64,000 nt of DNA from NCBI GenBank assembly GCA_965248535.1, contig CBDFJR010000005.1:2080001-2144000 (forward strand), in the 5' to 3' direction. The position numbers were made by a program, and so were the translations under genes. The stretch comes from Phormidesmis sp. GTDB lineage: Bacteria; Cyanobacteriota; Cyanobacteriia; Leptolyngbyales; Leptolyngbyaceae. The notes under the pieces were generated by a model that made no database searches, was not told where the DNA came from, and saw only the letters and a program-made list of their open reading frames with translations. Below, piece after piece: positions 1-64,000 of this stretch; within the stretch, counting starts at the first letter, position 1; every line of letters starts with the position of its first letter.

Positions 1-2
1 GA

Positions 3-2663
3 ATGACGCTCTCGGCAATCAATACCTTTGGCGGAGTGATGAGCGATCGGGCAAGTGTCCTTGATCTTTTATCTCCGTTTCTTCCGGTTGGTTTCTACTA
101 CAAGGCGTTTAAAAACAAGCGGTTATTCCCTGTTTGGGAGCGCTTGATTCGCACCATGACAGGACTCGGACAAGTAGACTTCTCAACACCTCATAATCGG
201 ACGGCAAAACGCTATGATTTTTGTGATCTCTTAATCGTAGGAGCAGGAGTATCAGGACTCTCAGCGGCTCTCTCAGCGGCAGATCGGGGGGCAGACGTGG
301 TAGTGGTCGATGAGAATGCGAGAGCAGGTGGATCGGGTCACTATCAATTGGGAAATGACACACTCCGACTTGAGAGAACAAACGACTTATTAAACGCTGT
401 TGATAATCATTCGAGAATTCGGCTCTATACCCAAACGCAAGCAGCAGGCTACTACGCCGATCGCTGGATTCCATTATTGGATTGCGATCGCTTAACTAAA
501 CTTCGAGCAAAAGCAGTGATTGTGGCAACGGGAGCCTATGAACAACCTGCCGTGTTTCATAATAATGATTTGCCAGGTGTCATGCTGGCGAGTGCCGCGC
601 AACGACTCATTTATCGCTATGCGGTCAGGCCGATGAATCGAGTTGTTGTCTTGACGGCTAATGCTGATGGCTATCGAGCGGTCATGGACTTGATAGCTCA
701 TGGAGTCACGATCGCTGCCGTGGTTGATCTTAGAGAGAGTTCGTTGAACAGTGAGATGGCCCGATCGCTAGACCAAACCAACATTCCGATTTTCTTGGGA
801 TGCTGCGTCTATGAGGCGAGGGCCAATCCAGGTCGAGATGGCGTATCGGCGGCGGTCATTTGCCCGATCGACGTGAACGGTAACCCGCAAACTGGATTTA
901 GGCAAACGATCGCGTGTGACGGCATTGTGATGAGTGTAGGCTGGGCACCTGCGGCAAACTTGCTCTATCAGGCAGGCACTAAGATGCGGTTTGATCGGCG
1001 ATTGCAGCAGTTTGTTCCAGAGGTTTTGCCGTCTGGCGTGTTTGCCTGTGGTCGGGTGAATGGCGTGTTTGAGTTTGATCAAAAGCTAATAGATGGTCAG
1101 CGATCGGGGCTAGAAGCCGCCGCTTACTTGGGATTGGCAGAGCGCATTGAGGTCACAATCTCGCCCGAACCAGAATCGCCGTCCCATCCGTGGGCGATCG
1201 TTGAACATCCGGCCGGAAAGAATTTTGTAGACTTCGATGAAGACTTGCAGTACAAAGATTTTGTTAACGCTGCTCAAGAAGGATTTGATAACATTGAGTT
1301 GCTCAAACGATATACAACCGTTGGAATGGGAGCGAGTCAAGGAAAACACTCCAATATGAATGCGCTGAGAATCTTAGCGCGCATCACTGGAAAAACTCCC
1401 GGCGAAGTGGGAACAACGACATCACGGCCATTTTTTCATCCAGTTCCGCTTTCGCACTTAGCAGGGCGAGGCTTTACGCCTGAGCGACGCACCCCACTAC
1501 ACAGCCGTCACGCTAGACTGAATGCTAAATTTATGCGGGCAGGAATGTGGCAACGACCGGACTATTATGCCCGATCGGGTAAAAGTCGCGAAGAGTGCAT
1601 TCGGCTCGAAGTTCAGGCAGTCAGGCAGCAGGTGGGGATCATAGATGTTGGCACGTTGGGTAAATTTGAGATTCGGGGAGCAGATGCGGCAGAGTTTTTA
1701 GAGCGAGTTTATGCCGGACGCTATCGCACGATGAAAGTCGGCACTACGCGCTATGCTCTAATGCTGGATGAAACAGGGGTGACGATCGACGATGGCATCA
1801 TCGCTCGGCTCGGAGCAGAGCATTTTTATTTCACCACGACGACCTCAGGCGCTGCAACTATCTATCGGGAGTTGTCTCGACTAAATACGCTGTGGCGATT
1901 AGACTGCGGAATTGTGAATTTAACAGGGGCACGATCGGCGATCAACCTTGCCGGACAATATTCGCGTGATCTGTTGTCTAAAGTGATGGACTTGGATCTC
2001 TCTAGCGTTTCATTTCCTTATCTCGCTGTTCGTGAAACTCATATTCAAGAGATTCCAGTGCTGTTAATGCGAGTTGGCTTTGTAGGTGAGTGGGGCTATG
2101 AGATTCACGTTCCGGCATATTATGCTCTAGCGTTGTGGGATCTGTTAATGAAATCAGGACTTGACTATCAGATTTGTCCGTTTGGCGTAGAAGCGCAGCG
2201 TCTTTTGCGACTCGAAAAAGGACACCTGATTATCGGTCAAGACACTGACGGGTTGACGACTCCATTTGAGGCAGGGCTAGAGTGGGCGGTGAAGATGGAC
2301 AAACCTTTTTTCATCGGTCAGCGCAGTTTACAGGTTCTGTCAAAGCGCCCCGTTAAACAAACCTTAATCGGCTTCTTGCTCGATCCAAATTTTCAAGGAA
2401 CGCCACCGCAGGAGTGTCATTTAATCATTGATCGGGGTGAGATGGCAGGCCGCGTCACGAGCGTTGCCTTTAGTCCCAGTCTTAACCGCTATATCGGACT
2501 CGCTTACGTGAACCTAGAATTAGCAACGATCGGCGATCGCGTCTCGATTCGACTATCAGATGGCACGATCGTCGCCGCAACCGTTGCCCCAACTCCATTC
2601 TACGATCCCGATCATTTACGTCAGCGAGAAGACCTGTTTCAGCGTCAAGAGGTGGCGGTATGA
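3..2663 (+). CDS. soxA: Sarcosine oxidase alpha-like / N-methylglutamate dehydrogenase large subunit (MgdC-like); 5' end probably outside the window
   Basis: Rossmann GAGVSGLSAA motif, ATGAYE..LPGVMLA, KRYTTVGMGASQGK, C-terminal GcvT-like folate-binding domain (DVGTLGK..GEWGYEI..LRLEKGH). Confidence 0.88.
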   Translation: MTLSAINTFGGVMSDRASVLDLLSPFLPVGFYYKAFKNKRLFPVWERLIRTMTGLGQVDFSTPHNRTAKRYDFCDLLIVGAGVSGLSAALSAADRGADVVVVDENARAGGSGHYQLGNDTLRLERTNDLLNAVDNHSRIRLYTQTQAAGYYADRWIPLLDCDRLTKLRAKAVIVATGAYEQPAVFHNNDLPGVMLASAAQRLIYRYAVRPMNRVVVLTANADGYRAVMDLIAHGVTIAAVVDLRESSLNSEMARSLDQTNIPIFLGCCVYEARANPGRDGVSAAVICPIDVNGNPQTGFRQTIACDGIVMSVGWAPAANLLYQAGTKMRFDRRLQQFVPEVLPSGVFACGRVNGVFEFDQKLIDGQRSGLEAAAYLGLAERIEVTISPEPESPSHPWAIVEHPAGKNFVDFDEDLQYKDFVNAAQEGFDNIELLKRYTTVGMGASQGKHSNMNALRILARITGKTPGEVGTTTSRPFFHPVPLSHLAGRGFTPERRTPLHSRHARLNAKFMRAGMWQRPDYYARSGKSREECIRLEVQAVRQQVGIIDVGTLGKFEIRGADAAEFLERVYAGRYRTMKVGTTRYALMLDETGVTIDDGIIARLGAEHFYFTTTTSGAATIYRELSRLNTLWRLDCGIVNLTGARSAINLAGQYSRDLLSKVMDLDLSSVSFPYLAVRETHIQEIPVLLMRVGFVGEWGYEIHVPAYYALALWDLLMKSGLDYQICPFGVEAQRLLRLEKGHLIIGQDTDGLTTPFEAGLEWAVKMDKPFFIGQRSLQVLSKRPVKQTLIGFLLDPNFQGTPPQECHLIIDRGEMAGRVTSVAFSPSLNRYIGLAYVNLELATIGDRVSIRLSDGTIVAATVAPTPFYDPDHLRQREDLFQRQEVAV

Positions 2664-3313
2664 TGCGCCATAGCCCCAATCACGATCAGCTTCAAGCCCT
2701 CAACGGCACTTGGCGCACCATTAACGGAATGCCCTCCCTCGTTTCTATTCTTGGAGATGAGCAGACTGTAGCGCAGTTGAGCATCGCTGATCTGTCATTT
2801 CTCACCCGATTTGGAGTCAAAGGAGCTGGGGCCGCCGCTTGGCTTGAGAGTCAGAATCTTGAGGTGCCCGATCGGGCCAATACCTGGAAATTTCTCGCAG
2901 ATGGCTCAATGATCGCCCGTCTCGGCCTAACAGAATTCTTGATCGAAGATAGCCTCCACAGCAGTTTTGCGCTGCGATTGGCTGAGGCGTGTCAGTCAGT
3001 TCCGGCGCAGGTGTATCCAGTGTTGCGACAAGATGCCGCGATCGTGCTGTGCGGTACAGCGATTCCAGATCTGCTGCGGCAAACTTGTAGCGTTGACGTT
3101 CAAGCGTTCTCTCTTGCAGAACAGCCAGTGATTTTAACCTTGATGGTGGGCGTTAGCGTGACCATGATTCCGATCGCGTCTGATCGCTATCGAATCTGGT
3201 GTGATGGCACATTTGGATCGTATTTGTGGGAGACATTGGTCACGATCGTGCAAGAGTTGGGCGGGGGAGTGGTCGGTGCCGATCGCTTAATCTCAACTCA
3301 GACTATTTTTTAG
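2660..3313 (+). CDS. soxG: Sarcosine oxidase gamma-like subunit (MgdD-like)
   Basis: ATGA overlap with soxA; DLSFLTRFGVKGAGAAAWL..ARLGLTEFLIE..RIWCDGTFGSYLWETL resembles SoxG/GcvT N-domain. Confidence 0.78.
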   Translation: MMRHSPNHDQLQALNGTWRTINGMPSLVSILGDEQTVAQLSIADLSFLTRFGVKGAGAAAWLESQNLEVPDRANTWKFLADGSMIARLGLTEFLIEDSLHSSFALRLAEACQSVPAQVYPVLRQDAAIVLCGTAIPDLLRQTCSVDVQAFSLAEQPVILTLMVGVSVTMIPIASDRYRIWCDGTFGSYLWETLVTIVQELGGGVVGADRLISTQTIF

Positions 3314-3325
3314 TAGAGGACAGTC

Positions 3326-4654
3326 ATGACACCAGCAGAAGCGACTCAATTTCTAGCCGAGCATCAGATCAAATTTGTTCTAGCGCAGTTTGTCGATATC
3401 CACGGAGCCGCCAAAACCAAAGCCGTTCCTGCCTCACACTTTGAGGATATTTTGTGCCCCGGTGCAGGCTTTGCGGGGTTTGCCGTCTGGGGCTTGGGCA
3501 TGAAGCCTAACAGTCCTGATTTTATGGCGGTGGGCGATTTGTCAACGCTCGCGATCGTGCCCTGGATGCCCGGATTTGCCCGCATTGTCTGCGTTGGTTA
3601 TGTCCACGGCAAGCCCTACGCCTACGACACCCGCTTTATCTTACAGCAGCAGATCGAACGCCTGACCCAAAAAGGCTGGGTGCTTAACACCGGAGTCGAG
3701 CCAGAATTTGTGCTGCTTCGCAAAGATGACCAGGGCAAGATTCAGCCCTACGACCCGACCGATACCCTCGATAAACCTTGCTATGACTATAAAGGACTAT
3801 CTCGCAGTTTGACCTTTATTGAGAAGCTGGTGACGAGTCTGCAAGCGGCTGATTTTGATGTCTATCAGATCGATCACGAAGACGCAAACGGTCAATTTGA
3901 AATTAACTACACCTACACAGATTGTTTAACGACCGCCGATCGCTTCATCTATTTCAAAATGGCAGCGTCAGAAATCGCGAAGGAACTGGGGCTAATTTGC
4001 TCGTTTATGCCCAAACCGTTTGCCAATCGCACAGGCACCGGAATGCACATGCACCTGTCACTGTGGGAAGGTGACACGAATATCTTTGCAGATGACACCG
4101 ACCCACGAGATTTAGGACTGTCAAAACTGGCCTATCATTTCATGGCAGGGCTGCTTGCTCACGCTCCCGCCCTAACCGCGATCTGTGCGCCGACGGTGAA
4201 TTCTTATAAACGGTTGGTGGTGGGTCGATCGCTGAGTGGCTCAACCTGGGCACCTGCCTATATTAGTTACGGCGATAACAACCGTTCGAGTATGGTGCGT
4301 GTTCCTGGCGGCCGCTTAGAGTTGCGTCTGGCAGATGGCTCTTGTAACCCATATCTGGCAACGGCGGCCGCGATCGCCGCAGGGCTAGACGGCATCGAAA
4401 AACAACTCGATCCGGGTGAACCGTGGAATGTGAATCTCTATGATTTCTCAAATGCAGAACTGAATGAAAAAGGAATTCAGACCCTCCCACAAAGTTTAAA
4501 AGAAGCGATCGATGCGCTTGCTGCTGATAACGTGATTAAAAATGCGTTGGGCGTTTTGGCTGATGAATTTATTAACCTCAAGCAGATGGAATGGGTCGAA
4601 TATATGCGACACGTTTCTGAATGGGAAGTTCAACGTTATCTAGAATTTTTCTAA
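3326..4654 (+). CDS. gmaS: Type III glutamine synthetase family (GlnT), probable gamma-glutamylmethylamide synthetase
   Basis: [60 protein letters not shown]; sits directly upstream of glxBCD-like genes. Confidence 0.85.
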
Positions 4655-4659
4655 ATACT

Positions 4660-5556
4660 ATGTGTGGAATTGTTGGACTGCTGGTTAAAAAGCCTGAACT
4701 ACGCAAATCACTCGGCGCAATGATGGTGCCGATGCTGATCGGGATGAGCGATCGTGGCCCCGACTCCGCCGGACTCGCGATCTTTACAGAACTGCTAGAC
4801 GAAGGTCACCGCAAATACAGCCTCTATTCGGGTGATCAAGAATTTAATTGGTCAGAATTGCTCTATAAATTTCAATCTCACTTTGAAGGAGATACGGAAA
4901 TTGACAGTCAAGGGAATCACGCTATCTTGATTGCTAATGCCGATCCAAACTCAGCCAAACAATGGATTAAGCAACACTATCCACACCTATATATTTTGTC
5001 TACAGGCCGAGCCATTAATCTCTATAAAGACATCGGCACGCCTCAGCAGGTCAGCGATCGCTATCACTTCAAATCGCTCCAAGGCTCTCACTTGGTCGGT
5101 CACACGCGCATGGCTACCGAGTCGGCCGTGACAGCCGCCCACGCGCACCCGTTTACGGCGGGCGAAGATTTTTGTCTGGTTCACAACGGTTCGCTCTCAA
5201 ACCCCTACGAGATTCGCCGCAAACTTGAGCCGCAGGGCATCCAGTTTGAAACCGACAACGACACCGAAGCTGCCTGTCGCTTTTTAGAGTGGCGAATGCG
5301 GGAAGGAGATGACCTTGAAACTGCCCTTCAGAAAGGCTTTGAGGAGTTAGACGGCTTCTACACATTTCTCATGGGAACGGCGGATAAACTCGCCCTAGTG
5401 CGGGATGCCTTTGCCTGCAAACCCGCGATCGTAGCCGAGACCGATGACTATGTAGCGATCGCATCAGAGTTCCGATCGCTGGCTCATCTGCCCGATGTCA
5501 ATCACGCCCATCTCTACGAACCTGCACCAGAGGAACTGTATGTATGGACAGTGTAA
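4660..5556 (+). CDS. mgsA: Class II glutamine amidotransferase (GlxB / N-methylglutamate synthase subunit A)
   Basis: True start MCGIVG gives the N-terminal Cys nucleophile; RGPDSAG, GHTRMATES, VHNGSLSN, NDTE. Confidence 0.85.
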   Translation: MCGIVGLLVKKPELRKSLGAMMVPMLIGMSDRGPDSAGLAIFTELLDEGHRKYSLYSGDQEFNWSELLYKFQSHFEGDTEIDSQGNHAILIANADPNSAKQWIKQHYPHLYILSTGRAINLYKDIGTPQQVSDRYHFKSLQGSHLVGHTRMATESAVTAAHAHPFTAGEDFCLVHNGSLSNPYEIRRKLEPQGIQFETDNDTEAACRFLEWRMREGDDLETALQKGFEELDGFYTFLMGTADKLALVRDAFACKPAIVAETDDYVAIASEFRSLAHLPDVNHAHLYEPAPEELYVWTV

Positions 5557-6224
5557 TCTTTGACTTGTCACAAACGTCTCTACGCGAGGTGAATCAGTTT
5601 CTTCATCACCATGCAAATGGTCAGTCAATCAAGATTATTAACCCTAATGGGGCACATAATATTGCAGTTGGACTTAATTTGCCGATCGCAGTTGAGATTG
5701 CTGGACATGTTGGTTATTATGCTGCGGGAATGAATCAGTTAGCAACCGTGACGATTGACGGCAATGCAGGCACAGGCGTTGCAGAAAATATGATGTCTGG
5801 ACGGGTTCATGTCAAAGGCTTTGCATCTGTCTCAGCCGGGGCTTCGGCCCAGGGAGGGTTGCTCATCATCGACGGCAACGCCAGCCTGCGCTGTGGCATT
5901 TCACTAAAAGGCGGCGATATTGTAGTGGGGGGCAATGTGGGCAGTTTTTCGGCCTTCATGGCCCAAGCCGGACGAATTGTGATTTGTGGAGATGCGGCTG
6001 ACGCGATCGGAGATTCTCTCTATGAAGCGGTGATCTATCTGCGCGGCAACGCAAAATCTCTGGGAGCAGATGCCCAATTTGAGCCGATGTCAGACACCGA
6101 TTATCAGGCGGTCGGTGAGCTACTCGCCAAAGCCGGGTTGTCTCACGACCCCCAAGATTTTAGGCGCATTGCCTCTGCCAAGCGGCTCTATCACTGGAAC
6201 GCCGACGCTAATCAGGAGTATTAA
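5544..6224 (+). CDS. mgsB: GXGXG beta-helix protein (GlxC / N-methylglutamate synthase subunit B)
   Basis: Repeated GxxG motifs (GHVGYYAAGMN, GNAGTGVAENMMSG, GDSLYEAVIY); overlaps the mgsA end. Confidence 0.85.
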   Translation: MDSVIFDLSQTSLREVNQFLHHHANGQSIKIINPNGAHNIAVGLNLPIAVEIAGHVGYYAAGMNQLATVTIDGNAGTGVAENMMSGRVHVKGFASVSAGASAQGGLLIIDGNASLRCGISLKGGDIVVGGNVGSFSAFMAQAGRIVICGDAADAIGDSLYEAVIYLRGNAKSLGADAQFEPMSDTDYQAVGELLAKAGLSHDPQDFRRIASAKRLYHWNADANQEY

Positions 6225-6226
6225 CC

Positions 6227-7597
6227 ATGAATCAATCTGAATCGGGTCAATCGTTCTCGCTTGAGGAATCGGCAGGCTACGATCGCCGCATTCTCAACTA
6301 CATTCAAAACGCCGCCGCTCATGGACTGTATGAAATTCGGGGGCTAGGTGCCAAACGTCGATTGCCTCACTTTGATGATTTGGTGTTTCTCGGTTCGTCA
6401 CTGAGTCGCTATCCTCTCGAAGGCTATCGCGAAAAATGCACGACCAAGACAATTCTGGGTACTCGCTTTGCTCAAAAACCGATCGAGCTAGAGATGCCGA
6501 TCACGATCGCGGGCATGAGTTTTGGATCACTCTCCGCCAACGTTAAAGAAGCTCTCGGACTCGCCGCCACCCAAGCCGGAACTTCGACGACAACGGGCGA
6601 TGGCGGCATGACTTCAGAAGAACGGCTGTCGTCTAAAACGCTGATTTATCAATGCCTCCCGTCTCGCTATGGGTTTAACCCAGATGATGTTAGGAGGGCA
6701 GACGCGATCGAGATTGTGATCGGTCAAGGCGCAAAACCGGGCGGCGGCGGAATGCTATTGGGACAAAAAATAAATCCTAGAGTGGCAGAAATGCGAACGC
6801 TACCGGAAGGCATTGATCAACGATCGGCCTGTCGGCATCCTGATTGGACAGGGCCCGACGATCTCACCATCAAAATCCAAGAACTGCGAGAACTCACCGA
6901 TTGGGAAAAACCCATCTACGTCAAAATCGGCGCATCGCGGACGTTTAATGATGTCAAACTTGCCGTTCATGCTGGGGCAGATGTGATCGTCTTGGATGGA
7001 ATGCAGGGGGGCACTGCCGCAACTCAGAATGTGTTTATCGAGCATGTCGGCATTCCGACGCTGGCGGCCCTCCGGTTAGCGGTGGAGGCGCTCGAAGAGT
7101 TAGACATGAAAGGAACCGTGCAGTTGATTGTGTCGGGCGGCATTCGCACCGGGGCAGATGTGGCAAAAGCGCTGGCCATGGGGGCTGATGCGGTGTCGAT
7201 CGGGCAGGCCGTTTTGATGGCGATGGGCTGCAATAGTGAAACTTATATTCAACATGATATACATCACTCAGCGATCGCAGACTACAACGCTTTAGGAACT
7301 GCACCCGGATACTGTCATCATTGCCATACAGGTCAATGTCCAGTCGGAATCACTACACAGGATACAATCCTAGAAAAACGCCTAGAAACTCAAGTTGGAG
7401 CACGACGAGTCAAGAACTATCTACAAACCCTGACGATGGAATTAACCACGATCGCTCGTGCGTGCGGCAAGCAAAACGTTCATCACTTAGAACGCGAAGA
7501 TTTAGTTGCTCTCACTCTAGAAGCAGCAGCGATGGCGCGGCTCCCCCTTGCTGGAACAAACTGGATTCCGGGTTGGACATCAGGGGCAAATTTTTAA
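6227..7597 (+). CDS. mgsC: FMN-binding glutamate synthase-like subunit (GlxD / N-methylglutamate synthase subunit C)
   Basis: AGMSFGSLS, TTGDGGM, GQGAKPGGGG, ACRHPDWTGPDDL, Fe-S motif CHHCHTGQCPVG. Confidence 0.87.
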   Translation: MNQSESGQSFSLEESAGYDRRILNYIQNAAAHGLYEIRGLGAKRRLPHFDDLVFLGSSLSRYPLEGYREKCTTKTILGTRFAQKPIELEMPITIAGMSFGSLSANVKEALGLAATQAGTSTTTGDGGMTSEERLSSKTLIYQCLPSRYGFNPDDVRRADAIEIVIGQGAKPGGGGMLLGQKINPRVAEMRTLPEGIDQRSACRHPDWTGPDDLTIKIQELRELTDWEKPIYVKIGASRTFNDVKLAVHAGADVIVLDGMQGGTAATQNVFIEHVGIPTLAALRLAVEALEELDMKGTVQLIVSGGIRTGADVAKALAMGADAVSIGQAVLMAMGCNSETYIQHDIHHSAIADYNALGTAPGYCHHCHTGQCPVGITTQDTILEKRLETQVGARRVKNYLQTLTMELTTIARACGKQNVHHLEREDLVALTLEAAAMARLPLAGTNWIPGWTSGANF

Positions 7598-7651
7598 TAT
7601 TATGTATTCATTCATCCAATCGTTGTAACCTAACTCACCCATGTTTTGACT

Positions 7652-8170
7652 ATGACCTACTTTGAACAGACTGCTAATCTTCCACTCCTCTCATCATCGA
7701 CCTACACAATGTTAACGGCGCTGTTAAACTTTGTGTGTGCGACGACTGACTGGGAATATGGCGAATCCTGGATTCCTAATGAAGCTCTCAACACGCTAGA
7801 GTTAAGCCCTGCCTGGTGTTTAAACAATCAAATGGAGGTTCATCGAGCGATCGCGTGGTCGCAGTTTCAGTTGTGCAGTCAGGCCTTTGTGTTAAACCAA
7901 AATGAAGGCTTGCCTGGGCGGGTTTGGGCCTCTCAAAAACCAGAATGGATGCCTGATGCATCTACTCCGTCAGAAACCTATTTTTTGCGCCATCAAATCG
8001 CTCAAGCCTTTAGCGTCAAAGCAGGATTTGGAGTGCCTATTTTGGTCGATTCTAAAGTGTTAGCGGTGTTGGTTTTTTTCATGTCTGTAGCGCGATCTGA
8101 AAACCCCGATCTGATTCAGCGCACTCAAGCGGCGATCGCAGAATTCAGACAATCCTCTCCCTACGAGTAG
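7652..8170 (+). CDS. Stand-alone GAF domain protein
   Basis: WEYGESWIP..NEGLPGRVW..GFGVPI..VLAVLVFF, typical cyanobacterial GAF; no output domain. Confidence 0.7.
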   Translation: MTYFEQTANLPLLSSSTYTMLTALLNFVCATTDWEYGESWIPNEALNTLELSPAWCLNNQMEVHRAIAWSQFQLCSQAFVLNQNEGLPGRVWASQKPEWMPDASTPSETYFLRHQIAQAFSVKAGFGVPILVDSKVLAVLVFFMSVARSENPDLIQRTQAAIAEFRQSSPYE

Positions 8171-8199
8171 GATAGAAGAGCAGACCACTGGAGAATCTC

Positions 8200-8418
8200 A
8201 TGGCGGGCTATCAAAAAATCGAGTATCGCATCGGCAAAGATGGCAAAGTTGTTGAAACAGTCCTCAACGGGTCGGGCCCAACCTGCGCCGATTTGACACT
8301 AGAAATCGAACACGCGATCGGGACTGTTGAATCACAAAAACGACTGCCGGAGTATGACGAAGGCAACGAATTATTAATCCTAGAGGAGGCTCAAACGCTG
8401 CATCAAGGTGAAGTTTGA
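8200..8418 (+). CDS. DUF2997 family protein
   Basis: IEYRIGKDGKVVETV..GPTCADLT..IEHAIGTV..LPEY; GGAG RBS upstream. Confidence 0.72.
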   Translation: MAGYQKIEYRIGKDGKVVETVLNGSGPTCADLTLEIEHAIGTVESQKRLPEYDEGNELLILEEAQTLHQGEV

Positions 8419-8954
8419 TGACAGATTTTAACCTAATTAGCTTCGGGATTATTCTCACCATTGGGTGCAGTGCTCTGATCTTAAGTTGGCTGGGCGAAGG
8501 CTCCGATCGGGCCAAATCTCCTTCAAAACATGAACTAACTATTGTCGAACTGCAACAGCAATGTCAACGACTCCGCCAAGAATTAAAATCACAAAAATCT
8601 CAACTCACTTCAGATCTTAGCAACGCTAGCTTTAAGCAATTGCAAACGCTACTCACAAACTATCCGACCGCCTCTAAAATGGCCCAGACAAAGCCCGATC
8701 TGCCTGCCCGCAACCTAATTGCTCTCTTTACGCCCTTAGAAAATCTGCTGCAAACCTGGGGCATTGAAGCGATCGGATCTCCCTGGCAGCAGGTGACTTA
8801 CGATCCGCAACTCCATCAGCCTGATGCCGACGATATCGCCGTTGGAGAGAGCGTTTATATCCGATTTGTCGGCTATCGATCTAGGACAGATTCGCACCAA
8901 ATTCTCTGCCCCGCAAAAGTCAGTCGCACCCTTCCCGCCACGATTTCTGAGTGA
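8415..8954 (+). CDS. Membrane-anchored GrpE-like protein
   Basis: N-terminal TM helix, coiled coil, C-terminal GIEAIG..YDPQLHQ..VGY..ILCPAKVS matching the GrpE head. Confidence 0.7.
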   Translation: MMTDFNLISFGIILTIGCSALILSWLGEGSDRAKSPSKHELTIVELQQQCQRLRQELKSQKSQLTSDLSNASFKQLQTLLTNYPTASKMAQTKPDLPARNLIALFTPLENLLQTWGIEAIGSPWQQVTYDPQLHQPDADDIAVGESVYIRFVGYRSRTDSHQILCPAKVSRTLPATISE

Positions 8955-8958
8955 TCTT

Positions 8959-10530
8959 ATGACTTCTGTTGCGATCGACTTTGGCACCACTAACACCGTT
9001 GTCAGCATTCTCGAAGCCGATACCCAAACGCCCAAAACGATTCGCTTTCCTGCCATTTCAAGGCTGTTAAACGATGGAGAAATTCCCGTGATTCCGACGC
9101 TGATGTTTGTCAAAAGTGCGGAGCATATCGTGCTGGGTGAACAGGCGCGATATGCACAAAGCGCAACTCCGAAGGAACCGCAGCGTCTAGGCGCGTCTCA
9201 GCCCGATCGCTTGTTCAAAGCATTTAAGCGAGATTTAGCGGCTGATTTTCAACCGCCCGATCGTCAAATTGACGGACAATCCTACAGTGTTGAATGGGTG
9301 TCTGAGCAGTTTCTGCAAACTATTTGGCAACAGCTTCAGCAGCAGCAAATTCACCCCTCTCACGTTATTTTTACGGTTCCGATCGGGGCCTTTGAGCGCT
9401 ATCTAAACTGGTTTCGTCACATAGCAGCGCGACTCGACATGACTGACGTGCGACTTGTTGATGAAGCAACCGCAGCCGCTTTGGGCTATGCCGTGCAGCA
9501 TCCCGGCGCTCTCGTGTTGGTCGTTGACTTTGGCGGTGGCACCCTCGATCTGAGTCTAGTGCGAACCGTGGCGGGATCTGACGTGCAGCGTGCAGAAGTG
9601 TTGGCAAAAGCCGATGCCTACATCGGGGGTGAAGACATCGATCGGTGGATTGTCGAAGCTTATTTGCATCAGATTGGCTCCTCGTGGGCTGAGGTCGGCG
9701 CGATCGGCGCGCAAACCCTGCTAGAGATTGCCGAACGTCTCAAAGTCCGGTTATCCATCGTCGAGGAGGCAAAAGAAAGCTGGCTCGATGAATCTACATA
9801 CATGGCTCACGAACTGCATCTCACCCGATCGCAGCTAGAAGACATTCTCGAAGCCCGGCAGCTATTAGAACAGGTGCGACAATTGTTGGATGAAGTGCTG
9901 ACGATCGCCCACTCAAACGGCATTTCTAAAGCTGACATTGAGCAGGTGTTGTTGGTTGGCGGCAGTTGTTTGATCCCATCTGTGCAGCAACTGATCAGGT
10001 CTTATTTTGGGCGGCAGCGAGTCAAACTCGATAAACCGTTTGAGGCAGTTTGTCACGGTGCATTAGCGATCGGTGCTCTAGCGATCGCGGATTCTCTACG
10101 CCACAGCTACGCGATTCGTCTGTGGGAACCTTACGCCCGATCGTATTCCTATTTTTCGCTATTTGAGCACGGCGATCGCTATCCCTGTCAGCGATCGGAA
10201 CCGCTAATTTTGCAAGCCGCAATTGAGGGACAAACGGAACTTCGTCTCGACATTGGCGAGGTCGCAGTCATCACTCAATCAGAAGTGACATACGACAAAC
10301 AAGGCAGAATGACCAGTATACCGATGCGTCAACAAGAGACCTATCGATCGATCGAAAGCCAGCACAATCAAGTGTGTGTCGCTCACCTCAATCCGCCAGG
10401 ACAGGTGGGCAGCGATCGCATCTCAGTCCAGTTTGAAGTCACCGATCAGCGAGTGTTGACTGCAACAGTTCGGGATTTGTTGACGCAGCAAGTTTTGGTT
10501 GAGCGAGGCGCGATCGCTAAACTGCAATAA
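8959..10530 (+). CDS. Hsp70/DnaK family protein with a divergent, shortened substrate-binding region
   Basis: AIDFGTTNT, DEATAAALGY, VDFGGGTLDLS, IGGEDID, LVGGSCLIP actin-like ATPase motifs; about 523 aa. Confidence 0.85.
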   Translation: MTSVAIDFGTTNTVVSILEADTQTPKTIRFPAISRLLNDGEIPVIPTLMFVKSAEHIVLGEQARYAQSATPKEPQRLGASQPDRLFKAFKRDLAADFQPPDRQIDGQSYSVEWVSEQFLQTIWQQLQQQQIHPSHVIFTVPIGAFERYLNWFRHIAARLDMTDVRLVDEATAAALGYAVQHPGALVLVVDFGGGTLDLSLVRTVAGSDVQRAEVLAKADAYIGGEDIDRWIVEAYLHQIGSSWAEVGAIGAQTLLEIAERLKVRLSIVEEAKESWLDESTYMAHELHLTRSQLEDILEARQLLEQVRQLLDEVLTIAHSNGISKADIEQVLLVGGSCLIPSVQQLIRSYFGRQRVKLDKPFEAVCHGALAIGALAIADSLRHSYAIRLWEPYARSYSYFSLFEHGDRYPCQRSEPLILQAAIEGQTELRLDIGEVAVITQSEVTYDKQGRMTSIPMRQQETYRSIESQHNQVCVAHLNPPGQVGSDRISVQFEVTDQRVLTATVRDLLTQQVLVERGAIAKLQ

Positions 10531-10639
10531 AAGATTGTTGGTTGTGTCCCAAATCGATTTTGCTGATGACTTAGCAGTGAAGGTCAGCAGCGATCGGTTT
10601 TAGGAGCAGCAATTCATCACCATTTTTGATGAAAACTGA

Positions 10640-10702
10640 AGGGAGATACACGGAAAGTTCCGGGGTCTTCGCCCAAATTAGGGAGATATACAGAAAGTTT
10701 CC
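10640..10702. repeat. Imperfect 22-bp direct repeat, 40-bp period (AGGGAGATACACGGAAAGTTCC / AGGGAGATATACAGAAAGTTTCC)
   Basis: Read directly at 10640 and 10680. Confidence 0.75.
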
Positions 10703-10808
10703 GTCTAATCAACAGTTAGCTGTCTTTCAGTCGTTGGTAAGGGAGTAGTTGAATATTATTTGTGAGATGATTGAGGTTAGCTTAACCTATCGCCTTTGAT
10801 AGAGCGTT

Positions 10809-10858
10809 GATCGGGCGTAAAACCCATGTGCCTTGCGCCTTGGGATGTAAGCCCGGTC
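10809..10858. mobile_element. Imperfect hairpin resembling an IS200/IS605 subterminal palindrome
   Basis: GATCGGGC-GTAAAACCCA..TGGGATGTAA-GCCCGGTC nested stems; assignment is by resemblance only. Confidence 0.4.
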
Positions 10859-10878
10859 GGTGACGAGTTGATAGCTTG

Positions 10879-11870
10879 GGTAGTGCCATTTAGGAAAGGA
10901 TAGGGAAAATAAGCTGGTTCTGTATGATCCTCTGTCGTCGTTGTTCATTAGACCTGTTGTGAAATAGCGTTCAAAATCGCTGAAACCTTTATGCTGTCTA
11001 GCTTCTAGAGCTTTTTCGGTAGATCGCTCGAAACGATTGCTCCGACTGGCTTCCAGGCACTTGTGATCTTATTTCGCAACAACTCTATTGTAGTAGTGGA
11101 TAAAGTTCCAGATAGCCTTGATGTGATTGTTCAAGTTCTTCGAGAACGACAAGGTTTTGCGAACTAACCGAGAGACTCGTTGGCGTAAGGTATTGTTGAA
11201 TCGCTCAATGTAACTAGTCAGCCCACTGTCTTTGCCTACCGCTCGATGTCGCTGACGTGGGATCGCAACTGGGTAGGACACCCAGAAATCGCCATAACAG
11301 ACCGCACATTGCCGGTACACTGCTGGCAACGAGCGCCAAAGCGCTTTGGCGGATTCTCCTGATCGGTCGCCGATATAACAGCCGACGATCTCGCGCGTTT
11401 CGACATCCAAAGCTAGCCAGACCCACTGTTCGTTGCCTTTGTCATCCACAAATGACCACAACTCGTCCATCTGCACTGTCAGTCGTCGTCGAGACTTCGG
11501 TTGCACTTGCACTGGTTGAGGAACGCTCGCATAGTAGTCATTCACGTATTGCTGGAGCCAGCTTTCACTGATTTGCAAACTTCGAGCAATCCCAGCGAGC
11601 GGAATCTTTTCCAGAAGCATTCGATCAATCATCGATTTAGTTTCGTCACTGATCCGTCTCCACTTGGGATGTTCCACGAACTGTCGTCCACAGTCGCGAC
11701 ATTTATAGTTCTGATTCCCATGCCGAGTCGTACCGTTCTTGTTAATGTCATGGGAGCCACAGTTTGGACAGTGCAGCAGCGGTTTGATCATCCGTATTGT
11801 CAGGAAAACAAGTCTACTTTTCTATTCTCGCTCGTTCTTTTTTCTACGTCCTTCCCTAAATGGCACTACC
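10879..11870 (-). mobile_element. IS1-family insertion sequence, 992 bp
   Basis: 22-bp terminal inverted repeats GGTAGTGCCATTTAGG(A/G)AAGGA with one mismatch; contains the transposase ORF; no target-site duplication. Confidence 0.9.
11069..11791 (-). CDS. IS1 family transposase (InsA-InsB in a single ORF)
   Basis: Zn ribbon CPNC..YKCRDCGRQF, HTH, DDE core MDELWSFV..YGDFW..IERFNNTLRQR. Confidence 0.92.
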   Translation of the reverse strand: MIKPLLHCPNCGSHDINKNGTTRHGNQNYKCRDCGRQFVEHPKWRRISDETKSMIDRMLLEKIPLAGIARSLQISESWLQQYVNDYYASVPQPVQVQPKSRRRLTVQMDELWSFVDDKGNEQWVWLALDVETREIVGCYIGDRSGESAKALWRSLPAVYRQCAVCYGDFWVSYPVAIPRQRHRAVGKDSGLTSYIERFNNTLRQRVSRLVRKTLSFSKNLNNHIKAIWNFIHYYNRVVAK

Positions 11871-11871
11871 G

Positions 11872-12078
11872 AAAAGCGGAGGCGCGCAGTATGTGAGAAC
11901 GGCTCTATGGCGGTGGGTGAAAATGACGATCGTGATTGCCAAACGCCACGATACCCCAGAGCTTGAATACCTTCAGAAGCACTATGAAGAAGCCGAGGGA
12001 AAGCACAATCAGCGAGTTATGAAAGTAGCATCAAAAGCAAGTCGAATGCTTTACCGAGCGCTTCTCAAGTCACTATGA
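11872..12078 (+). pseudogene. C-terminal remnant of an IS110-like transposase, truncated by IS1
   Basis: KSGGAQYVRTALWRWV..KVASKASRMLYRALL resembles IS110 C-termini; the ORF track ATG at 11860 lies inside the IS1 inverted repeat. Confidence 0.5.
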
Positions 12079-12303
12079 GACAAACAGGAATTCTATTCTG
12101 GAGAACTCTTTTTTAGAGTTTCTTGTAAGGAGTATTAAGAGGCGTGTCTGATTGTATAATTAGCTACATGTTGTTGACAGCCAAATGCTCTGAACTCTTA
12201 TTAACTAGTCAGAGATGCAGAAGACAACGATCGGGCTTGACTTTGCCGATGAGACAATTACAAGCTAGCTCGAACCTCTATCCAAAGACATAGGCATTTC
12301 TTA

Positions 12304-12321
12304 TTTACAAAAATTAACACG
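12304..12321 (+). promoter_or_regulatory. HLR1-like (RpaB) direct repeat upstream of the hli gene
   Basis: TTTACAAA-AA-TTAACACG fits (G/T)TTACA(T/A)(T/A)-N2 repeat; hli genes are known RpaB targets. Confidence 0.55.
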
Positions 12322-12493
12322 GCGGTCGCTGGGATCAGGTTCCCTAGCGGTTTTGATGACAGTGCTTGCGTCAAAAGGTATGCGCTAGTTAGTCAGGAAT
12401 AGTCAAAGAGGTTAATCCCATTGGGGGAAAGCAGCGATCGAGGGTTTAGATAACATGTGAAGCATGGTCAAGAACACATCTGGAGCTACTAAC

Positions 12494-12697
12494 ATGGAAA
12501 CTCGTAAAAGCACCGATTTACCTCCTGTCGCAACTGCTTATAACGGCAAAGACCGCAACTCGTTTCTGTTTGGCTGGAACCCTCAGGCTGAACTGTGGAA
12601 CGGTCGTTTTGCAATGATTGGTTTCACGGCCTACTTGCTGTGGGATCTAGCTGGATACAGCGTAGTACGCGATGTTCTCCACTTCGTTGGATATTAG
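12494..12697 (+). CDS. hli: High-light inducible protein (Hli/SCP)
   Basis: GWNPQAELWNGRFAMIGF chlorophyll-binding ExxNGRxAMxG motif; GGAG RBS. Confidence 0.9.
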   Translation: METRKSTDLPPVATAYNGKDRNSFLFGWNPQAELWNGRFAMIGFTAYLLWDLAGYSVVRDVLHFVGY

Positions 12698-12731
12698 TCT
12701 ATAGACTGATTGGAGAATCTGTTAAATAGCC

Positions 12732-12790
12732 GTTAAAAGCCCTGGCAGCCATGCGCTGCTGGGGTTTAACTTTGTGAGAGTTTTTTGTTT
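12732..12790 (+). terminator. Probable intrinsic terminator after hli
   Basis: GTTAAAAGCCCTGGCAGC..GCTGCTGGGGTTTAAC stem followed by T-rich sequence. Confidence 0.55.
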
Positions 12791-12906
12791 GCGTTGAGCG
12801 TCTAATATCTTGTTAAAAGATAGATTTAAACAGTGAGAGACAGCCATGACCAACCATGACTGTCTCCTACTCATCTATCGAATCTCAGTGCTATTCACGT
12901 ATTGAT

Positions 12907-13308
12907 TTACGCAGGAAGCAACACTGCATCAATGATGTGGATAACGCCATTATCAGCAGCAACATCAGGGGTAACAACCGTAGAATCGTTCACCTTGACA
13001 CCATTGGAGGCATCAATTTTTACCTCTGAACCTTCAACGGTTTTGGCTGATTTCAGCTTGACCACATCAGCCGCCATCACCTTGCCTGAGACAACGTGGT
13101 AGGTCAGGATTTTCTTAAGCTTAGGCAGATCTTGAAGCAATGCTTCAACAGTCCCCGCGGGGAGTTTGGCAAATGCTTCGTCGGTGGGCGCAAAAACGGT
13201 GAAGGGGCCTGCGCCCTTGAGCGTGTCTACTAGCCCAGCAGCCTTAATTGCAGTAACTAGGGTGCTGAAAGAACCAGCGTTAACGGCAGTCTCAATGATG
13301 TCAGCCAT
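12907..13308 (-). CDS. Fasciclin (FAS1) domain protein
   Basis: [37 protein letters not shown]. Confidence 0.93.
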
Positions 13309-13355
13309 GGGTGTTCCTAGTTTGTTTTGTGTATGCCGCTACAATCTAGCATGGT

Positions 13356-13373
13356 TTAACAAAAATTTACATC
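13356..13373. promoter_or_regulatory. HLR1-like (RpaB) repeat upstream of the fasciclin gene
   Basis: TTAACAAA-AA-TTTACATC. Confidence 0.4.
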
Positions 13374-13615
13374 AACCAAATTATCTACTTGAAATTGCCA
13401 ATTCGCATGAGTTTGATGAAATTTCTGGCGGCGATCGTCTATCCAGAGCGCATCCAATTCAAGGCAACTGAAGAACGTACCGGACTGAATGTTCTGATGA
13501 GACAGATTCGATAGGGTTCTGAGATCTGACTCAATGCTTAGACTGTGGCTGAACTATTGCTAAAGTAAGTTACATTTTGAGCGTTGAAGTATCAACTTTA
13601 ATCTCCATAAACTTG

Positions 13616-14863
13616 ATGAAAGCACTACTCCGCACTGTTTTGACTCTAGGGATTTTGATGCTGCCTGCTCACGGGACGGCGGCTCAATCCCCTGCCCCTT
13701 CATCACCTCAGCCGACTCTGGCACCTCAACAGCGAGAAGAAGTGCAAAGGCTGATTGAGCAAGCGACTGATAAAAACAATCAGATGAGCGATCGGGTGCA
13801 GCAATCCGTCAACAACACCTTTGGCTGGACAACAGGATTGCTCAACTCACTGATTGCAGTTTTAGTTGCAATGCCCGTGTTGACGGTGATCGCAGCGCTA
13901 ATATTACGCAATAGCATTCGCGGCCAACTGATTTCTGAGATTAAGAAACAATTGGAAGTAGAAACGGAAAAAGAGGTAAAAGAACAATTAAAAGTGCAAG
14001 TGACTGAAGAATTGCAAAAACAGGTCGAAGATTTTAAGCAATATTTAGAAACTTTAAAATCAGACTTTGTAAAGCAACTGCAAGACCTAGTTTTAACCGC
14101 ACAAACCGAGAAAGAGGTCATTTTTCTAGAATTGTCTAAAATCACGCCATCGATTATTCAAGAGGAGTTTGTTGCGCCCGAAGTGCATCAAAAAATTCAA
14201 GAGCTGACGAAACAGCTTGAGTTTTTAACTTCCCTTAATCCTCAGTTAGCTTTGACAGCTAATGATTATCTAAAACAGGCAGATGCTCTTTATTTTGAGA
14301 GTCGATATGACGACGCTTTAGAGTCTTATGAAAAGGCACTGCAAATTCAACCCGCTATGATCGCGGCATGGTTAGGAAAAGCTAAAATTTTGAGGCGCGT
14401 GAAGCGCTACGATGAGGCACTTTTTGCCAACCAAAAAGTTTTAGAAATTCAGCCTGATCACTCTAAAGGCATCTTTGGGTTGGGCTACACTCTCAGAGAT
14501 ATGGGGCGTTATGAAGAAGCGATCGCGGCTTTTGATCAGTCGCTAAAAATTCAGCCCAATAGTCATCACAACTGGAAGCATCGGGGCTATTCGCTCACTA
14601 AGCTAGGTCGTTATGACGAAGCATATAGCTCGTTTGAAAAGGCCTTAAAGCTGAAGCCAAACTCTGGAGGGACTTACTACAATCGCGCTTTTTACTATCT
14701 TTCTCTAGACGATGTAGATGCTGCAATCTTAGATTTGCAGAAAGCGATCGGGTCGTCGTCTTACTATATAAGACTGAGAGAGGTTGCAAAAACCGATCCC
14801 GATTTTGACCCGATTCGAGAGGACGATCGCTTCAAAAAACTGATAGGAATTCAGTCCCTATAA
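13616..14863 (+). CDS. TPR-repeat protein with signal peptide, TM helix and coiled coil
   Basis: Several YxxAxxxxxKAL TPR units in the C-terminal half, ending [16 protein letters not shown]. Confidence 0.8.
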
Positions 14864-15730
14864 ATATTTCTTCAATAATAGACCTAGCCGTTTTTTAGCA
14901 GCATCAGAAACTTTATCCATCGGCGTGAGAATGGCATATTTTAATGCAGAATGAGCTTCAGAAGTGGGCGGATTTTCGGTTAACCGCCGCACTGTTTCTT
15001 GAATGACTTTCTGGGCATTGACAGCGTTGCGTTGCAGATTTCCGATCACCATCTCCACCGTTACATTGTCGTGGTCAGAATGCCAACAGTCATAATCAGT
15101 TACTAGCGCCAGCGTTGCATAAGCAATTTCGGCCTCTCTCGCCAGTTTTGCTTCAGGGAGATTAGTCATGCCGATAATCGTGGCACTCCAACTGCGGTGC
15201 AAGTTTGATTCTGCCTTCGTCGAAAACGCCGGCCCTTCCATGCAAACATAAGTGCCACCTCGATGCAGTGCCACGTCTGCCAGGTTGAGACTCTCAACCG
15301 AGTCGCCCAGCACCTTCGCCAAGTTGAGACAAATGGGATCGCCAAAGGCAACGTGCGCCACAATGCCATCGCCAAAAAATGTGGAAATGCGATTTTTGGT
15401 ACGATCGATAAACTGATCGGGCACGACCATATCCAACGGTTTCGCCTCTTCTTTAAGCGAACCCACTGCCGAGGCTGAGATCAGATATTCTACGCCCAAA
15501 CTTTTCATCGCGTAGACATTAGCTCGGAAGGGCAACTCAGAGGGCAGCAAATGGTGATTTCGCCCATGTCGGGCTAAAAATGCGACTCGCGTTCCATCGA
15601 GGGTGCCGACGATCAGGGCATCTGATGGCGACCCAAAAGGGGTTTCAACCTGCACTTCTTCTACGTCTTTTAGCGCCTCCATTTTATAAAGTCCGCTGCC
15701 GCCGATAATGCCGATTTTTGCTTGAGCCAT
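14858..15730 (-). CDS. mtnP: S-methyl-5'-thioadenosine phosphorylase
   Basis: [40 protein letters not shown]. Confidence 0.93.
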
Positions 15731-16039
15731 GAGTAGGAAGGGTGAGAAAGTCGATTCGGAACTTATTCTACTGTGTTTCGCTGCGAGTGGTCTATCGTGG
15801 GAAGGGCGAGCCAATCACCACACGACTTCAAGAAACTGTAGAGCAAAATCCAGAACAATGGAGACAGGCATCTCAAAGCGGTTGACAGGGGCACAAGGCG
15901 CTGCACCCGATCGCCAAAGTTAAATTTCAGATCCGATCGCCCTGTTCAACAGAGGCATCGGGTTCCGGTTTTGATTCGGATGTACAAACCTTTGAAATTA
16001 ATGTACCTGCTAAGATGGGCATTACGTGGAGTGACTGGA

Positions 16040-16216
16040 ATGCCTACTGCTGCTCAATTGGAGAGTTTATATTTCGTTGGCTATCAGTTGACATACACAA
16101 TGTTTCAGCCGATTCACCTGATTTGCGTTGATAAACGGACTCAAAACGTGTATGTCATAGCTGGATACAATGAGGGACTTGAGTTTCAGATCTTGCCAAA
16201 TGGGGAGGTGTTTTGA
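16040..16216 (+). CDS. Small DUF6888-like protein
   Basis: MPTAAQL..LTYTMFQPIHLICVDKRTQNVYVIAG..ILPNG; coupled to the next ORF. Confidence 0.6.
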   Translation: MPTAAQLESLYFVGYQLTYTMFQPIHLICVDKRTQNVYVIAGYNEGLEFQILPNGEVF

Positions 16217-16425
16217 TGAGCCAAGTTAACTACGATGCAATGTCTGATACAGAATTAAAGCAGTACTTTCTGAAAAATCGCCACGATCAAGCTGCTCTTG
16301 AGGCGTATTTGGACAGGCTGAATCAACGACCACGATTAATCATTGCAAGTCCAGGAGATCCCGATTTCAACGAAAAAATTCAAGCCGCAATTCGTCAAAA
16401 GCTGAAAGCATTGGAAGGCCATTAA
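16213..16425 (+). CDS. Small DUF6887-like protein
   Basis: NYDAMSDTELKQYFLKNRHDQAALEAYLDRL; GGAGG RBS inside the upstream gene. Confidence 0.65.
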   Translation: MMSQVNYDAMSDTELKQYFLKNRHDQAALEAYLDRLNQRPRLIIASPGDPDFNEKIQAAIRQKLKALEGH

Positions 16426-16910
16426 TCCAGCTTTGACGGAGTGCTATCTTGATGTTTCAACAACCAAACCCCGGTGTAAGTCATTCCTGAATCGTCGGGC
16501 TGCACCAGCAGGAAATGTAGACCTTTGCTAACTTGTTTGCGCTGCTCGTAGAGTTGGGCTGCCGATCGCACTTCAGGATCATCAAAGGTTGCAACAATCC
16601 AGCGATCGACCTCCCCGGCTTCTAAAATCAGCCCATCGGGTGCCCCCGCGATCGCATTCAGCGAAATCGGACACGCCGCTTGCAGCCATCGAGCCAATTG
16701 CAGCGATCGCCGCCCCCCATCAATCACTACCCCTGGCACTGCCACGTCTGAGGCGAGTCCTAGTTTGATAGGCGTGAGATCATCAGGCATTTCGACAATG
16801 GGAATCAGCCGTCCTGCAAAGGCTTCAGAAAGCTCGATCGCGGATAAGGCCGCAAATCGCCAGCGCTCACCCCAAAGATTTTCGGGCAACGGTTGAGGAG
16901 GATTTTTCAT
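16422..16910 (-). CDS. Tab2/Atab2-like RNA-binding protein, C-terminal portion only
   Basis: PQPLPENLWGERWRFAAL..PGVVIDGGRRS..GLHFLLVQPDDSG..TGVWLL. Confidence 0.7.
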   Translation of the reverse strand: MKNPPQPLPENLWGERWRFAALSAIELSEAFAGRLIPIVEMPDDLTPIKLGLASDVAVPGVVIDGGRRSLQLARWLQAACPISLNAIAGAPDGLILEAGEVDRWIVATFDDPEVRSAAQLYEQRKQVSKGLHFLLVQPDDSGMTYTGVWLLKHQDSTPSKLD

Positions 16911-16968
16911 AAAATTGGGTCAGAACTGAGCCAGCGTGCAAACAGACTCGATAACGCTACTTCACACT

Positions 16969-17223
16969 TTACTCTTCTGGGGTGTCGTCGTTCTGCTGCA
17001 AGCTGCGTTCTAAATAGAGATTGATGAAATCTTCAGCAGCCGAATCGTCAATTTTCTCCAAAGCTTTAATCACCTCAGTCACCGCTTCGGCAAGGGGATC
17101 GCTGATTTCATTAACCCATTGGTGAACGGTTGAACGGTTGATGCCCATCGTCACCGCCAATCGATTCTGGCTAATGTTGTAGGTAGTCAGCACTTGTCTA
17201 AGCGCTTTTCCTGCTTTTCCCAT
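16969..17223 (-). CDS. XRE-family HTH regulator
   Basis: MGKAGKALRQVL..ISQNRLAVTMGINRSTVHQWV. Confidence 0.82.
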   Translation of the reverse strand: MGKAGKALRQVLTTYNISQNRLAVTMGINRSTVHQWVNEISDPLAEAVTEVIKALEKIDDSAAEDFINLYLERSLQQNDDTPEE

Positions 17224-17480
17224 AGTCTCGATCGTGTCAGATGCTCGTGGCAAAATAAAGGGTTGTCGCGATTAATATTCTTATCTATTGACAGAAAGTT
17301 AGAGGCGATGCGAATGGATCAGTGCCAGATCAAATCATTCGATACTTCGTCTCGGTCAGCAAGATGTTTGGAATCTTTACCCCTGAAAACTCACGCTAAA
17401 TAGGCTTTAGAATTGGAGAAAATGTTCAGGTTATAAAGCCCAACAACGCTGGTCGCTTGTTCAACAAGTGTATTGATAGT

Positions 17481-18689
17481 ATGGTTTCCATTTTTGCAAA
17501 TCCGTCTGCGATCGACTCTTCTCGAATTCGTCCAGAGATTCAGGCGCTGCACGCTCAGTTAGTTGCGTGGCGCAGACAGTTGCATCAACATCCTGAACTG
17601 GGGTTTTGTGAGCAGCTAACTTCAGAATTTGTGGCTCAAAAACTTCAAGAATGGGGCATTGAGCATCAGACTCACATCGCTAAAACTGGGGTCGTGGCAA
17701 TCATTCAAGGCAACCGTCCCGGAAAGGTTTTAGCCATTCGGGCTGATATGGATGCGCTGCCCATTCAAGAAGAAAACGAGGTGCCCTATAAGTCACAGCA
17801 CAACGGACTGATGCACGCCTGCGGTCACGATGGACACACGGCGATCGCCCTAGGCACGGCGGCTTATTTGTCACAGCATCGTGACTTTGCTGGCACCGTT
17901 AAACTTATTTTTCAACCTGCCGAAGAAGGCCCAGGCGGAGCTTTGCCAATGGTTGAGGCTGGGGTGCTCAAAAATCCTGATGTCGATGCCATCATTGGGC
18001 TGCACTTGTGGAATCAGTTTCCGTTGGGCCTGGCGGGCATTCGATCGGGGGCGTTGATGGCGGCCGTCGAGACGTTTAGCTGCACTATTTTTGGCAAGGG
18101 TGGCCACGGTGCCATTCCGCAACAAACGATCGACTCGATCGTGGTAGCCTCGCAGGTGGTGAATGCGCTGCAAACGATCGTGGCGCGAAACATCGACCCG
18201 ATCGAGTCTGCGGTGGTGACGATCGGAGAATTTCATGCCGGAACGGCCTGCAACGTGATCGCGGATACGGCTCGGCTCAAGGGCACGGTTCGTTATTTCA
18301 ACCCAAAGTATGGCGATTATTTTGCCCCACGCCTTGAGCAAGTGATCGCCGGAATCTGCCAAAGCCACGGGGCCCGCTATGAGTTGAGCTATGAAAAGCT
18401 CTATCCGCCCGTGATTAACGATGGTGAGATCGCTGATTTAGTCCGATCGGTGGCTGCAACCGTGATTGAGTCGCCGTTAGGAATCGTTCCCAATTGTCAA
18501 ACGATGGGCGGTGAAGATATGTCATTTTTTCTACAGGCGATTCCGGGCTGTTATTTCTTTTTGGGGTCTGCTAACGCTGAGAAAGGATTAGACTATCCTC
18601 ACCATCATCCTCGATTTGATTTTGACGAAGCGGCCCTCAGCATCGGGGTTGAACTCTTTGTGCGCTGTGTCGAAAAGTTTTGCCAATAG
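17481..18689 (+). CDS. M20D amidohydrolase (N-acyl-amino acid hydrolase-like)
   Basis: RADMDALP, MHACGHDGH, QPAEEG, GGEDM, HHHPRFDFDE. Confidence 0.9.
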   Translation: MVSIFANPSAIDSSRIRPEIQALHAQLVAWRRQLHQHPELGFCEQLTSEFVAQKLQEWGIEHQTHIAKTGVVAIIQGNRPGKVLAIRADMDALPIQEENEVPYKSQHNGLMHACGHDGHTAIALGTAAYLSQHRDFAGTVKLIFQPAEEGPGGALPMVEAGVLKNPDVDAIIGLHLWNQFPLGLAGIRSGALMAAVETFSCTIFGKGGHGAIPQQTIDSIVVASQVVNALQTIVARNIDPIESAVVTIGEFHAGTACNVIADTARLKGTVRYFNPKYGDYFAPRLEQVIAGICQSHGARYELSYEKLYPPVINDGEIADLVRSVAATVIESPLGIVPNCQTMGGEDMSFFLQAIPGCYFFLGSANAEKGLDYPHHHPRFDFDEAALSIGVELFVRCVEKFCQ

Positions 18690-18878
18690 TTCACCCTTAA
18701 CCTGCCAAAGCGGTTGCTCTGGGACTCTCGTTGATTTCACCCACGATCGGACGCAAATCCTGACCCGTTTGTAGTGAATCTGGTGGATCAGTCGAAAATT
18801 TACAGGTGGAAAAGTTTTCTAATTGGTCAATTCTAACCATGAGACTTGAGACACTGTTTTGCCTGAGAGAAACTAGTT

Positions 18879-19268
18879 ATGAGCTTTTTATCGACTGTGA
18901 TCCCGCTTGCGGACGATCGCTCCCTACAGCCTCCTCATGTTGATGCTGTTTTGGGCATCGCTATTTTTGATCTAAATGGGCTGCCTACCGCCTATCTTAA
19001 AACCGAAGAAATGCCAAACATGAACTGGATTCAGACCGCATTTCAAGCGTTAGGGCTGCGGTTGCTGTTTGCCTCGATCACACCCGACGTGTTTCACCAT
19101 GCCGTGGTGCAGGGAGCCAATTGTTCTGTGCTAATCGTTCAACAAAAGCAGGAGTATATTGCCTTTTTGTTGCCGTTTACGCAGGGTGTTTCGATCGAGT
19201 GGATCAAGTGGGCACAAACCACCGACTATGCTCGATTGAGCCAGGTTAAGCGCTTTCAACGCACCTAG
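18879..19268 (+). CDS. Hypothetical protein
   Basis: 129-aa ORF filling the gap between convergent genes; GIAIFDLNGLP pattern. Confidence 0.55.
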   Translation: MSFLSTVIPLADDRSLQPPHVDAVLGIAIFDLNGLPTAYLKTEEMPNMNWIQTAFQALGLRLLFASITPDVFHHAVVQGANCSVLIVQQKQEYIAFLLPFTQGVSIEWIKWAQTTDYARLSQVKRFQRT

Positions 19269-19276
19269 CGATCGCG

Positions 19277-20896
19277 TCACAAAGCTGGACGGGGATAGGG
19301 CTTTAGCAAATTTTTGCCGCGATAGACGTGAAATTTGTTCACCACGACACCGCCTCGTCTGAGGGGCACTTCTCCCAGCTTTTCAAACTGTTGAAAGTAG
19401 GGCGCATAGCCTGCTGCAGAGTCTTCTTGGGTCTGAAACTGATCGGAGGTTAGATATAACCCATCTTTGCCAACCCACTGTTCGGCCGTTGACCAAAATG
19501 CAAAGCCCCGTACATCTTTTTGATCAAAACAAGTCACCGGGATGGGTGCCAACGGCGTTAAGGCCATGCCTACATGACCCGCCATGTGAAAGCGATTGCT
19601 AAAAATGAAATCAGCGTTTTTAAGGGCTGCTAAAAGCTGAGGAGATTGAGCAAAATTTTGACGAAGTTGCACCACATCTACTAGGTCGATCGAGGCATCA
19701 GCTTCAGGTGATAAAAAGCCACCAAAGATTCCATAGTGACTCGGTTTTTGCAGGGTGCCCAGGGTTATGTGAGAGAGGGCTGTGAGTAGCAGCAGGACGA
19801 TCGCGATCGCTGACCCCACGAGCCAGCGCCGCACAAGTTTGGGGTGCTGTTGCTGCCAGAGGGATGCTTGATAGCCGAGCAGAGGCGTGGCGGCAAACAA
19901 TCCGGGCATTGTCCAAGTGGGCAAAAGCTGCTGATAGCCGCCGATCAGGAAAAAGATCAAAAAAGCAGGCACCGACACCCAAACCACGAGCCATTGGCGA
20001 TCGCCGATCGCGTCCTGAGTTTTAGACTTGAAGGCTAATCGGAGCGCGGCTGAGAGACTCACCCATCCCAAGGGCAGCCCGATCGTGGGAAACAAATAAG
20101 CGCTGTGAATCAGCGCCGTCTCCAAGACGTTGGACACTTTATAGCGCTTGGCAGGAATGCTGCGATGGCTTTGAAATAGAACTGAAACCCAATCGTGCTG
20201 CCAGTTCCAATACAGCACTGGGGAGACGGCGATCGTAAACAGGGCAATGCTGACCAAAGCCCAGGGCGATCGTAGGGCAACTCGATGAGGCGCACTGGTG
20301 AGACAAAATCCGATCAGACCCACGCCCAACAAAACGCCATGATATTTGCTCAGACAGGCTAACCCGACCAGCAGCCCGATCGTCGCTAGTCGATAGCTGG
20401 GGCGATAAGGGGCATCATTCTGCGGAAAAAATTCTGCGGCGGCAACCCAAAGCGTCAGCGACCAAAACGCCATCAACGGCGCATCAGGCAGCGTCAAAAT
20501 GCCAAAACCGATCTGAAAAATGGGCGCGATCGCGGCGATCGTCAGCGCCAAAACGCCCGCTTGTTGAGAAAATAATCGCGCTGTGGCTCGATACAAAAAA
20601 TATAGCGCGGCCGTAAACAGCAAAAGCGCCCCTAATCGAATTGTAAACGGCGAAACATAGCCTGTAAGCCAAACCCCAAACCCCGTAGACAGCGCCACGA
20701 GCGGCGGATGGTCAAAATAGCTCCAGTTAGGATGCAGCGTATAGAGATAGTAGTAGGCTTCATCAAACCCCGGCGGCAGCCAGAGAGCAATCAGGCTTCT
20801 AAACGCCAACCCTGCGCCCAAAATCCAACCGACCGATCGAGGGGTTGAGTGGCTCCACTTTTTCAACATTGATTGCATCACGAGTTCGACATCCAA
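19277..20896 (-). CDS. ArnT/PMT-like (GT-C) glycosyltransferase
   Basis: DEAYY..SYFDHPPL, PDAPL, LSKYH; multi-TM; start may be 20878. Confidence 0.85.
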   Translation of the reverse strand: MDVELVMQSMLKKWSHSTPRSVGWILGAGLAFRSLIALWLPPGFDEAYYYLYTLHPNWSYFDHPPLVALSTGFGVWLTGYVSPFTIRLGALLLFTAALYFLYRATARLFSQQAGVLALTIAAIAPIFQIGFGILTLPDAPLMAFWSLTLWVAAAEFFPQNDAPYRPSYRLATIGLLVGLACLSKYHGVLLGVGLIGFCLTSAPHRVALRSPWALVSIALFTIAVSPVLYWNWQHDWVSVLFQSHRSIPAKRYKVSNVLETALIHSAYLFPTIGLPLGWVSLSAALRLAFKSKTQDAIGDRQWLVVWVSVPAFLIFFLIGGYQQLLPTWTMPGLFAATPLLGYQASLWQQQHPKLVRRWLVGSAIAIVLLLLTALSHITLGTLQKPSHYGIFGGFLSPEADASIDLVDVVQLRQNFAQSPQLLAALKNADFIFSNRFHMAGHVGMALTPLAPIPVTCFDQKDVRGFAFWSTAEQWVGKDGLYLTSDQFQTQEDSAAGYAPYFQQFEKLGEVPLRRGGVVVNKFHVYRGKNLLKPYPRPAL

Positions 20897-22626
20897 AAAC
20901 GAATCACTTGATAAATGCCGACTTGCCTTAGCTGTTGATAAGCCTGGGGCAATAGTTCTGCCTCGTTTAAAGTGCTAGCAGTAGTTACCATGAGAATCGA
21001 TCGCTGCGTCTTTTGTTGACGAACTTGAGCTAAATAAGGCTTAATCTTTGCAGAACGATTAAAAAACGTGATCGGCTGTTGGGTATAAAAAACCAGACTG
21101 GGCTTCTCAAACGAATCGGTTGCCATGACGATCGGTTCATTTGCCTGCCTGACTTGAATCACGATTTGGGCGACTTCGCGCAACGGCAACTGCCGCTCTG
21201 CGTCAAGAATTCCCATGAAAGGCGTGATAAAAAATAAAATAAAGGCGGCGTAGGTGGTCAGACTGACTCCCAAAAACCAAGGCATCTTGCGCCCAAGGAT
21301 TAGGAAAGTGCCGACGATCGCGCCGACGAGCCAGATCAAAAAGCCGACCTGCGGCAGTCGAGCCACCTGCATTTGCAGCCCTAAATGTGGCATGGAGGGG
21401 TCGCCATTCAGCCAGTTAGGACTGTAGAACGTCACCGCCGCCAGCGTGATGCACAACCCCAAGCTGACATAGACACTCAGCTTTAAGCCCCATTTTTGGG
21501 TAGGTTGCTGTATCTGATCGCGCCACCACAACGCCACAAGCACGGCAGCAGCCGGAACTAGGGGGAGCGTGTAGGTGATGTATTTGGTGACCGCGATCGT
21601 GAAAAATCCCAACACGACGACGAACCAGATCAGCGCAAATAATCCCAAATGGCTCGATCGCGCAGACTGTCGCCACGATCGGGGCTTGAAGCTATGCAGC
21701 AAAGCAGCAGGCAAATAGATCGACCCCGGAAAGAAGCCCACCAGCACAATCAGCAGGTGAAAATACCACGCGCCTTGGTGCTGATTGACCACATGGGTGA
21801 ACCGCTCTAAATTGTGGTAGCCAAAAAACGAGTGAACAAAGCCATTGCCGTTTCGCAAGTAGGCCAGCCCATACCACGGCAGACTAATCGCCCCAAACAT
21901 TACCAGTCCCGGCAAGAGCTTGATTTCTCGCAGCACCTCCCGCAGTTTGCCAACGCAGGTTAAGAAAATCAGCACGATCCCCCCCGGCAACACCACGCCG
22001 ACCGGCCCTTTGGTCAACACCGCCAGCGCCAGAAATCCATAGAATCCTAGATAAAACCGAGTCTGCCCTTGAGGATTTTCAGGCTGGGCATAGCCCAAAA
22101 AAAAGCTAAACAACGCCCCGCCAAAGCACACACTCAGCAGCATATCTGAATAGCCCAATCGCCCAAAAAAGAAGGTTTGCAGATTCAGCGCAAAGAGAGC
22201 AGACCCCAAAAAAGGCAGAATTTTGAGAGACGAAGGAGCGGGATTATAGCGTTCAACAAACCGCAGCGTGTAGAAGCAAAACCCTATCAATAGAGTGCCA
22301 GAAATCGCCGACGGCAACCGCGCTGCCCACTCGTTAACCCCGATCGTGTCATAAGCGATCGCCATCAGCCAATAGATCAACGGCGGTTTATCAAACCGAG
22401 TTATGCCATTGAAATAGGGCGTGATCCAGTCTCCGGTCACGGTCATTTGACGAGCAGCTTCAGCAAACAAAGGCTCTGTTTCGTCGAGCAACCCCGTGCT
22501 GCCCAAATGATTGAAAAAGACCAGCCCACTCAGCAGCAAGATCCACACAAGGGGCAGAAATCTCAGCCCTCGCCCAGATTTAACGATGGCTGCGATCGGG
22601 CGCTCAAACCCCTGCATATCCTTCAC
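20878..22626 (-). CDS. ArnT-like 4-amino-4-deoxy-L-arabinose transferase family protein
   Basis: DETEPLFAEAARQM..RFDKPPLIYW..ARLPSA..LTKGPVG. Confidence 0.87.
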   Translation of the reverse strand: MKDMQGFERPIAAIVKSGRGLRFLPLVWILLLSGLVFFNHLGSTGLLDETEPLFAEAARQMTVTGDWITPYFNGITRFDKPPLIYWLMAIAYDTIGVNEWAARLPSAISGTLLIGFCFYTLRFVERYNPAPSSLKILPFLGSALFALNLQTFFFGRLGYSDMLLSVCFGGALFSFFLGYAQPENPQGQTRFYLGFYGFLALAVLTKGPVGVVLPGGIVLIFLTCVGKLREVLREIKLLPGLVMFGAISLPWYGLAYLRNGNGFVHSFFGYHNLERFTHVVNQHQGAWYFHLLIVLVGFFPGSIYLPAALLHSFKPRSWRQSARSSHLGLFALIWFVVVLGFFTIAVTKYITYTLPLVPAAAVLVALWWRDQIQQPTQKWGLKLSVYVSLGLCITLAAVTFYSPNWLNGDPSMPHLGLQMQVARLPQVGFLIWLVGAIVGTFLILGRKMPWFLGVSLTTYAAFILFFITPFMGILDAERQLPLREVAQIVIQVRQANEPIVMATDSFEKPSLVFYTQQPITFFNRSAKIKPYLAQVRQQKTQRSILMVTTASTLNEAELLPQAYQQLRQVGIYQVIRFWMSNS

Positions 22627-23460
22627 CCTGGTTAAGGATTAATCGAACCCGATCGGCGACTTGATCGGGTTGCTCAACCATTGCCAGATGTCCGCAGTCA
22701 GAGATCTCTAGCACGTTGTCACCACAGCACCCAAATAAACGGTGAAAACTGGCAAGATGCTGCACATATTTAAGTTCCATAATCGGATCTTGAGAGCCAG
22801 CAATAAAATAGACGGGCTGCTTGAGCCGGGCCACCACCTGCGGCAGCAAATGCACCTCTGCCTCGGTTGTCGAGTCTAATAACGACCCCAGCGCCGCCTC
22901 TGCGTCAGCCGCGACAAAATCGACTAATCGCTGTTTTGCCCAGCTACGATCGAGCGTCTTGACCACACTGGCCCGTCTAAATACCCGATCGAGCAACGGC
23001 ACCTGAGTCAGCCACTTAGGGCGCAGCCTGACAATTTGCTTACCCACGTTGCGAAAGCGCTCAAACTGTTCTTTGAGATAAATTCCGCCCCCGCATTGAC
23101 GCAGATCACCCCTTTGACACGATCGGGCAGCAAATCGGCTCCCCACAGCGCTATGCTGCCGCCCAGAGAGTGACCGACCAACCAGGCTGTTTTAATCTCT
23201 AAGCGATCGAGCAACTCCCCTAGATCCTGCGCGTAAGCCTGCAAGCTATAGCCCGCCTGACTCTGGCAAGGCTGCGAGTCACCAAACCCCCGCAGATCAT
23301 AAGCGAGACATTGATGCTCGATCGCCAACTGCTCAATCAAAGGCTGCCAATAATGGCGGCTCAACAGCCAGCCGTGAATGAACACCAAAACCTCAGATGA
23401 ATTTGTGGGAGCCGTCAGATCATAAGCGTGCGGCGAACCCATTACTTGAATAGTAGGCAT
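22604..23460 (-). CDS. Alpha/beta hydrolase, split by a 1-bp frameshift at about 23088-23092
   Basis: FIHGWLLS, YDLRGFG, GHSLGG in one frame; continues as GGGIYLKE..CGHLAMVEQP in another frame at a C5 run. Confidence 0.8.
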
Positions 23461-23629
23461 GATTTCATCCTACCCTGAAGCAGATTCGCTTTTTGCCCTT
23501 CGTTCTGAGTGATCAAGAAGTTGCACTACTTTACGTCTCGTATAGGGTCAAAGACGGGCAGTGCATCGACATCTCAGAAGGATCGTGGCGAGCTGGGGTT
23601 TTCTTTGGGCTGTCTGACTGATGGGTCAA

Positions 23630-24223
23630 CTAGCGATCGGAGCGCAACGCTTGACGAAACTCGATCGCTGCGTCGTGCTGGTCAAAATAAGTGATATATC
23701 GACAGAACGCCTCAACTGGGAGGTCTGCGAGTAGCTCACTCCGATCGAGCTTGATATATTGACCGTCTCTCAGACAGTGGAACTCAAGCTTACCGTCTTC
23801 CCAGAACCAAACTTCAGCCACACCCAAGCGTCGGTAGCCTTCAAGCTTGTCGATTCCACCACTGGTGATCACGACTTCAATCACTAGGTCTGGATGAGGC
23901 TTGCGACTTCCAAGGTTATAAGACTCGTCGGGTTCATTTCTGGCACCGAGCGTTTTATCACCGAGAGAAGGGCCGCCACGCTTGTAGTAGCGGATGCTCT
24001 TTTCATCCATAAACACTTCTAGCAGTCGGGTGATGGTGCTTTTGAAGTCTTCATGTTCTGGGCTGACTGGCATGATTTCGAGTGACCCATCGAGATAGCA
24101 AAACTTGACACCGGGAATTGATTCAAACGATCGCTCGATCGCTTCAAATTGCTCCCATGTGACGTTGGGAAACACCTGGGCTTCACGTTTGCGGGGTGGA
24201 TGTAAAACGGGTGTGGTCATCAA
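23630..24223 (-). CDS. Uma2 (DUF820) family endonuclease-like protein
   Basis: VTWEQF, YLDGSLEIM, EPDESY, PDLVIEVVITSG, GVAEVWFW. Confidence 0.88.
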   Translation of the reverse strand: MMTTPVLHPPRKREAQVFPNVTWEQFEAIERSFESIPGVKFCYLDGSLEIMPVSPEHEDFKSTITRLLEVFMDEKSIRYYKRGGPSLGDKTLGARNEPDESYNLGSRKPHPDLVIEVVITSGGIDKLEGYRRLGVAEVWFWEDGKLEFHCLRDGQYIKLDRSELLADLPVEAFCRYITYFDQHDAAIEFRQALRSDR

Positions 24224-24292
24224 TCACAGACCTCTAAATCGAATTCTCTAGCACGTAATATTCTCGGTTAACCTGACCCCAGAATCTTGATC

Positions 24293-25018
24293 CTAAAATC
24301 TTCTTCCTAACAGTCGCTGCTTCACCCCTTCGGCAATTTTCTGCCCCAGATATTCCGGGATCAAGCTTTCATTGGGCCCCAGAAGATAGAGAATCAACCG
24401 CGTTCGTCCTCGCCAAACTAAGAGATTTGCGTTGACGACCAATAAATCTTCTTGCCAAATCGCATACATCACTTTATAAAACAGCCCTGGCTGGTTGTCA
24501 GCCTCAATTAGCAACGCAGGCAAGTGAAACACGGGATCAACATAGAATTCGGTCTCGACCTGCTCTAACCCAGCGTCTAAGTTAAACTCGACCGCTAACA
24601 TTTCTTCAACCTCAAATCGCCCTGCTAACGCCTCTCGGACGGCTCGACAGACATTTTCAGCCGTTTTATCGGTGAGCGCTTTGCCACTGCGAGACACGAT
24701 CAGCTTAATAAACACCAGCATGGGCGGATAGATTTGCCCATAGAGACTCAAGCTGTGAATCGTCAGCCCATAGGCCGCCAGCACCCCAAAAATATCGCTC
24801 AACAAAAAAGACTGATTGCGGTAGGCAAAGTGCAAGGCGCTTTTACTGCCTTCTGCCTTTAGCTCGATCACGGCTTGGCGAGTTTTATAGAGATGGTAGG
24901 CCAGCCTGAGATTTTGAAGCTGGATTTCGCTGCTGACAAATTGCTCATAAAACTGCGGAAACGCCCGATTGAAGCGCTTTAACAGTTCTAAAGTGGTTGG
25001 TTTTAAGCCCGGAGCCAT
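24293..25018 (-). CDS. Hypothetical protein with two ACT-like domains
   Basis: YRNQSFLLSDIFGVLAAYGLTI and EADNQPGLFYKVMYAIWQEDLLV resemble the tandem ACT domains of GlnD. Confidence 0.6.
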   Translation of the reverse strand: MAPGLKPTTLELLKRFNRAFPQFYEQFVSSEIQLQNLRLAYHLYKTRQAVIELKAEGSKSALHFAYRNQSFLLSDIFGVLAAYGLTIHSLSLYGQIYPPMLVFIKLIVSRSGKALTDKTAENVCRAVREALAGRFEVEEMLAVEFNLDAGLEQVETEFYVDPVFHLPALLIEADNQPGLFYKVMYAIWQEDLLVVNANLLVWRGRTRLILYLLGPNESLIPEYLGQKIAEGVKQRLLGRRF

Positions 25019-25253
25019 AGAGTGCAGGGAGACGTGCTCGCTAGATTATGAGGATAGAGGAAAGAAAAGGCAGCCGTGGGTCATCAGAGCAATTTAGCGC
25101 CAAATCGTTACAAATCGGAATGAATGCCGTTGAGTTGGCAAGCCTGTGGTTAACTGAAGTGATTTGCTGCCGTTGAGGAAGCTATCGCGAGAGAGTCCGA
25201 GCGATATACTATCTAGTACTGCTTCATGTTTATTACCTTCATCACACGCTTGC

Positions 25254-25775
25254 ATGGGTTTCTGGAAGAGCTTATTTAGTGGTACTGATGCCCCTGCTGC
25301 CTCAAAGGCAGCCCCAATGGATCGCTATGTCGGCGATGAAACCGACGATCGCACCACCAACCGCATTTTTTTTAGCACCGAACGGGATCTTGACCTGTAT
25401 GAGCTAGAAGAACTGTGTGATGCGGTGGGCTGGTCACGTCGCCCCCTGCGAAAGGTTAAAAAAGCCATTCAGCATAGTTTTTTGGTGGTCTCAATGTGGG
25501 AGCAGCGAGGAGCGCAGCGGCGGCTGATCGGGTTTTCTCGCGCCACCTCTGACCATGCGTTTAACGCCACCATTTGGGATGTGGTTGTCCATCCAGACTT
25601 CCAGGGCAAGGGGATGGGGAAGGCGTTGATGAAATACATGATTAAGAAGTTGCGCGGCGAAGACATTAGCAACATTACGCTGTTTGCCGATCCTCAAGTC
25701 GTTAATTTTTATCGTAATCTAGGTTTTATGTCTGACCCCGAAGGCATCAAAGGAATGTTTTGGTATCCAGACTAA
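25254..25775 (+). CDS. ycf52: GNAT acetyltransferase (Ycf52-like)
   Basis: [42 protein letters not shown]. Confidence 0.85.
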
Positions 25776-25828
25776 ATTAAAGGTTCCCTATTTAGACAGC
25801 CGGAGTGCGAGAAACGCAGAATTTTGGG

Positions 25829-26239
25829 CTAGCCTAGCACTCGCGCTTGCTGGCTCCACTGCTCGACCTCCCCGATCGCCGGGCACAGATCTCGACGTTG
25901 CAGCGTGGCGACTTGCAGTTTGAGCAGTTGGCGATGCAGACGATCGAGGGGCATTTGGGCAAGATGGGTTGGTGAGGCTACGCCTGCGTGCAGCAATAAA
26001 CCACAATATTGACAGCCCACACCGGGAATTCTGGCGAGATCGGCGAGGGCAACCCATTTGTTGACATGGCGAATCGGAATCTGTAGCTGGCTGGCTAAGA
26101 TGCTCCGCTTTTCGGGGGTTTTGCCCTGTTGAAATAGCTGGAGAGTGGTGTGAATGCCGCAGGCGGTGAGGCGGCTGTGGTCGTCGGTGTTTAAGCCAGG
26201 AAGCTGGTCGATCGACCAGTCGGCTGAGGGGGTTTTCAC
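25829..26239 (-). CDS. DUF4332 domain protein
   Basis: KWVALADLARIPGVGCQYCGLLLHAGV HhH-like pattern. Confidence 0.75.
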   Translation of the reverse strand: MKTPSADWSIDQLPGLNTDDHSRLTACGIHTTLQLFQQGKTPEKRSILASQLQIPIRHVNKWVALADLARIPGVGCQYCGLLLHAGVASPTHLAQMPLDRLHRQLLKLQVATLQRRDLCPAIGEVEQWSQQARVLG

Positions 26240-26337
26240 AAAAATGCCTCAAATCTATGACCGAGTATCAGTCTAGCGGACTTTTCAAGTTGATTTCTTT
26301 AGAAACGAAAAGCAAGCTATACTGTCTAAGTGCACAA

Positions 26338-26411
26338 CGGGATGTAGCGCAGCTTGGTAGCGCGCCTGCTTTGGGAGCAGGATGCCGCAGGTTCGAATCC
26401 TGTCATCCCGA
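26338..26411 (+). tRNA. trnP: tRNA-Pro (TGG)
   Basis: CGGGATG/CATCCCG acceptor stem, CCTGC-TTTGGGA-GCAGG anticodon arm, GTTCGAATC T-loop. Confidence 0.96.
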
Positions 26412-26444
26412 TTGGTTTTAGTTTTTCTGAGATCGCGAGTTCAT

Positions 26445-27746
26445 TCATTTGGACGGGATCGCGATCGTCACTACTTGCGGCTGGCCCTTTAAAGAACTAG
26501 TGGAAAACGTTTGGCGGACGGTTTGGTGATTGAAGGTCACGATCGCTTCATAATCGCCGAAAAATGCTTGGGTTTGCCAGTGCCCTTGGGGGTCGGTTTT
26601 GCCCGTGGCTTGAGTCCACCATTGCTGATGCACTAGCGTTTGATAGGCGGTTCCGGCTGGTCTGGGCTGAAAGTTTTTGTTTAACAGAGCCGCTTTTGGC
26701 TCCCAGTGTGCGCCTTCCCAAAAGCCCCATTGATAAATGCCCTGCACGGCAGGATGGGCAAAGGCGACGCGCAGCACATCGGTTAGGATCTGGGCCTGTT
26801 CTGCCTCGGTGGCCGCCACTACGTCAAGTTCGGTAATTTTAATTGGCAGATGGAACTGAGCCAGGGTGTCTAGACTTTTCTGCACTTGCTGAGGGGTGAT
26901 CGGCTGGCGAATGTGTCCCTGAACGCCGATGCCCCCGATCGCCACGCCCTGATCAAGCAGCGATCGGATCTGCTGCACATAGGGGTCAAGCAGTTTGCCT
27001 GTGAGAATGTCATAGTCGTTGACGTAGAGAATGGCGGCGGGGTTGGCCTGTTGACAGGCTGCAAACATTTCTTTGACGATGCCATCGCCGAGCCGTCGCC
27101 GAAAAAAGTCTCCGTGCAGCATTTCGTTTAGCCCATCAAATTCGTCGATGCGCCCTCGATAGCGGTGGCAGACTTCTAAGGTGCGTTGCTGAACTGCCGA
27201 TCGCAGTTGAGGGTTGGTCAATTGTTTGACCCAAGGCTTGTTCCATTTTTCGACCTCCCAAAATAAAGCGTGCCCGCGCATTTTGAAGTGATTTTGCTCG
27301 CTCCAGGCGAGGATGCGATCGGCATCGGCGTAGGTGATGTGTCCTTGCTCAGATTCGGTTGAATACCATTTCAGCGCGTTTTCGTGAACGCTTGCGTTAA
27401 ATAGTTTCTTTGCCCACTTAAAGTAGTTTGCTTGATCGGACGGGTTGGTGCTGCTGACAAACAGGCGGGTATCTAAAGCGGTGCCAAACTCAAAGGCGTG
27501 TTGGGTTTGTTGCAGTTGAATTGTGGCGTTGGCGATCGGGCGCTCCTGCTGATCGACAACCCGAATCTCTACGGCTCCTTTTCTCAACTGCTGAATCTTC
27601 TGATCCCAACTCAGGGAGGGAGAAGGCTTTTGACCGATCGCCGACACCGAATAGATCACCGAAAGCGCGATCGTGATCACTAACAGCAATTTGCCCATCC
27701 ATGACCAGGATTTGAAAACCCCAAACCGTAGAACTCTCTTGTTCAT
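26445..27746 (-). CDS. GH10 glycoside hydrolase (endo-1,4-beta-xylanase family), exported
   Basis: ENALKW, MRGHALFW, DGLNE (acid/base), YVNDY, GIGVQGH, ITELD (nucleophile), WGFW. Confidence 0.88.
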   Translation of the reverse strand: MNKRVLRFGVFKSWSWMGKLLLVITIALSVIYSVSAIGQKPSPSLSWDQKIQQLRKGAVEIRVVDQQERPIANATIQLQQTQHAFEFGTALDTRLFVSSTNPSDQANYFKWAKKLFNASVHENALKWYSTESEQGHITYADADRILAWSEQNHFKMRGHALFWEVEKWNKPWVKQLTNPQLRSAVQQRTLEVCHRYRGRIDEFDGLNEMLHGDFFRRRLGDGIVKEMFAACQQANPAAILYVNDYDILTGKLLDPYVQQIRSLLDQGVAIGGIGVQGHIRQPITPQQVQKSLDTLAQFHLPIKITELDVVAATEAEQAQILTDVLRVAFAHPAVQGIYQWGFWEGAHWEPKAALLNKNFQPRPAGTAYQTLVHQQWWTQATGKTDPQGHWQTQAFFGDYEAIVTFNHQTVRQTFSTSSLKGQPQVVTIAIPSK

Positions 27747-27915
27747 GCCTTTAAAATCCGCATTACCACGCAGCCCTCAAGAAAGAATGCAGTCAAAAGG
27801 CATTTCTTGGCGATCGTAGCGTCTTTTAAGAAATCACCAAGCCGAAATTAATTAAGACAAAAAATAACGAGTGTGGTAACTATAGAGAGGTTTAAGTAGA
27901 TGCCTCCTTGTATAC

Positions 27916-30900
27916 ATGACGAATTCCCCTGAGCCAGTTAGCCCCCCTCCTAGCCCGCCCAGACGACGATCGCTGCTCTCTCGCATTGCCCTGCCGCTAG
28001 GGGTTGCTTCGGTGGTGGGCATTGGGGCTGGAGTCTGGTTTGCCAATCGTTTCGTCAATCAGCAGTTAGCGCCCCTCGTGCAAACTAACCTGACGCAACT
28101 GCTCGATCGTCCGGTGGAGTTAGGCAAGGTTGAACGCTATTCGCTCAACAGTTTGCGGTTTGGCAAAAGTGGCATTCCGGCGACAGCAACAGACCCCGAT
28201 CGGGCAACCGTCGAGGCGGTTGAGGTGGGCTTTGATCCTCTTCAGCTTTTGCTCAGTCGCACGCTCAAAGCTAGATGTGACGCTGATTAAACCCAGCGCC
28301 TATATCGAGCAAGATAAAAATGGGGTCTGGGTTTCCACGGCGATTAAAGAGCAAGAAGACACCGGATGGCTCAAAACTCAGTTGGATGTGCTGCGGCTGC
28401 GCGATGCCGACGTTGCCTTATCTCCGGCTCCTAAGCAAGGCAACAAACGGACGCTGATCACCCTCAAAGACGTAGCTGGAGAAGTCAGACCCACCGATCT
28501 CAATCGGCGCTTTGCCTATCAAGCTAGCGGAGTTTCGACCAACGAGGGCAGTTTTAATCTCAAAGGTGAAACGCTCCGCACCGAAAAACTGCAATCGAAT
28601 TTGCAGATTCAAGGACAGAATTTTCTCGTCTCGGAGATCGATCGCTTAGTCAAGCTGCCGATCGATCTCGAAAAAGGTCGCGTGAATGGGAACGTCAACG
28701 TTAAACTAAACGGCGATGAGACTCCGCTAGTTACGGGAACGGCAGACTTTAAAGACGTGACGATGAAAGTGGCGCAATTGCCACAGGTCTTCACAGGCGC
28801 TACGGGAAACCTCCAGCTAGACGGCACGAAAATTACCTTAGAAAAAGTGACGGCGGCTCTGGGCAAAATCCCGATCGTGGCCAACGGCACAGTGGATACC
28901 AAAAAGGGCTTTGATGTCGCTGCCCAGGTCAAAGCCGTTAAAGTTGAAGATTTTCTCAAAACTTTTGCGATTCAGCTGCCGTTTCCTGCGTCGGGTGAAG
29001 TGCGGGCAACCACTAAACTGACGGGGACGATCGACAAACCCATTCTGACCGGAACGGCAAAAAATACAAAAGTTGCCCGACTCGATCGCGTCGATCTAAG
29101 CACCGCTAGCGCCGACTTCAAACTCGATGCTAGTGCGCTGAAGCTAGCAGTCACTAACATTCAGGCAACGCCCACAGACGGCGGGCAAGTGGTCGGTGAC
29201 GGACAAATTAATCTCAATGAACCCCAGTCGCTGGACTTTAAGTTTCAAGCGACTAACCTGGCTGGAGATGCGATCGCTCGTCTCTACAACAACGGCACCG
29301 CGCCGCCCGTCACTGTTGGACGGGTCAACGCCCAAGCCCGGATTTCTGGAGCGATCGAGACTATCCAAACTGTCGCCCAGTTTCAAGCCCCCGCAGCCAC
29401 CTATCCCACCACGGGAGAAGTGGCGATCGTGGGCAGCAACGCCGTTTTGAGAAACGTGGTAGCTCAAGTTGCCGGAGGCACCGTAATAGCCAATGCCCGC
29501 AGCGTCGGCGATCGCTGGCAAGGCACCGTGCAGGCAGCCGGAATTCAGGCTAGCCGATTTGCCTCCCAGGTGCAAGGTTTGGTCAGCGGCACCTTTAATC
29601 TATCGGGCACGACAAATTCGTTTCAGCTAGCCGATATTCGGGCGATCGGGCAAGCCCAACTCACCCAAGGCAACGGCATCGTCAACGCTCAAATCGCCTC
29701 AAATGCGGGTCGTTGGCAAGCGCAAGTCAAGGGAGATGGCGTGCAGCTCGATCGCTTTTCCCCCGATCTGCGGGGCTTGTTGAGTGGCAATGTGGCTCTG
29801 GCTGGCTCGGTCAACTCCCTTACGCCGTCTGCGGTGAGAGCCGACGGACAGGTGCGCTTGTCAGAAGGCATCTCGCTGATCACCCAGCCGATCGTGGCTC
29901 AGATTCAGTGGGATGGGCAAAAAATCAATCTTCAGCGCGCCACGGCTCCCGGTTTTAGCGCCAACGGCTCGATTTTGGCTAACCTAGACGGCACGCCTCA
30001 AATCACCGGACTCGATCTCAACATCAAAACTACCGATTATGCCCTCGCTGACTTGCCGATTCCCCGTCCTTCGGTGACTGATTTAACGGGTCGCGTCGAT
30101 TTAGTTGGCAGAGTTACAGGCACCCCAGCGGCTCCGAATGTAGTTGGCGATGTGACGGTGAGAAGGCTGTCTCTAAATGGCATTGGGTTCAAGCCAGTGC
30201 TGAGGGGCAATTTGCGGCTAGTGCCCACTCAGGGGGTTAGTCTCAACGTGGCGGGAGGGGGCGATCGCATCGCCCTAGCCCTCAATCCCAATTACAAGCC
30301 CATCTCTCTAGATGTGAAACGAGGCGACGCAACCGTGATCGGCACCGCACGAGGCAATATTTTTAGCGTGGCTGTAAAGCAGTTGCCGCTAGATGGCTTG
30401 ACTATTCCGGGGGTGGCCTTGGCGCGGTTTGGCAAGCTGGGCGGTCAACTGACGGGCAATTTGAACATCGACACCGATCGCCTCCAGGTGATAGACGGCG
30501 CGTTAGCGGTTGCCAATCCCCACGTTGGCGCGTTTCAGGGAGAACAGGTTCAAACCCGATTTGTGAACAATGGCAATGTGATTCGCTTTGCGGAAACGAC
30601 GTTGCAGAAAGGCACCAGTCGCTATACGCTGGCAGGGAATTTAGATCTGCGATCTAGCCCTCGCTTTGAAGGCAAAGTGGCGATCGCCCAAGGCAACCTT
30701 GAAGACGTTCTCAAAACCCTGCAAGTGTTCCGGCTAGAAGATTTTTCGCGGGTGCTGGAGGCTCCAACTTATGGAAAGGCGAGCGATGTAGACCCGATCG
30801 CCGTCGGGCTGCCCCAAGCGCCGCTTTTAGATCAACTGCGCCGCTTTTCTGAAATCAATGCGCTGCTGCGTCGGGTGGGCAATCAACGCCAAAACCTGAC

Positions 30901-32921
30901 GATTCCAGAATTAGCCGACGTGCGCGGACTCTTTGACGGCACCATCAGCGTTGCGGCCTCGCTGCAAACCGGGATCAAAGCCGACTTTGACTTGCAGGCG
31001 CAAAACGTCGAATGGCGACCTTATCCTGCCTTTGCAGAGGTTTCTCAAAATCAGGTGACGCAAAACCCCAATCGAGTCTTGCGCGCCGAACAGGTGATTG
31101 CCAGAGGCAGCTTTGCCGACGGCGTGGTTAATCTGCTGCCGTTGCGCCTCCAGTCAGGTCAGTCGTTCATCAATTTTTCGGGCAATGTGGGCGGCGCTAA
31201 CCAATCGGGGCAGCTACAAGTCGCTAACGTCCCGATCGAAGACCTGAATAATTTCTATCCACTGCCCTTGGGGGTGAGCGGCAAACTCAACGCTACCGCC
31301 ACGCTGTCAGGCACTCGTGATAACCCGTTTGCGATCGGGGAAGTCACCCTCGCAGACGGCAATCTCAACAACACCCCCATCCAATCGGCGACGGGCAGCT
31401 TTAATTATTCCAACGCTCGGCTCAATTTTGGCAGCGCTATTAGGATTTCCAGTCCTGAGCCGCTCCTCATCGCGGGTGACATTCCCCTCAAGCTGCCCTT
31501 CTCGTCGGTTTTTCCTGACAGCAATCAGATCAACTTGAGCCTGGATGTCAAAAACGAAGGGCTAGCGCTGTTAAATCTGCTAACTCCCCAAATCGCGTGG
31601 CAGGGCGGCACCGGAGAGGTGAAGCTGCAAGTCAACGGCACGTTGTTGCAGCCTAACGTTACGGGGTCAGTCACCGTCGCCAACGCCAAAATAGCTGCTC
31701 AAGCCCTGCCAGAACCTTTGACAGGCGTGAATGGTACGATTCGATTTTTGAGCGATCGCATCCAAGTCGAGTCGCTGCAAGGTCAGTTTAGCAAGGGGCA
31801 AGTCGTGGCCAAAGGCGTGTTGCCGATCTTCTCGACCCTAGAAGCCAACGACCCTGATCTCGCCAAACCGCTAGCTGTGTCGCTCAACCAGATTGCCCTT
31901 AACTTTAAAGGCATCTATCAAGGAGGGGTTAACGGCAATGTCACGATCGCTGGAACCGCCCTCACTCCCCAAGTGGGCGGTGAGATTCGCTTGACCGATG
32001 GACAGGTGCTGCTCTCAGATAGCGTCACAGCTAGCACGACGACCGCAGGAGGCGAACAGAATGGGGGTCAAGCCCCAGCCGCCGCCTTTGAGTTTAGAAA
32101 TTTGAGTTTAGAATTGGGCGATCGAGTCCGGGTGACCCGTGCCCCCTTCATCAATTTTCTCGCCACAGGCAACCTCAGCGTCAACGGCACCCTTGACAAT
32201 CTCGAACCCGAAGGGGTGATTAATCTGACGGCAGGCCAAGTCAACCTATTTACCACTCAGTTTGTGTTAGCACGAGGCTCACGTCAGACCGCCCGGTTTA
32301 CGCGGGGGCAAGGGCTTGATCCGACGCTCAATATTCGCCTCATCGCGTCGGTGTCTGAAGTCACCCGCAACCGCACGTCGAGCGCAGATGCGTCGGGCGA
32401 GGTGCGCGACGATTCGCTGCTTGGCAACGAGTTTGGGGGCGCTGCAAACAGTTCGCATTCAAGCGAGAGTGACGGGCCCTGCCAGCCAACTGTTTGACAA
32501 CTTAGAACTGACAAGCAGCCCTAGTCGCGGCAAAAATGAGATTATTGCGCTGATTGGCGGCGGCTTTGTCAACACCCTGGGTCGCGGCGACAGCACCTTA
32601 GGCATCGCTAACCTTGCTGGCTCTGCTCTTTTGACCAATGTGCAAGGATTTATTGGCAATGCTCTAGGGTTTGGTGAGTTTCGTCTCTTTCCAACCCTGC
32701 TAAACAATGAGCGGAGGAGCAGTTCGACCTTGGGGCTGGCCGCCGAGTTGGGGGTTGATATCACGGGCAGTCTGTCTGCCTCGGTGCTGAGAGTGTTGAC
32801 CTCTGATCAACCGACGCAAATCGGGGTCAGATATCGGATTAATAATCGGCTGCTGTTGCGCGGCTCGACCGATTTTTCTGGCGACAACCGCGCTGTGGTG
32901 GAGTATGAGACGAGATTTTAA
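27916..32921 (+). CDS. tamB: Translocation/assembly module TamB (AsmA-like, DUF490), with two 1-bp frameshifts (about 28268 and 32420-32440)
   Basis: N-terminal TM, long beta-taco repeats, C-terminal LELTSSPSR..EIIALIGG..VEYETRF, spread over three overlapping ORFs. Confidence 0.85.
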
Positions 32922-32942
32922 GAACGGGTGATTAGGAGACGA

Positions 32943-33261
32943 TTAAACGATCGCTTGCAGTTGTTGAACGAGTTGCTGCGATTTCACCACGCCCTCAATT
33001 TTTTTCACAGGTTGGCCCTTGCTTAAAAACCACGATCGTGGGTAAGGCGTGAACCTGATATTGAGTCGCCAAATCAGGATAGTTATCGACGTTGATCTTA
33101 ACGATTTTGATTTGTTGCTTCATCGTGGTGTTGACTTCTTCTAAGATGGTTGCCATCAGTTGGCAAGGGCCACACCAAGGAGCGTAGAAATCAACGACTA
33201 GCGGCACTTCAGACGTGGAGAGCAAGTCTTGAAAACTGCCAAATTCTTGTTTAGCTGCCAT
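32943..33261 (-). CDS. trx: Thioredoxin (y-type/TrxQ-like), 1-bp frameshift at about 33017
   Basis: VDFYAPWCGPC; removing one G restores KQGQPVKKIEGVVKSQQLVQQLQAIV-stop. Confidence 0.85.
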
Positions 33262-33470
33262 TTTGACACCTGCATGACTGGGATTCTCTTAAGCCTAGCG
33301 CTTCGGTAAAATTTCGGAACCAACTGTTAGAAAGTTTTGGGTTTTGGCAGCCATTGTGTGCCTATTGTCTGGGAAAGAATCGGCGATCGCGGCATCAGAT
33401 CATCCCTAGCAGAGGGCACAACCCGATCGCCGCACCCTCACCCAATCTTAAAAGCGCCTATCGCGGTTGG

Positions 33471-34373
33471 CTAACTGCCCGCATCGGTCTTCAGTTCACC
33501 GATTAGCTGGGTTAACTGATCGCTATCCGCCTTATAGACTTCACCGCAGAAATGACAGACCGCTTCAGCCCCTTCGTCTTTTTCGATCATGTCTTGCAGT
33601 TCGGCTTCACCCAAGAGTTTTAAGGCTCCTAACACGCGATCGAAGGAGCAGCCACAGTGAAACCGCACCATCTGCGTTTCGGGCAAAATCTCTAAGCCCA
33701 AGTCTCCCAACAGATCTTCCAACATCATCGGCAGGGTCTTGCCCGCTTGCAGCAGGGGCGTAAACCCTTGCAGAGACTCAATTCTAGATTCGAGCAAAGC
33801 CACTAGCTCATCGTCGATCGCCGCTTTGGGCATCACCTGAATTAAGATGCCCCCGGCAGCGGTCACGCCATTTGCTCCCACAAATACCCCTAGCACCAAT
33901 GCAGAAGGCGTTTGCTCAGAGCTAACTAAATAGTTCGTCAGGTCGTCGCCAATCTCACCCGATACTAACTCAACCGTGCTGGAGTAGGGATAGCCATAGC
34001 CCACATCTCGCACGACATAGACATAGCCACCTTGCCCGATCGCGCCTCCGACATCGAGTTTGCCTTTGGCATTGGGCGGCAACTCCACCTCTGGGTGATC
34101 GACATAGCCGCGCACGGTGCCGTCTAGCCCTGCGTCTGCCAAAACGCCCCCTAACGGCCCGTCCCCCCGCACCCGGATGTTGATCCGCGATTCTGCCCGC
34201 TTCATGCTCGACGCTAGCAGCAGTCCCCCCGCCATCGTGCGACCAAGCGCCGCCGTTGCGACATAAGAGAGCTTGTGGCGCTGCCGCGCTTCTTCGGTGA
34301 GCCGAGTTGTGATCACGCCCACAGCCCGGATGCCTCCGTCAGCCGCAGTTGCCCTTATTAACTGATCAGCCAT
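33471..34373 (-). CDS. hslO: Hsp33 redox chaperone
   Basis: AALGRTM, SEQTPSAL, CGCS and CHFC Zn motifs. Confidence 0.95.
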   Translation of the reverse strand: MADQLIRATAADGGIRAVGVITTRLTEEARQRHKLSYVATAALGRTMAGGLLLASSMKRAESRINIRVRGDGPLGGVLADAGLDGTVRGYVDHPEVELPPNAKGKLDVGGAIGQGGYVYVVRDVGYGYPYSSTVELVSGEIGDDLTNYLVSSEQTPSALVLGVFVGANGVTAAGGILIQVMPKAAIDDELVALLESRIESLQGFTPLLQAGKTLPMMLEDLLGDLGLEILPETQMVRFHCGCSFDRVLGALKLLGEAELQDMIEKDEGAEAVCHFCGEVYKADSDQLTQLIGELKTDAGS

Positions 34374-34520
34374 GAAAAACCCTTACATTTCTTAACGAGT
34401 GGTATCTCTATTCTAGAAGGTTCGCTCCTTCCTCCGCCGGGCGAGAAGGACGATCGTCACTAACCTGCACTGAGGCGTTGACAAAGCGCTATCATAACGT
34501 TTGTCACAACAGGTTTCAGT

Positions 34521-35927
34521 ATGGGAAGGCAGCGTTCATTACTACTGTTCATCCTGGCGTTGGTTGCTGTGGCGATCTTTGTGATCGTCAAAGTTCCCAT
34601 GCGGCTAGGATTGGACTTGCAAGGGGGTTCACAGTTAACCATTCAGGTGAAACCCACCGCAGAGATTAAAAAAATTACCTCACGAGAACTTGAAGCCGTT
34701 CAGCGCGTGATTGAAGGACGAATTAATGGCTTAGGCGTGTCTGAGCCTGTTGTGCAAACCGTTGGGGATGACCAGATCTTGGTGCAGTTGCCCGGAGTGA
34801 GCGATCCGCAGCAAGCCGAGCGAGTGCTGGGAGGCACAGCCCAACTTGAGTTTAAAGCCCAAAAGCCAGGCACCGAGGCAGGACTCACGATCGAGCAGCA
34901 ATATCGTCAAGAATTGGTGGCTAAACAGCCCGACTTGAGAAAAGCGGGAGTGCAGACGGCGATCGACGATAACCAAGCCAAACTCAAAGCCACCGATCAA
35001 AAGATTAGCGCGCTTTTTGAGTCGTCTGGCATCACCGGGAAAAACCTCAAAGACGCATTCCCAGAAACCTCAGCCAACTCTAATGGCTGGAGTGTCGCGA
35101 TCCGCTTTGATCAAGAGGGCGGCGAGAAATTTGCGACGCTGACCAAAAACCTAGCAGGCACCGGACGCAGCCTAGGCATCTTTCTCGACAACGGGCTGAT
35201 CAGCGCGCCAAGTGTAGGCGTAGAGTTTGCTCAAACGGGCATCACAGGCGGCGGCGCAACCATCACCGGGCGATTCACCGCCGAACAAGCCACTGACCTG
35301 GCGGTGCAGCTTCGAGGCGGTGCATTACCTGTCCCGGTCGAGATCATTGAGAACCGCACCGTGGGAGCGACGTTGGGGCGCGACAGCATTCAGCGCAGCA
35401 TTTACGCAGGCATTGGGGGTCTGATGTTAGTGCTGGTGTTTATGGTGCTTTATTATCGGTTGCCGGGGGCGATCGCCTCGATCGCCCTGATCATCTATTC
35501 ACTGCTCACCTTTGCAGCCTTTGATTTGCTGGGGGTGACGCTGACCTTGCCGGGCATCGCCGGATTTATTCTCAGCATTGGCATGGCAGTTGATGCTAAC
35601 GTGCTGATTTTTGAACGCACTCGTGAAGAACTGCGGGCTGGGAAGACGCTGTATCGATCGGTCGAGGCTGGCTTTTTTCGCGCCTTTTCTAGCATTCTCG
35701 ATAGCAACGTCACGACCTTAATCGCCTGTGGAGCACTGTTTTGGCTAGGTGCCGGGTTGGTGAGAGGATTTGCCTTAACGCTGGCGTTAGGAGTGGTAGT
35801 GAGTATGTTTACCGCTCTTACCTGTAGTCGTACCCTGCTGTTAGCCGTTTTGGGCATTCAAGGGCTTCGCAAGCCAGAACTGTTTTGCCCCAACTTACCC
35901 GCAAAAACTTCAGAGGTCGCGTCATGA
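34521..35927 (+). CDS. secD: Protein translocase subunit SecD
   Basis: [31 protein letters not shown]. Confidence 0.96.
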
Positions 35928-36877
35928 AACTGCAAGTGATTCGCCAACGGGCGATTTGGTGGACGATTTCTTCGGCAATTATTATTGCGGGCATCATTGC
36001 GATGGTGATTTCGTGGAAGCAAATTGGTGCGCCGCTGCGTCCGAGTTTAGATTTTGTGGGCGGCACTCGTCTGCAAATTGAGCTTGATTGCACCCAGCCC
36101 AATAACTGCGATAAGCCGATCAACTTAGATGCCGTGCGATCGGTGCTAGATGCTCAGGGTTTAGGCAGCAGCAGCGTCCAGATCGTCGGATCAGAGCAGC
36201 GGGCTGTCTCCATTCGCACGGCGACGTTAGACGTAGATCAGCGATCGAAGCTGCAAGCCGATTTAACTGCAAAAGTTGGCAAGTTCAACCCCAAAACGAC
36301 CCAAATCGATACGGTCGGCCCGACACTGGGGAAACAGCTTTTCTCATCGGGTCTGCTGGCGCTGATTGTCTCCTTTGCAGGCATTGCACTTTATCTCAGT
36401 TTCCGGTTTCAGCTTGACTATGCCGTGTTTGCGATCGTCGCTCTGTTTCACGACATTTTGATCACGGTCGGCATCTTCTCTATTTTTGGCTTGGTGCTCA
36501 ATATGGAAGTCGATAGTTTGTTTATCGTGGCGCTGTTGACGATCGTCGGCTTCTCAGTCAACGACACTGTGGTGATCTACGATCGGGTGCGTGAAACGAT
36601 CGCCCTAAACCCCGGTCGCCACATTGATGATGTGGTAGACGATGCGGTCAATCAGACGTTGACCCGATCGATCAACACCACGCTGACGGTGTTGCTCACC
36701 CTCGTTGCCCTTTTCTTTTTTGGCGGAGAAACGCTGAAAAACTTTGCGCTAGCCCTGATTATTGGCTTCACAATGGGGGCTTATTCCAGCATTTTTATTG
36801 CCAGCACGCTGCTAGCGCTGTGGCGAGAACGCACCGGAAAGGCCGTATCAGGATCGACAGAGCAAGCGAGTAGCTAA
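35924..36877 (+). CDS. secF: Protein translocase subunit SecF
   Basis: [33 protein letters not shown] overlap with secD. Confidence 0.96.
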
Positions 36878-36881
36878 ATCC

Positions 36882-37304
36882 ATGAGCGATCGAGCGCCTT
36901 CAGATGAGCCAGATTCGACGATCGTGCCCTCTGAAAAAGACCCTACTTTTCAGGCGGCGGTGCAGCGACTCCATCAGTTGACCGTCTATGGTCGGTGGCT
37001 GACGGTGTTGGGGCTGTGGCTGACGGTGGGCAGCGTTAGCCTCTGGAGTTTGCGCTATCCGATTTCACTGCTTAGAGACTATTTCACTTGGGCGGCAGTG
37101 CGCTGGGCGATGGTGTTTCAGCCTTTGCCCGCTTTGGGCTTGGGGCTGTGTGCTGCGATGACGATCGCCGTTTTGGTCTGGCAGATTCGCAATGGGTTAG
37201 TTGGCTTGCCCAGAGCAGAACGCCAGCGCTTAGAGAGGCAGACGCTCAAGATTTGTGAGCAAGGATCAAGCCACCCACTGTGGAAATGGGTTCATCCAAA
37301 ATAA
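36882..37304 (+). CDS. Hypothetical membrane protein
   Basis: Two hydrophobic segments; 4 bp after secF. Confidence 0.65.
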   Translation: MSDRAPSDEPDSTIVPSEKDPTFQAAVQRLHQLTVYGRWLTVLGLWLTVGSVSLWSLRYPISLLRDYFTWAAVRWAMVFQPLPALGLGLCAAMTIAVLVWQIRNGLVGLPRAERQRLERQTLKICEQGSSHPLWKWVHPK

Positions 37305-37442
37305 TTCGCCGCTGCAAAATCGAGGACTAAGGAACGTGGATTGATTAAAGGGGGGCGGTCTGTCGCTCTCTCAAGATACAAGGGGGCTACCAAACTTACA
37401 GTGATTAAATCATTGATATCTGCACTCATCGTTGCAATCAAT

Positions 37443-38978
37443 TTAATGACTAGCGTTGCGTGCACCTGAACGTTCTGCCCATTGTTGCAGGTGTTCTATT
37501 TGTGGCTGAGAGATCGATGCGAGAGGAACGGTTTCTTGAATCGATTCTAAAATGTCATCGGTAGTGAAATCTTGACGTTTCCCATTCTGACCTTTTCCAA
37601 AGGCCCGGTGCATTCCGTCGATGATCACTTGCTCGATTTCTGCGCCGCTAAAGTTTCGGGCTGTCCAGGCTAATTTTTCGCAGTCAAACTCTCTTAAACG
37701 ATTGGGGCGCAGTCGTTGGAGATAGATTTTGAAGATCTCTTGGCGCTCTCGATCGCTGGGCAAATTCAAAAAGAAAATCTCATCAAACCGTCCTTTTCGC
37801 AATAGCTCGGCGGGGAGCATCTGCACATTATTGGCAGTAGCCACAATAAACACAGGACTGGTTTTCTCCTGCATCCAGGTGATCAATGTACCAAACACGC
37901 GCCGACTCGTGCCCGAATCGCCATCATGGCCGCTGTTGAGGTTGCCAAAGGCTTTGTCGAGTTCGTCGATCCACAGCACGCAGGGCGCGATCGCCTCCGC
38001 AATTTGAATCATCTGCCGCATTCGGCTTTCACTTTCGCCGACAATGCCGCCAAACAGCCGACCCGGATCGAGCCTGAGCAGCGGTAGCCGCCACTCGTGG
38101 GCGATCGTTTTCGCTGAGAGTGATTTCCCCGTGCCTTGGATGCCCACCAACAGCAACCCTTTGGGATTGGGAATGCCATATCGCCGCGCCTCCTCGGTGA
38201 AGGCATCTTGCCGCATTCGCACCCATTGCTTGAGATGCTCTAACCCGCCCACACTTTTCAGCGATCGCTCTGCCGTGAAAAATTCTAAAATTCCAGTTTG
38301 CCGAATCGCTTGTTTTTTTGCCTCTAACACGTCGCTGATGTCGGTTTCGTTGACCTGCTGTTTGGTGGCGAGGGCTTTGGCTAACACTCGCTCAATGCGC
38401 GATCGGCTCAACCCTTGGCAGGCTTTGACAAGTTGTTCACGAGCCAGTCCGCTGATCTGTAGCTTGTCTGGCAACACGAGTTGAGAAATCAGGGACTCAA
38501 TCTCGATCGCGTTTGGCAGAGGAATATCCACCACCGTCACGATTTCGGTCAATTCAACAGGTAGTTCTAGCGTGTGGCTGAGTAGCACGATCGTGGTGCG
38601 ACTGCGCTTAAGTTCCTGCGCCAGATTTTTTAACTCGCGCACGATCGGCACATTATCTTTGCTATAAGGCTGCTTTAAAAATGGATGCAGATCCCGCAGC
38701 ACAAAGATTACCGCCTCTTGGGTTGCCGCTTTGCCAATGCGCGACAACGCCCCCATCACGCTGCCCTTATCGCTGCCGTTGTCAGTCCAGCCCCGCACAA
38801 TATCCCAAAGCAAAATGGCCCGTTCGGGCTGGTTTTTTGCCGCCACTTGCCGCAAAATTTCTTCGACGGGCGCTTCTTCAACAGCCACCAAATAGAGAAT
38901 CGAATAGTGGGCGCGAATCATTAAATCGAGCTGCTCAATCAGCCCTTGATGAGGCGATGGGTGAGAAGAGTGCATCAT
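37443..38978 (-). CDS. ycf46: Ycf46-like AAA+ ATPase
   Basis: VGGLEHLK, GIQGTGKS Walker A, LWIDELDK Walker B, LLRKGRFDE. Confidence 0.88.
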   Translation of the reverse strand: MMHSSHPSPHQGLIEQLDLMIRAHYSILYLVAVEEAPVEEILRQVAAKNQPERAILLWDIVRGWTDNGSDKGSVMGALSRIGKAATQEAVIFVLRDLHPFLKQPYSKDNVPIVRELKNLAQELKRSRTTIVLLSHTLELPVELTEIVTVVDIPLPNAIEIESLISQLVLPDKLQISGLAREQLVKACQGLSRSRIERVLAKALATKQQVNETDISDVLEAKKQAIRQTGILEFFTAERSLKSVGGLEHLKQWVRMRQDAFTEEARRYGIPNPKGLLLVGIQGTGKSLSAKTIAHEWRLPLLRLDPGRLFGGIVGESESRMRQMIQIAEAIAPCVLWIDELDKAFGNLNSGHDGDSGTSRRVFGTLITWMQEKTSPVFIVATANNVQMLPAELLRKGRFDEIFFLNLPSDRERQEIFKIYLQRLRPNRLREFDCEKLAWTARNFSGAEIEQVIIDGMHRAFGKGQNGKRQDFTTDDILESIQETVPLASISQPQIEHLQQWAERSGARNASH

Positions 38979-39044
38979 CGGCAGCCCCGCAAAGTCTTTT
39001 TTCTAGGATGACGCTTTGAGCGACTGTCTGGCTACAAAACCCAA

Positions 39045-39074
39045 ATTAACCTGACCTTTAATCGGATTTAACCT
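39045..39074 (+). promoter_or_regulatory. Putative cyanobacterial Pho box (three 8-mers at an 11-bp period)
   Basis: ATTAACCT-gac-CTTTAATC-gga-TTTAACCT versus consensus PyTTAAPyPy(T/A); lies upstream of a SphR-like gene. Confidence 0.6.
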
Positions 39075-39153
39075 CTAACGTCATGGGTTTGTTTATTGTG
39101 TTAATGCTGATAGTTGCAGTCTGATGCAATGAAGTTAGGGTTTTCGCTAGTTT

Positions 39154-39903
39154 ATGTTTTCGTCTGAAATCCCTGATCTCCAGCAGTCTTCTCAACAGCT
39201 TTGCATTCTACTGGTCGAAGATGAATCCATTATTCGCGAAACGGTTGCCCTAGCTCTGATTGAAGAAGGGTATGCGGTGATTGTGGCCGAAGACGGGCGG
39301 CAAGCCCTCACTCTGATTCGGAGTGGAACAACGAGAGAAGACGGCACCTTCTCGATCGACCTGATCATTCTAGATTTGATGCTGCCTTATGTGAATGGGT
39401 TAGATATTTGTCGATCGCTACGCCAACAAAACAATCTCACCCCCATTCTCATGGTGAGTGCGCGCAGCAGCGAAATGGATATTGTCGTTGGGCTAGAAGT
39501 GGGGGCAGATGACTATCTAATCAAGCCGTTTGGCCTACGAGAATTGATTGCTCGATGCCGAGTTTTGCTGCGCCGCAGTCGCCTGTCTGCCCAGACGCTT
39601 GATCAGTCTGTGCTTGAATTTCAAAATGTGGTGCTCTATCTCCAAGAATATCGAGTCACCGTCAGCGGCAAAGCGGTGGGTTTGTCTCCTAAAGAGTTTA
39701 TGCTACTGGAGTTATTTATGCGGCATCCGCGGCGAGTGTTTTCTCGTGATCAACTGCTAGAGAGCGTTTGGGGCATTGAGTCGATGAGTGATCCTAAAAC
39801 AGTTGATGTGCATATTCGCTGGCTGCGAGAGAAGTTAGAAACCGATCCTAGCGCTCCCCAATACATCATCACGGTGCGCGGTTTTGGCTATCGATTTGGG
39901 TGA
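39154..39903 (+). CDS. OmpR/PhoB-family response regulator, SphR-like
   Basis: VEDE, LDLMLP, GADDYLIKPF, KTVDVHIRWLREKLE..VRGFGYRFG. Confidence 0.88.
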   Translation: MFSSEIPDLQQSSQQLCILLVEDESIIRETVALALIEEGYAVIVAEDGRQALTLIRSGTTREDGTFSIDLIILDLMLPYVNGLDICRSLRQQNNLTPILMVSARSSEMDIVVGLEVGADDYLIKPFGLRELIARCRVLLRRSRLSAQTLDQSVLEFQNVVLYLQEYRVTVSGKAVGLSPKEFMLLELFMRHPRRVFSRDQLLESVWGIESMSDPKTVDVHIRWLREKLETDPSAPQYIITVRGFGYRFG

Positions 39904-40011
39904 ACGCCCGTTAGTTCAGCGAGTGTTTTTGCTTGGTTGGTAGCGGCTTCTGTCCCCCAAATTCCCTAATTTTGGAGATCTAGGGGACGTTCTCGACTGG
40001 GTGCAGGAAGT

Positions 40012-42015
40012 CTAATTGCGCTTCCCCAGCAGTTTATCTCGCAGGTGTTTGATCTTGTCTCGATATTTTGCGGCCTCTTCAAACTCCATGTTTTTGGCAG
40101 ATTCTTTCATCTGGGCTTCGAGTTGCGTGATCAGAGTGGGAATGTTTTCGAGCGGAATTTCGTCGGCTTTTTCATAGACTTGATCGAGTTCTTGAGCATT
40201 GAGACGACGTGAGACTTCTAAGAATGACAGAATTGAGTTGCTCGATCGCTTGATGATCGAGTAGGGAACAATGCCGTTTTTCTCGTTGTGTTCTTGCTGA
40301 ATCGCCCGCCGCTGCTCAGTCACGCTAATGGCTCTAGCCATGCTGTCGGTCAGATTATCGCCATAGAGAATCGCTTGACCTTCGACGTGACGCGCTGCCC
40401 GCCCGATCGTTTGAATCAGCGATCGCTCCGATCTTAAAAAGCCTTCTTTATCGGCATCCAAGATTGCGACGAGCGACACTTCGGGCAAGTCTAAACCTTC
40501 GCGCAGCAGGTTAACGCCGATCAGCACGTCAAATAACCCTTCTCGCAGATCTTGAAGAATTTCGATGCGCTCGATCGAGTTGATTTCTGAGTGCAAATAG
40601 CGCACTCTAATGCCCCGTTCTTGAAAATATTCGGTTAGATCTTCTGCCATGCGCTTGGTCAGAGTCGTGACTAAAACGCGCTCATTTTTGGGCAGTCGCT
40701 CTTGGATCTCGCCGAGCAAATCGTCAACCTGTCCCTGAGTCGGACGGACGAAGATTTCGGGATCGAGAACGCCCGTCGGTCGAATCACCTGCTCGGCAAT
40801 ATGATCTTCAGAGAGTCCGACTTCCCAATCTCCAGGAGTCGCAGACACAAAGATACACTGATTAACTTTCTGCCAAAACTCCTCGTTTTTGAGAGGGCGA
40901 TTATCGGCGGCACTCGGCAACCGAAAGCCGTGATCAATCAACACTTTTTTGCGAGACTGATCCCCGTTATACATCGCTCTGATTTGGGGCAGCGTGACGT
41001 GAGACTCGTCAATCACTAATAGCCAATCTTTAGGAAAGTAATCGATTAAGCATTCCGGCGAGTCGCCAGCCGCACGCCCTGCTAGGTGACGCGAATAGTT
41101 TTCGACTCCGTTGCAAAATCCGACTTCTCGTAAGACTTCTAAGTCATATCTGGTGCGTTGGTCAAGGCGTTGTGCTTCGAGTAATTTTCCGTCTTTTTCG
41201 AGTTCTTCTAAGCGTTCTTTTAGCTCAGTGTCGATCGCATCACAGGCCGCTTCTAAGCGATCTTCTGGTGTGACAAAGTGACGAGCGGGATAGATGTTTA
41301 TCGCTTCCATGCTTTGCAACGTTGCCCCCGTCACGGGATCGATATAGCGGATTGCGTCAATTTCATCTCCAAAAAACTCGACGCGAATAATCCGATCTTC
41401 GTAGGCGGGCCCAATTTCTAGCACATCGCCCTTAACGCGAAATTTTCCTCGACCTAAATCAAGATCGTTGCGGCTATATTGCACAGACACCAAATCTCGC
41501 AAAATCTGGCGCTGATTGACTTCTTCTCCCATTCGCAGAGGAATCGCAGCCTTCAAATATTCACTCGGAATGCCCAACCCATAGATGCAGCTAATCGAGG
41601 CGACGACGATCACATCTTTGCGTTCAAACAGCGATCGGGTGGCAGAGTGCCGCAGCATATCGATCTCTTCGTTGATTGATGCCGTCTTCTCGATAAACGT
41701 GTCGCTAACGGGAATGTAGGCCTCTGGCTGATAATAGTCGTAATAGCTGATGAAATATTCAACCGCGTTGTCAGGGAAAAACTCGCGCAACTCGTTGCAA
41801 AGCTGGGCTGCTAGAGTTTTGTTGTGGGCTAACACTAGAGTAGGTCTGCCCAAATTTTCGATCACACGAGCGATCGTGTGGGTTTTTCCGGTGCCTGTTG
41901 CGCCGCGCAGGGTTTGATATTGAGTCCCGGCTTCGATGCTTTTGACAAGACTAGCGATCGCGCTGGGTTGATCGCCTGTGGGTTCAAACGGGGCTTGAAT
42001 GTGAAAGTCTGCCAT
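40012..42015 (-). CDS. uvrB: Excinuclease ABC subunit B
   Basis: [32 protein letters not shown]-terminal UVR domain. Confidence 0.97.
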
Positions 42016-42382
42016 AGTCTAGATAGAAGTCCAGATTTATTGGGTTTTGGCTCAAACTCGTGTCTAGTCGGTGAGAGTCGGATGGCCTAGTAGACGATGA
42101 ACCCCACTCTTTCTCTAGTGTAGCGATCTTGGGGGGTCGATCGCTGGATCAGGGGGTTAGACCCGATCGCGGTGCCACACGATGAACCCCTGACAGCGGC
42201 GATCGATCGTGGCACCCTCTCAAAGTCATCACAGTGCCACGATCGCCATGGACGATCGTAAATTTTTCCGGATGGGGAATTTGCAGGGTGTAGTAAGCAA
42301 ATCATCAACATTTGATGAGAAGCCGCATAAACAACCGGGCTAGACCCTACTTTAAAACCAGTGCAGTCAGGAGAGATGAATC

Positions 42383-43492
42383 ATGAAGATGAGAGCGCTC
42401 AGTCATAGCGTGATCATGGGCAGCCTGCTAGGGGTAGTGTGGATGCTGCCCGCCACGGCGCAACAAGCGATGCTAACTCGTGGCGAAGTCTATAAACTGC
42501 TCAACAATGTAGAACTGCTGCTCAACAACCGATCGCCGCGCACCGCCAGAGTGTCAGATGTGATGGTGCCCCAAGATGCCCTCCGCACGGCAAGTCAATC
42601 AAAAGCCGAATTGCTGTTTAACGAAGGCTCGCTGGCTCGCATCGGCTCAAACGCAGTTTTTCGCTTTATTCCGGGTCTGCGGGGCTTTCAGCTTAGAAAT
42701 GGGACGGCGCTGATCATGAGTCCGCCCACGACGGCATCGACTCGCATTGAGACGCTAGAAGGGCAAGCCGTTGCTGAGATTCCGGCGAGTTCACCCCCCG
42801 GCTCTGCCCCCGCTAATGTCTTGAGTCTGGCGATGGTGGTGCAAGTTGATGGGGTAAACAAAAAATCGGATTTCTATAACCTCACCAGCACCCCCATTAA
42901 GATCACCGACGCTCAGGGCAAGTTTTTGTTTATCAACGGAGGGCAAACCGTCTCTGTGCTCAAAGGCACGTTAGGGGAAGTCAAAACCTTTGACCTGCGG
43001 ACGTTTTATAAAACCAGTGGGTTAGCCTTGGGCTTAGGCCCTGGGCAAGACCCGATCGTGCTGCAAGAAGCACCTCCTGTGCAGCAAACCCTAAGAGCAG
43101 TCAGAACGGCAACCCTGGCAACGCTAGAGTTGCAGACCAAAGCGATCGAAGGACTCTGCACCCTCAACGCCAGAGGCGGAGCCAGCACCCTCGCCACTAA
43201 CTGCATCACAACTAACTCAGACGACCCCCTGCGCGGCTATCTCGATCGCCGTGACGTGGTGACTCCGGTGCCCGATCGACCCACTCCTACCCTGCCGCCG
43301 CCCGTTGTAACAGTTCCGCCGCCCGTTGTAACAGTTCCGCCACCCGTTGTAACAGTTCCGCCACCTGTTGTAACAGTGCCCCCAAATCCGAATACTCCGC
43401 CTGTTAACACCAATACAGGTACTCCAGTGCTGGTGCAGGGTGGCAACAATCCAACACTGCCAGCCACCAATCAGCCGCCCGTAGTTCGCTAG
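42383..43492 (+). CDS. Exported FecR-domain protein with a Pro/Thr/Val-rich tail
   Basis: Signal peptide, DALRTASQSKAELLFNEGSLARIGSNAVF FecR-like beta domain. Confidence 0.75.
   Translation: MKMRALSHSVIMGSLLGVVWMLPATAQQAMLTRGEVYKLLNNVELLLNNRSPRTARVSDVMVPQDALRTASQSKAELLFNEGSLARIGSNAVFRFIPGLRGFQLRNGTALIMSPPTTASTRIETLEGQAVAEIPASSPPGSAPANVLSLAMVVQVDGVNKKSDFYNLTSTPIKITDAQGKFLFINGGQTVSVLKGTLGEVKTFDLRTFYKTSGLALGLGPGQDPIVLQEAPPVQQTLRAVRTATLATLELQTKAIEGLCTLNARGGASTLATNCITTNSDDPLRGYLDRRDVVTPVPDRPTPTLPPPVVTVPPPVVTVPPPVVTVPPPVVTVPPNPNTPPVNTNTGTPVLVQGGNNPTLPATNQPPVVR
43295..43378 (+). repeat. Four tandem 21-bp units encoding PPPVVTV
   Basis: CCGCCGCCCGTTGTAACAGTT x4 with a few synonymous changes. Confidence 0.92.
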
Positions 43493-43526
43493 TTGAGATC
43501 ACAATTCCCCCTTATTTATTACCTGG

Positions 43527-44495
43527 ATGATTATGCGTGTCTTCTCGATCGCTCTCTTCTGCGGGTTAGGGCTGTTGGGCTGCGGTGGGCTTGCCTCGAT
43601 CGCTCAGGCTGCCCCCAATTTGGTTGTGCCAACCCGTCCCCTTCCTGCCAATTCTGACCCATCGGCGTTGCCCTCAGACTTGACCTCGCCTAGTTCAGAA
43701 ATCAAGCCGCTTGACCCCGAAGACACCCGATCGGAGATTGGTGAGATTCGGATTCTTAACTCTCCGACGGCAACGGCAGAGCGTCGTCAGCCTGATGTGC
43801 AGCTATTGTTGCGTTCTTCGGTGTTTTCTAGCTCTAACATCACGTCTCTGAGCGCGTTTCGTCCCAGTGACACGGTGTTTATCAATAGTGGATTGCTGTT
43901 AGCTACGCCCAAACTGGGTGAAACGACTCGCCTAATTGCGTCGGCGGGAGGTGGATTGGTGCGGTTTGCTAATCGGGGTGACTCTAACTATAACTTGCTG
44001 AATTTTAATGTGGCCGTGCAGCAGCGCCTCGCCCCCGGAACCTATGGACAATTGGGCTGGGTGCAAGAAAATCTCTATCGATCGGGCGGCGGCGATCGCC
44101 TGTTGCAAGACAACTCGGTTCAGTTTATTTTGGGTCGGCAAGATCAGTTGGGGCAACAGTTGCGGCTAGATTCGTTTTATGAGTTGCGGGCTAGTTTTAC
44201 CAATCCTAACGATCAAAACCGGGTCGCAAATACGTTAGGTGCTCGACTGCGCTATGACATCACGCCCAAACTGCAAAGCGCGCTGGATTATCGACTCACC
44301 TTTAAGAATTTTAGTCAGGTCGATCGGGCTGACACTGAGCATCAGATCAGCGCACTAGCGATCTACAATATCAATCCCGATATGTTTGTGGCGGGCACGG
44401 TTTCTTATCTGTTTGGGCGGTCTTCAAGTTCGGCGATCGACCTTGACAATCTCTCGATCGGCATCAGTCTGGGCTGGAATGTGCCTCTGTTTTGA
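43527..44495 (+). CDS. Probable outer-membrane beta-barrel protein
   Basis: Signal peptide, alternating amphipathic strands, C-terminal GISLGWNVPLF ending in Phe. Confidence 0.65.
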   Translation: MIMRVFSIALFCGLGLLGCGGLASIAQAAPNLVVPTRPLPANSDPSALPSDLTSPSSEIKPLDPEDTRSEIGEIRILNSPTATAERRQPDVQLLLRSSVFSSSNITSLSAFRPSDTVFINSGLLLATPKLGETTRLIASAGGGLVRFANRGDSNYNLLNFNVAVQQRLAPGTYGQLGWVQENLYRSGGGDRLLQDNSVQFILGRQDQLGQQLRLDSFYELRASFTNPNDQNRVANTLGARLRYDITPKLQSALDYRLTFKNFSQVDRADTEHQISALAIYNINPDMFVAGTVSYLFGRSSSSAIDLDNLSIGISLGWNVPLF

Positions 44496-44531
44496 ATCGT
44501 GATCCTTTGATCGATTGGACTGAATCCGGCT

Positions 44532-45155
44532 TTAGGACTGCGATCGTGTCTTTAATTCTTCTCGATAGGACAGCACGGCATCAAACTGTTCTTCTGGTTG
44601 CACATAGTTGGCTAACAGCTCAAGGTCACAGTCGGGCAACAACTCACTGTTGCTTAGGGTCTCATAGCCCTCTGCCCGCAGATGAAAAACCGTAAATTTC
44701 CCCAACTCCCACACCCAGACTTCCGTCACTTCTAGCCCTTGATAGATAGCCAGTTTATCGACCAGTCCACTGCTCAACACGACCTCGATCGCTAGGTCTG
44801 GAAACTCTTTTTTCTGCCCGATGCAATAGCACTCATCTGGCTCTAATCCGCGCTGCTTTGCAATCTTGCGAAACGTCGCTGAACCCATGCCGTGAAAACG
44901 GGTGCGCGTCTCCTGAAAATAGGACTCCATCAACATCGCAATCATTTTTTTGAGTTCTTCGTGCAACCGAGAAGTCGTCATGATTTCTAACGTGCCTTCT
45001 AAATAGCTCAACCGCAAGGCCGGAAAATCGTCGCCTAGAGTGGCTAGCAACAACTCATATTGATGCCAACTTACGCCGTCTAGGACGACGCGCTGTTCGG
45101 GCAGAGAATCTACGATCGTCGGAGACAAAACCTGAAAAGTCATGGGAGTCACCAT
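44532..45155 (-). CDS. Uma2 (DUF820) family endonuclease-like protein
   Basis: VSWHQYE, YLEGTLEIM, EPDECY, PDLAIEVV. Confidence 0.88.
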   Translation of the reverse strand: MVTPMTFQVLSPTIVDSLPEQRVVLDGVSWHQYELLLATLGDDFPALRLSYLEGTLEIMTTSRLHEELKKMIAMLMESYFQETRTRFHGMGSATFRKIAKQRGLEPDECYCIGQKKEFPDLAIEVVLSSGLVDKLAIYQGLEVTEVWVWELGKFTVFHLRAEGYETLSNSELLPDCDLELLANYVQPEEQFDAVLSYREELKTRSQS

Positions 45156-45210
45156 TCAGTTCGCTTCTCTAGTTTAGAAGACGAATGCTCTGACCATTCG
45201 GCCTAAATTG

Positions 45211-45224
45211 GTATCTCTCGTCAC
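45211..45224 (+). promoter_or_regulatory. Near-consensus NtcA site upstream of hpxO
   Basis: GTA-TCTCTCGT-CAC, one mismatch to GTAN8TAC. Confidence 0.35.
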
Positions 45225-45299
45225 AGTATTCCGTCTAAGCTTTGACAATAGTGTCCAATAGATGAGATGGGTTGATCGAGCAGCAGAAAGGAGTCGTGA

Positions 45300-46463
45300 A
45301 TGGATGACCTCAAGGTTTTGATCATCGGGGCAGGCATGGGCGGTTTAGCGACAGGCATTGCGCTGCGTCAGGTGGGATATCAGGTTGAAATCTACGATCG
45401 GGTCAGCGAGTTGCGCCCGGCCGGGGCTGGCATTTCTCTCTGGTCAAACGGGGTGAAGGTGCTCAATCGTCTGGGCTTGGGCAAAGCGATCGCCCAAATC
45501 GGCGGGCAGATGGATCGGATGCAATATCACAGCCACACCGGAGAATTGCTCACCGATGTTAGTCTGGCTCCGCTGGTGCAAAAAGTTGGGCAGCGCCCCT
45601 ACCCCGTGGCTCGAACTGATTTGCAAACCATGCTGCTCAATCAGTTTGGGGCTGAAAAGGTGCAGCTTAACTGCAAGTGTGTTGAGATTGAGCAAACTGA
45701 AACCAGCGTCACGGCTCGATTTGAAGACGGTCGCACGGCAACAGGCGACGTGTTGATTGGCGCAGATGGCACCCACTCGATCGTGCGCGATCGCGTCTTA
45801 GGTCACAAGACCGATCGCCACTATGTCGGCTATGTCAACTGGAACGGACTCGTGCCCGTCAGTCCAGATCTGGCTCCGGCTAATAGCTGGGCGATCTATG
45901 TCGGTGAACACAAACGCGCCTCGCTGATGCCTGTGGGCGATGGGCGATTTTATTTCTTTTTTGACGTGCCGCTTCCTAAGGGTTCTGTCAGCACGCCAGA
46001 CCACTATCGAGAGGAGTTGATGAGCTTTTTTAAGGGCTGGGCTGCCCCTGTGCAGGCGTTGATTGAGCGACTTGACCCGTTGAAGACCAATCGGGTTGAG
46101 ATTCACGATATTGAGCCGTTAGAACGGTTTGTGCAGGGTCGCGTCGCTCTGTTGGGTGATGCCGCTCACAGCACGGCTCCTGATCTGGGACAGGGCGGCT
46201 GTCAAGCGATCGAGGATGCTGAGGTTTTAACGCGCTATCTGAGTTCGACGACGATCGGGGTTGCAGATGCCCTCAATCGCTATGAGGCAGAGCGGCTAGG
46301 ACGAACGGCAGATATTGTGCTGAGAGCACGAAAGCGATCACACATGACTCACGGCAAAGACCCCGAAAAAACACAGCAGTGGTATGAACAACTTAAGCAC
46401 GATGATGGGAGCGATATCATCAACGCGATTTCTAATACAATCCTGGCGGGGCCACTCCACTAA
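45300..46463 (+). CDS. hpxO: FAD-dependent urate hydroxylase
   Basis: GAGMGG, GISLWSNG, YVNWNGLV, LGDAAH..PDLGQGGCQAIED; adjacent to uraH and uraD. Confidence 0.9.
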   Translation: MDDLKVLIIGAGMGGLATGIALRQVGYQVEIYDRVSELRPAGAGISLWSNGVKVLNRLGLGKAIAQIGGQMDRMQYHSHTGELLTDVSLAPLVQKVGQRPYPVARTDLQTMLLNQFGAEKVQLNCKCVEIEQTETSVTARFEDGRTATGDVLIGADGTHSIVRDRVLGHKTDRHYVGYVNWNGLVPVSPDLAPANSWAIYVGEHKRASLMPVGDGRFYFFFDVPLPKGSVSTPDHYREELMSFFKGWAAPVQALIERLDPLKTNRVEIHDIEPLERFVQGRVALLGDAAHSTAPDLGQGGCQAIEDAEVLTRYLSSTTIGVADALNRYEAERLGRTADIVLRARKRSHMTHGKDPEKTQQWYEQLKHDDGSDIINAISNTILAGPLH

Positions 46464-46520
46464 CGAGTGTGGATTAAATAAAGCTACACTACTGCGATGT
46501 TATACCACCACGATAAATCA

Positions 46521-46548
46521 GCGTAAGGGCATGGCATTGCCGTGCCCA
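46521..46548 (+). repeat. REP-like palindrome, copy 1 (GCGTAAGGGCATGGCATTGCCGTGCCCA)
   Basis: Near-identical copies at 51468 and 55219 (reverse strand). Confidence 0.75.
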
Positions 46549-46603
46549 GGGTCTACGCCAGTAACTAATATGATTTGATTCACGAATCTTAAAAGAAATC
46601 ACG

Positions 46604-46960
46604 ATGGGTAAACTCACAACTCACGTTCTAGATACAGCCCACGGCCGTCCGGCGGATAATGTGACGATCGAGCTTTTTGCAATTGATTCTACATCCCAAA
46701 AGAGATTACTTAAAACCCTGGTGACGAATGCTGACGGACGAACAGATTTGCCATTGCTCACCGATGCCGAATTCAAAATCGGCGTTTATGAACTTGTGTT
46801 CTCGATCGGAGCCTATTTTTCGCGCTTTGAGGACAAGCCTGTAGAAGTGCCCTTTCTCGACCGCATTCCCCTTCAGTTTGGCATCTCAGACCCGACGGGT
46901 CACTATCACGTTCCTCTGCTGGCATCGCCTTGGGCCTACAGCACTTATCGAGGCAGTTGA
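46604..46960 (+). CDS. uraH: 5-hydroxyisourate hydrolase
   Basis: LTTHVLDT..TNADGR..HYHVPLL..C-terminal YRGS. Confidence 0.95.
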   Translation: MGKLTTHVLDTAHGRPADNVTIELFAIDSTSQKRLLKTLVTNADGRTDLPLLTDAEFKIGVYELVFSIGAYFSRFEDKPVEVPFLDRIPLQFGISDPTGHYHVPLLASPWAYSTYRGS

Positions 46961-47467
46961 ATGGTTTACTCAATCAAAGAACTCAACCAGATGAGTCAAG
47001 CAGATTTTGTTAAGCACTTGGGCGCGGTTTTTGAAGAAACGCCCACGATCGCGCAACAAGCTTGGCAGCAGCGCCCCTTTGTGGATGTTGATGATCTGCA
47101 TCAAAAAATGGTGACGATCGTCAACGCTATGAGTCAGACTGAGCAACTCGCTTTAATTCGCGCTCACCCCGATTTGGGCACTAAAGCAAAGATGGCGGCG
47201 GCTTCGGTGCAAGAGCAGTCGGGGGTCGGCTTAGATCGGTTGACGGCGCAAGACTATGCCCGATTCCAGTCGCTTAATCAGGCTTATCAAACCAAGTTTG
47301 GGTTTCCGTTCATCATTGCTGTTAAAAATCATACTCAGTCCAGCATTCTAGAAGCATTCGAGAAACGATTAGAACATTCATTCTCAACCGAAATCACTCA
47401 AGCATTGACAGAGATTTCCACGATCGCTCATTTTCGATTAGTCGGTTTGATCGAGTCATCTGTGTAG
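46961..47467 (+). CDS. uraD: OHCU decarboxylase
   Basis: LIRAHPDLG, SVQEQSGVGL, KFGFPFIIAV. Confidence 0.93.
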   Translation: MVYSIKELNQMSQADFVKHLGAVFEETPTIAQQAWQQRPFVDVDDLHQKMVTIVNAMSQTEQLALIRAHPDLGTKAKMAAASVQEQSGVGLDRLTAQDYARFQSLNQAYQTKFGFPFIIAVKNHTQSSILEAFEKRLEHSFSTEITQALTEISTIAHFRLVGLIESSV

Positions 47468-47487
47468 AAGTCTCCTAATGATTTAAA

Positions 47488-47529
47488 GTATTCTTTGCTA
47501 CAAATGGCAAGGTTGGCGGCTTTTATACT
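47488..47529 (+). promoter_or_regulatory. Class II NtcA-activated promoter
   Basis: GTA-TTCTTTGC-TAC, exactly 22 nt, then TATACT -10 box, upstream of the ABC substrate-binding gene. Confidence 0.8.
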
Positions 47530-47556
47530 ACATTCGCCACGAAACAAGGACAGTGT

Positions 47557-48645
47557 GTGAGTTACCCTCAAGATTTTTTAGACCGTCAAGGTGTTAGTCG
47601 TCGCAAGTTTATTCAATATGGCTCGCTTGCTTTGGGCAGTGGCATCGTAGCTGCCTGCTCGAATGGCAGCAGTTCTTCAACCAGCAACTCCCCCAGCGCA
47701 TCGCCCGTTGCTAGTGCGGGCAAACTCGATAAGGTCACCATGAGCACCAATTGGTTTGCAGAAGCCGAGCATGGCGGCTTTTATCAGGCGGTTGCCAAGG
47801 GCATTTATAAAGATCATGGGCTAGATGTGACGCTCAAAATGGGCGGCCCTCAAGTTAACGGCACTCAGCTTTTGATGGGCGGCGCGATCGACTTCTTTAT
47901 GGGCTATGGAGCCGATGCGATCGTGTCGGTTGCATCGGGCATTCCTAAAATCACGGTGGCGGCGCTGTTTCAAAAAGACCCGCAGGTGTTGATTGCTCAC
48001 CCCGATGTGGGGGTCAAAGATTTGGCTGATCTCAAGGGCAAACCCATTTTGATGTCTGCTCAGGCTTACACCACTTATTGGCCCTATTTGAAGTCAAAAT
48101 TTGGCTTTAGTGACGACCAAAAACGCACCTATAACTTCAATCCTGGCCCTTTCTTAGCTGATAAAAATGTGGCTCAACAGGGCTATGTTTCGTCAGAACC
48201 CAACATTATCAAAAAAGTTGGCAAAATCGATCCCGTGGTTTTTCTGCTGGCGGATTCTGGCTATGCGCCCTATGCCACCACGATCGAGACTAAAAAAGAA
48301 CTGGTGGATAAAAATCCCGATCTGGTGCAGCGCTTTGTCGATGCCTCTATTAAGGGCTGGTATAGCTATCTCAAAGACCCGGCTCCGGGCGATGCGTTGA
48401 TTAAAAAAGACAATCCTGAGATGACAGACGAGCAGCTTGCTTATGCCCGATCGACGTTTGACCAATACAAAATTGTGAAGGGCGGCGATGCTGAAACTAA
48501 AGGCATTGGGGCGATGACCGATGAACGCTGGAAGACCTTTTTTGACTCAATGGTGACGGCTGGCGTGTTTAAAGCCGGAACCGACTATAAGCAGGCCTAT
48601 ACGCTAAAGTTTGTGAATAAAGGAGCACAAGCTTATCAAGCCTAA
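47557..48645 (+). CDS. ABC substrate-binding lipoprotein (NMT1/THI5-like), probable purine or nucleobase binder
   Basis: Tat-like SRRKFI, lipobox VAAC, NWFAEAEHGGFYQA, FQKDPQ. Confidence 0.82.
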   Translation: MSYPQDFLDRQGVSRRKFIQYGSLALGSGIVAACSNGSSSSTSNSPSASPVASAGKLDKVTMSTNWFAEAEHGGFYQAVAKGIYKDHGLDVTLKMGGPQVNGTQLLMGGAIDFFMGYGADAIVSVASGIPKITVAALFQKDPQVLIAHPDVGVKDLADLKGKPILMSAQAYTTYWPYLKSKFGFSDDQKRTYNFNPGPFLADKNVAQQGYVSSEPNIIKKVGKIDPVVFLLADSGYAPYATTIETKKELVDKNPDLVQRFVDASIKGWYSYLKDPAPGDALIKKDNPEMTDEQLAYARSTFDQYKIVKGGDAETKGIGAMTDERWKTFFDSMVTAGVFKAGTDYKQAYTLKFVNKGAQAYQA

Positions 48646-48655
48646 CGATAGGAAA

Positions 48656-49559
48656 ATGGCGATGACCACCCAAATTCCGGTGATTGATTTTGCGCCCTTT
48701 CTAATGGGCAACGCGACTGAAAAACAGGCAGTCGTTGAGCAAATTTATGCTGCCTGTCATCAAGTCGGGTTCATGTATTTGAGGAATATTGGAATCTCAC
48801 GATCGCTGCTCTCCGATTTGCTCGATCAGTCTCAACAGTTTTTTGATCTGCCGATCTCAATCAAAGAACAGTTAGCCCGATCGAGCATCACCAACTGCGG
48901 ATATATTGGGGTGCAAAAAGAGCGGCTAAATCCTCAAAATCCCTGGGATCTGAAAGAGGCGCTGAACGTGGGCATTCAGTCGGTTTGGCTTGCCTGAGCA
49001 AGAAGCGTTTCGAGACGTGGTGACGGAGTTTTATCGACTCTGCACGACCCAAGTTGCCCCCAATATTTTGCGGGCGTTTGCGATCGCGCTCCACCAACCT
49101 GAAGACTTTTTTGACGACAAACACGGTCAGCATTATTTTCTGCGAATGCTGCACTATCCGCCTGTGGCTCAAACTCCGTCACCGGGGCAACTGCGGGCCG
49201 GAGAACACAGCGACTATGGCAGCATCACGCTTTTGCTGCAAGATCAGATCGGAGGCTTAGAAGTGCGAACTCGCCAAGGCGACTGGATTGCCGCCCCGCC
49301 CATTGACGACACGATCGTGGTGAATGTGGGTGATGCCATGCAGCGCTGGACGGGCGATCGCTTAACGTCAACGCCTCATCGAGTCACGGTTCCGTTAGGC
49401 AAAGATAGCCAGCGATCGCGCTACTCGATCGCGCTTTTTTGTGACCCCAATCCCGATGTTGAGATTATCTGTTTAGATCAATCTGGCGATCGGGCTGCCC
49501 AATATCCGCCGATCTTGGCAGGCGACTATCTCGCGAGTCGATTAGCCGCCACTTACTAA
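48656..49559 (+). CDS. 2OG-Fe(II) dioxygenase (isopenicillin N synthase family), 1-bp frameshift at about 48990
   Basis: IPVIDF..GFMYL N-domain; LRMLHYP, HSDYG, VNVGD, PHRV, RYS in the second frame. Confidence 0.82.
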
Positions 49560-49621
49560 AAATCCGACTTAAAATCGCGGATCTCAGATACGCTTGATTT
49601 TGATCCCTTAGCCCGATCGCC

Positions 49622-50401
49622 ATGACTTCTCCCCTGACGCTCAACCACATCAACAAGGTTTATGCCAACGGCACGATCGCCCTGCAAGACATGAACCTTG
49701 ACATCGGTGCCTCGCAGTTTGTGAGTCTGGTGGGCCCGTCGGGCTGTGGCAAAAGCACTGCACTGCGGATCATTGCCGGGCTGGGGCAGATGAGTTCGGG
49801 GCAATTAGAGTGGGGGCAAGGGCCGCCGCCAAAACTGGCCTATGTGTTTCAAGAAGCCGCGCTGATGCCGTGGGCAACCGTAATGGATAATGTGCGACTG
49901 CCGCTAACACTGGCAAAAATGCCTCGACGAGAGGCGACGACTGCCGTAGAAGCCGCGATCGCGATGGTGGGTCTGCAAGGGTTTGAGAGCCGCTATCCCC
50001 GCGAGTTGTCAGGCGGCATGAAAATGCGCGTCTCGATCGCACGAGCGTTAGTGACTAAACCCGATGTGCTGCTGATGGATGAACCCTTTGCTGCCCTAGA
50101 TGAGATGACTCGCAGCCGCCTCAACAGCGACCTTTTATCGCTATGGAATCAACTTCGCTGGACGGTGATTTTTGTGACTCACAATATTTATGAGTCGGTC
50201 TATTTGTCGCAGCGCGTCGTTGTGATGGCGGCTCGTCCCGGTCGAGTAGTGGCTGATGTCGCGATCGCTGCCCCTTACCCTCGCGACGAAGAGTTTCGCA
50301 CGTCGATCGACTACAACCACTATTGCCGAGAAGTCTCTCATCACTTGGCTGCCGCGTCTCTCCAAGGAGCCGATCGCAACCTGCCCATGGCTACTCTCTA
50401 A
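49622..50401 (+). CDS. ABC transporter ATP-binding protein (TauB/SsuB type)
   Basis: GPSGCGKS, LSGGMKMR, LLMDEPF, VTH. Confidence 0.92.
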   Translation: MTSPLTLNHINKVYANGTIALQDMNLDIGASQFVSLVGPSGCGKSTALRIIAGLGQMSSGQLEWGQGPPPKLAYVFQEAALMPWATVMDNVRLPLTLAKMPRREATTAVEAAIAMVGLQGFESRYPRELSGGMKMRVSIARALVTKPDVLLMDEPFAALDEMTRSRLNSDLLSLWNQLRWTVIFVTHNIYESVYLSQRVVVMAARPGRVVADVAIAAPYPRDEEFRTSIDYNHYCREVSHHLAAASLQGADRNLPMATL

Positions 50402-50416
50402 AGGAACTTAAACCCG

Positions 50417-51391
50417 ATGCCTTGGCGACTGTTAACCGCGTTGATTTTAGAACTCCAAAACTTTTTGCGAATGGGTCGGCTCAATGCACCTAGGTCTGTT
50501 GATTTGTTGAGCAATCTATCCGGCAAGGTAAAGCGATCAGGCGATCGAAACGAGCTACGATCGCGGACAAGTTCTTTGCCCAAAATTCGATCGTCTTTGA
50601 TCAGACGGGTGCTCTCACCCGATGTTTTGGCTCCGGCAGGGGTGGGCGTGTTGGCGATCGCGTCTTGGGAAATTTTTGTCCGCGCAACCAATATGCCCCC
50701 TTATCTATTGCCGGGGCCGTTCCTAGTCTTTCAAACGTTAATCGACTCGTGGGGAGATTTATTTCCGTCTCTGTTAGTCACCTTAAAAGTAACGGTGGTC
50801 GCCTTCATTACAGCCGCCATCTCAGGGCTGTTAATTTCAGTTCTCTTTACCCAAAGCAAATGGATTGAGCGCAGTTTCTTTCCCTATGCGGTGATTTTGC
50901 AGACGACTCCGATCGTCGCGATCGCGCCTCTGATCATCATGTGGTTAAAAAACGACACCTTTTTAGCGTTAATCGTTTGCGCGTGGATTGTGGCCTTCTT
51001 CCCGATCGTTTCCAACACCACACTAGGTCTAAATAGCGTTGATCATAATTTAATTAACTTGTTTCACTTATATCGAGCTTCCCGTTGGCAAACGTTAATT
51101 TATTTACGATTACCCAGTGCGATGCCTTATTTTCTGGGTGGTTTGAAAATTAGCGGAGGATTGGCTCTGATCGGCGCAGTCGTTGCCGAATTTGTAGCGG
51201 GTACAGGCGGTTCTCAGTCAGGATTAGCCTATCAGATTTTGATGGCAGGCTATAATCTACAAATTCCTCGAATGTTCGCTGCCTTATTCATGATTACGTT
51301 AACAGGCGTGTTAATCTTCGCGTGTCTCACCTGGTTATCTAACTTTTTGCTGAAAGAATGGCATGAGAGCGCGATTAAGCGTGAGAACTAA
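50417..51391 (+). CDS. ABC transporter permease (TauC/SsuC type); start uncertain
   Basis: QTTPIVAIAPL, LRLPSAMP, IGAVVAEF. Confidence 0.88.
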   Translation: MPWRLLTALILELQNFLRMGRLNAPRSVDLLSNLSGKVKRSGDRNELRSRTSSLPKIRSSLIRRVLSPDVLAPAGVGVLAIASWEIFVRATNMPPYLLPGPFLVFQTLIDSWGDLFPSLLVTLKVTVVAFITAAISGLLISVLFTQSKWIERSFFPYAVILQTTPIVAIAPLIIMWLKNDTFLALIVCAWIVAFFPIVSNTTLGLNSVDHNLINLFHLYRASRWQTLIYLRLPSAMPYFLGGLKISGGLALIGAVVAEFVAGTGGSQSGLAYQILMAGYNLQIPRMFAALFMITLTGVLIFACLTWLSNFLLKEWHESAIKREN

Positions 51392-51467
51392 ACTAATTTC
51401 TTGATTCTAACGATCACAGATTAAACAAAACTACACCGATGCGATGGCATAGCACTGCCCAAGATCT

Positions 51468-51495
51468 GCGTAAGGGTGTGGCATCGTCGTGCCCA
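51468..51495 (+). repeat. REP-like palindrome, degenerate copy 2
   Basis: GCGTAAGGGTGTGGCATCGTCGTGCCCA. Confidence 0.65.
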
Positions 51496-51649
51496 TTGAT
51501 TAGGCAAGTAACCGATGCGATTTAATCCCCGATCGTTAGCAAAAGGTTATGGACTCTCTAAGCTTATCTTTATCGAACTATAGTCTCTGCTTAATATCGT
51601 GGCGATAAACTAGATCTCTGTTCAACCATTCAGGAATTTCACAATTTCG

Positions 51650-53860
51650 ATGAACATTAAAAAATGGGGAGACTTCAAGCGCTTCTGGTCTTCACAGCGC
51701 GTTTTTGATGGCTTACACCGCAGATTATTTCTGCGTTTGTCAGCGTTAGCGCTAGTGACTTTTTTCTTTGTCAATGCCATTCATTTAGCTACTGCTCAAG
51801 GCGTTATTAAACCCTCACGATCGCAGGTTGTTTTAATTTCACTGGATGGTGCAACGCCCCGAATTATTGATGATTATTTAGCCAGAGGGGTGCTCAATCG
51901 GCGCACTGGGCTGGGCTTGCTGCAAAGTCGCGGCGTGTCTGCCCAACGCAATATCACCTGCAATCCATCTCTGACGGCTGCCTGTCACACTACCCTCAAC
52001 TCTGGGTCTACAGTCGCCCGTCACGATGTTGTTGCCAACAGTTTTCACCTGGTTGCTAGCCCATTTAAGCAAAATGTTAGCGGATTTGCAGCCCCGATCG
52101 GGGGCTATTCAATCAGCACCAGTGGCGCAACCCAAGCCGCCACCCCAACAGCCGAACCGATTTGGCTCAAGCTCAGACAAAACGGCAAAAAAGTAGTCGC
52201 CGCAACCTTTCCCGGAGCCGATGGCGCAGATATCAGACTCTCTAGCGCTGCCGCTAGCCCGATCGTGCAGCCCGCTTCTCTGCGAACTGTCGATTACACT
52301 GTGCCCTTTGGTGGCTTTGCTGGGCTGTCGGCCAAGGGCTTTAGCCTCAGCGCTCAAGACTTCAGCCCCGCCCCGTCTCAGATCACGGCTCAACTCACCG
52401 CCGCCGGAAAAACCTCCTACAGTCCGGTGCTGCAAAAAACAAGTGGGCTAGAACAATTTACCGTCGGTGGCGTAAGCTATGACCTGCAAGTTGCGGCATT
52501 GGATACCAGCAACGATCGTCAAGTTAACTACGACACGCTGGTCTTTTTTGATGCCAAAAACGGGATTCGCGTCGGCGGCAATCTGCCCTCAACAGGTTCG
52601 GCGTTTGTGCAAGCCAAGCGCAAAAAGTCGAGTCTATTTTATCTAGAAGGAAGCTCTAACAAAGCCGGAACTGCTTTCTATGTCAGCAATCTAGCCCCCG
52701 ACTTATCCACGGTTCACCTAGTGCGCTACTCAGCCAACTCGATTCCTCGCAACTCGGCAGTGTTAGCCGACGTAGACGACATTAACCAGAATGTGGGCTT
52801 TTGGGCACCGCAAGCTGATTTTCGGATTCCTCAGCGATCGAGTCCTGGGTTGACCGATTTCTCTGATCTGGAATTAGAAGCCGTTTATGAAGACCAGGTT
52901 CGCACCTTTGTAGACTATCAAACTCGCGTAGCGCTGAGAGCGATCGCCAAAAATCCTGACGCTGACTTGGTGATGATCTACATCGAGCAACCCGACGGAT
53001 CAGAGCACCAGTTTCTCGCCGTTGATTCTCGTCAGGCAACTAACCCCAGCGATGCAGCCACGATCGGGTCGGGGCAAGATGCTGCAAAAATTGACCGTTA
53101 TGAAAGCTATGTGCAAACCGCCTATAAAGTTGCCAACAGCGCAGTTCAAAAGATCATCGATGCCGTAGGAACAACGGGCGGCATTCCTAAACGCAACATC
53201 ATTGTCGTGTCTGACCACGGCTTTTCTCCTTTCCACACCACCGTTAACCTGAATGCGTTTTTGACCCGTAAAGGCTTTGATCCCAACAAAGTGCGGGCGA
53301 TCACCTCTGGCCCGGCGGTCAATGTCTACATCAATCTCCAAGGGCGCGAACCTGATGGCACCGTCAGCCGCAGCGAATATGGTGTCTTACAGCAGCAGCT
53401 AGTCGCAGCCTTGAAAGAATTAGTAGATCCCAACTCAACCTACACCCAACGGGAGAGCAAACGAGTCTTTGACAAGATTTATCCTCGTCCCCGATCGGGT
53501 GATCTCAACGATCCAACCTTTGGCTTAGGCACCGATCAATTTATTGCTCAAGACAGTGGCGATGTTTTTGCAACGCTCAAAGAGGGCTATAACTTCGATG
53601 GCGCTCAAACTCCCTTAGTGCTGCGTCAGGGCGACGATGCCACCGCGAGCGCCGTGTTTTCGGTTCCCAGTTTCTATGGTGCTCATGGCTATGATCCAGA
53701 AAAGCCGAACATGAGCGCCATCTTTTTTGCGGCCGGGCCGGATATCGATCGCAAGACCCTCAAACGAGTTCGCAATATTGATGTAGTGCCCACCATCAAT
53801 CGCTTATTGGGAATTGAGTCGGCCTCAACGGTTCAGGGGTCTGCTTTAAAGCTCAACTAA
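51650..53860 (+). CDS. Exported alkaline phosphatase superfamily / nucleotide pyrophosphatase-phosphodiesterase
   Basis: LISLDGA, PSLT nucleophile region, PDGSEH, VSDHG, GAHGY. Confidence 0.83.
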   Translation: MNIKKWGDFKRFWSSQRVFDGLHRRLFLRLSALALVTFFFVNAIHLATAQGVIKPSRSQVVLISLDGATPRIIDDYLARGVLNRRTGLGLLQSRGVSAQRNITCNPSLTAACHTTLNSGSTVARHDVVANSFHLVASPFKQNVSGFAAPIGGYSISTSGATQAATPTAEPIWLKLRQNGKKVVAATFPGADGADIRLSSAAASPIVQPASLRTVDYTVPFGGFAGLSAKGFSLSAQDFSPAPSQITAQLTAAGKTSYSPVLQKTSGLEQFTVGGVSYDLQVAALDTSNDRQVNYDTLVFFDAKNGIRVGGNLPSTGSAFVQAKRKKSSLFYLEGSSNKAGTAFYVSNLAPDLSTVHLVRYSANSIPRNSAVLADVDDINQNVGFWAPQADFRIPQRSSPGLTDFSDLELEAVYEDQVRTFVDYQTRVALRAIAKNPDADLVMIYIEQPDGSEHQFLAVDSRQATNPSDAATIGSGQDAAKIDRYESYVQTAYKVANSAVQKIIDAVGTTGGIPKRNIIVVSDHGFSPFHTTVNLNAFLTRKGFDPNKVRAITSGPAVNVYINLQGREPDGTVSRSEYGVLQQQLVAALKELVDPNSTYTQRESKRVFDKIYPRPRSGDLNDPTFGLGTDQFIAQDSGDVFATLKEGYNFDGAQTPLVLRQGDDATASAVFSVPSFYGAHGYDPEKPNMSAIFFAAGPDIDRKTLKRVRNIDVVPTINRLLGIESASTVQGSALKLN

Positions 53861-54031
53861 ACAGCGATCGGCAACGAACTGCAAAATTCTGATCCTAAGC
53901 AATGGTTGCAAATTCCCTAACTTAGGATCAGAGGAGGCTCACGATCGCTACTTAGCTTCAGCACAACCCGATGATTTGAGTGTTTCTAAGGGTGCAAGGC
54001 ATCGGATGAAATCTGATATACTCGGAGGGTT

Positions 54032-54104
54032 GCTGGTGTAGCTCAGTTGGTAGAGCAGCTGATTTGTAATCAGCCGGTCGCAAGTTCGAGTCTTGTCACC
54101 AGCT
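54032..54104 (+). tRNA. trnT: tRNA-Thr (TGT)
   Basis: GCTGGTG/CACCAGC acceptor stem, GCTGA-TTTGTAA-TCAGC anticodon arm, GTTCGAGTC T-loop. Confidence 0.96.
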
Positions 54105-54206
54105 TTCAATAAAATCAATCGTTCCCCTTACGGGATAAGCAATCCAGGACTCGGTTTCAGCCAGTCTCGGATTTTTGCGAGGGTTTCAGGTCTTTCTCAA
54201 CGAATC

Positions 54207-54244
54207 TAGATCGCCCCAAACTCGGTAATTTGGAGGGCGATCTA
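54207..54244. terminator. Inverted repeat between convergent tRNA-Thr and the DUF2382 gene
   Basis: TAGATCGCCCCAAA..TTTGGAGGGCGATCTA. Confidence 0.5.
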
Positions 54245-54271
54245 TAAATACTAGGACAGCAAAGGCTTGAT

Positions 54272-55120
54272 TTAGCGAGTTTTATCGACCACAGGACGAC
54301 CCTGCGTATCAACATCTAGCTCTTCTCGGCGAATGCTCTCTTCTGCATGAACGACTTCTTGAGCAACCTCTTTTCTGACCCGCACTTCTTCACGCACAAA
54401 GGCTTCTTTGTGAATGTCTGGAGTTTCTTCATAGACATCGACACGGGCGACCTCACCTGACTGAAACGTGGCTTCGCTAGGGGGCACGATCGCTTGTCCT
54501 ACTCCTGCTGTGCGCTCGACCACCACCCGCTCTTTTTCAATGGGGACAGAGACTTGGGCTGTTTCAGTCTCGACTCGCTTGCCGACGGTGACTTCTCCGG
54601 TTTTTTCGCGGTGTTTGCCTGCCACTAGCCGCTCTTGATAGAGTTTGAGGTAGGCATCTTGAGCCGCAGGCTTGGCTTTGTCCCAGGGTAACCCTGTGGT
54701 GCCGTGAGTCTTGACGTATTCGGTCTCTAGCTCAGGTTCAATTTCTTCAAAGGTTTTGCCGCTATCGCCGTGGCGACCAAAGGCTTCATAGCCCGTTTTA
54801 TATGCGGGCGCATAGTCATCGTAGGTTTTGTTTGACTCAATGTAGGGGCGAGAAACGTGATTGTCGCGCCAGTGCTCATGTTCTCGACTGACATCAATCA
54901 CCTCAGCCGTATTTTTGCCCAGTAAACCACCGCTCACTGCACCGATCGCTGCACCCACCACTGCGCCGACGGGGCCGCCAACTACGCCGCCGATAATCGT
55001 CCCGATCGTGCCTGCACCTGCTGCGCCGATTCCTGTCCCGACGGGGTGAGCACCTGGCTCACCTGTGAGAGGGTCAAGATGCTCGTCGGGTTCGTGTAGA
55101 GTCTTGTTTGGGTCATTCAT
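54272..55120 (-). CDS. YsnF/AvaK (DUF2382) stress protein with a glycine-zipper N-terminus
   Basis: HPVGTGIGAAGAG..GGPVGAVVG; LYQERL..GEVTVGKRVETE..EAFVREEV..RREELDVD. Confidence 0.82.
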   Translation of the reverse strand: MNDPNKTLHEPDEHLDPLTGEPGAHPVGTGIGAAGAGTIGTIIGGVVGGPVGAVVGAAIGAVSGGLLGKNTAEVIDVSREHEHWRDNHVSRPYIESNKTYDDYAPAYKTGYEAFGRHGDSGKTFEEIEPELETEYVKTHGTTGLPWDKAKPAAQDAYLKLYQERLVAGKHREKTGEVTVGKRVETETAQVSVPIEKERVVVERTAGVGQAIVPPSEATFQSGEVARVDVYEETPDIHKEAFVREEVRVRKEVAQEVVHAEESIRREELDVDTQGRPVVDKTR

Positions 55121-55218
55121 TAGGGTCTCTCCGAGTGATAAAAGGGTTTGAATTGCACAGTCTAAAACGACGCTTAAGAGGGTGAATTGAATTAGGATCG
55201 GTAACTGGCAGAGTCTAA

Positions 55219-55246
55219 TGGGCACGGCAGTGCCATGCCCTTACGC
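55219..55246 (-). repeat. REP-like palindrome, copy 3
   Basis: Reverse complement matches copy 1 at 27 of 28 nt. Confidence 0.75.
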
Positions 55247-55289
55247 CACAGGCCTATATTTAGACCTAGCTAGGCTGGATTCATGAGCC

Positions 55290-55817
55290 TTACTTTGCGC
55301 CTGTTTGTTCTTTGATAGGAATTTTGGTCGAAGGATCTGGTGCTGTGGGTGTTGCCCCGGCACTGACTGATGCCTTGACGATGACGCTCTTAACGCCGCC
55401 GATCTGCTTAGCTAAAGGCTCAATTTTTTGAAGCTGGCCCTCATTGACGACGGTTCCGGCTACCGTGACGGCTCCATCTTTAGAAGAGATTGCTAAAGCA
55501 CTGGCGGGCAGGTTGGCTTCAAGCTTGGATCTGACTTCGCTCTTGAGATCGTTGTCTGATTTGACGCTCTTGTCGCCCATCGCATTGTTGCGCTGCTCAC
55601 TAGAGCGAATATCTGAGTTGAGTTGCTTCCGACGAAGCTCGCTGGTTGCATCGTTTTGGTTGGTTTGAGCAACAGGCTTTTCTAAAGGGGTGTTGGTTTG
55701 AGCGGTTGTGTTGGGGGCTTCACTGCTGGTTTTAGCAGCCCCGCAGCCGGATGCAGTTGCAACCAAGACACTGCCGACGAGTAGAAGAACTAGGTTTTTC
55801 ATGGGGTTAAATTGCAC
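55290..55817 (-). CDS. BON-domain lipoprotein
   Basis: Lipobox ASGC, SDNDLKSEVRSKL..DGAVTVAGTV..IGGVKSV. Confidence 0.78.
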   Translation of the reverse strand: MQFNPMKNLVLLLVGSVLVATASGCGAAKTSSEAPNTTAQTNTPLEKPVAQTNQNDATSELRRKQLNSDIRSSEQRNNAMGDKSVKSDNDLKSEVRSKLEANLPASALAISSKDGAVTVAGTVVNEGQLQKIEPLAKQIGGVKSVIVKASVSAGATPTAPDPSTKIPIKEQTGAK

Positions 55818-55877
55818 TTAGCATAGAAGTTGAATGGGGTAGCGGAACCTTTTCAGTCCCGCTCTCTGCGTAATGGA

Positions 55878-56933
55878 TTAGCGGCGATCGCCCAACCCTT
55901 TGTCAGTTTCGACGACGGGATGTCCAGCCGTATTGATGTCGATTTCTTCACGGCGAACGGTTTCTTCGATCGCAACCATTTCTTCGGTCACTTCTTTGCG
56001 AATGCTGACTTCTTCGCGCACAAATGCCTCTTTGTGGATATCAGCTACTTCTTCATAGACATCCATTTTGATCGCTTCGCCCTCTTGGAACGCAACCCCA
56101 GAGGCGACAGTTGCGCCAGCGTTGACGGGTGTGGTGCGTTCAATCACGATGCGCTCTTTCTCGATCGGCACTGAGACTTGAGCCGTTTCGGTTTCGACAT
56201 GCTTCCCGATCGCGACTTCTCCAGTTTTTTCGCGGTCTTTGTCTACCACTAGGCGTTCTTGGTAGAGCTTGATCGATTCATCGTCGCTTGCCGGAACAGG
56301 TGAGGGCATCACGTCTGCTGCCATCACGGGAGCCAGAGGAGCGGTCTCTAGCCGAGATTCAGTAGTGGGAATGTCATAAACGGCCCAATCGCGAATTCCG
56401 CCGTGATTGAGGATGGTTTCAGCCCGTTTGATTTCAGCCTCGGTTCCATCGACAATGACTAGATATCCGCCTTGATCGACACGATCGTGATAAGACTTGG
56501 CTTCTCTCTCAGGAATGCCTAACCCAGCCAGCCCGCCGAGCAGACCGCCTGTAGCAGCCCCGATCGCTCCGCCCGCCGCCGTTGTAGCTAGGGCTGTTGC
56601 GGCTGCACCTGCTAGCATGACCGGGCCAACGCCAGGAATGGCTAGAGTTCCCAATCCCACCAGCAGGCCGGTGAGTCCTCCTAAAGCACCGCCTGAGACA
56701 GCACCAACACTCGCGCCTTCATCTGCCTTGTTGCCAACTTGCTTTTTGACTTCTGCGCCTGCAATTTCCCGATCGCTGTCTGCATCTCGCGCAATCACAG
56801 AGACTTGATTCATGCCAAACCCAGAATCATTGAGAGTATGCAGAGCTTGTTCAGCTTCGCGACGGGTTGAAAACACCCCGACTGCTCGTTTGTTGTGAGT
56901 CCCTACTAGAGTATCTCGTTGATCTAAAACCAT
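55878..56933 (-). CDS. General stress protein (YflT-like N-domain with Gly-rich hairpin) fused to DUF2382
   Basis: AVGVFSTRREAEQAL..VSVIARD, LAIPGVGPVMLAG, LGIPE..Y; C-terminal DUF2382; GGAG RBS before 56933. Confidence 0.8.
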   Translation of the reverse strand: MVLDQRDTLVGTHNKRAVGVFSTRREAEQALHTLNDSGFGMNQVSVIARDADSDREIAGAEVKKQVGNKADEGASVGAVSGGALGGLTGLLVGLGTLAIPGVGPVMLAGAAATALATTAAGGAIGAATGGLLGGLAGLGIPEREAKSYHDRVDQGGYLVIVDGTEAEIKRAETILNHGGIRDWAVYDIPTTESRLETAPLAPVMAADVMPSPVPASDDESIKLYQERLVVDKDREKTGEVAIGKHVETETAQVSVPIEKERIVIERTTPVNAGATVASGVAFQEGEAIKMDVYEEVADIHKEAFVREEVSIRKEVTEEMVAIEETVRREEIDINTAGHPVVETDKGLGDRR

Positions 56934-57146
56934 TTTCTTGTTCTCCTGAGTCATTCTTGTTGAGGTGTTCGAGTCGTGAAAGCACTCAAGGCTATGTAGC
57001 CTTATTAACGCTGGTCTGATGAGATGATTCATCAGCACTGAGGTGAATGTGTTCCTCTACCGCAAGGCACATTTAGGGAATTAAAAGCTCTCTAAAGCTG
57101 CAACGGATCATGAAAGGTTGCTCCGATGGTAGTCGCTCTGATTGGT

Positions 57147-57632
57147 TCAAGAGATTTTGGTTTCATCTGTGTCTAAAGCGTCTGCGATTTCTCCAAAAAG
57201 CTCTCTCTTGAATCGAGAAACGTTTTGAGAAAACTCTCGGCGCTGAGTCACCGTGAGCAAATGGCTGTAGATGAACCAGCCTGTGTAGATCACACCGATT
57301 AGCTCAAACAAAGGTGAAAGAACTGGAATGCTAGTGGCGACGCTAAGAATAGCGCTTAGAAACGTCAGAACTAACTTAAATCCAACGATCGCGAGCAGCA
57401 CCCAGCCAATGGCGATAAAAATGGGTTTATAAGGCGTTAAGAACTCAGTTATGTAGCCGATCGGGTCACTAAGAAACGCTGAGATCTGCACGGTTCGCTG
57501 ATAGTCTTCAGGAGACTCAGCCGTAGTGTTGTTAATCACTACCGGATCGCTGAGAGGAACGTCAATGACAGTCGTCGTCTTGACTTCGACAGGAACTGTG
57601 GTTTCTGTGATTTGGGCATTTTCTACAGACAT
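57147..57632 (-). CDS. CAAD/CurT-like membrane protein
   Basis: IPVLSPLFELIGVIYTGWFIYSHLL..RREF CAAD signature. Confidence 0.8.
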   Translation of the reverse strand: MSVENAQITETTVPVEVKTTTVIDVPLSDPVVINNTTAESPEDYQRTVQISAFLSDPIGYITEFLTPYKPIFIAIGWVLLAIVGFKLVLTFLSAILSVATSIPVLSPLFELIGVIYTGWFIYSHLLTVTQRREFSQNVSRFKRELFGEIADALDTDETKIS

Positions 57633-57729
57633 GGGGGCAACTCCTGATGAGAACAATCGTAAAACAATAGGTATTGAACAATAGGTAGGAGAGGACAAAA
57701 GATATATCCTCTCCTAAAGTGGACGGGAG

Positions 57730-60700
57730 TTAGAACAGGGTGCGAACTGCTAGAACTCCAGCGATCGCGGAGGCTGCCAGCGAAGTTAATGCCGTTCCAA
57801 ACAGCCACCATGCTGCATTGGCTGCCATTTTTTGGGTCTCGATCGCTTGTTTCTTAGCCTGATGTTGAGCGGCTTTGATCCTTTTTTTGGCTTCTAGCTG
57901 AATGCGTTCGGCACGGTGCAATACGCCGTCTCGTGTTGCCTCGATTTGGTCAATAATCCGGTTAGCATCGGCTTCAGAAATATCTTTGCGAGAGCTAAGA
58001 ACGGCTACCAAGGTGCCGCGATCGAACTCACTTAGTCGCTCTTTAAGCGCCTCAAAGCCCGCCTGTGGATCATCGAACAACGTGCCGAAATCCTGCTGAA
58101 TGCCTTCATAGCTGAGTTCCGGTCGCTCTAGCGAATCGAGATAGCTGCGAAGTTTGCCAAACACGCGATCGATCGCTGCTTGGAAGGTCTGCTGAACTTT
58201 TTGGATCTGTTCTGTAACGGATTGAACCGTAGAGTTTACTTGGTCAGCAATGCGATTAGCGTCTTCTTCACTGATGTCTTCGCGCTGAGACAGCAGAGCC
58301 ACCAAAGTAGAGCGATCGAAGTGAGAGAGGCGATCGCCAACACTGCTCAACCCTGCTTTAGGATCTTGCAGCAACAATTGCAAATCACGCTTGATGCCGT
58401 CTGGGTTTAGCTCCTCTTTCTGAGTATTTTTCAGATAGCTTTCGAGAGTTGCCTCAAAGTCAACGGCTTTTGTTTGGGCCCGTTTTGCCAGACGGCGCGG
58501 GGCTTTGATGGTATCCCGAATGGCAGTCTCCACCTGATCGATTGTTTGATTAACTTGTTCCTCGGTCAAGGTTCCTGATTGAGTCAGCAGCTTTACCAGA
58601 GTCTCGCGATCGACCTGAGAAAGTCGGTCACGCAAGGCATCGGTTCCGGCTTTGGGGTCATTGAGCAGCGTTTTTAGATCGCGCTGGATGCCGTCTGGAT
58701 CAAGTTCTTTCAGGTCTGTTTTGCGGAGATAATCGGCGATCGCAGTGGTCGTTTGTTCATATTGCTCTTTGGCTTTGCTCGCCACTTGTTGAGGTGCTTG
58801 CAAAACGCTGTCACGAACTGACTCAACTTGATCTAAAACCTGATTAACCTGCTCTTGATTCAGATCTTGACGCTGACTGAGCAACTGCACGAGAGTATCG
58901 CGATCGAACTGCGAAAGACGAGACTTTAGAGCACTGAGTCCGGCTTGAGGGTCATCTAACAAGGTCTTCAAGTCGCGCTGAATGCCATCGGGATTAAGTT
59001 CTTCTTTGTTGGTGTTCCGCAAGTAGGTTTCGACCTTAGTCCGGACTTCTTGGGCCTCAAATTGCAGCCGATCTTGTAGTTCTCTGGCTTCGGAGAGCAC
59101 CCGATCGCGAGTCGATTCGAGTTGCCCCACAATTTGGTTCGCTTCTTCAGGATTCACGTCATCGCGCTGTCCGAGCAGCTTTGCCAGCGTGTCACGGTCA
59201 AACTGACCTAAACGATTTCCCAATGCGTCTAAGCCCGCTTCGGGGTCTTGCAACAGCAGTTTAAACTCATGCCCGATCGCCTCTGGATTCAGTTCCTCTT
59301 TTCCGGTCGATTTTAGATAAGTCTCAACTCGACTGCGAAGATCCTGCGATCGCTCTTCTAGCTCTGCCGTTTGAACCGAGCCAAACACTTCAGCGCGAAT
59401 CTCTTCGAGAAGGTTGGCAGTATCTTGCACTTTTTCAGGCGTGAAGTCTTCTCGCAGAGCCAACACGTCGATAAAATAATCCCGATCGATTAGCTCTAAC
59501 TCCTGACGAATGGCTCCCGGAGCAGCCTGCGGATCGTAGATCACATCTCGGAACTCTTGCTTGATGGTTTCGCGATTCAGTTGCCAAGGCGGTGAGAACA
59601 ACAGATAGTTCTCCAAGTCGGCTTGAATCACACTAAAGGGTTTCCCATTTTTAGAAACCTGCTGACCCAGCTTGTCAGCCTGCCCCTGAACAGTGCCCTT
59701 CAGTTTTTGCAACTGACCAGAAATCTTCTCGACATCCAGATCTGAGAGGTTGGTGCTTTGAATCACTTTGCCGAGCAGGGCACTAAACCCAAACTGCAAA
59801 GCTCTAGTGGTCAAGCTGCTGCCAGAAGAACTCTGTTTAGAAACTCTCTGCACCAACTGATTGAGGTTGTCTGAAAGCTCCTCAGTGTTCAAGTCTTCAG
59901 GAGTTGCAGATTTCAACAAATTTGTCAGTTGTTCGAGAGGATCTTTTCCTTCTTGTTGACCCACTGTTCCTTTCCAGGCACTTTCTAGCTGATCAGCGAC
60001 CCGATCGATGTCCTGTTTTGAGAAGTCAGTGCGACGGCTGACGAGATCGACAAAAGACTGACGATTAATGGTCTTTAAAAAATCACTGTCTGCAACGTCT
60101 TTAAGATCAGAGTCTTTGAGCAAGGTTTCAAACTGACCTTTAATATCCTCTAGATCTAGCTTCGGCAGTTGCAGATTGTTGAGCGAACTCTGGAGTGTTT
60201 TTTGAATTGCGTTGGGGTCAAAGCCAGAGGTTAACTCGCGCCGCACCGCCGCCGTGATCTCTTCGGCCGTTGAAATAACCTGATTTTTGGCGACATTTGC
60301 CCCGATCGCAGCCGTTGCTGTGCCCATTATGCCCTGAATGCCTGACGACGCAGTGTTAATCACAGAGCCAATCAGAGAGCCAACTGCCCCTGAGCCAAGC
60401 CACACTAGCAGCGAAAAATAGGTAGACCAAATCACAACGCCAATGATAGCCCCTAGACCAACGCTGCTGACTAAGCTCAGTTTTACGGCTAGAAAGCTAG
60501 CGGCAAATAGAGCAAGCGTCACAGTTACCAACGCCCAGATACCGATTTTAGATTCGGTTTTGCGAATGGTCGTACCTAAGCTTTCTGATTCGCTATCATC
60601 ATCACTGGATAACGTACCCGGCGTTGCAACAACTGCAACCGATAAATTGGTTAATAGAAATTGAAATGCGAATGCCATCATCACACCAGCCAACAAAGCA

Positions 60701-60828
60701 ATCAAGAATTGCGGGCTGGAAAAAACAAACGATGTCTCCTCGATCGGAACCTGTCCCGATAAGGTTGACGGTGTGTGGGGCAGCAGCGTAAATGCCTCTG
60801 CTAATAGCTTTGCAGTTTGAACTATCAT
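57730..60828 (-). CDS. Large membrane-anchored helical repeat protein of unknown function
   Basis: N-terminal TM helices, six or more YL..ELNPDGI..LL.DP.AG..RLSQFDR.TL repeats, C-terminal AAWWLFG hydrophobic segment. Confidence 0.8.
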   Translation of the reverse strand: MIVQTAKLLAEAFTLLPHTPSTLSGQVPIEETSFVFSSPQFLIALLAGVMMAFAFQFLLTNLSVAVVATPGTLSSDDDSESESLGTTIRKTESKIGIWALVTVTLALFAASFLAVKLSLVSSVGLGAIIGVVIWSTYFSLLVWLGSGAVGSLIGSVINTASSGIQGIMGTATAAIGANVAKNQVISTAEEITAAVRRELTSGFDPNAIQKTLQSSLNNLQLPKLDLEDIKGQFETLLKDSDLKDVADSDFLKTINRQSFVDLVSRRTDFSKQDIDRVADQLESAWKGTVGQQEGKDPLEQLTNLLKSATPEDLNTEELSDNLNQLVQRVSKQSSSGSSLTTRALQFGFSALLGKVIQSTNLSDLDVEKISGQLQKLKGTVQGQADKLGQQVSKNGKPFSVIQADLENYLLFSPPWQLNRETIKQEFRDVIYDPQAAPGAIRQELELIDRDYFIDVLALREDFTPEKVQDTANLLEEIRAEVFGSVQTAELEERSQDLRSRVETYLKSTGKEELNPEAIGHEFKLLLQDPEAGLDALGNRLGQFDRDTLAKLLGQRDDVNPEEANQIVGQLESTRDRVLSEARELQDRLQFEAQEVRTKVETYLRNTNKEELNPDGIQRDLKTLLDDPQAGLSALKSRLSQFDRDTLVQLLSQRQDLNQEQVNQVLDQVESVRDSVLQAPQQVASKAKEQYEQTTTAIADYLRKTDLKELDPDGIQRDLKTLLNDPKAGTDALRDRLSQVDRETLVKLLTQSGTLTEEQVNQTIDQVETAIRDTIKAPRRLAKRAQTKAVDFEATLESYLKNTQKEELNPDGIKRDLQLLLQDPKAGLSSVGDRLSHFDRSTLVALLSQREDISEEDANRIADQVNSTVQSVTEQIQKVQQTFQAAIDRVFGKLRSYLDSLERPELSYEGIQQDFGTLFDDPQAGFEALKERLSEFDRGTLVAVLSSRKDISEADANRIIDQIEATRDGVLHRAERIQLEAKKRIKAAQHQAKKQAIETQKMAANAAWWLFGTALTSLAASAIAGVLAVRTLF

Positions 60829-60943
60829 AATTTTCTCGCCTGAGATGAGTTGAATATCGCTACGGGTTGCCCACCTGGAATTGACAGCGCGATCGCACCC
60901 GTAGACTAAAAGCCTGTAAACGTTTTAACCAACCGAGGAAACG

Positions 60944-61153
60944 TTAGTTTTTCTGATAATCTGCGTCAGTCCAGCATTTTGGCAGGGCTTCGCCCGATGG
61001 AAAGATCAAATTCTCTTTTGCAATAGGGGCCGGATCTTGTTCTTCTTCACCCGCTTGGGCTTGCGCTGTGATCTCACCCTGACTCGGATTCACCAAGGTT
61101 TTGACATCTAAAACTTCTACCAGATTGCCTGTCTCTTTGTCCTGCAAAAGCAT
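60944..61153 (-). CDS. Small conserved hypothetical protein
   Basis: GEEEQDP..LIFPSGEALPKCW; GGAG RBS. Confidence 0.7.
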   Translation of the reverse strand: MLLQDKETGNLVEVLDVKTLVNPSQGEITAQAQAGEEEQDPAPIAKENLIFPSGEALPKCWTDADYQKN

Positions 61154-61249
61154 TGTGGTCTCCTCTGTTTTGTTTAGAACTGGTTAAAAGAAGTCAGAAA
61201 CTTCCTAATCAACGGGGAATTCCTGACTTCTGTTCAGCGATCGTGCGGT

Positions 61250-61759
61250 TTATCTATGACCCATCCACTTAGCCGCGATCGCTCCCAAAGCTGCCCCGAC
61301 CATCGGGTTGCTGAGAAACTTCACCATCGCAGGCTGATCGGCTAAGACCTCATGAAAAATATCAGGGTGATTGTGGTAAGCAAAGCCCGCCAACTTGCTC
61401 ACATCATCAGCACTCATGCGGCTGGGGTGATGAGTAGATAAACCCAACTGATGCTCTAGGTCTTTGTCCTGCAAGCCCCGCTTTTTGAGATGATTGATGA
61501 AGTCGCGTGCAACATCTTCGCGCTCTTGAGGCTTGATTTGCGCGATCGCGTGCTGCAATTCTGGCTCCATTTGGCTCGACGGGATGCGATCGGGGTGAAG
61601 CGATTTGCTAAACAGTTGATGACGCTGATCGCGAGAAGACCGTTGAGCAAAATCATCAAAGTTTTGATAATCTACCGGGTCAACATCGTCGAGGGTTTCT
61701 TTGCTGCCGCCTGCCAAATCTTTCATCACTTGGCGTTTGTAATCTTCACTGCTAGGCAT
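61250..61759 (-). CDS. Hypothetical protein
   Basis: 169-aa ORF with AGGAG RBS, co-oriented in the stress cluster. Confidence 0.7.
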   Translation of the reverse strand: MPSSEDYKRQVMKDLAGGSKETLDDVDPVDYQNFDDFAQRSSRDQRHQLFSKSLHPDRIPSSQMEPELQHAIAQIKPQEREDVARDFINHLKKRGLQDKDLEHQLGLSTHHPSRMSADDVSKLAGFAYHNHPDIFHEVLADQPAMVKFLSNPMVGAALGAIAAKWMGHR

Positions 61760-61830
61760 TTTATGAGTCTCCTAATTCAAAAATTTGGGCGTTCAATTAG
61801 CTGTTTGCTAACTGGATTATTAGCTGTTTG

Positions 61831-62271
61831 CTAACTGGGTTGTTGATACTCGATTTGCTTCGATAGATTGTTATAGCGAGCCGTTAAAATCAGCTTTTTA
61901 TCAGGCGCATACATCAGCACGGTCAAATCTTGGTTGGGAAAGGTTTTGCGGAACCCTTGAGTCAGCGATTTTGCTAAATCCTTAACCTCAGTGGGGCGCA
62001 CCTGAGATGAAATCACTGCACCCAGTTTGTCGTTATCTCGCACAAACGCATCCTTGACTAAGCCTTGACTAGCAGACACGACCCAGTTGCCAAAGTCTTG
62101 TCCTGCGGCTGAGTTGCCTCGTGCCAGTTGACCATAATTGGCCGTGCGATCGAGTTGGGTAGGGCTGATGGCTCTGGGTTCTTTAGCCGTAGCCACTCCG
62201 CAAGCCGTTGTCACTGTCAACAGCAAAACCAGCGCGAGAGCCGTTAAAACCTTACGGGCGTGTTGAAACAT
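61831..62271 (-). CDS. Hypothetical lipoprotein
   Basis: Signal peptide with TTAC lipobox; AGGAGG RBS. Confidence 0.72.
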   Translation of the reverse strand: MFQHARKVLTALALVLLLTVTTACGVATAKEPRAISPTQLDRTANYGQLARGNSAAGQDFGNWVVSASQGLVKDAFVRDNDKLGAVISSQVRPTEVKDLAKSLTQGFRKTFPNQDLTVLMYAPDKKLILTARYNNLSKQIEYQQPS

Positions 62272-62718
62272 GGTTACCTCCTAAAACAGGCGAATCAATC
62301 TGGAAAATGCTTTCTGAGAACGGTCAGCCATAGCCGCAGCAACCATTGAGAGAATGCAAGAACAAGTAGAGTTATGCACAATCTCACTGGCACATTCTTC
62401 CTAGATCAAAAGAAAGTTGCTCTGGCTCACAAAGTGAACCGTTTTGAGAAATCTCTTCAAACAAAACAGGCTTGAAGTAGAGCAAATTCCATTGCTTCAA
62501 ATCTACCGATCAGCTTGGACAGCAGCACCTATCTACAGAAACAAGGTGAGTATGAAACCACTACTCACAACGGACAACCGACCGAACAGAGTAAAATGTT
62601 CGCCCAGCACCTTTGGGTAGATGAACAACTTAAACCTTTGGCTGAGGAAGCACCAAGTGGGTTGCTTTAGCCTTAAGTGAAAGGTGTTAAAACACTTCAG
62701 ACCCTTGAGGAAATCAAA

Positions 62719-63618
62719 ATGGCACTTCATAGAATTAAAGACTTTGACCCTAACTATCGCCACCACTTTGAAGATCAACATTACATTCTGGACTATGACC
62801 TTTATTCTGGCACCGAGAAAGTAGGGTCTGTTAAAGATTTGCTTGTGGATGACAATGGCAAATTTCGCTATCTGGTAATTCACACGGGCGGCTGGTTTAT
62901 GGGCAAAAATGTACTGCTCCCGATCGGGCGTTCTGAAATTGACTATGCCAAGCAGTGTGTCTATGCAAATGGTCTCACTCGCGAGCAAGTCGAGGCGTTG
63001 CCTGAGTATCGAGAAGGCGAGGTCGTAGACTATGAGAAAGAAGAACAAGTGAGAGGCATCTATCGTCCGATGGTAGACGCTCCTCTAACCACTACAGCCC
63101 CCCTCGCACCTGCTCCCCTTGAAGCTGCGGCTCTAGACTATAACCGCGACACCTATAGCTACGATCGTGAACCCGCCCTCTACAATCTAGATGAGCAAAA
63201 GCACCCCAGTCTCAAGCTCTATGAAGAGCGGCTGATTGCTAACAAAACTCGCGCTAAAACCGGAGAAGTCACGATCGGCAAGCGAGTCGAAACCGACACC
63301 GCTCAAGTCTCGGTGCCGATCGAAAAAGAGCGAGTCGTGATCGAGCGCACTACTCCTGTGAATGCTGGTGCAACGGTTACTCCTGACGCTACGGCCTTTG
63401 CTGAAGGCGAAGTCGCACGGGTAGAGGTCTATGAAGAAACTCCCGACATTCACAAAGAAGCGTTTGTGCGCGAAGAAGTGCGGGTCAAGAAGGTCGTTGA
63501 CCAAGACACCGTGACGGCTGAAGAACAGCTTCGTCGAGAAGAGCTAGACATCGACACCGAGGGCCGCCCCGTCATCGATAAAGGCGCAGATTTAAGCAGT
63601 GGCAGAGGGTTGACCTAA
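62719..63618 (+). CDS. PRC-barrel + DUF2382 (AvaK-like) protein
   Basis: EKVGSVKDLLVD..GKFRYLVI.TGGWF.GK.VLLPIG PRC barrel; C-terminal DUF2382. Confidence 0.87.
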   Translation: MALHRIKDFDPNYRHHFEDQHYILDYDLYSGTEKVGSVKDLLVDDNGKFRYLVIHTGGWFMGKNVLLPIGRSEIDYAKQCVYANGLTREQVEALPEYREGEVVDYEKEEQVRGIYRPMVDAPLTTTAPLAPAPLEAAALDYNRDTYSYDREPALYNLDEQKHPSLKLYEERLIANKTRAKTGEVTIGKRVETDTAQVSVPIEKERVVIERTTPVNAGATVTPDATAFAEGEVARVEVYEETPDIHKEAFVREEVRVKKVVDQDTVTAEEQLRREELDIDTEGRPVIDKGADLSSGRGLT

Positions 63619-63679
63619 CTAAACAGTGGCGCTGTAATGATCAACACTTGTCTCATGAGGTTGAGTCTTTACAACTGAT

Positions 63680-63715
63680 GCAGGTAGGGCTATTGTTCGC
63701 TCTACCTGCTCTTTT
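63680..63715 (+). terminator. Intrinsic terminator
   Basis: GCAGGTAGGGC..GCTCTACCTGC followed by TCTTTT. Confidence 0.65.
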
Positions 63716-63897
63716 AAGTAGGTGGGCACGCTTAATAGGGAAGATGCTCGTAGGTGAGTTGAAGAGCGAAACCTAGTATCAGTAAGAGTTACACTATCGC
63801 TAATTTATTCTGAAAATCATTCAATCTCCCTAGTTTATTTTAGTACCTTAGTTCTAAGTGTTGAACATTTTGAGTAAGCATCCGACTAAGCAATAGT

Positions 63898-64000
63898 ATG
63901 AACCCTCTCAAATTAAGTCCTGAAGATTGTTCGGCTTTTGGACGGCTTGTTTTGCAATATCTTCAGGAAAACCCGCAGACGAATATGAGCCAGTTGGCCA
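63898..64000 (+). CDS. 5' fragment of a probable HTH protein running off the window
   Basis: MNPLKLSPEDCSAFGRLVLQYLQENPQTNMSQLA, open to the window end. Confidence 0.45.
   Translation, partial: MNPLKLSPEDCSAFGRLVLQYLQENPQTNMSQLA

Follow-up and report, generated by a model that had tools for sequence, protein, structure and literature searches.

A predicted N-methylglutamate pathway operon in the cyanobacterium Phormidesmis sp. and its likely role in methylamine use

Results

Organization of the operon

The window, that is, the whole stretch of 64,000 nucleotides analyzed here, opens inside an eight-gene run, mgdABCD-gmaS-mgsABC, whose last six genes it holds on the + strand (Table 1). The junctions between these six are, in order, a 4-nt overlap, a 12-nt gap, a 5-nt gap (gmaS-mgsA, measured to the Met-Cys start at 4660), a 13-nt overlap, and a 2-nt gap, and an earlier note describing them as co-oriented genes with overlapping or near-abutting ends was right about both their places and their families. 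The span of 3..7597 given there stands for the ORF ends but not for the first start, since mgdC begins 270 nt to the left of the window and not at position 3. Also left of the window edge lie mgdA, mgdB, and a divergent XRE-cupin regulator, the former two being the soxB- and soxD-like genes that had been predicted just upstream.

Table 1. Features of the predicted N-methylglutamate operon and its surroundings (C5, contig CBDFJR010000005.1)
Feature	Window position	Contig position	Strand	Length	Predicted product and support
XRE-cupin regulator, divergent		C5:2077496-2078113	-		HTH_3 + Cupin_2
Predicted promoter		C5:2078166-2078194			TTGACA-17-CATGAT
mgdA	outside	C5:2078235-2079473			soxB-like; TIGR01373 461 bits; GxGxxG at 36
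mgdB	outside	C5:2079476-2079733			soxD-like; PF04267
mgdC	1..2663 (ORF 3-2663)	C5:2079730-2082663 (whole gene)	+	977 aa	soxA-like, N-methylglutamate dehydrogenase alpha subunit; Fer2_4, Pyr_redox_2, SO_alpha_A3, GCV_T, GCV_T_C
mgdD	2660..3313		+	217 aa	soxG-like; TIGR01375 39 bits, E 5e-10, below cut-off
gmaS	3326..4654		+	442 aa	gamma-glutamylmethylamide synthetase-type ligase; TIGR03105 649 bits (cut-off 469.6)
mgsA (glxB)	4660..5556 (ORF 4621/4660-5556)		+	298 aa	class II Ntn amidotransferase; PF13522/PF13537; N-terminal Met-Cys
mgsB (glxC)	5544..6224		+	226 aa	GXGXG beta-helix protein; PF01493
mgsC (glxD)	6227..7597		+	456 aa	FMN-binding glutamate-synthase-type subunit; PF01645 311 bits
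GAF-only gene	7646..8170		+		weak GAF matches

The genes of the N-methylglutamate pathway, gmaS, mgsABC, and mgdABCD, are all present and intact, and families, order, and GmaS-type residues agree with the identification made earlier. MgsABC is encoded by three separate genes, for an N-terminal-Cys Ntn amidotransferase (MgsA, beginning MCGIVG, with the same start residue in relatives), a GXGXG protein (MgsB, whose Acidithiobacillus counterpart is annotated as ‘protein glxC’), and an FMN glutamate-synthase domain (MgsC, with cysteines at Cys335/363/366/371). The four subunits of MgdABCD are Sox-like and include a GcvT domain for folate binding, and their genes are linked to gmaS-mgs. The GAF-only gene, 48 nt past mgsC, is found 3' of mgsC at four loci and is absent from the other cyanobacterial loci compared; it is probably a genus-level neighbor outside the pathway.

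Identity of the ligase and of the Sox-like subunits

The ligase was compared with characterized GmaS and glutamine synthetase (GS) proteins, and it lies nearer to GmaS: its best structure match is Methylovorus GMAS (PDB 9QUR; 714 bits at E 5e-214, with an identity of about 67% when counted by hand on the alignment), with 364 bits for Rhodovulum GmaS (PDB 7CQL) against 283 bits for the best true GS. Identity to the genome's own GlnA is about 31%, and the TIGR00653 (GSI) score of 368 bits is under the cut-off of 429. Both ammonia-handling residues of GS are replaced, Ala50 standing for the ammonium-deprotonating Asp of the genome's own GlnA (GS Asp50') and Trp308 occupying the Glu-flap position, while K32, Y153, D183, E185, E192, N194, and R320 are equivalents of Lys30', Tyr147, Asp177, Glu179, Glu186, Asn188, and Arg312, which RhGmaS requires (PMC7948447). 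The genome also encodes glnA separately, along with a GS gene of glnN size; a third glutamine synthetase was rejected as the identity of the ligase because of the replaced residues and the scores. The signature residues occur in 108 of 109 aligned proteins, stand-alone and second-type ligases included, so they split GmaS-like proteins from GS without fixing the amine.

All four Mgd subunits score under the NCBIfam sarcosine oxidase cut-offs (TIGR01372, 01373, 01374, and 01375), at 829/1164 bits for MgdC, 461/529 for MgdA, 67.5/116.5 for MgdB, and 39/144 for MgdD. Genomic context, these scores, and the automatic NCBI name ‘methylglutamate dehydrogenase’ carried by an 82%-identical MgdD of Phormidesmis priestleyi make the four subunits a probable Mgd rather than a sarcosine oxidase; the nearest named relatives in the comparison are themselves uncharacterized.

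The set might nevertheless have different substrates, the ligase acting on another small amine (e.g., ethylamine) or on ammonia and the sox-like genes encoding a sarcosine oxidase. The NCBIfam label of the ligase family is indeed type III glutamate-ammonia ligase, both characterized GMAS enzymes take further amines too (PMC7948447 Table 1; PMC12588301), and among solved structures MgdA comes closest to sarcosine oxidase beta subunits (370 bits). We regard this as very unlikely given the replacement of both ammonia residues, the Km values of RhGmaS for methylamine (27 uM) and ammonium (8.7 mM; PMC7948447), the sub-cut-off scores of all four subunits, the two other GS genes, and the fact that the eight genes travel together across many phyla.

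Distribution and phylogeny

TIGR03105 was matched in 27 of 401 genomes phylum-wide, Synechococcus elongatus among them, and only 3 of the 30 loci inspected had mgs/mgd neighbors. The family alone is therefore not diagnostic, most cyanobacterial matches being other proteins without such neighbors, and mgsA was taken as the census marker instead. Close mgsA genes occur in about a quarter of the family's genomes (24/90) and in 4 of 401 genomes phylum-wide; the cyanobacterial survey suggested earlier thus shows, at 24/90, that the operon is not limited to one genome. It is found in six of seven congeners, the one lacking it being a 65% complete genome, and also in cultured Phormidesmis priestleyi strains.

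Gene order is identical for the regulator and all eight genes in 11 of 20 relative stretches, nine of which have no visible break. gmaS is absent from the operon in five relatives and frameshifted in another, and mgdC is broken in one more, which indicates that the operon is dispensable or eroding in some lineages. The same genes are co-located in other bacteria and tied to folate C1 genes: purU heads the operon in seven stretches of one genus, in one further stretch (L007), in Acidithiobacillus caldus, and in Paraburkholderia, with folD behind purU in A. caldus.

In a six-gene tree the 11 cyanobacteria group as a single clade (SH-aLRT 100) whose sisters are A. caldus, Paraburkholderia, and a metagenome-assembled genome (MAG L012). 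With mgsC alone, two Burkholderiales rows fall, weakly supported, among the cyanobacteria, and L012 is unresolved among cyanobacteria in the mgdA tree; concatenated trees bring back the single clade. These were quick LG+G4 or FastTree trees on subsets, none securely rooted, and they leave the donor unproven. They suggest that the cyanobacteria likely gained the cassette a single time from a Paraburkholderia/Acidithiobacillus-type lineage of proteobacteria, or share it with such a lineage, and that it then persisted in some cyanobacterial lineages but was lost or decayed elsewhere.

Residence in the host genome

The earlier claim of long residence, made from HIP1 sites, is borne out. HIP1 (GCGATCGC) occurs at window positions 484, 2533, 4370, 5054, 5455, and 7271, that is, six times in 9,339 coding bases, against a mean of 0.8 and a maximum of 4 in 500 synonymous-codon shuffles; for CGATCG, 51 were observed and 9.7 expected from such shuffles. 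The HIP1 count is slightly low for the contig, where stretches of equal length have a median of 9 and 20% of the 261 examined contain six or fewer. The GC content of the operon (0.50-0.51) equals that of the genome. Against five relatives, dN/dS was 0.04-0.07 for the regulator, mgdA, gmaS, and mgsABC, 0.08-0.19 for mgdC/D, and 0.15-0.33 for mgdB, the low values being seen at dS 0.4-2.7.

A gene set typical of proteobacteria and so rare in the phylum could in principle betray an assembly chimera, a contaminant, or a recent silent transfer. However, the contig around it is 2.45 Mb long and belongs to a 99.8% complete, 0.9% contaminated genome, the genes flanking the operon have cyanobacterial paralogues or synteny in congeners, and its occurrence in congeners, host-like HIP1 and GC, low dN/dS, and single cyanobacterial clade all agree with the earlier view that the contig is not chimeric. 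By these sequence signatures the objection is largely refuted, with a residual chance that we consider negligible, and the operon is native to its host and under purifying selection.

Promoter and metabolic surroundings

The predicted promoter is conserved and of sigma70 type, with operator-like repeats common to cyanobacteria and proteobacteria; a TTCC-N5-GGAA-like site is also found upstream in A. caldus and P. caribensis. The NtcA box (GTA-N8-TAC) that the earlier note suggested looking for was found at the operon promoter in none of 22 distinct stretches, two of them incomplete on the 3' side, although glnA, amt, and the nitrate-uptake region, which served as positive controls, have one. 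This is unusual for a cyanobacterial nitrogen-scavenging locus, and the operon is thus probably run by its own regulator and not directly part of the global nitrogen regulon. Nor did a search for a wider regulon (amt, purU, folD) give a second strong site: the promoter model found a single one in the genome at 35.9 bits, the next scoring 19.3.

The genes folD, purU, and amt, which the earlier note suggested looking for, are present in the genome, as are glyA and gcvT, all unlinked to the operon. No transporter gene was found in or linked to the operon. In the genome we found no Tdm by tblastn, no Tmm-grade FMO (one weak FMO match only), no formate-THF ligase, and no canonical formate dehydrogenase; two formate dehydrogenase matches were set aside, by eye, one being a narB-like gene located next to genes for nitrate transport and the other a YdeP-like protein. 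The search for the DMA-monooxygenase family gave zero matches, controls included, and is uninformative. The window also carries a urate-catabolism cluster. This cluster and the lack of any nifH over the cut-off in the genome would fit scavenging of organic nitrogen. Across the family, nifH occurs in 3 of 26 mgsA-positive and 21 of 64 mgsA-negative genomes, a weak trend (Fisher p 0.064) among kin that are not independent.

The same chemistry might serve another purpose, namely detoxification or recycling of methylamine or the supply of C1 units and reductant, with little nitrogen gained. Phycobiliproteins carry a gamma-N-methylasparagine modification, and the methylamine could be either external or intracellular, for example from this residue during phycobiliprotein turnover. 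The missing NtcA box, the missing operon transporter, and the single strong promoter site would all suit such a role, as would the cost of GMAS alone to Synechocystis with alkylamine around (PMC12588301). We nevertheless find it improbable: a need common to all phycobilisome-bearing cells misfits an mgsA gene in so few genomes of the phylum, the complete route gives nitrogen back as glutamate regardless, and the nifH trend, though weak, favors nitrogen.

Discussion

An intact operon with its own regulator makes it likely that this cyanobacterium uses methylamine, mainly as a nitrogen source, via the N-methylglutamate route, known as a nitrogen route in non-methylotrophs (PMC5023228). In the scheme we envisage, whose steps are modeled on characterized homologues, methylammonium would enter via the single Amt and GmaS would ligate methylamine to glutamate with ATP, giving gamma-glutamylmethylamide. 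Amt is a transporter of methylammonium. MgsABC would work as a split glutamate synthase, Cys2 of MgsA releasing the methylamine and the flavin of MgsC being the site where it is fixed on the 2-oxoglutarate skeleton as N-methylglutamate; this step would also yield ammonium for GlnA/GlnN-GOGAT, ammonium being a product of the classical exchange reaction of N-methylglutamate synthase. MgdABCD would then oxidize the N-methyl group, and the GcvT-like domain of MgdC would load it onto tetrahydrofolate; the glutamate so regenerated would hold the methylamine nitrogen. The methylene-THF could feed the synthesis of serine, purines, or thymidine, or FolD and PurU could turn it into formate; any free formaldehyde would be caught by FrmA. 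For the XRE-cupin protein we predict repression of both divergent promoters via the TTCC-N5-GGAA-like sites, spaced 20 bp apart, until a pathway metabolite binds it and lifts repression.

A bolder and rather doubtful version would have a branch of filamentous cyanobacteria use light energy to assimilate methylamine and retain both of its atoms, nitrogen in glutamate and the methyl carbon in serine, by means of a proteobacterial repressor on a cyanobacterial promoter, outside NtcA control. If so, methylene-THF would meet photorespiratory glycine at serine hydroxymethyltransferase, sparing glycine decarboxylation with its loss of CO2 and ammonia, and such cyanobacteria would be an unrecognized methylamine sink in mats and crusts. 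In cyanobacterial transport work methylamine is treated as a non-metabolized ammonium analogue; in such cells methylammonium would no longer be inert as a tracer of ammonium.

The N-methylglutamate pathway (GmaS + MgsABC + MgdABCD) has been described before (PMC7948447; PMC5023228; PMC7574528), and we found no report of it in cyanobacteria in the literature searched. What we describe is a known pathway in an apparently new host group, with one subunit already named by NCBI; the chemistry of the enzymes was known before, and operons of this kind occur in many phyla. The usual view of methylamine is that heterotrophs and methylotrophs consume it and that phototrophs then receive ammonium from them (PMC7574528), and a native complete pathway in about a quarter of one family means that some phototrophs probably take it directly. 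For cyanobacterial engineering, the locus provides GmaS, Mgs, and Mgd enzymes already adapted to such a host, as well as a candidate amine-responsive promoter. It further cautions that several unrelated cyanobacterial proteins are pooled when gmaS or TIGR03105 serves as the marker. The stand-alone TIGR03105 proteins of other cyanobacteria resemble the ligase in family score and signature residues, but they are about 40-46% identical to it, fall in separate clades, and have no mgs/mgd genes within the flanks examined.

Heterotetrameric sarcosine oxidase SoxBDAG (PDB 2GAG, 1VRQ) has four homologous subunits in identical order, and the Mgd proteins retain its Rossmann motif together with the His of HDxVxW in the beta subunit. 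Unlike Sox, the delta-like subunit has Asn and Asn/Ser at what we take to be the Sox zinc-ligand positions, and the mgd genes are linked to gmaS-mgsABC and not to glyA or creatine genes. The closest cassettes, on A. caldus mpAca1.1 and the plasmids of Paraburkholderia phymatum and P. caribensis (XRE regulator-purU-mgdABCD-glnT-glxBCD), share the gene order, form the sister clade, and are 58-82% identical for most subunits. A. caldus is also an autotroph. In contrast, the Phormidesmis operon has lost purU (a 46%-identical purU lies elsewhere in the genome), and its regulator is divergent, whereas that of Paraburkholderia is co-oriented. The Pseudomonas and Azotobacter loci examined carry a sigma54-type motif (15/17 loci) in place of the sigma70-type promoter seen here.

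With the pathway of Methyloversatilis, Methylocella, Methylobacterium, and the Roseobacter group the operon shares all eight genes, their domain make-up, and the folate-linked final step, purU and folD being associated in relatives; the host differs in being an oxygenic photoautotroph without linked transporter, Tdm, Tmm, or Dmm genes. The Methylovorus mays (9QUR) and Rhodovulum sp. 12E13 (7CQL) enzymes share with the ligase the Ala for GS Asp50', the Trp for the Glu flap, the Asp/Glu catalytic pair, and the methylamine-pocket residues. Finally, while MmGMAS is an introduced foreign gene in Synechocystis (PMC12588301), the ligase gene of Phormidesmis is native.

Operon layout and residence in the host

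All six co-oriented, overlapping or abutting open reading frames that the earlier note placed at the start of the window were found, with the identities it gave them matched by profiles (soxA-like, soxG-like, TIGR03105, class II amidotransferase, GXGXG and FMN glutamate-synthase), and the soxB and soxD it predicted just upstream are present left of the window as SoxB-like (412 aa) and SoxD-family (85 aa) genes. The true start of the first window gene, mgdC (977 aa), also lies there, as does a divergent regulator of 205 aa with HTH_3 and Cupin_2 domains, from which the operon runs mgdA, mgdB, mgdC, mgdD, gmaS, mgsA, mgsB, mgsC. MgdC has a folate-binding GcvT domain, MgsA begins with Met-Cys and MgsC keeps its cysteine cluster.

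Long residence, previously argued from HIP1 sites, is borne out by synonymous shuffles, GC and dN/dS. The operon has the GC of the 5.03 Mb genome. Its coding sequence contains 6 HIP1 sites, where 500 shuffles averaged 0.8 and never exceeded 4 (CGATCG: 51 vs 9.7). In comparisons with five relatives, the regulator, mgdA, gmaS and mgsABC had dN/dS of 0.04-0.07, mgdC/D of 0.08-0.19 and the short mgdB of 0.15-0.33; the closest named ligases, from Phormidesmis, stand at 94%. The operon is real, intact and native, and that it is an artefact is extremely improbable.

The GAF-only protein encoded after mgsC is kept in congeners (dN/dS 0.11-0.16) and has a 43% paralogue, and an IS1-family transposase gene lies 3.5 kb downstream of the operon. 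In one genus (L167-L171, L173) mgdC carries an in-frame insertion of ~40-70 codons, at the same spot as the frameshift in L174 mgdC.

Coordinates of the window and of neighbouring or related features
Feature	Stretch	Position (strand)
Window	G000, contig C5	2080001-2144000
GAF-only protein	Window	7646-8170 (+)
Its paralogue	Host contig C2	844813
IS1-family transposase	Window	11069-11791 (-)
Urate catabolism cluster	Window	45300-51391 (+)
2OG-Fe(II) dioxygenase, two ORFs	Window	48656-48997; 48990-49559
Distant mgsABC type	L130	7361-12684
Distant mgsABC type	L131	9093-12253
Distant mgsABC type	L133	2298-3800
Distant mgsABC type	L178	
Distant mgsABC type	L179	
Genes after operon, uncultured cyanobacterium	L009	6491-11037
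Cassette, Acidithiobacillus caldus mpAca1.1	L190	10423-22291

Ligase identity and stand-alone ligases

Against solved structures, the ligase scored 714 bits with Methylovorus GMAS 9QUR (~67% identity by hand count), 364 bits with 7CQL, the Rhodovulum GmaS, and no more than 283 bits with any glutamine synthetase (GS). PMC7948447 defines GmaS by Ala replacing GS Asp50', Trp replacing the Glu-flap glutamate, and catalysis by Asp177/Glu186. The window ligase has A50, W308, D183 and E192, with pocket residues K32, Y153, E185 and N194, whereas the host's own GlnA has D at 50 and H at 183; glnA and a glnN-sized gene lie elsewhere in the genome. Because these signatures are present in nearly all of 109 aligned proteins, they exclude GS but leave the amine unnamed; that the operon serves a different substrate is distinctly unlikely.

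TIGR03105 exceeded its cut-off in 27/401 genomes of the phylum in 56 of the 90 of the family, and in the control, Synechococcus elongatus; mgs/mgd neighbours occur at only 3 of 30 fetched loci, the remaining ligases being 39-46% identical. A stand-alone Rhodovulum-type GmaS-like gene is widespread in other cyanobacteria (L082-L096, L100-L103, L132, L135-L138), its products having all signature residues and no mgs/mgd neighbours. According to old reports, cyanobacteria turn methylammonium into gamma-glutamylmethylamide, and one Nostoc isolate is said to use methylammonium as nitrogen source. The stand-alone enzyme could lie behind this glutamylation in model strains, and might substitute where the operon has lost gmaS.

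Distribution

With MgsA as query, 6/401 genomes of the phylum matched (four close to the operon type at 74-100%, two distant), as did 26/90 in the window's order, which comprises one family (24 close, two at 37-38%). Within the order, matches cover 20/67 high-quality genomes, 11/27 genera and 6/7 congeners; named records add Hydrococcus, Aliterella, FACHB-502 and others to the operon carriers, and a Kovacikia minuta plasmid record matches mgdA and mgdD. Among 20 stretches compared (19 of the 26 family matches and one from another genome, G302), operon and regulator genes, nine in all, stand in order in 11 (L163-L171, L173, L174), with gmaS frameshifted in L171 and mgdC broken in L174. The stretch of L172 lacks mgsC, and those of L175, L176, L177 and L181, and likewise L129, lack gmaS; contig ends cut the operon in L180 and L182, while L178 and L179 are of the distant type.

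Family genomes with nifH number 3/26 among mgsA-positive and 21/64 among mgsA-negative ones (Fisher p 0.064, kin not being independent). In all three with both genes (L129, L174, L181) the operon is incomplete or broken, gmaS being absent in two and mgdC broken in one; a tie between nifH and a broken operon is only a hint, several nifH-negative genomes also being broken.

The distant mgsABC type, a second form in cyanobacteria, has 36-45% identity in mgsA/B and 66-68% in mgsC, with a GntR regulator and single flavoprotein in two loci and an Amt-like gene in L130. In L009, GntR, Tdm-like and acyl-CoA-dehydrogenase-like genes follow the operon, hinting at use of higher methylamines; the Tdm-like protein scored 768 bits with NF053776 (cut-off 1100).

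Promoter and regulation

The 23 regulator-operon intergenic stretches (22 distinct) all keep TTGACA, with CATGAT or a near variant 17-18 nt later, and the host-genome promoter is among its region's top-scoring consensus matches. When the genome was scanned with a model built on 15 stretches of other genera, it was the sole strong site (35.9 bits; next 19.3). GTA-N8-TAC, the NtcA box, was found in none of the 23 and is present in the same genome at glnA, amt and the nitrate-uptake region. Of 17 gammaproteobacterial regulator-gmaS loci, 15 carry a sigma54-type motif and, behind it, two TTCC-N5-GGAA-like sites spaced 20 bp apart. Scored on the cyanobacterial promoters, a matrix made solely from these gammaproteobacterial sites (11 distinct) gave top offsets of +41, -19 and +1 from TTGACA, the same 20-bp register. 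The strength of the signal varies between loci: in 12/23 stretches the best 20-bp pair beat at least 97/100 shuffles, and in the host-genome promoter 8/100 shuffles reached it. The regulator may bind the TTCC-N5-GGAA-like sites as a repressor.

Pathway and physiological role

As described in PMC7948447 and PMC7574528, GmaS converts methylamine with ATP to gamma-glutamylmethylamide, MgsABC converts this to N-methylglutamate, and MgdABCD yields glutamate and methylene-THF. In the host, ATP-dependent GmaS would likewise form gamma-glutamylmethylamide from methylamine, MgsABC would pass it on as N-methylglutamate, and MgdABCD would return glutamate and methylene-THF. The genome carries amt, folD, purU, gcvT, glyA and frmA; formate-THF ligase, canonical formate dehydrogenase and nifH over cut-off were not found in it. 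For the CO2-fixing host the gain is probably nitrogen from methylamine; non-methylotrophs use the pathway as a nitrogen route (PMC5023228). Detoxification or C1 supply is a rather unlikely role. The window also holds a urate catabolism cluster, in which hpxO, HIU hydrolase and OHCU decarboxylase exceed their cut-offs; it further includes ABC transporter genes and a split 2OG-Fe(II) dioxygenase.

No report of the native pathway in cyanobacteria was among the papers listed by full-text literature searches; the trees of the founding gmaS papers may include cyanobacterial sequences, as may Figure 9 of PMC7948447 and the supplements of the papers. Passages of PMC13595746, PMC7574528, PMC5023230 and bioRxiv 10.1101/365627 do not place it there, and in PMC12588301 Methylovorus GMAS is expressed as a foreign gene in Synechocystis. 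Novelty is reduced because NCBI already names Phormidesmis MgdD 'methylglutamate dehydrogenase'; here a canonical pathway occurs in a group of hosts from which the literature searched gave no report.

Origin and comparison with known systems

Concatenated trees of mgsABC (30 rows) and of six genes (32 rows) unite the cyanobacteria in one clade (98 and 100), sister to Acidithiobacillus caldus, Paraburkholderia and the MAG L012. In the GmaS tree (72 of 109 rows, near-duplicates removed), the 12 cyanobacterial operon ligases form one clade (SH-aLRT 98), apart from the stand-alone cyanobacterial proteins and nested in a clade with Burkholderiales/Proteobacteria rows (100); the single-gene mgsC and mgdA trees put two and one proteobacterial rows, respectively, among the cyanobacteria, without strong support. 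On these phylogenies a single shared origin of the cyanobacterial operons is well supported, and a proteobacterial donor is likely, although the tree root is insecure. The A. caldus stretch, on a megaplasmid of another autotroph, carries this cassette, purU and folD included, between transposase genes. The sister lineages are arranged regulator-purU-mgdABCD-gmaS-mgsABC, A. caldus having folD behind the operon, and purU is also retained in L007 and, within a single cyanobacterial genus, in seven stretches.
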